The translations under genes and the position numbers were made by a program. DNA of 20,000 nucleotides from an uncultured virus (IMG/VR IMGVR_UViG_3300042866_001241) (lineage: Duplodnaviria; Heunggongvirae; Uroviricota; Caudoviricetes): the IMG/VR virus record IMGVR_UViG_3300042866_001241; one strand, written 5' to 3'. Positions 1 to 20,000 of this stretch are shown here, piece after piece (the stretch's first letter is position 1; every line of letters begins with the position of its first letter). A model generated the notes under the pieces. It was not told the DNA's origin, searched no databases, and was given only the letters and a program-made list of their open reading frames with translations.

Positions 1-2
1 CG

Positions 3-176
3 AACATCGACCTCGACTTCACGGCTGCTCGGTGGGAGTATGACCCGGCCTTGACCGCCTTTGCCTCGCTGCCGATCTCGCTGGCACCTGCCGATGTGGT
101 GGTCATCGAGTTCAAGAAGAACGTACGCTCCGGCTTGTACGTCATCACCAACTACTTCGCACCTACCGCTTTGTAA
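3..176 (+). CDS. 3' end of an upstream late-region protein (5'-truncated by the window edge)
   Basis: Open frame from the window edge (NIDLDFTAARWEYDPAL...NYFAPTAL*) with C/G-ending codons like the neighbouring genes. TAA at 174-176 lies 3 nt before the next ATG at 180. Confidence 0.75.
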   Translation, partial: NIDLDFTAARWEYDPALTAFASLPISLAPADVVVIEFKKNVRSGLYVITNYFAPTAL

Positions 177-179
177 TCC

Positions 180-3100
180 ATGCTGACCACCCAGCAAGTA
201 GTAAACCGGAGGAGCACCTACGCATGCTGTGCGTTGGACTACCTCCATAAGTACACCGTGGCGAACACCTATGGCGATGCCAAGTGTGCCAAGGAAAGCT
301 GGGAAAAGGCGGTCTACATGAAGTGGGCTGCGGACATGATGTGCCAGACGCCGGTTCTCGATGGGGAGGACGGCTGCAACAGCATCGAGTTCGCCACCAA
401 GGTTGCGGACAAGGCGGACTGCTACTGCAAGCAGTGTGGCTGTGAGCCTATCAGCCCGACGCTGCCCCCGGTTCCGAACGATTGCACCATCACGCCGGAC
501 TACACCGTGCTTGATACGGTGGACGTGGATGAGCGCCTGGTCATTGAGGCCGATACCCCGACCGTAGGTGACAGCTACTATGTGGTGACGGACTCCGGAG
601 GGTCGGGATGGACGGTGAACACCATCGTGACGTGGAATGGAGGCGGATGGGATGAGGTGGCCGTTCTTCAGGGACAGGTCGTGTTCTCTTCGGGAACCAA
701 CCTGTACTGGACACCCGGAGCCAACGACGAGCCGGGTCCGCTGTTCCCGACCCTGACGGGATTCTTGGTGTCCTTCGACAACCAGTACGTCATTCAAAGC
801 GCAGCCCCTCAGATAGCCATTCAGAGCACCCGGACGGTGCTGGTGCGCGGGTACGTCAACGGGGTGTGGCAGATCATCTTCTCCGGCCCCGAGACAGCCC
901 TTGCCGTCCCCACGACCTACGACTTCAACACGCTCCCCATCACTGCTTTGCAGGTGGTGTACTTCGTGAGCAACGGATGCTCGTACACGGCCGGGGCTAC
1001 GGTGGTGCCTCCGTTCGGAGAGTGCGGAACCATCAACGCTGTGATCACCCCCGTGAGCGATTGTTCTCAGAGCGAGTTCTCCGTGAACGTTGACATCCAG
1101 GATGTGAGCGGCTACCCGCTTGGCAGCTTGATACACAGCATCAACGGTGTGTTGCAGCCTGCCGAGCCAGCCGTCCTCGGAACCACGGTCCTCGGTCCAT
1201 TCGACACCGGAGATGTGGTGACCATCCGCATCACCAACGCACAGGACAGCGAGTGCGACTTCGATGCCGGGTCATACACCGACCCGAGCTACCCCATTTC
1301 CGATCGGACGGTGACGGCTGCTGTGGACGTATCCTTCGAGGGAAGCCAAGTCCTTGGTGACAGCTACTTGGTGGTGAGCAACACGGGCAACATCACGAAT
1401 GCGTGGTCGCCGTACGTTGGTCAGTTCTTCAACGGAGCCATCTTCATCCCGCTGAACGACGGCGAGATCGTGGAGAGCGCAGCAGTTCCTGGCTTTGACC
1501 GGTACTGGCAGCGCGTGAACAACGTGACGGTACAGATGTACCCGCCCATCATCCTCCAGAACGTACAGTCGTTCCCGTACCCGTGGCAGGTCGTCTCAGC
1601 GAACCCGACCTCTGCCGCTACTCGCTTCCGGCCAACGGTCATTGAGGCGATGTTCGACGGCGACTGGCTCCCGATTTGGGTGGGACTGGAGGCTAATCTC
1701 GCTACGGGTCAGCAGGTGGACTTCACAAGCATCGGACTTGTGGAGCCTCAGGAAGTGCGTGTGACGTACTTCGGCACAGCCTGCCCCATCACCATCGAAA
1801 GCACCATCGTCAGCGACCCCGTAGAACTGGAGTTCGAGTGCGGAGGCCCTGAGCAAATCCTTGGCAGCGGTGACCTGTACGACATCTACTACGACTGGAA
1901 CGATGGGTTGTACCTGATTACCAGCGATGACGACGACCTGATCAACTCAGGCGACCCGGTATTTGCCGGCCTTGCCATCGGCGACATCATCGACGTGGAT
2001 GCTACGTACGTCAGCACCCCTCCTCCCGGAACGGTCCTATATCTGAGCAACGGGGGTGGTGCCTACTACATCGTTGGCACTCAGCCCGGAGAACTCATCC
2101 TGTCCCCGTATCAGGGAGTTGGACAGGTGTATATGTTCACCCAGCAACCTTCTTCGTTGCAGACGTGGACTTTCATTACCGATAGCCTTGGAGCAACCGT
2201 AACCATCTACTTCGTTCAGGGGACGATGGGGGCTGGAAATGTAATCCGCTTGTATGACGGAACGAATGATGGCGACCCATCAATCATTTCCGGGAACTTC
2301 CCCAACCTGTCTGGCGCGTCGTATTCGTCTACTGGACAGAATATGTACATGGAGGCAGAAAGTGATGCTGACCCAACGGACGCTCAGACCCCGTGGATAT
2401 TCATTGTCAACTGCACTTCTGGATCAACACAGCCGGGGGCATCAGCAAGTCCTGCCGACAACTGCACGGACTACAACTTCTCTATTGACATCGACATCAT
2501 CGACGTGGGCGATAGCGCCGGAGGCGTGGTGAACATCCAGTACGTTGTGGATGGAGTAGTGACAACCGTTGCCGGAGTAGGCACCGGCATCACCACCATT
2601 GGTCCGTTCGACTACGATGACACCGTTCAGGTGTACGTCCGCAACCTGACTGACCCATCCGCCGACCTGTGGCTTGGCTCGTTCCAAAGCAGTGGCACTT
2701 GCCCTGCCCCTCCGGACCCGTGCCTGCCTGAAAGCACTTTCAAGATCGACATCATGGGCGATCTGTCGGAACTTCCCGACCCGCCGCCCAATCCTCTGAT
2801 CAGCCAGTTCTTCTATGTGCTGTCTGACAACACCAACATAGGAACCTTTGAGGTGGCTTCCATCCTCGCATGGGATCTTATGTCTCAGTCGTGGGAGCTA
2901 TTGTTCGTTGCGCCGGACGGGTCATTCATCTATGGACCTCAGACCATTGTTGCAGGAACGCTTGAAGAGGTGACCATCTTCGGAAACGGACCTGGTGGGC
3001 CGTACCTCGCATTCGCGCCTATCCTGGTAGGCATCAACCCCGACGTAACCGGCATCACCGACAACTTCCGCATCAAGATAGATGTCGTTGAGAACGGACA

Positions 3101-3311
3101 GGTGACCACCGACCGGCCGGTGAAGTTGCAGGTGTTCAGCGAGGGGGTATGGGTGGATGTGTGGTTCGGAACAGAACAAATGCTCAATCAGTGGACGCCC
3201 ATCGGAGTGACCATCCCGTTCACGCTCACCCGCAGCGTGTACAACTACAACACCTGCGCGGTGGAGGCAGCGTACATCATCGACATCCAACAAGGACTTC
3301 AGACGCCATGA
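180..3311 (+). CDS. Large (1043 aa) repeat-built structural/virion-surface protein (fibre or adhesin-like) with Cys-rich N-terminus, internal beta-rich repeats and a CUB-like domain
   Basis: Long ORF, acidic and T/V/G/P-rich. It has 10 Cys in the first 102 aa, three diverged ~170-aa repeats, two DC..FS(V/I).(V/I)DI.DV...GPFD repeats and a CUB-like segment at aa ~661-745. It sits immediately upstream of the lysis genes. Function is inferred. Confidence 0.7.
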   Translation: MLTTQQVVNRRSTYACCALDYLHKYTVANTYGDAKCAKESWEKAVYMKWAADMMCQTPVLDGEDGCNSIEFATKVADKADCYCKQCGCEPISPTLPPVPNDCTITPDYTVLDTVDVDERLVIEADTPTVGDSYYVVTDSGGSGWTVNTIVTWNGGGWDEVAVLQGQVVFSSGTNLYWTPGANDEPGPLFPTLTGFLVSFDNQYVIQSAAPQIAIQSTRTVLVRGYVNGVWQIIFSGPETALAVPTTYDFNTLPITALQVVYFVSNGCSYTAGATVVPPFGECGTINAVITPVSDCSQSEFSVNVDIQDVSGYPLGSLIHSINGVLQPAEPAVLGTTVLGPFDTGDVVTIRITNAQDSECDFDAGSYTDPSYPISDRTVTAAVDVSFEGSQVLGDSYLVVSNTGNITNAWSPYVGQFFNGAIFIPLNDGEIVESAAVPGFDRYWQRVNNVTVQMYPPIILQNVQSFPYPWQVVSANPTSAATRFRPTVIEAMFDGDWLPIWVGLEANLATGQQVDFTSIGLVEPQEVRVTYFGTACPITIESTIVSDPVELEFECGGPEQILGSGDLYDIYYDWNDGLYLITSDDDDLINSGDPVFAGLAIGDIIDVDATYVSTPPPGTVLYLSNGGGAYYIVGTQPGELILSPYQGVGQVYMFTQQPSSLQTWTFITDSLGATVTIYFVQGTMGAGNVIRLYDGTNDGDPSIISGNFPNLSGASYSSTGQNMYMEAESDADPTDAQTPWIFIVNCTSGSTQPGASASPADNCTDYNFSIDIDIIDVGDSAGGVVNIQYVVDGVVTTVAGVGTGITTIGPFDYDDTVQVYVRNLTDPSADLWLGSFQSSGTCPAPPDPCLPESTFKIDIMGDLSELPDPPPNPLISQFFYVLSDNTNIGTFEVASILAWDLMSQSWELLFVAPDGSFIYGPQTIVAGTLEEVTIFGNGPGGPYLAFAPILVGINPDVTGITDNFRIKIDVVENGQVTTDRPVKLQVFSEGVWVDVWFGTEQMLNQWTPIGVTIPFTLTRSVYNYNTCAVEAAYIIDIQQGLQTP

Positions 3312-3544
3312 CAACACCGAGCGATCAGGCCAAAGATGCCGCCCTCCTCGCCTCCGGCATTATCAATGCAGCCCTTCCTACGTGGGTGTCGCTACTTCCT
3401 GATGCTACGGAGGCGCTTGAGGCTGCGCTGAGGATCATGGTTGCCATGGCGACTCTGGTGTTCCTTGTGAGCAGGATCATCTACTACCGCAAGAAGACCA
3501 AGTTGCTGACCCGTAAGAACGCAAAAGAGGACAACGATGAGTGA
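3308..3544 (+). CDS. Putative holin (78 aa membrane protein, MTTPSDQAK...)
   Basis: ATG at 3308 overlaps the upstream stop (ATGA). It has 1-2 hydrophobic segments (ALLASGIINAALPTWVSLL; ALRIMVAMATLVFLVSRIIYY), then a basic tail RKKTKLLTRK. It lies upstream of the endolysin. Confidence 0.6.
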   Translation: MTTPSDQAKDAALLASGIINAALPTWVSLLPDATEALEAALRIMVAMATLVFLVSRIIYYRKKTKLLTRKNAKEDNDE

Positions 3545-3638
3545 GCTATTCGCACTGCTGCTGGGATACGCAGCCGGGTACTTGTGGGCTACCAAGAGGG
3601 GAACCCTCACTGACATCATCAACCGCTTCATCAAATGA
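3537..3638 (+). CDS. Small single-TM protein (33 aa, MSELFALLLGYAAGYLWATKRGTLTDIINRFIK), lysis-cassette associated
   Basis: Not in the ORF track; translated by hand. It overlaps the previous gene by 8 nt and the next by ATGA, filling the gap exactly. The N-half is hydrophobic. Confidence 0.55.
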   Translation: MSELFALLLGYAAGYLWATKRGTLTDIINRFIK

Positions 3639-3805
3639 CAGAGCTGATCACCATATACAGCGATGCTGAGTTCTGGCACTTCAACAAGCAGAACATCGCC
3701 CTTGCCATCGTGGTCGCTTCGGCCACTGGCATGGTGTTCGGCCTGACCCATGAGCTTGGAAAGACCCTGTGGTTCTTCATCAAGAAGCTGTTCGCCAACA
3801 AGTAA
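3635..3805 (+). CDS. Small membrane protein (56 aa, MTELITIYSDAEFWHFNKQNIALAIVVASATGMVFGLTHELGKTLWFFIKKLFANK), possible holin/antiholin
   Basis: Translated by hand. ATGA coupling upstream and TAATG coupling to the endolysin. One TM segment plus an amphipathic basic C-terminus. Confidence 0.6.
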   Translation: MTELITIYSDAEFWHFNKQNIALAIVVASATGMVFGLTHELGKTLWFFIKKLFANK

Positions 3806-4374
3806 TGAACGTCAAGAGGGTAGCCGGAAGGTGGGTCACGAAGTTGGCCTTGCGCGGGGCGGTCACCATGACCGCTGCCGGCTCTGCCGTGGGTTACTCC
3901 TCGAACATCATCGACCTGCGCGACCAGCTTCCCCGCCGCCCGGACGTAGAGTACCGGCACCGGGTAGAGAACGAGGTGGACGGTATCGTATGGCACCACT
4001 CAGCCACACGCGCTCAGACCATCCGCTCCATTGCGGACTACCATACACGGGTGAAGGGCTGGCCGGAGATAGGCTACCACTACGCAGTGGGACATGACGG
4101 TAGGATCTACCAGTTGCTCGACGTGAAGAAGTGGAGCAACCATGCACAGGGCTACAACCGTAGGACCATCGGAGTAGTGCTGATCGGCAACTATCACGAG
4201 AGGGAGATGCCGGAAGCCATGAAATCCTCTGTGCTGTACCTGCAAGAGTATCTCTGCGATACCTACAACATCGACTACGTGTGGCTGCACCGGGACACTA
4301 AGCCGACCGCTTGCCCTGGCAACTACGCATCTGAGTTCCTGAAGAACATCCAATTCGGACCACGACCCCAATAA
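3805..4374 (+). CDS. Endolysin, N-acetylmuramoyl-L-alanine amidase (Amidase_2 / T7-lysozyme/PGRP type), 189 aa
   Basis: Motifs IVWHHSA, IGYHY, NHAQGYN, IGVVLIGNY and HRD..PTACPG (His/His/Cys Zn ligands plus catalytic Tyr). Start chosen at the TAATG overlap (3805). Confidence 0.92.
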   Translation: MNVKRVAGRWVTKLALRGAVTMTAAGSAVGYSSNIIDLRDQLPRRPDVEYRHRVENEVDGIVWHHSATRAQTIRSIADYHTRVKGWPEIGYHYAVGHDGRIYQLLDVKKWSNHAQGYNRRTIGVVLIGNYHEREMPEAMKSSVLYLQEYLCDTYNIDYVWLHRDTKPTACPGNYASEFLKNIQFGPRPQ

Positions 4375-4384
4375 CCAACCTGCC

Positions 4385-6772
4385 ATGCCACGAGCTACCA
4401 TCGACCTACAAGCAGCCTACGGCCTCGACTACACCAAAGGCGTACGCACCATCGGACAGGACATGAACCTTGCCGCAGCGCAAGCCCTGTTCCCGACCTT
4501 CTACACGCGGATGACCACCCGTGGTCCCATGTTCCGCAACCAGCCCTTGACCAGTTCCCAATTCCTGCAACTCAGTTGGTTCGATGCCTGCTGGGGTGAG
4601 GCGGTGTGGTCCGGCTTGGGCGGTGGACAGAACATCACCAACGGGTTCCTGAACAGCCAGAACGGGGTGATCGTACCAAAGGGGTACTACTACCAGACCA
4701 TCCCGGCTGAGTTCTCTGCCGGCCGGTACAAGGCCAATGGAACCGGGTTCGTCAGCCCTATTGTAGGCAGCGGCAACGACTCCAACAACACCCGCTTCGC
4801 CCCGTGGCATGAGCAGTGGCTGGGCAGTCCGACCGAGCGACACCTGTTCGTATCCGGTAGCTGGGGCCTTTCGGGCAACCAAGGATATGTAGAGGGTACT
4901 TGGTTCGAGGGAGGCTGGCGCTTCGACGGTCGTCAGGACGCATCGACCGCTATCATCAACGATGCCTTCTTCTCCACGGCCATCCGTCAGTGGAAGCCCG
5001 GTGAGGTGACCGGCATTGACGCTGCATGGGCCGAGAACATGCGGACTCGTGGCTATGAGTACTTCGGAGCCACTCCATCCTATATGGGCAACATCAGCGC
5101 CTTCCAGTGCGTACAGGCTGGCATTGGACTGGCAGGAAGCTGGGGCGCTACCATGAACATCGACATTCTGAGCAGCGACGCCTGCGGAGCGATGTTCGAT
5201 ATGTACCCACTCGCTGGTTCTGAGCAGGGCGGTACCATCAACATCGGGGCGATCAAGAACGAGACGATGGTAGCCTCTGCCGGCCGGTCCTTCCGTGGTC
5301 AGGTGGTGGGTGTGCTGCGTGGTCAGTTCGCCGTGAACATCGGAGTGGTATCCGGAGCGGTGGGTGGCGGGTTGCTGCCAGCCCTGTTCATTGCTGACAG
5401 CCGCCTGAGCAACGGCAACGTACAGCGCGGGCACCTGCGCATCGGAAGCATGAAGGGCTTCAACTTCACGCACATCCTCCACGACATCCGCCTGGGTCGT
5501 GCCTTCCCGAAGATCGGGGACTACCAATCGCACAGCTTCGAGTTCGACAGCGCCGGAACCACCGGCAGCAACAGTTCCGCTTGGTGGACGGGTAGCCAGC
5601 CTATCACCCCGGTAACCGGCTTGGCTCAGTACCGCGTGAACCACCAGGTAGGCTCGTTGACCCCCATCAACATGGCGGCATCGGCGAACCCGCAGATCTA
5701 CCGGGAGATCATCGTTGCTCCCCCGGCGTTCACCAACATCGTGTACCTCGACGGCTCTACGCCCCCGCCTCCCGCCCCTCCTGTTCCGACCTTCATCTCG
5801 GTGTCCCTCGCTGAGACGACCATCACCGGACCAGGAACGGTACAGGCTACGGCCGTGGTGACCGACCAGTACGGCAACGTGGTGACCAACGCCGGAACCT
5901 GGAGCATCGTGAGCGGACCCGGAACCATCAACGGCTCCGGCTTGGTGACGGCGAACGGAACGGCAGGCAACATCGTGGTGCGCTACTCTCAGGGCAGCGT
6001 AGTAGGCGATGCCACCCTGACCGTCACCACCCAGCAGGTCAGCGTACCCACCACCGTCACAGTCAGCCTGAGCAACGGCACTATCACCGTTCCTGCTACG
6101 GCACAGGCAACGGCCGTGGTGCGTGACCAGTTCAACAACATCATGCCCCTGACGGGTACGTGGAGCATCGTGAGCGGACCCGCCGCCGTCTCTCAGTCCG
6201 GCCTCGTAACCCCGACCGGCACAGCAGGTACCGCCGTGGTGCGCTACACCCAAGGCACGGTGAACGGAACGGCCTCGCTGACCATCCAAGCCGCCGTGGT
6301 GCCGCCTCAGCCTCAGACCCCGCTGTACTCGGTGACCTTCGCCGGCCAGAACATCCTTGCCCTTCCGGGGTGCCAAGCCATCCCTGCCAACCGTCCGTGG
6401 CAGGCCGGGTCTATCAGCGGGGCTACGTACAGCACGTACTTCCAGCCGTCACAGACCGCCATCAACACCAAGCACACCTTCACCACTCCGATCGCCGGGG
6501 TGAAGCGGGTGGTGCTGAAGCAGGCGGTGATCAAGGAAGCGATCGCATCGCGGTTCCTGAACAGCGACATCCGCACCAACGGGAACCGTCAGTTCTTCCT
6601 GGCATCCAGCAGTTCGACCATCCTTGGGTCGTTCGTACCGAATGCTCCGAAGGCGGACATCACCATCATCTTCCCCACGGTACAGACCATCGAGACGCTC
6701 TTTGGAGCCTCCGGCAGCACGAACAACACGTTGTGGCTGGAGTGCGAAGGACTGGAGTTGTGGGCGAACTAA
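4385..6772 (+). CDS. Tail spike/fibre-like protein (795 aa): putative beta-helix/glycan-binding N-terminal region, Pro linker, two Ig-like (Big_2-type) repeats, C-terminal beta domain
   Basis: IVPKGYYY resembles the start of pectin-lyase-fold domains. The body is G/N/S/A-rich with a linker TPPPPAPPVP, then two 87-aa repeats (QATAVV.DQ.....GTWSIVSGP.....GLVT..GTAG..VVRY.QG.V.G.A.LT). Confidence 0.65.
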   Translation: MPRATIDLQAAYGLDYTKGVRTIGQDMNLAAAQALFPTFYTRMTTRGPMFRNQPLTSSQFLQLSWFDACWGEAVWSGLGGGQNITNGFLNSQNGVIVPKGYYYQTIPAEFSAGRYKANGTGFVSPIVGSGNDSNNTRFAPWHEQWLGSPTERHLFVSGSWGLSGNQGYVEGTWFEGGWRFDGRQDASTAIINDAFFSTAIRQWKPGEVTGIDAAWAENMRTRGYEYFGATPSYMGNISAFQCVQAGIGLAGSWGATMNIDILSSDACGAMFDMYPLAGSEQGGTINIGAIKNETMVASAGRSFRGQVVGVLRGQFAVNIGVVSGAVGGGLLPALFIADSRLSNGNVQRGHLRIGSMKGFNFTHILHDIRLGRAFPKIGDYQSHSFEFDSAGTTGSNSSAWWTGSQPITPVTGLAQYRVNHQVGSLTPINMAASANPQIYREIIVAPPAFTNIVYLDGSTPPPPAPPVPTFISVSLAETTITGPGTVQATAVVTDQYGNVVTNAGTWSIVSGPGTINGSGLVTANGTAGNIVVRYSQGSVVGDATLTVTTQQVSVPTTVTVSLSNGTITVPATAQATAVVRDQFNNIMPLTGTWSIVSGPAAVSQSGLVTPTGTAGTAVVRYTQGTVNGTASLTIQAAVVPPQPQTPLYSVTFAGQNILALPGCQAIPANRPWQAGSISGATYSTYFQPSQTAINTKHTFTTPIAGVKRVVLKQAVIKEAIASRFLNSDIRTNGNRQFFLASSSSTILGSFVPNAPKADITIIFPTVQTIETLFGASGSTNNTLWLECEGLELWAN
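5785..6296 (+). repeat. Tandem intragenic duplication encoding two Ig-like domains (261-nt period)
   Basis: Exact 22-mer TGGAGCATCGTGAGCGGACCCG at 5900-5921 and 6161-6182. The flanking protein sequences align across ~87 aa. Confidence 0.85.
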
Positions 6773-6810
6773 GCGTGGTCCCTCCGGCTGGTAGGTCCGG
6801 GAGGTGAGGG

Positions 6811-6845
6811 GCGGGCCTCGGAGAAATCCGGGGCCTTGCTCTTTG
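6811..6845 (+). terminator. Rho-independent terminator for the + strand late genes
   Basis: Stem GGCCTCGGA (6814-6822), GAAA loop, TCCGGGGCC (6827-6835, one G-U pair), followed by TTGCTCTTT. Confidence 0.75.
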
Positions 6846-6848
6846 GTA

Positions 6849-6885
6849 GAAACAACAAGCCCCCGGAATTATCCGAGGGCCTGCT
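6849..6885 (-). terminator. Rho-independent terminator for the - strand operon
   Basis: On the - strand: GCCCTCGGA-TAAT-TCCGGGGGC (6880 to 6859) followed by TTGTTGTTTC. It lies 25 nt after the stop of 6906..7172. Confidence 0.8.
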
Positions 6886-6905
6886 GCCTTGTCGGGTAGT
6901 GGGGC

Positions 6906-7172
6906 CTACTTCTTCTTGATGCCTGCCTTGGCGTACTTGCGTGCCTTCTTCGGAGCCTTGTTCGACAGCGGCATGATGTCAACTCCGAGGGCTGCGTTCA
7001 GCTTGGCGATGAGTTCGAGGTCCACCTTGGCGGATCCGAGTTCAAAGAGCCGGTTGGCGATGCGCTGAGCCATGTGGCCGAGGATTTTGTTTGCCTCGTG
7101 CTCGTGGTGCCACTCGGACAGCACGCTCACCTTGCGCTCAAGCTCCTGTACCCGCTTCTCAAGGTCGGTCAT
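6906..7172 (-). CDS. Hypothetical protein (88 aa): N-terminal coiled coil, Lys-rich C-terminal tail
   Basis: ORF track. Typical codon bias, heptads MTDLEKRVQELERKV, tail KAPKKARKYAKAGIKKK. Confidence 0.75.
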   Translation of the reverse strand: MTDLEKRVQELERKVSVLSEWHHEHEANKILGHMAQRIANRLFELGSAKVDLELIAKLNAALGVDIMPLSNKAPKKARKYAKAGIKKK

Positions 7173-7175
7173 GGC

Positions 7176-7448
7176 CTACTTCTTCTTGGGAGCCGCCTTT
7201 TTGGGCTTCATGCTCGGGTGCTCGACGGTCAGGAACTTTCCAGCCTCGCCCATCACCCACGCATCGCCAAGTGCATTGTACAACGCAAGCAGGCCCTTCG
7301 TGGCGTTCGCACGGTTGTTGTATCCTCCGAGGTCTGCCAAGATGCGGCCGTTCTCTGCGATGCGGGCACAGATGCCTTTGCTGTTTCGGTAGAGGGTAAT
7401 GCCGTCAGGGATGACGGGCTTCTTCTTGGCTGCTTTCTTCGTGGTCAT
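7176..7448 (-). CDS. YegP/DUF1508-like small protein (90 aa) with histone-like basic tails
   Basis: Core ARIAENGRILADLGGYNNRANATKGL matches the DUF1508 pattern (A.NG.I(I/L)A.S.GY.....A..G). KKAAKKKP and KPKKAAPKKK termini. Confidence 0.65.
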   Translation of the reverse strand: MTTKKAAKKKPVIPDGITLYRNSKGICARIAENGRILADLGGYNNRANATKGLLALYNALGDAWVMGEAGKFLTVEHPSMKPKKAAPKKK

Positions 7449-7473
7449 GGTAGGTTGGTAGGTGAGAGTGAGT

Positions 7474-7483
7474 TGCGAATGTA
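7474..7483 (-). promoter_or_regulatory. Candidate Bacteroidota primary-sigma -7 promoter element (TACATTCGCA)
   Basis: One mismatch to TAnnTTTG, in the only sizeable gap (7449-7493) of this part of the operon, 27 nt upstream of the ATG at 7448. No clear -33 TTTG. Confidence 0.45.
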
Positions 7484-7493
7484 GTGGATTTCG

Positions 7494-7712
7494 TCAGTAC
7501 GGCCATCTCTTAGGGATGGCCTTTAGAATGGATCTGTGAAGTTCAAGAGGTCCATCAACTCCCTTCACCTTTACCCTGTAACAGCCTATCTCATCTGGTC
7601 CATCCTCTATGGTGACGACCTCCTTGTTCAGGTGCTCTTGCTCTACGCTGCCGTAGTGAACTCCGCGTTCGCTGACGAGCGAAACTATCAGAACCTTGTC
7701 TCCTTTTTTCAT
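7494..7712 (-). CDS. Hypothetical protein (72 aa), SH3/KOW-like small beta-barrel candidate
   Basis: ORF track. MKKGDKVLIV start and a 'VVTI...Y.VK' pattern. ATGA-coupled to the upstream gene. Confidence 0.7.
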   Translation of the reverse strand: MKKGDKVLIVSLVSERGVHYGSVEQEHLNKEVVTIEDGPDEIGCYRVKVKGVDGPLELHRSILKAIPKRWPY

Positions 7713-7996
7713 TTCACGAGGCTGAAGTGGCTGCTGTCGAGGAACCTATCCCCCCCTTCCTTGTCCTTCACCTGCACCTTCCACTCGGACACATAGCCCT
7801 TGTCCGGAGTACAGGAGATTACCGGCTGTTCGTTGGGGATGTAGAAGAACAGGGCAAGGAAGTGGCAGTTCACCTTGTCGCCTGGCTGGAACGGCTGGGC
7901 GGTCTTGGGCTTCCACTCTGCTGGAGCCTCCTGTTCTTCCTCACGCTGTACCGGCTGCTGCTTGTAGTGGTTGGTGATGGGCTTGCTCTTGCTCAT
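7709..7996 (-). CDS. Hypothetical protein (95 aa), SH3-like C-terminal part (FQPGDKV...)
   Basis: ORF track. Coupled by ATGA overlaps on both sides. Confidence 0.72.
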   Translation of the reverse strand: MSKSKPITNHYKQQPVQREEEQEAPAEWKPKTAQPFQPGDKVNCHFLALFFYIPNEQPVISCTPDKGYVSEWKVQVKDKEGGDRFLDSSHFSLVK

Positions 7997-8172
7997 GATG
8001 TTGCTGTTTCAAGTTTTGGAAGCTCCTGCCAAGATCGTGCTACTCCGGGCGATGAAAGACACCCTTCTACGAGCCATTGATTGCTGACATACTGCGCTAT
8101 GCGTGGCTCTGTTTCTTCTCCGAACCACACAAGAACCCTTTGTCCATTGAGCGGTAATTGATGCTGCGTCAT
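7993..8172 (-). CDS. DUF551-like small phage protein (59 aa, MTQHQLPLNGQRVLVW...WQELPK)
   Basis: LP..GQRVLV...W..LP pattern. The true start is inferred at 8172 (ATGA overlap with the stop at 8169), not 8397. Confidence 0.65.
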   Translation of the reverse strand: MTQHQLPLNGQRVLVWFGEETEPRIAQYVSNQWLVEGCLSSPGVARSWQELPKLETATS

Positions 8173-8624
8173 GGTGTTGCTGTTTCGATGATGTACACAG
8201 TGATGGTGCCGACAATGACTACCGACACCAGTATCGTTCCGACCTTTCCGACCGTAGCCCATGGCTTCAGCTTCGCCACCTTCAGATTCGCGTTCATCAG
8301 TTCTTCGCCACATCCCCTGTACGCATCCCGGTAGGTCTTTGCCTCGTCCTCTACCGTCTCTTTCTGCTGAAGCAGGATGCTCACCTTCTCGTCGCACTTC
8401 TGATTGGTAGTCATCAGCAAGGCGATTTGAGCCGACTTCCTCAGCCCGATCTCATCCGCCACCTTCCGGTTCCCGGCCATGAGGTAGAACTCAGCCTCCG
8501 GGCCGATGACGTAGTAGATGCGTGAGGTATCCGGAAGCAGGCGCTTCCAGTTACTCTTGGGGGGCTGACAGTAGGTAGTTAGCTGTGCTGTCAACACCAG
8601 CAACAGAGAAAGACTTCGCAGCAT
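8169..8624 (-). CDS. Exported coiled-coil protein with N-terminal signal peptide and C-terminal TM (151 aa); spanin-like
   Basis: Signal-like MLRSLSLLLVLTAQLTTYC-Q, central heptad region, C-terminal TM VGTILVSVVIVGTITVYII. Its start lies 74 nt inside the upstream membrane gene. Confidence 0.55.
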   Translation of the reverse strand: MLRSLSLLLVLTAQLTTYCQPPKSNWKRLLPDTSRIYYVIGPEAEFYLMAGNRKVADEIGLRKSAQIALLMTTNQKCDEKVSILLQQKETVEDEAKTYRDAYRGCGEELMNANLKVAKLKPWATVGKVGTILVSVVIVGTITVYIIETATP

Positions 8625-8904
8625 GACGGGCGCGGGTTTTGGGTGGCAGTGGATGGGGCGTGAATGCCTTGGCGATGGAGTCCTTCAGCACCCGGTACTG
8701 TTCGTCGATGACATCGTACCGGGACTGAAGAGAGTCCTTGATATGCTCAAGGCTGTCGAGGCGGGCATAGTCGATGCTGTCGCACTCCTGGCACACCTTC
8801 GTCGTCCGGCCGATGAAGATGCCGAAGATGAGCAGCATGGCGGCTGCGATGATGAGGATGCTACGAAGCATCTTGCTGGCAGAAATGTCCTGTTGCTGGC
8901 TCAT
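8551..8904 (-). CDS. N-terminally anchored membrane coiled-coil protein (117 aa); i-spanin (Rz)-like
   Basis: TM ILIIAAAMLLIFGIFIG followed by a helical periplasmic region with five D-S-(I/L/T) motifs. Overlaps the downstream exported protein gene. Confidence 0.55.
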   Translation of the reverse strand: MSQQQDISASKMLRSILIIAAAMLLIFGIFIGRTTKVCQECDSIDYARLDSLEHIKDSLQSRYDVIDEQYRVLKDSIAKAFTPHPLPPKTRARHAAKSFSVAGVDSTANYLLSAPQE

Positions 8905-9308
8905 GGCCTGAGTTCTTCGTTCTCGTAGATGTTGCCGATGACCTTAAACATGCACCCGGTGCTCGGATACATCAAGTTGATGTCCATTGGGTAGCCGTTC
9001 AGCTTCGGGTGAGTAAGGCAAAATCCACCTTCGATGAACTCCACTAAGTACCTCTGCGGGGCGTAGTGCTTGGCCTCGATGATGTCACCTTCGTACACCT
9101 CTCTGCCATCCTTATCCTTCAGCCCTGTGTACTGCATGATGAAGTCTCCGTCATCCTCATCATGCGGCCTAACAAGCGGCAGGTCTTTGTCCACCCTGTA
9201 TCCGCAGTCGTACCCTGCTGCAATGTCCGAAAGCGTGAACGGATCCTTCATGACCCTATCTACGCTATCCCAAGCCCTGAACTTCAATTCCCTTTGTTGC
9301 TGTCCCAT
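8901..9308 (-). CDS. YopX family phage protein (135 aa)
   Basis: Hallmark motifs RELKFRAWD, MQYTGLKDKDGREVYEGDI and VIGNIYEN. Confidence 0.92.
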   Translation of the reverse strand: MGQQQRELKFRAWDSVDRVMKDPFTLSDIAAGYDCGYRVDKDLPLVRPHDEDDGDFIMQYTGLKDKDGREVYEGDIIEAKHYAPQRYLVEFIEGGFCLTHPKLNGYPMDINLMYPSTGCMFKVIGNIYENEELRP

Positions 9309-9311
9309 GTG

Positions 9312-9321
9312 TGCGAAGTTA
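9312..9321 (-). promoter_or_regulatory. Candidate Bacteroidota -7 element (TAACTTCGCA) directly before the YopX start
   Basis: Same TAnnTTCGCA pattern as 7474-7483. Only CACAC separates TAACTTCG from the ATG at 9308, and it overlaps the upstream stop codon. Confidence 0.35.
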
Positions 9322-9864
9322 CATTGTCTTCTTGTGCCACTTACCGTCCTGCTCCCACACTGCCACCACGGTGAACACGGGGAACTCTTCCGATGCTGTC
9401 ACTACCATCTTCACCCTGGCATCGTCCTCGATGTGTACGCGCCCCTTCGACTTCCAAAAAGCCTTGGTGTCGTGTAGCTCTACGAACCCCTCCTTGTCCA
9501 CCACGAGGAAGTCAGGTGTCCAGAAACAGTTGTTCCCGAGCCTGACCTTGATGGCCTCGAACCGGTAGAACAGTATCTCCCCTGCCGCCTTGAGTGTTTC
9601 GAGGTACGCCTTGTACTTGCGCTCGGTCTTGTTCATGTCCGCCTCCCTGTTGGCAATGGTCTTCAGAGCCATGGTCTTCGCCCTCTTGGTAGGGTTCTCG
9701 GATGTCATGGCAAGCGGACCCTTCTCCGTCCATCCGCACTTGCCACATGCCGACCGGAGCATACCCACGAGGTAGTTGCAGTTGGGGTTCCAGCAGAACC
9801 GGGAGGATGTGTTGAACACCTGGTCCCGGATGGTGTACCCGTTGTCAAGGGTGATGGTACTCAT
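9319..9864 (-). CDS. PD-(D/E)XK endonuclease (DUF1064-like) with N-terminal Zn-ribbon, 181 aa
   Basis: MNKTERKY..YLE, WTPDFLV and ELHDTKAF motifs; N-terminal CWNPNC...CGKCG. Start placed at the ATGA overlap (9864). Confidence 0.75.
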   Translation of the reverse strand: MSTITLDNGYTIRDQVFNTSSRFCWNPNCNYLVGMLRSACGKCGWTEKGPLAMTSENPTKRAKTMALKTIANREADMNKTERKYKAYLETLKAAGEILFYRFEAIKVRLGNNCFWTPDFLVVDKEGFVELHDTKAFWKSKGRVHIEDDARVKMVVTASEEFPVFTVVAVWEQDGKWHKKTM

Positions 9865-10187
9865 GCTCGCTCGATCTTGTTGCCACAACCGGGGCAGTGG
9901 TTAGCCCCATGCGTTTTCAGAATGATGCCACTTGGAATGACATCCTTCTTTTTGCACGTCTTGTTGTGCTCGTAACACCTTTTGCATACCTGTCTTCCGT
10001 ACTGGTCGGTGGTCCATTCCACCTCCTCCACCACCCGCAGCTTGCCTTCGGTAATGAGGCGTTCGTAGAAGTCACGGACCCAGCACGCGGTCTGTTTGGC
10101 GTAAATCTGCGCGTGGTAGGGATGTACTTCGCAGAACTCATCTACAAGCTTTTCAACACTCAATAGGGGCTTCCGTTCGTTGTTCAT
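9861..10187 (-). CDS. Zn-ribbon protein (108 aa; CKRC...HCPGCGNKI)
   Basis: CxxC...CPxCGxK pattern common in phage early genes. Start MNNERK at 10187 is ATGA-coupled. Confidence 0.7.
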   Translation of the reverse strand: MNNERKPLLSVEKLVDEFCEVHPYHAQIYAKQTACWVRDFYERLITEGKLRVVEEVEWTTDQYGRQVCKRCYEHNKTCKKKDVIPSGIILKTHGANHCPGCGNKIERA

Positions 10188-10342
10188 GACACGATAAGCA
10201 TTACAGTGAAAGCCAAGGCGCACAGAATGATAACGGAGGACAGTGCAATCAAAAGAAGGCCAAGTGGCCTCATGATTCGCTCCGTTCTGTCGAGCCATGC
10301 CAGTTGTTCGGCCACATATCGCTCTATTTCTTCGTTACTCAT
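10184..10342 (-). CDS. Small C-terminal TM protein (52 aa, MSNEEIERYVAEQLAWLDRTERIMRPLGLLLIALSSVIILCALAFTVMLIVS)
   Basis: Translated by hand. Fills the gap with overlaps at both ends and has a long hydrophobic C-half. Confidence 0.6.
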   Translation of the reverse strand: MSNEEIERYVAEQLAWLDRTERIMRPLGLLLIALSSVIILCALAFTVMLIVS

Positions 10343-10526
10343 GGCTATCAGGTGTTATGGGCCATCCGATGTATGCCAGAACGAGAATTGATAATCCGGC
10401 CCCGAATTGCCCTCCCTTTGGGCACCACTCCGTTTCCGTTATCGGAGCATCAATACACAGGATGATGCCAATGATGGCAATCGCTCCCATTATCATGCGG
10501 TAGGTCTGTCTCTCGTACTTGCTCAT
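10335..10526 (-). CDS. Small two-TM membrane protein (63 aa)
   Basis: ORF track. Hydrophobic segments MIMGAIAIIGIILCI and FGAGLSILVLAYIGW. Confidence 0.6.
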   Translation of the reverse strand: MSKYERQTYRMIMGAIAIIGIILCIDAPITETEWCPKGGQFGAGLSILVLAYIGWPITPDSHE

Positions 10527-10527
10527 G

Positions 10528-10734
10528 CTACTGTCCGGTGTTGATGTTGAAGGTGTGGTTCTTGCAGATCTTGACCTGCCTGGCGGTGTAGTGCTTCATG
10601 TCACCCGACTGCTCAAGGGCTACGAGGAACACGGCGTCTTCATGTGGGCCATAGTCGATGAGGAACAGAGCCTGCCCGTCTCCGTGTGGAGTGGTGACCC
10701 AAAGCATCTGCTGTATCTCGTGGATGGCGGTCAT
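10528..10734 (-). CDS. Hypothetical phage protein (68 aa, MTAIHEIQQMLWVTTPHGDGQALFLIDYG...)
   Basis: Globular-looking core V.TP.G.G.A.F.IDYG. Start at 10734 is coupled to the upstream stop. Confidence 0.7.
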   Translation of the reverse strand: MTAIHEIQQMLWVTTPHGDGQALFLIDYGPHEDAVFLVALEQSGDMKHYTARQVKICKNHTFNINTGQ

Positions 10735-10826
10735 CGGCTCTTGTTGCGTTTCGGTAACACCATCAGCACACCAATGATCACGATGACCGATAGGTATACC
10801 ACTGTTTCTGCTGCTGTTGCTGTCAT
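10731..10826 (-). CDS. Single-TM microprotein (31 aa, MTATAAETVVYLSVIVIIGVLMVLPKRNKSR)
   Basis: Translated by hand. TM plus basic tail (positive-inside pattern); ATGA overlap with the next gene. Confidence 0.55.
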   Translation of the reverse strand: MTATAAETVVYLSVIVIIGVLMVLPKRNKSR

Positions 10827-10838
10827 CTGGACTTGGCA

Positions 10839-10964
10839 TTAGTACGGGAATCCATCCCACTTGTCAGGATCGCAATCCCCGTCGTCATTGTCGGTGAGAA
10901 TCAGGTAAGCCACGTACGCGATGGCAATGAGTGTTGCGGTCAGGAATATGTCGCTTGCCTCCAT
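10839..10964 (-). CDS. Single-TM microprotein with acidic tail (41 aa, MEASDIFLTATLIAIAYVAYLILTDNDDGDCDPDKWDGFPY)
   Basis: Translated by hand. TGATG overlap with the stop of the HNH gene. Confidence 0.55.
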   Translation of the reverse strand: MEASDIFLTATLIAIAYVAYLILTDNDDGDCDPDKWDGFPY

Positions 10965-11452
10965 CACTTCTTCGTATTAGCCTCCCGCCTCAGAATGTAG
11001 TACCAGTTGCACACCTTATACCAGCCGAACACATACAGTAGGTTCTTCGGACCTTCTCGATGCCATATATCGTGACACGTCAAGCACTTGATGACGATGT
11101 TCCTCTTGTCCAGCCGGTAGTCGGGATACGTCCCCTTGGGGAGCAGGTGGGAGAAGTTGGACGGGCCGGCCTCGGATAGTTCGGTTCCGCACACCTCGCA
11201 CTTGTGCTCCCGTTCCTCCCATATCTCCTTGAACAGAGCCGCCTCTCCGGTCGGCTTGCGCGGTGCCAGGGTAGACGCCTTGAACACCTTGCCCTCTCCG
11301 AGCAGGCGCTCGATGGTGGCGGTGCCTTTGACATCGGGCCTCTGCCTCTTCTTGGACAGCGGCTTCTTGGGGCGTTTGCCAGCCTTGATCTCGGCCTGCC
11401 GCTTCTTGCTCACCGGCCGGAGGGTGGAGTTGTATGCCTTGCGGTCCTTCAT
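10964..11452 (-). CDS. HNH (NinG/Rap-like) nuclease, 162 aa, with basic N-terminal extension
   Basis: CEVCG...FSHLLPKG.YP..RLD.RNI...CLTCHD.WH motif. Start MKDRKAY at 11452 is ATGA-coupled. Confidence 0.82.
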   Translation of the reverse strand: MKDRKAYNSTLRPVSKKRQAEIKAGKRPKKPLSKKRQRPDVKGTATIERLLGEGKVFKASTLAPRKPTGEAALFKEIWEEREHKCEVCGTELSEAGPSNFSHLLPKGTYPDYRLDKRNIVIKCLTCHDIWHREGPKNLLYVFGWYKVCNWYYILRREANTKK

Positions 11453-11775
11453 GGCTTCCAGTGGCACATAAATCCTCCGGTGATGTATGAGCTGCTGTCG
11501 TACTTCACGTATTCTCCCTTCATTGGGTCGTAGTTTGCGAAGTAGTTGAGATGTGGACACTGAAGCACCACGTCGTTCTTCGCATACACCAATCCATCTC
11601 TCATGGGTGGCAATGGTATGGGTTGCGTCAGTACGTACTCTCCGGGAGGGATGCGGAACTCCTTGCCGCCTGCCCGCCAATGGCTCTTCATGGCACTGAT
11701 GAGCAGCTTCCCTTTCTCTGTCCGTATGCCGTGCAGTTCGTGGCGAATAGCCTCTGCCATCTTCGGGTAATTCAT
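11449..11775 (-). CDS. Hypothetical protein (108 aa, MNYPKMAEAI...)
   Basis: ORF track. ATGA overlaps on both sides. Confidence 0.7.
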   Translation of the reverse strand: MNYPKMAEAIRHELHGIRTEKGKLLISAMKSHWRAGGKEFRIPPGEYVLTQPIPLPPMRDGLVYAKNDVVLQCPHLNYFANYDPMKGEYVKYDSSSYITGGFMCHWKP

Positions 11776-11990
11776 GGCTTTTGCATGTTGCGGAGGTACT
11801 TCTTCGCCTCTTCAATAGCCTGCTTGCTGGCTGGCTTGCCGCTCATGGTGGTTGGTGTGCGCCCGTCGCTGTACATGGAGATAGGTCCGAACCTGGTTGG
11901 CACAATGGTGACCTTGAGTTCGTCGGACGGAGATGTGTCGAAAACTGCGTCCATGATTTGCTCAATGGTGGATGGCTTCTTGCGGCTCAT
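11772..11990 (-). CDS. Hypothetical protein (72 aa, MSRKKPSTIEQIMD...)
   Basis: C-terminal part of the 190-aa track ORF. Start at 11990 overlaps the upstream stop (ATGA). Confidence 0.65.
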   Translation of the reverse strand: MSRKKPSTIEQIMDAVFDTSPSDELKVTIVPTRFGPISMYSDGRTPTTMSGKPASKQAIEEAKKYLRNMQKP

Positions 11991-12202
11991 GATCTTGCTG
12001 GTAGTGTTGCCGTGAACTGACCCTTGAGGCCACATGTTACCTGTCCCTTGTATGAGCCGTGCCACATTGCCCACATGAAGGACTTGGACATACGCTCTTC
12101 GGCCTTCTCCTTTCCGGTCGGCGTCCAAAGCGGACTGCCCGCTTCCTTCCACAGTGCTGTACGCTCTTCCTTGAGAGCCTCTGCCATCTTCGGGTAGTTC
12201 AT
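11987..12202 (-). CDS. Hypothetical protein (71 aa, MNYPKMAEAL...)
   Basis: ORF track. Starts 3 nt after the upstream stop and is coupled to the downstream gene. Confidence 0.65.
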   Translation of the reverse strand: MNYPKMAEALKEERTALWKEAGSPLWTPTGKEKAEERMSKSFMWAMWHGSYKGQVTCGLKGQFTATLPARS

Positions 12203-12205
12203 GGC

Positions 12206-12463
12206 TCAGTCTCCTTCTTCGTTGTTGACGCCTACTCCGAACAGGAACACGGTACCGCGAAAGAACTCCATGTGGGTGATGCGGTTCTTCCTGGCGGCAT
12301 CGCCACGGGTACACCGGGCCATGGATAGCCGGTCGGTCCACCACTTGCTCCCGTAGATAGGAGCCGGATCAATGTGCTCCTCCTCCGGCTGTGCGATGGC
12401 TTTGCGGGCCTGCTCGTACCGGAGTACGTCCTCGATGAAGTTGGGGTGGATGTGCTGTGTCAT
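12206..12463 (-). CDS. Hypothetical protein (85 aa, MTQHIHPNFIED...)
   Basis: Start at 12463, 10 nt after the stop of the MazG-like gene, preceded by a C/A-rich leader. Confidence 0.65.
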   Translation of the reverse strand: MTQHIHPNFIEDVLRYEQARKAIAQPEEEHIDPAPIYGSKWWTDRLSMARCTRGDAARKNRITHMEFFRGTVFLFGVGVNNEEGD

Positions 12464-12473
12464 TGTGGTGCTG

Positions 12474-13067
12474 TTAGTATGCCTTGCCGTGCTTATTGCC
12501 GCGAGTGCGGTTGTACGCCAGCTTGAGTTCGATGTGCTTGGGCAGGTTGATGTCGTGCTCGGACGCAATAATCATTACCCTGATGATTGCCTCGTGAATC
12601 ATCATCATTGGCATGAACGTCCTTGTGCCATTCAGCACATCATTTGGCACGTTGGATAGTGCCTTTACTACGGCCATGAGAGACTCTCCCACATTGATCT
12701 TCTGATTTCCTTTGATGTGCATCTGCGCATCAAGGAAAATCTCTCGGTCCTTGAAGTATTCGACAATCTCACTGCTGGCCCCGCACAGGTCCGCAATCCG
12801 GATCACGATGTCCGCCAGCTCGTCCTCGAAGGTGTCCTTGATGTTGTCTTTGAAAATCACCACCCAATCGTCCTTGTGGAACTTTTCCACCTCCGCATCG
12901 AATTTCTTCAGGTCCGCATGTTTCTGCGATCTGTCCGCCTCCAGCGCCTCACCGCACTCGCTCACGATGAGCATAAGCAGTTCCCCGGTGTTGCGCTCTT
13001 CATCCCACCACCCCATCTCTTTCGCTTGTGAGTGGGATTTCTCGATCAGTTCGTTGAATGTGTTCAT
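12474..13067 (-). CDS. MazG-like nucleoside triphosphate pyrophosphohydrolase (197 aa)
   Basis: GWW, LMLIVSECGEALEA and EDELADIVIRIADL (E..E...E..D metal motif), and C-terminal KLAYNRTR..KHGK. Start MNTFNE at 13067. Confidence 0.88.
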   Translation of the reverse strand: MNTFNELIEKSHSQAKEMGWWDEERNTGELLMLIVSECGEALEADRSQKHADLKKFDAEVEKFHKDDWVVIFKDNIKDTFEDELADIVIRIADLCGASSEIVEYFKDREIFLDAQMHIKGNQKINVGESLMAVVKALSNVPNDVLNGTRTFMPMMMIHEAIIRVMIIASEHDINLPKHIELKLAYNRTRGNKHGKAY

Positions 13068-13273
13068 GGCAGGTCGGCTATGTGGTAGGACTTGGGGTTG
13101 AGGTGGACTTTGGCGACCCACTGTTGGTCGAGTGCGTTGCCTTGCCCGAAGTAGTAGACGATGATGTCGTCACGCTTGAAGTATCTGCTGTGGCAGGATG
13201 ATCCGACATACGCTTCGAGGTTCTCGATGTGCTGGTCGAACTCCTCCTGTGTGACCTTCTTCCAGTCAGCCAT
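13064..13273 (-). CDS. Hypothetical protein (69 aa, MADWKKVTQEEFDQHI...)
   Basis: Coupled on both sides. Start at 13273. Confidence 0.65.
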   Translation of the reverse strand: MADWKKVTQEEFDQHIENLEAYVGSSCHSRYFKRDDIIVYYFGQGNALDQQWVAKVHLNPKSYHIADLP

Positions 13274-13616
13274 TGGTGTTGCTGTTGAGTTCCCACACCC
13301 ATCCTCCTGCGGTCGCATTGCCTTTCCTCCTCTGCACCATGCCGACCTTCTTGATGATCCCCTTCTTGGAAAGGCTCATGTAGATGGGTCCGAATGCTCT
13401 GTCGTCGTGAGGCTTGATGCCGGCTGCTACGCAGGCATCGGTGATGTCCTCTCCAGGTGTTGCTCCGTGGGTCGAAAGGTACTTCACGACGAACTCCCGT
13501 GCAAGCCGGCCGAATGTTTCTCCGGCGTTCGCTTGTACTGATGCCATGGAAGCATCCCGCTTCTGTATCGCTACCGGCATCGGGGGCTGGTGGAAAAGGT
13601 CGAATGGCTGGCTCAT
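13266..13616 (-). CDS. Winged-helix-like DNA-binding protein (116 aa)
   Basis: Helix-turn-helix-wing pattern GEDITDAC...PHDDRAFGPIYMSLSKKGIIKKVG...VW. Start MSQPFDLF at 13616. Confidence 0.6.
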   Translation of the reverse strand: MSQPFDLFHQPPMPVAIQKRDASMASVQANAGETFGRLAREFVVKYLSTHGATPGEDITDACVAAGIKPHDDRAFGPIYMSLSKKGIIKKVGMVQRRKGNATAGGWVWELNSNTNG

Positions 13617-13903
13617 GGCTTGCTGTATTTGGCTGTTATCCATCCCGAAATCCATCCTTCTCGATATACGGCGAGAGACGTTTCGCTGAAACCGTATGAT
13701 GGCTCTGAGTGCTCCTTATCGTATGCCGCCTCTCCTTCTTTCCTGCGCTCCATTCCGATGGAGTAGCATTGGTAGCAGCATAGCGCTCTCTTTGGCCCAA
13801 GGAAGGCGTGCTTGCAAGAGCGACAAGTGCTCAGGTAGTCCCTGTCTGGCTCCGGCCAGTTGAACGTATTATCCAGTGATGAAATGACAAGCGGATCGCT
13901 CAT
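13613..13903 (-). CDS. Zn-finger-like hypothetical protein (96 aa; CRSC...FLGPKRA..CYQC)
   Basis: ORF track. Two CxxC motifs; ATGA coupling. Confidence 0.7.
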   Translation of the reverse strand: MSDPLVISSLDNTFNWPEPDRDYLSTCRSCKHAFLGPKRALCCYQCYSIGMERRKEGEAAYDKEHSEPSYGFSETSLAVYREGWISGWITAKYSKP

Positions 13904-14175
13904 GGGTTCAGTTGCTTTGGTTCAACGACTTCGCACTCCACGTCGATTGTATCAGAGAACGGGTACTGCAAGGCAAGCTGCCGGATTTGTTCCTCTGCTC
14001 GTTCGTGTATCTCCATCCTTCTGATGTGGTACTTTTTGTTGTCGTTTTCGATGCCCCACTCTCCCACCTTGATTGGCGGGTACATGGCAAGGCGTCGAAG
14101 AGCTTGTGACTCACCAGAACGAATCGACAACACGCCTTCCATGTACATCATTCGGTTGAAGTCATCCATGCTCAT
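13900..14175 (-). CDS. Hypothetical protein (91 aa)
   Basis: ORF track. ATGA coupling on both sides. Confidence 0.7.
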   Translation of the reverse strand: MSMDDFNRMMYMEGVLSIRSGESQALRRLAMYPPIKVGEWGIENDNKKYHIRRMEIHERAEEQIRQLALQYPFSDTIDVECEVVEPKQLNP

Positions 14176-14891
14176 CGCTGTTGCTGTTTGGTGATTCCTC
14201 GTTCTTCGGCAACCCTCAGCACCAGCTTCACTGCTGCCTCGTTGCCGTTCTTCTTCTGCCTGACATACTCTGCCCTCAACTGGTCATCTGTCATCTTCTT
14301 CGCCGCCCTCTCCAGTCGCGCCACCATCATCCACTGCTCCGTGCTCATGCCGTTCTGCTGCTTGAACGCCTCCAGCGCCCTGTCACTGAGCATCGGTATC
14401 GCTGCGTTCTGCTTGTCCTTGAGCATCTGCTTCTCCCTCTCGATCGCCTTCTCCTCCAGGTACTGACCGAACCAAGGCATCAGCTTCATGCTCGTCAGCC
14501 TGCCATACGTCTTGCCTTCGTCGTACTTCCCCATCGCAGCCTTCTTGAGGAACACCCGAATATCCCCGAGGCTCTCGTGCTTGTACTCGTCGAGCATCAT
14601 CTCCGCCACCACCCCGCACTGGTCGGGGGATAGGCGCTGCGTCTCGTCGAAGTACAACTCCATGCACCTGGAGATCTCTGCCGTCAGGCGCACCAGCAGT
14701 TCCTCTTCGGACATCCCTCCGAGGATAGCCATGGCGATGGTCGGAGCAGAGAGGGCCTGCTTGACGGTGGAGCAGGTGGTGATGGCTGTCTCAACCTCCT
14801 GCTTTGCGGGCAGCAAGCCTCCTTGCGACAGCGTGAGCGACCTGTTCTGAGTATCCGGAAGGCTGGCTGGCGTGTTGCTGTTGTGCTCCAT
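14172..14891 (-). CDS. Replication-region helical protein (239 aa), DUF6633-like (possible helicase loader)
   Basis: Q...VAEMMLDEY..ESLGDI.VFLKKA.MGKY.....YGRL.....WF..Y pattern, recalled from Bacteroidota phage proteins that follow replication initiators. Function is inferred. Confidence 0.55.
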   Translation of the reverse strand: MEHNSNTPASLPDTQNRSLTLSQGGLLPAKQEVETAITTCSTVKQALSAPTIAMAILGGMSEEELLVRLTAEISRCMELYFDETQRLSPDQCGVVAEMMLDEYKHESLGDIRVFLKKAAMGKYDEGKTYGRLTSMKLMPWFGQYLEEKAIEREKQMLKDKQNAAIPMLSDRALEAFKQQNGMSTEQWMMVARLERAAKKMTDDQLRAEYVRQKKNGNEAAVKLVLRVAEERGITKQQQR

Positions 14892-15165
14892 TGTAGATCT
14901 TGACGAAGTTGTAGAACAGGTAGCTGAACGAGGTGGTCTTGGGGCCGTGGAACCTGTCGGCTTTGGCGGCGTCGATGATGTCTGAGATGATGTCCTCTTC
15001 AGACCTGCCCTCTACCTTCATCTCCTTGGCGACCTTGTTCAAGAGCAGGAAGCAGTACTGCCTGTTCTTCAGCACCGTTCCGTCAAGCATCCCTCCGTTG
15101 AGTTCCTTGAGCTTTGCGGTGAGCCTGTCTATCCTGCCGTCCGGCTGTTTCTTCTTTGCTGTCAT
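14791..15165 (-). CDS. Small replication-initiator C-terminal-like protein (124 aa)
   Basis: IIDAAKADRFHG....SFSYLF.NFVKI.NG resembles the C-terminal helical module of phage replisome organisers. Overlaps the next gene by 101 nt. Confidence 0.5.
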   Translation of the reverse strand: MTAKKKQPDGRIDRLTAKLKELNGGMLDGTVLKNRQYCFLLLNKVAKEMKVEGRSEEDIISDIIDAAKADRFHGPKTTSFSYLFYNFVKIYNGAQQQHASQPSGYSEQVAHAVARRLAARKAGG

Positions 15166-15178
15166 GGTGTTGCTGGTG

Positions 15179-16480
15179 TTACCCCCATCTTGATGTCATC
15201 TGCTCACGGGGAGCAAGGATGACGTTGGTTAGTTGCTTCTTGTACGCCATTCCGGTACGCTTGTCGGTCAGCTTGCCGCACATCCTGGCGAGGCCCTTGT
15301 GGTCGTTCTCCACCACCAACTCCTCCACCGGACCAAAGGTGTTCACGAGGTTCACCATGTCAATGACCCATGCCGACTTCTTCGACGGATGTGGGCGGAT
15401 AGCCCGGCCAACCATCTGGTAGTACAGCGACAGGCTCATGGTTGGGCGGGCGAGAACGATGGTGTCGAGTTCGGGGAAGTCAAAGCCGGTGGTCAACACT
15501 CCCACGTTGGACACTACCGGTATCCGGCCGGCCTTGAAGTCGGACAGGATACGGTCGCGCTCCTTCTGTGGTGTCTCTCCGCTGACCATTTCTGCTCCGG
15601 GGATGTACTTCACGATGTTGCGGCTCTCCTCCACGAACTTGGTGAAGACCAAGATACTCTTCCTCGGAGGGGACTTCTCACCGGACATCAGACGCTCGAT
15701 GATGTTCACCACCTTCGCCTCCATGTCTGACGCTTCAAAGGCAGCACGGATGGAAGCATCGGTGTAGTCGGAGCCTGCTGAGTTGAAGCGAAGCATGGTA
15801 GGGTCGATACCCTTGTGCCGGAAGTACTCCATCTTCGCCAGGTATCCACGCTGCTGGATGTCCTTGATCTGCACGCAGTAGATCATCTTGTCCCAGATCT
15901 TCGGGTTGCTGCGCCCGAGGAACTTGATCTGAGCGCCGAAACTGTTGGTGCCAAGGCGGAACGGTGTGGCCGTCAGCCCGAGCATCTTGGGACGCACACC
16001 GTTCTGTTGCTGGAGGTAGTCGAGGAACCGGTGGTACATCGGCTTGTAGACCTCATCCGCATCCTCTCCCTGCTCCTTGATGTACCGCTTGTCCGCCGCC
16101 GACATCTTCGGCCCCTCTCCGACCAGGTGGCACTCATCTACGATGATGTGCTTGAAGTGCTTGAACTCCTCCATCCTGTTCATCACCGAACCGATCATGG
16201 CGAAGGTGATGTGCGCTATCTGCTTCTTCCCGGCCGAGGCAGAGAAGATGGCTGGCAGGTGGCCGAACGACCGCATCTTGTGGTAGTTCTGCATAAGGAT
16301 TTCCTTGGACGGCTGGAGCACCAGCACCGGGCCGTCCAGCCGGTCGGCTATTCCGGCTATGACGAGCGACTTGCCCGATCCGGTCGGCAACACGATGAAG
16401 TCATTGCCTTTGCCGTGCATGAGGTGCTGCACCCCTGCTTCAATGGCTCCTACCTGATAGTCTCTTGGGACGAACTGCAT
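15179..16480 (-). CDS. SF2 DEAD/DEAH-box helicase, RadD/YejH-like (433 aa)
   Basis: Q-motif PRDYQ, Walker A LPTGSGKS, VDECH, motif III GLTATP, VLTTGFDFP and motif VI QMVGRAIR. Start MQFVPRDYQ at 16480. Confidence 0.93.
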   Translation of the reverse strand: MQFVPRDYQVGAIEAGVQHLMHGKGNDFIVLPTGSGKSLVIAGIADRLDGPVLVLQPSKEILMQNYHKMRSFGHLPAIFSASAGKKQIAHITFAMIGSVMNRMEEFKHFKHIIVDECHLVGEGPKMSAADKRYIKEQGEDADEVYKPMYHRFLDYLQQQNGVRPKMLGLTATPFRLGTNSFGAQIKFLGRSNPKIWDKMIYCVQIKDIQQRGYLAKMEYFRHKGIDPTMLRFNSAGSDYTDASIRAAFEASDMEAKVVNIIERLMSGEKSPPRKSILVFTKFVEESRNIVKYIPGAEMVSGETPQKERDRILSDFKAGRIPVVSNVGVLTTGFDFPELDTIVLARPTMSLSLYYQMVGRAIRPHPSKKSAWVIDMVNLVNTFGPVEELVVENDHKGLARMCGKLTDKRTGMAYKKQLTNVILAPREQMTSRWG

Positions 16481-16649
16481 TGCTGTGGCTGAGTTGCTGT
16501 TGTTTGCTGTATGGCTGAATCCAAGCGAGGTACTTACAATGCCCATTGGAGCATACGGGGAAGTACATCGTGTCCTTGCTTCCAGGGTCTTGCGGTATCC
16601 AGTGGCAGGCTACCGACACCTTGCACATTTGGCACTTCTGGGTGTTCAT
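16440..16649 (-). CDS. Small Cys-rich hypothetical protein (69 aa)
   Basis: CQMC...CSNGHC. ATGA-coupled upstream, with a 41-nt overlap into the helicase start. Confidence 0.55.
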   Translation of the reverse strand: MNTQKCQMCKVSVACHWIPQDPGSKDTMYFPVCSNGHCKYLAWIQPYSKQQQLSHSNAVRPKRLSGRSH

Positions 16650-16999
16650 GCGTTGTTGAAGTCTTCAAGGCATACGGAGCACAGGTCGGCGGGCTTGAAG
16701 GTATCGAACTGATCGCCTTCAAGTATCCTTCCGGTAGCGAGTCTGCGCCTATCGTAGTTGCTCACTACCCCGCAGTGTTCGCTACCTGCCCAATGTATCT
16801 TGCCTTGCTTGGGTAGCATGTCTGCGATCTTGAAGGTGTCGAGGTCAAAGGTTGGATGGCTGAAGCCCCCGGCTTCCAACACCTCGGCAATGGTAGGGGG
16901 CTTCTCTGCCTCCATCCGTTCGTAGGCAGCAGAGCCTTCCTCCGGTGTCCACGGCCACTCGTAGTAGTGGAGGTTGGATAGGATGAGGCGGGGCTTCAT
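16646..16999 (-). CDS. Hypothetical protein (117 aa, MKPRLILSNL...) with H..C...CxxC Zn-binding-like C-terminus
   Basis: Start at 16999 overlaps the MTase stop (ATGA). KIHW....HCG...LCSVC. Confidence 0.68.
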   Translation of the reverse strand: MKPRLILSNLHYYEWPWTPEEGSAAYERMEAEKPPTIAEVLEAGGFSHPTFDLDTFKIADMLPKQGKIHWAGSEHCGVVSNYDRRRLATGRILEGDQFDTFKPADLCSVCLEDFNNA

Positions 17000-18555
17000 C
17001 GGCTCACTCGTTTGATCTGTTCGCCGATGTAGCGCACCACGGGAACGGCCCAGGAGTTGCCGAGGGCTTTGTATCGCGGCCCGTCCGGGCTGTTGGGCTT
17101 GCCCCTCCAAGGGATGTCCGTGTATCCGTCCGGAAAGCCTTGGAGCCGTTCGCACTCCACCGGGGTCAGGCGGCGGACCTGCATACCCGACTTGGCGTAC
17201 AGGCTACCATTGTCCGCGCTGGCATTGCCATTCCACTTGGTTCCGTATGCTGCTGTTAGCGCATCCGCCGTGTCGCGGAATGGAGTCGCCAGCACTTCAT
17301 CCTTCGGAACAACCGCTACGGCATGCGAATGTGCTGACTGAAGGGTAAAAGTGGGGTCTCCTTCATTACCAATCCCAACACCCTCACGAGTGCTGTTCGA
17401 TGTCTCGGCACCGCGTAGCCCAAGCTGCGTGTTGATTGGATACGCCAACACCTGATCGTTCGCCGTTGCCAGCGTCAGGCTTTGGTCCTCACTCACCAGC
17501 GGGCCTTTGCCGCCGCCCTCCTTGCCTTCGCGCATGCGGACGAGCATCGGAGGCTCGTGGCTGTGCAACGTGTGGCACGGGTCGCCTGGCTGTGGGTTGC
17601 TCCGGTTAGCCTTGGATGTGACTTGAGCGGGGTCGAAGGCGACATACGTGGTCTGATGCGTACCCGGCTCCGCTGACAATGCCCCGGCCACATCCTGCTC
17701 GCGCACCTCTTCACGCTGGTTCTGAACGAAGGCGATTGGAGCTTCGTGGTTGCAGGTGAGCGACGGCGAGCCGTCGCTCACCACTTCGGCGTTCGCTTGG
17801 CCGTGCGCCATGACCGTTAGTCCTCCATCGCAGTCGAAGTCCGTCCCAAGGCCACCGCCTCCAGTGCTGCGTGAAGGGATGGTGGGAGCGACTTCCCCCT
17901 TGCTTCGGCTCGGCGCAGAATGCCAGCGGCTGCTTTTGATGATAGGTAGTAGCGCGTCGGCAGCGGCCCATCTTCCAGCACCTCCCTTAGCGAGCACGAA
18001 GACCCGCTTCCGTCGCTGGGCCAGGCCGATGTGCTGGGCGTCCATAACCCGCCACGCGCAACACCGGGCTGGTCCATCAACCACACCCGCGTCTGCCCAT
18101 CCGTTCGCAGGCTCATGGATGGCGGTATCACTTCCGCATAGGCCGCCCAAGAAGGCACCGAAGGCGTTGTCGCGGGTTGAGAGCACTCCGGGGACGTTTT
18201 CCCACAGGATCCAGGCTGGTTCTGTTCCAGCAGTTGATCGAAGATGGTCGATTGCATTGGCGAGGAGGACGAATTGAAGTGTGAGGTTGCCCCTGTCATC
18301 GGCCAGGGATTGCCGTAGGCCGGCCACGCTGAACGCTTGGCACGGTGTTCCTCCGCAGAGCATGTCAGCGTCCACGATCCACGGCTCGTCCTTGAGCTTT
18401 GTAAAGTCGCCATGGAGCGGAACGTCCGGGTAGTGGTGCTGAAGCACAGCACGGGGGAAGGCTTCTATCTCGGAGAAGGCCAGCGCCTTCCAGCCGAGTG
18501 GTTCAAAGGCTACCGAAGCGGCCTCGATGCCGGAGCATACGGATAGGAACTTCAT
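16996..18555 (-). CDS. C5 DNA cytosine methyltransferase (519 aa) with extended repetitive variable region
   Basis: Motif I SVCSGIEA, IV GGTPCQAFS, VI WENVPG, VIII QRRKRVF, IX RRLTPVECERLQGFPD, X RYKALGNS. Start MKFLS at 18555. Confidence 0.95.
   Translation of the reverse strand: MKFLSVCSGIEAASVAFEPLGWKALAFSEIEAFPRAVLQHHYPDVPLHGDFTKLKDEPWIVDADMLCGGTPCQAFSVAGLRQSLADDRGNLTLQFVLLANAIDHLRSTAGTEPAWILWENVPGVLSTRDNAFGAFLGGLCGSDTAIHEPANGWADAGVVDGPARCCAWRVMDAQHIGLAQRRKRVFVLAKGGAGRWAAADALLPIIKSSRWHSAPSRSKGEVAPTIPSRSTGGGGLGTDFDCDGGLTVMAHGQANAEVVSDGSPSLTCNHEAPIAFVQNQREEVREQDVAGALSAEPGTHQTTYVAFDPAQVTSKANRSNPQPGDPCHTLHSHEPPMLVRMREGKEGGGKGPLVSEDQSLTLATANDQVLAYPINTQLGLRGAETSNSTREGVGIGNEGDPTFTLQSAHSHAVAVVPKDEVLATPFRDTADALTAAYGTKWNGNASADNGSLYAKSGMQVRRLTPVECERLQGFPDGYTDIPWRGKPNSPDGPRYKALGNSWAVPVVRYIGEQIKRVSR
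17817..18257 (-). CDS. Nested +1-frame gene within the MTase; M.EcoHK31I beta-polypeptide-like accessory subunit (146 aa from MQSTIF)
   Basis: Stop-free same-strand frame. It carries GKTSPECS, GGLWTPSTSAWPSDGSGSSCSLREVLE and YYLSSKAAAGILRRAEARGKSLP..L..ALE, the pattern of alternative-frame C5-MTase partner polypeptides. Confidence 0.7.
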   Translation of the reverse strand: MQSTIFDQLLEQNQPGSCGKTSPECSQPATTPSVPSWAAYAEVIPPSMSLRTDGQTRVWLMDQPGVARGGLWTPSTSAWPSDGSGSSCSLREVLEDGPLPTRYYLSSKAAAGILRRAEARGKSLPPSLHAALEAVALGRTSTAMED

Positions 18556-18854
18556 CGGCTCATGTCTTGGGTGCTCCATGCCTCAACTTCGATGGTACGC
18601 CCGTCATCGAAGGCCCTCCACTTCTTGTCATGCCCGATGTACCCACGGGAGATGACGTAGTACGGATGGCCGGTCGGGGCTTGGTCGGTTCTCCACTGGT
18701 TCTTGAGGGATAGGGAGTAGATGGTGAAGATGTGGAAGGAGTTGGTGAGGATGAACAGGGCTACGAGGATGTAGAGTACAATGTCCCTGTTGCGTAGCTG
18801 CCTCTTGTGGCGCTCCTGCCGCTCTTTCTGTGCTGCGCGTGCTGTCTCGTTCAT
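18552..18854 (-). CDS. Single-TM membrane protein (100 aa, MNETARAAQK...)
   Basis: Basic N-terminus, then TM IVLYILVALFILTNSFHIFTIYSL. ATGA coupling on both sides. Confidence 0.68.
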   Translation of the reverse strand: MNETARAAQKERQERHKRQLRNRDIVLYILVALFILTNSFHIFTIYSLSLKNQWRTDQAPTGHPYYVISRGYIGHDKKWRAFDDGRTIEVEAWSTQDMSR

Positions 18855-19120
18855 TGTTGCTGTGGCTTGGTGAAGATGCGCCTGTACCATGGCAGGCAAT
18901 CGTACTCCCTGATCAGGCTGATCGCGTTCATGAGCCTCCTGTAATACTCATCCCTTTCGGACATTACCTGTCGCGCATGCTCACTGCCTTTTGGGAACAG
19001 GTATGTGGTGAGCGTGCCGCTGTAATATGTCATGTACATGAGGGTGTTTTCCTCATGGGCTTTCTTGTGGTTGAGAAGTGCTGTGTACTCCTCAAGGGGT
19101 ATCGTGACTGTTGCTGCCAT
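18851..19120 (-). CDS. Hypothetical protein (89 aa; TVTIPLEEY..L ... LPWYRRIF)
   Basis: ORF track. The terminal motifs are typical of small phage early proteins. Confidence 0.72.
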   Translation of the reverse strand: MAATVTIPLEEYTALLNHKKAHEENTLMYMTYYSGTLTTYLFPKGSEHARQVMSERDEYYRRLMNAISLIREYDCLPWYRRIFTKPQQQ

Positions 19121-19125
19121 GGCGG

Positions 19126-19998
19126 TTACTTGTTGAGGTCGGCGATGAGTCCAGGTGTCATGCTATCCAGCCCTGCCATGACCCGCTTGACGGCGTGATG
19201 TCCGATGGGGGAAAGCATATCGGGGGCTGACTGCTTGACCAAAGCTACCCATTCGGTCCACTTGTCGGCATCGGACAGTTTGGCCTTGCGGTCCTCCTCT
19301 TCCTTGGCTTTGGCAGCGGCCTCCTGCTCCATCTTCTTGCGGGCGGCTTCCTCTGCCTCGGCCTTCAGCTTCGCCTGACGCTCTTCCTCCCGGCGTGCGA
19401 GTTCGGCTTGGCCGCTCTCGATCAATTCCTCGAATGCCTTGTCTGAAACAGAATCCACAAGCGCCTCTTTGCTTATTGGAGGGTATCCAGAGAGCGTGAC
19501 GAATGTGGTTCCCGCATCCTCTAACGCATCCCACCCGGCTTCCTTCAGGCGCTTCACACGGTCGGCAATGAGATCCAAGCGGGCTTGCTTCCGGTGCTTG
19601 CGGTCCTGAGCCATGCGACCCTCATGCTCCCACTCCTCGATTTTATCGTCGCTCACCCCGATCAGCCCGGTTTCTCCGTCGATGATGCAGGCCGCGATGA
19701 CCTTACCCTCCTCATCATACAGCACCATGCCCGGCTCCGGTTCGCCGTCCTCTGCACGGTACGCCCACCCAGCTTGACCCAGCCTGTGCATGCGGTCGTC
19801 CAGCTTGCGCTGCCGCTCAGCCGCTTGGTTCTGCTGCTCTGCCCATACCTGTGCCTCTTCGATGAGCTTCAGACGCTTCTCCACCATCCTCCATGCCTCG
19901 GCCTGAAGTTCTTCCCATCCTTCGGCGCTCATCTCTCCGAGGTCGGACGGCACCACGTTTATCAGTGCCATGTTCCCATGGGTGATGTACAGTTGCCC
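19126..19998 (-). CDS. Coiled-coil-rich phage protein with internal repeats, probably 5'-truncated by the window edge
   Basis: The frame stays open upstream of the ATG at 19971 to the edge (GQLYITHGN-MALINV). E/A/K/R-rich helices; the R..RL..AGW module occurs twice. Confidence 0.75.
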   Translation of the reverse strand, partial: GQLYITHGNMALINVVPSDLGEMSAEGWEELQAEAWRMVEKRLKLIEEAQVWAEQQNQAAERQRKLDDRMHRLGQAGWAYRAEDGEPEPGMVLYDEEGKVIAACIIDGETGLIGVSDDKIEEWEHEGRMAQDRKHRKQARLDLIADRVKRLKEAGWDALEDAGTTFVTLSGYPPISKEALVDSVSDKAFEELIESGQAELARREEERQAKLKAEAEEAARKKMEQEAAAKAKEEEDRKAKLSDADKWTEWVALVKQSAPDMLSPIGHHAVKRVMAGLDSMTPGLIADLNK

Positions 19999-20000
19999 AT

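Follow-up and report, generated by a model that had tools for sequence, protein, structure and literature searches.

The alpha/beta organisation of M.EcoHK31I, a C5 cytosine DNA methyltransferase (C5-MTase) made of two chains, is said to have been reported by Lee, Kam and Shaw in 1995. According to the excerpts of two reports used here, both chains are needed for methylation (PMC2836561, PMC3404938), activity is abolished once the start codons of beta are removed, association of the chains is weakened by N-terminal deletions of beta (PMC2836561), and motif IX is missing from alpha and carried by beta (PMC2836561, PMC3404938). In the excerpt of PMC3404938, M.EcoHK31I and M.AquI, a two-polypeptide enzyme split into a chain with motifs I-VIII and a chain with motifs IX-X, are treated as the only two exceptions among characterised C5-MTases.

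The locus described here lies in a stretch of 20,000 nucleotides (the window) from an uncultured virus of the Caudoviricetes, and all of its features are on the minus strand. The main gene, alpha, occupies 16996..18579 in the ORF listing and encodes a C5-MTase of 527 aa, which in a profile search matched PF00145 with an E value of 4e-37 (128.8 bits, against a curated cut-off of 22) and also matched TIGR00675 and phrog_116. Motifs I-X are all in one frame, and the catalytic motifs IV (PCQ, 18337-18345), VI (ENV, within ENVPG at 18187-18201) and VIII (QxRxR, here QRRKR at 18004-18018) confirm the assignment. Motif IX (RRLTPVECERLQGFP, 17131-17175) and motif X (GNS, 17053-17061) are retained, as the preliminary description of the window had stated. 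The gene is part of a phage replication module, in which a helicase gene adjoins it and genes for a Holliday-junction resolvase and a pyrophosphatase are found further along; these are the three named matches among 10 neighbouring ORFs compared with PHROGs, with one other ORF in a family of unknown function and six in no family. Among isolated phages, no close DNA relative covering at least 80% of the alpha gene was found.

A second ORF, beta, lies in the +1 frame of alpha at 17817..18257, as shown by the ORF list and supported by its presence in relatives and by purifying selection. Read from the ATG at 18257 it encodes 146 aa and ends with the TAA at 17817-17819, and it spans motifs VI-VIII and about 40 codons past them. 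This ORF had been proposed in the preliminary description, with the ATG as its likely start, and is borne out by the ORF list, in which the peptide SLREVLEDGPLPTRYYLSSKAAAGILRRAEARGKSLPPSLHAALEAVA is found letter for letter. The frame had also been described as open back to 18452, where we find a GTG, the first start-type codon of a frame that has no stop from about 18464; the ORF listed on this strand as 17817..18452 has 211 aa if counted from that GTG. Residues 1-7 of beta (MQSTIFD, 18237..18257) include the conserved start and a pentapeptide, QSTIF (18240-18254), that resembles a clamp-binding motif. Residues 8-54 (18096..18236) are a low-complexity linker over alpha motif VI and its surroundings, and residues 55-135 (17853..18095) are a conserved core (QTRVWL...CSLREVLE...YYLSSKAAAGILRRAEARGKSLPPSLHAAL), the predicted alpha-binding part, which holds 18 of the 21 invariant columns of our alignment (A1). 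Modelled alone, beta is predicted poorly, with a mean pLDDT of 60.5, too low for a fold search, and with residues 1-60 at 47-53. No family in Pfam, PHROGs or NCBIfam matched beta, PF00145 included, and the ESM Atlas returned only unnamed clusters, mostly viral.

As in M.EcoHK31I, the small chain of the window is encoded wholly inside the gene of the large chain, on the same strand and in the +1 frame. The primers in the PMC2836561 supplement read EEECTLSQVL, LSQVLETC and VLETCAPL in the beta frame of EcoHK31I and, one base upstream, TPQRRRRVY and RRVYIVASL, which are motif VIII. The window has the same register, with QRRKRVFVLA over SSCSLREVLE, and in both loci the C(T/S)L..VLE stretch lies directly over the end of motif VIII. 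The likeness to EcoHK31I beta put forward in the preliminary description is thus seen in the primer stretches, about 45 residues in all (1-5 and, by the names of the deletions, about 35-75). Unlike M.EcoHK31I as it appears in these excerpts, the alpha chain of the window retains motifs IX and X, and its gene belongs to a phage replication module, whereas M.EcoHK31I is a member of a restriction-modification system. The N-termini also differ: by its primers EcoHK31I beta begins MQNSS, with no QLxLF-like motif there, whereas the window begins MQSTIF.

Some of the relatives found here (loci L006, L071 and L186, and proteins such as P0084) resemble M.AquI, with motifs I-VIII in one ORF and beta, TRD, IX and X in an overlapping +1 ORF. 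The window departs from the M.AquI split, as the excerpt of PMC3404938 gives it, in that its main chain is complete and the second chain adds a module. In Dmt of phage P1 (AF234172), the C5-MTase half has the same nested +1 ORF as the window (2168-2659 of locus L084, 157 aa from MQLT), which is unannotated in that record. In contrast to the window, P1 Dmt has a Dam-type adenine methylase as a fusion partner, and its nested ORF starts MQLTTNG, with the F of the motif absent.

We consider it probable, at roughly 80%, that alpha and beta are a genuine overlapping gene pair, in which beta is an accessory subunit of alpha's enzyme and a homologue of EcoHK31I beta. The arrangement is of a kind known since M.EcoHK31I, and the pair in the window is a further case. 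The dual-coded locus of the M.EcoHK31I kind claimed in the preliminary description is supported by conservation, frame-specific purifying selection, fused homologues, the model of the complex and the primer register. In the mechanism that we propose, beta would most likely start at its own conserved ATG (18257), its core (about residues 55-135) would dock on alpha and bridge the VI-VIII insert, the post-VIII segment and motif IX, and its first residues would form a short conserved motif tethered to the core by a flexible linker.

The +1 arrangement is conserved in relatives, which share descent. In a set of 85 loci selected with beta (the window, 4 GenBank phages and 80 viral contigs), beta is in the +1 frame of alpha in all 85 and nested in 83; in bacterial genomes it is +1 in 80/80 loci and nested in 78. 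Because likeness to beta was the criterion for both sets, the open frames in them are to some extent built in, and a selection of 72 loci by alpha alone corrects for this. Here 49 have beta in the +1 frame and 17 have a homologous in-frame domain after motif X; the rest are two loci with a +1 ORF but with the N-terminal part of alpha unmatched, two tandem MTases and two without the region. The +1 ORF is also present in 10 out of 10 annotated GenBank phages checked (Sinorhizobium NV1.1.1, MW202711, Bcep22, P1, CobraSix, JK004, Mycobacterium Dove, Streptococcus Javan105, Ruminococcus NatCom_28274 and Vibrio K453). Beta is annotated in none of these 10 records, P1 included, in agreement with the suggestion that gene callers miss it. 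Matches extend over at least 591 viral and at least 494 bacterial genome contigs, together with 127 phage records of GenBank and 532 plasmid records. Most of the plasmids are from Escherichia, and their annotation, like that of P1 dmt, names a Dam-family methyltransferase. The frame relation was checked in the 85, 80 and 10 loci above.

The 17 relatives without a nested ORF carry the homologous domain fused in frame, C-terminal to motif X, and the nested and fused forms have a complementary distribution. A profile built from the in-frame fused domains alone finds the +1 ORFs in 49 loci. In a fused relative, the full-length M.HhaI (9-327) and M.HaeIII (1-328) align to residues 1-324, which comprise motifs I-X, an alignment that barely tests the part beyond residue 324; the beta-like domain lies past it, at about 327-434. 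With a beta profile, E. coli Dcm gave nothing, even at an E value of 1000 with filters off, and no solved C5-MTase was found among PDB sequences, the single match being unrelated (E 1.9). After motif VIII, the main frame also has a conserved segment of its own, DPAxVLFE, which is kept in relatives without the nested ORF as well. Because of the Dcm and PDB results, the coverage of the fold by motifs I-X and the DPAxVLFE segment, these comparisons indicate that beta is an accessory module, and not a piece absent from the MTase fold. Two claims of the preliminary description are not supported by these results: that the enzyme has a different split, with beta supplying the canonical L..VLE..YYLS, and that the post-VIII segment is missing from the main frame.

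The two chains were also modelled together, as had been proposed, from two unpaired, self-made alignments. The complex has an ipSAE of 0.87 (0.87, 0.87 and 0.88 in three runs), while the best of three controls reached 0.00; ipSAE is a model confidence and not a measurement, and in calibration 116 of 157 solved complexes and 2 of 215 mismatched pairs reached that mark, user-supplied alignments lying outside the calibration. The runs share at least 62% of contacts, with a partner pLDDT of at least 63. The predicted interface involves residues 34-135 of beta and, on alpha, residues 145-225 (17905..18147), which comprise the VI-VIII stretch and the post-VIII segment and share their DNA with beta residues about 37-118. 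Among the predicted contacts are those of alpha 161-170 with beta 55-63 and of beta V93/L94 with alpha E475/L478. From this model we infer that beta docks on alpha. By analogy with EcoHK31I, both chains of which are required, beta would also be needed for full methylase activity.

The absence of a family annotation for beta, and the full coverage of solved MTase folds by alpha alone, would also suit a beta that is a real protein acting outside methylation, for example a regulator or an anti-defence factor that shares MTase DNA. We regard this as unlikely, given that the homologous domain is fused to the MTase in the 17 relatives, in complementarity to the nested form, that the model of the complex passes its controls, and that M.EcoHK31I requires both of its chains in the excerpts cited (PMC2836561, PMC3404938).

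Beta as an accessory subunit is probably translated from its internal ATG. An ATG is present at the equivalent position in 60 of the 67 alpha genes that remain at an identity below 85%, and the sequences GGAG, GAGG or AGGA occur 5-16 nt upstream of it in 25 of these 67 loci, against 7.9% of background windows. Where alpha overlaps beta codons 1-7 its third positions hardly vary, and the constraint relaxes from codon 8. Upstream of the ATG at 18257 in the window there is no Shine-Dalgarno sequence, as might be expected if the beta frame were read only through ribosomal frameshifting, giving a fusion of the alpha N-terminal part to the beta C-terminal part and no free protein of 146 aa. The proteins P0039, P0048 and P0146, which pass from alpha motifs I-VI directly into the beta frame, would also fit such a fusion, but are not evidence of slippage because their DNA has other frame relations. 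Furthermore, the ATG is kept, beta codons 1-7 are the most constrained of the N-half, the +1 frame is selected from its start, and EcoHK31I loses its activity without the beta start codons in the excerpt of PMC2836561, all of which makes frameshifting as the only route improbable.

To estimate how often the frame would be open by chance, we drew new synonymous codons at random, with the MTase protein and its codon usage unchanged. The +1 frame of the window was stop-free across the 146 codons in 7.6% of 20000 trials (P 0.076), and the open frame of this window, taken alone, could therefore be due to chance. The same resampling gave 0.2% for a Streptococcus phage (39% GC), 1.6% for P1 and 2.3% for a Ruminococcus phage. 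Across the non-redundant set the +1 frame is open in 67 out of 67 loci, with a median P per locus of 0.09, whereas 11 fused single-chain relatives, which serve as a natural control, hold 4-13 stops in the equivalent stretch. Across relatives, the open +1 frame is not a chance event; a check of its conservation in homologous genes had been proposed in the preliminary description.

The same 67 genes were used for the test of dual coding, in which pair counts of substitutions and identities are non-independent events, since the loci are related by descent. The pairwise identity of alpha third positions is 0.659 in the overlap and 0.376 outside it (Mann-Whitney p 2e-27), an excess that holds for every stratum of amino-acid conservation and agrees with the suppressed synonymous variation for which a test had been proposed. 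Of the changes that affect the alpha protein, those that leave the +1 product unaltered are favoured, with odds of 7.8 in the N-half and 10.9 in the C-half, compared with 1.3 upstream and 1.7 downstream of the overlap for a pseudo +1 frame. In the linker (beta 8-54) alpha is better conserved than beta, yet the odds for +1 selection are still 7.8, against the 1.3-1.7 of the controls, and over residues 91-130 the conservation of beta exceeds that of alpha. Judged by these substitutions in the aligned genes, the +1 frame is itself under selection.

If, instead, the +1 frame were open and seemingly conserved only as a side effect of constraint on the MTase protein, of G+C content or of a nucleic-acid element, with no beta protein made, the value of P 0.076 for the window would be unsurprising, and some of the conservation in the beta N-half, such as GKTSP over WENVPG, does follow from alpha motif VI. 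This is very improbable in view of the frames open in every locus, also at 39% GC (P 0.002), the stops in fused-domain relatives, the +1-specific odds of 7.8-10.9 and the detection of the +1 ORFs in 49 loci by a profile of fused domains only. Two compensating indels, from sequencing or mutation, that scrambled an ordinary single-chain MTase could have been suspected when the C-half of beta proved to match MTase genes in 127 phage records, but are refuted by the finding that the match in those phages likewise lies +1 to an MTase ORF without interruptions, and by contigs from independent runs that are identical to the window (X2 over 17149-18581, with zero differences or gaps, and the X4 contigs over 17149-17891 and 17865-18581).

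For phages and bacteria, reports of long overlapping genes on one strand seldom offer more evidence than an open frame. In the overlapping pair described here both frames are visibly selected across about 140 codons, with a natural fused form as control, and expressing, deleting or recoding such methylase genes unknowingly alters a second protein. A literature search, with most subscription journals and REBASE outside its scope, returned no account of a family-wide nested gene.

The N-terminus of beta, MQSTIF in the window, is typically MQLTMF, and the family consensus of the pentapeptide is QLTMF. Within their first 15 aa, 47 of the 67 beta ORFs contain the pattern Q[LFIMV]x[LIMV]F, and none of the 67 contains it elsewhere. 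QSTIF of the window misses this strict pattern, with an S at position 2, and fits the looser Qxx[LIMVF][FLYW], which is found in 55 of the 67. The bacterial beta-clamp-binding motif is given as Q-L-x-L-F in the excerpt of PMC4549789; QSTIF differs from it in having no L at position 2, and we do not claim membership. DNMT1 has a PCNA-binding motif, according to the excerpt of PMC9690074, and would be comparable as a cytosine methylase with a short terminal clamp-binding-like motif on a flexible tether, a resemblance in possible working only.

Tentatively, and with more doubt than confidence, we suggest from these motifs that the nested subunit might be a clamp adaptor, in which the N-terminal MQ(L/S)T(M/I/L)F would bind host DnaN while the core holds the C5-MTase. 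If so, the phage methylase would travel with the replication fork and modify newly made DNA ahead of host restriction, as a bacterial and phage counterpart of DNMT1-PCNA supplied by a gene hidden within the methylase gene, and the mechanism would hold for phages and prophages in their hundreds. Our literature search, within the limits given above, returned no clamp link described for bacterial or phage DNA methylases, and the terminal QLxLF-like motif offers a testable idea for how phage methylases keep pace with replication. In the fused relatives similar sequences, QLSLF, QISLF or QMSIF, form the C-terminus and follow a tail whose pLDDT is below 50.

The phage methylase locus holds an overlapping gene that is real, conserved and missing from annotation, and that most likely encodes an accessory methyltransferase subunit of the M.EcoHK31I kind. 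The ORF listing and family profiles identify the larger gene, alpha, as a 527-residue C5 cytosine DNA methyltransferase on the minus strand at 16996–18579, which matches PF00145 with 128.8 bits (cut-off 22), as well as TIGR00675 (NCBIfam) and phrog_116 (PHROG). One alpha frame holds motifs IV (PCQ), VI (ENVPG), VIII (QRRKR), IX (RRLTPVECERLQGFP) and X (GNS), in agreement with the preliminary description, in which the main ORF keeps motifs IX and X. The +1 frame of the same strand has no stop between about 18464 and the TAA at 17817–17819, and counted from the ATG at 18257 it encodes a nested ORF of 146 residues, beta. The peptide proposed previously for the nested gene lies inside this ORF as an exact match, and the observation is confirmed by the ORF, the peptide, the frame and the conservation among relatives. 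Genes for a DNA helicase, a pyrophosphatase and a Holliday-junction resolvase are among the neighbours of alpha, which therefore belongs to a phage replication module. Over the same stretch the opposite strand is open as well (17750–18277, +, 175 codons), which may be no more than an effect of G+C.

Near-identical DNA is present in several lake-water metagenome runs, and contigs from other runs are identical to the window over 17149–18581 (zero differences, zero gaps), so the frame structure of alpha and beta is not an assembly slip. One short contig from another run, X4 (73 letters, six other differences), shows an extra base behind 17899 and lacks one at 17904; together these shift the frame over five bases within the overlap, probably because the contig comes from a related strain.

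To evaluate the open frame, synonymous codons were resampled in 20,000 trials with the alpha protein and codon usage fixed. The +1 frame of the window stays open in 7.6% of trials; taken alone it is not beyond chance, and the relatives decide. The frame is open in all 67 non-redundant loci, with a median per-locus chance of 9%, and the corresponding values are 0.2% for Javan105, 1.6% for P1 and 2.3% for NatCom_28274. The beta frame is +1 to alpha in 85/85 loci of the viral and phage set (the window, four GenBank phages and 80 of at least 591 beta-selected viral contigs), where it is nested in 83, and in 80/80 bacterial-genome loci (80 of at least 494 beta-selected contigs, spanning many phyla), where it is nested in 78. 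A tblastn search with the C-terminal half of beta matched 127 phage records, with a methylase gene underlying every match. The match in Sinorhizobium NV1.1.1, MW202711 and Bcep22 lies in the +1 frame of an intact methylase CDS and has its own ATG and stop. The idea of a scrambled stretch of an ordinary methyltransferase was dropped, as the matches sit in the +1 frame of uninterrupted annotated methylase CDSs. Seven further annotated phages likewise contain the +1 ORF (P1, CobraSix, JK004, Mycobacterium Dove, Streptococcus Javan105, with a GC of 39%, Ruminococcus NatCom_28274 and Vibrio K453), and it is absent from the annotation of all ten phage records.

Because the earlier sets were picked by beta, 72 loci were picked by alpha alone. 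Beta is in the +1 frame in 49 of these, while two have a +1 ORF but an unmatched N-terminal part of alpha, two carry tandem methyltransferases, two lack the region, and 17 have no nested ORF but a homologous domain downstream of motif X, in the alpha frame. The equivalent +1 stretch contains 4–13 stops in 11 of these 17 fused relatives. Two viral contigs (L143 and L145) have tandem or overlapping copies of related methyltransferases in different frames, with the nested ORF in one copy.

Selection on the +1 frame was analysed in a codon alignment of 67 alpha genes, retained from 77 after dropping those with at least 85% identity. Synonymous variation, named as a test in the preliminary description, is suppressed: the pairwise identity of alpha third positions is 0.659 inside the overlap vs 0.376 outside (p = 2e-27), and the gap is present at all strata of amino-acid conservation. 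This identity reaches 0.86–0.90 under the C-terminal half of beta, and is 0.570 under the N-terminal half alone (p = 1e-13). Isolated single-base differences were also classified by their effect on alpha and on the +1 frame. Among alpha-altering changes, those silent in the +1 frame are favoured with odds of 7.8 (N-terminal half) and 10.9 (C-terminal half), against 1.3 and 1.7 for control pseudo +1 frames upstream and downstream of the overlap; since they come from counting pairs of related sequences, these odds describe the pattern and do not stand for independent events. Along residues 91–130 beta is more conserved than alpha (0.78, 0.72, 0.90 and 0.56 vs 0.65, 0.64, 0.67 and 0.24), whereas at motif VI alpha is the more conserved. 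In the window, four nearly invariant post-motif-VIII residues of alpha (198–225, encoded at 17905–17988) are changed, with the family P205, E213, R219 and D220 replaced by A, I, W and H, and the DNA retains the beta consensus where alpha departs. Beta is two codons longer in the subclade of the window (SDGSGSSCSL).

At the counterpart of 18257 an ATG is present in 60/67 loci, with a nearby ATG in six more, and a beta-frame stop lies no more than eight codons upstream of the start in 48/67. A GGAG, GAGG or AGGA site occurs 5–16 nt upstream in 25/67 loci, vs 7.9% of background windows, a comparison confounded by alpha coding; in the window there is no such site at this distance from the ATG at 18257.

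Beta has no family in Pfam, PHROG or NCBIfam. At E ≤ 0.001 an all-against-all profile search returned 2832 representative proteins, with a functional name on none of those viewed, and in a separate homologue search the named homologues are "hypothetical protein", except the fused protein P0073, a site-specific DNA-cytosine methylase. Many matches are chains of 280–680 residues with beta at the N-terminus, then a variable region and motifs IX–X; PF00145 matched the C-terminal part in 18 of 24 long chains scanned, the N-terminal part in one and neither in five. In the DNA of loci L006, L071 and L186, motifs I–VIII are in one ORF and beta, the TRD and motifs IX–X in an overlapping +1 ORF. The two ORFs of L071 lie at 2095–3060 and 2372–3838, and L006, L186 and proteins P0084–P0112 share this variant layout, which resembles an M.AquI-type split with two long ORFs and a 230-codon overlap. 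In the fused, low-GC single-chain relatives (L101–L104, L108, L110, L112–L117, L125, L129 and L132–L134) the beta-like core follows motif X, and is itself followed by a conserved IEKRSRVQKRGRFS stretch, an acidic linker and, in many of them, a QxSLF-type motif at the terminus. A profile built from these in-frame domains alone finds the +1 ORFs of 49 loci (median E 1.6e-7). The existence of such fused relatives argues, by the Rosetta-stone principle, that beta belongs to the methyltransferase enzyme.

The complex was folded from unpaired alignments of alpha (A2, 47 rows) and beta (A1, 34 rows). The modelling of both chains, also proposed in the preliminary description, gave an alpha–beta ipSAE of 0.87, 0.87 and 0.88, with 0.00 for the best of three controls; in the calibration of the tool 116/157 solved complexes and 2/215 mismatched pairs reach this mark, counts that are only rough with user alignments, for a score that is not a measurement. 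The runs have at least 62% of contacts in common, with a partner pLDDT of at least 63. The predicted interface joins beta 34–135 to alpha 145–225 and 463–479 (motif IX). Modelled alone, beta is poorly defined apart from two C-terminal helices, in keeping with a chain that folds upon its partner. The best-defined contacts of the model form an antiparallel ladder between alpha 161–170 and beta 55–63 (about 18070–18097), with residue numbers summing to about 225 and, at its predicted centre, residues encoded by the same nucleotides (alpha 166/167 with beta 59). Since the two alignments were unpaired, covariation of shared codons cannot explain the ladder.

The earlier interpretation stands in its core, a dual-coded locus of the EcoHK31I kind, and fails in its structural rationale, that beta supplies the ordinary segment after motif VIII. 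The beta profile has no match in E. coli Dcm or in the sequences of solved methyltransferases, and the post-VIII segment of alpha itself (DPAxVLFE) is kept even in relatives without the nested ORF. When the fused relative L102 is modelled (mean pLDDT 64.9), full-length M.HhaI and M.HaeIII align to residues 1–324 (Z 12.6–13.3), and the beta-like domain (about 327–434, pLDDT 62–84) and disordered tail fall outside this alignment.

M.EcoHK31I beta is described as encoded entirely in another frame of alpha, with both chains needed for methylation; its alpha contains motifs I–VIII, X and the TRD, and its beta motif IX (PMC2836561, PMC3404938). The sequence compared consists of pieces given by the primers tabulated in the PMC2836561 supplement. 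In the beta frame these read MQNSS, IRWSNS, GMAFRGE, EEECTLSQVL, LSQVLETC and VLETCAPL, and one base upstream YGVSWR, TPQRRRRVY and RRVYIVASL, which is motif VIII. Over these pieces EcoHK31I and the window share the +1 relation, the register and a closely similar core motif, and the window locus accordingly belongs to the EcoHK31I kind. The two differ in that the window alpha keeps motif IX, unlike the described EcoHK31I alpha, and lies in a phage replication module, whereas EcoHK31I is described beside an endonuclease. Nested genes of this kind are far commoner than two textbook exceptions suggest. In P1 dmt (L084, AF234172) the same nested +1 ORF is at 2168–2659, 157 residues from MQLT, and is not one of the 23 features that the record gives there. 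A further 532 plasmid records match, mostly from Escherichia and annotated under Dam-family methyltransferase like P1 dmt.

Beta starts with MQLT(M/I/L)FD in most relatives and MQSTIFD in the window. The pattern Q[LFIMV]x[LIMV]F occurs in the first 15 residues of 47/67 beta ORFs and in 0/67 over the remaining ~125; QSTIF of the window fails it at position 2, and fits the looser Qxx[LIMVF][FLYW] (55/67). Alpha third positions under beta codons 1–7 are nearly fixed (T 60, A 57, T 48 or C 12, C 57, T 49, T 54 and A 51, each of 60) and relax from codon 8 on. Distant relatives retain QDSLF, QTSLF, QFDLF or QLDLF at varying distance from the next motif, and 9 of 14 fused-relative tails examined have QMSIF, QISLF, QLNIF, QLSLF, QLTLF or QVSLF, mostly in the last 10 residues, after an unalignable linker. 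The bacterial clamp-binding consensus is reported as Q-L-x-L-F; it usually lies at a terminus, and its Q1 and F5 are essential (PMC4549789). The two layouts carry a conserved motif at opposite ends, which suggests that beta may tether the methylase to DnaN, much as DNMT1 is reported to be tethered to PCNA (PMC9690074). The motif is absent from P1 and from the EcoHK31I primer pieces, and our literature search found no published clamp link for such methylases; clamp tethering is a new, testable idea arising from the beta family.

In L024 (1189–3642) about 340 residues interrupt the methyltransferase relative just past motif IV. This insert matches Hint and LAGLIDADG weakly, in both cases under the Pfam curated cut-offs, and is probably an intein in the region of the catalytic cysteine; the methyltransferase match has a similar gap in L052 and L088. 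In the 680-residue protein P0100, a beta–TRD–IX chain, motifs IX and X are separated by an inserted HNH_3 endonuclease domain. In Mycobacterium phage Dove (L239) the annotation splits the methyltransferase at 1505–2623 into two genes, gp107 and gp108, and gp107 contains a 159-codon +1 ORF that begins over motif IV, with QLDLF near its start.
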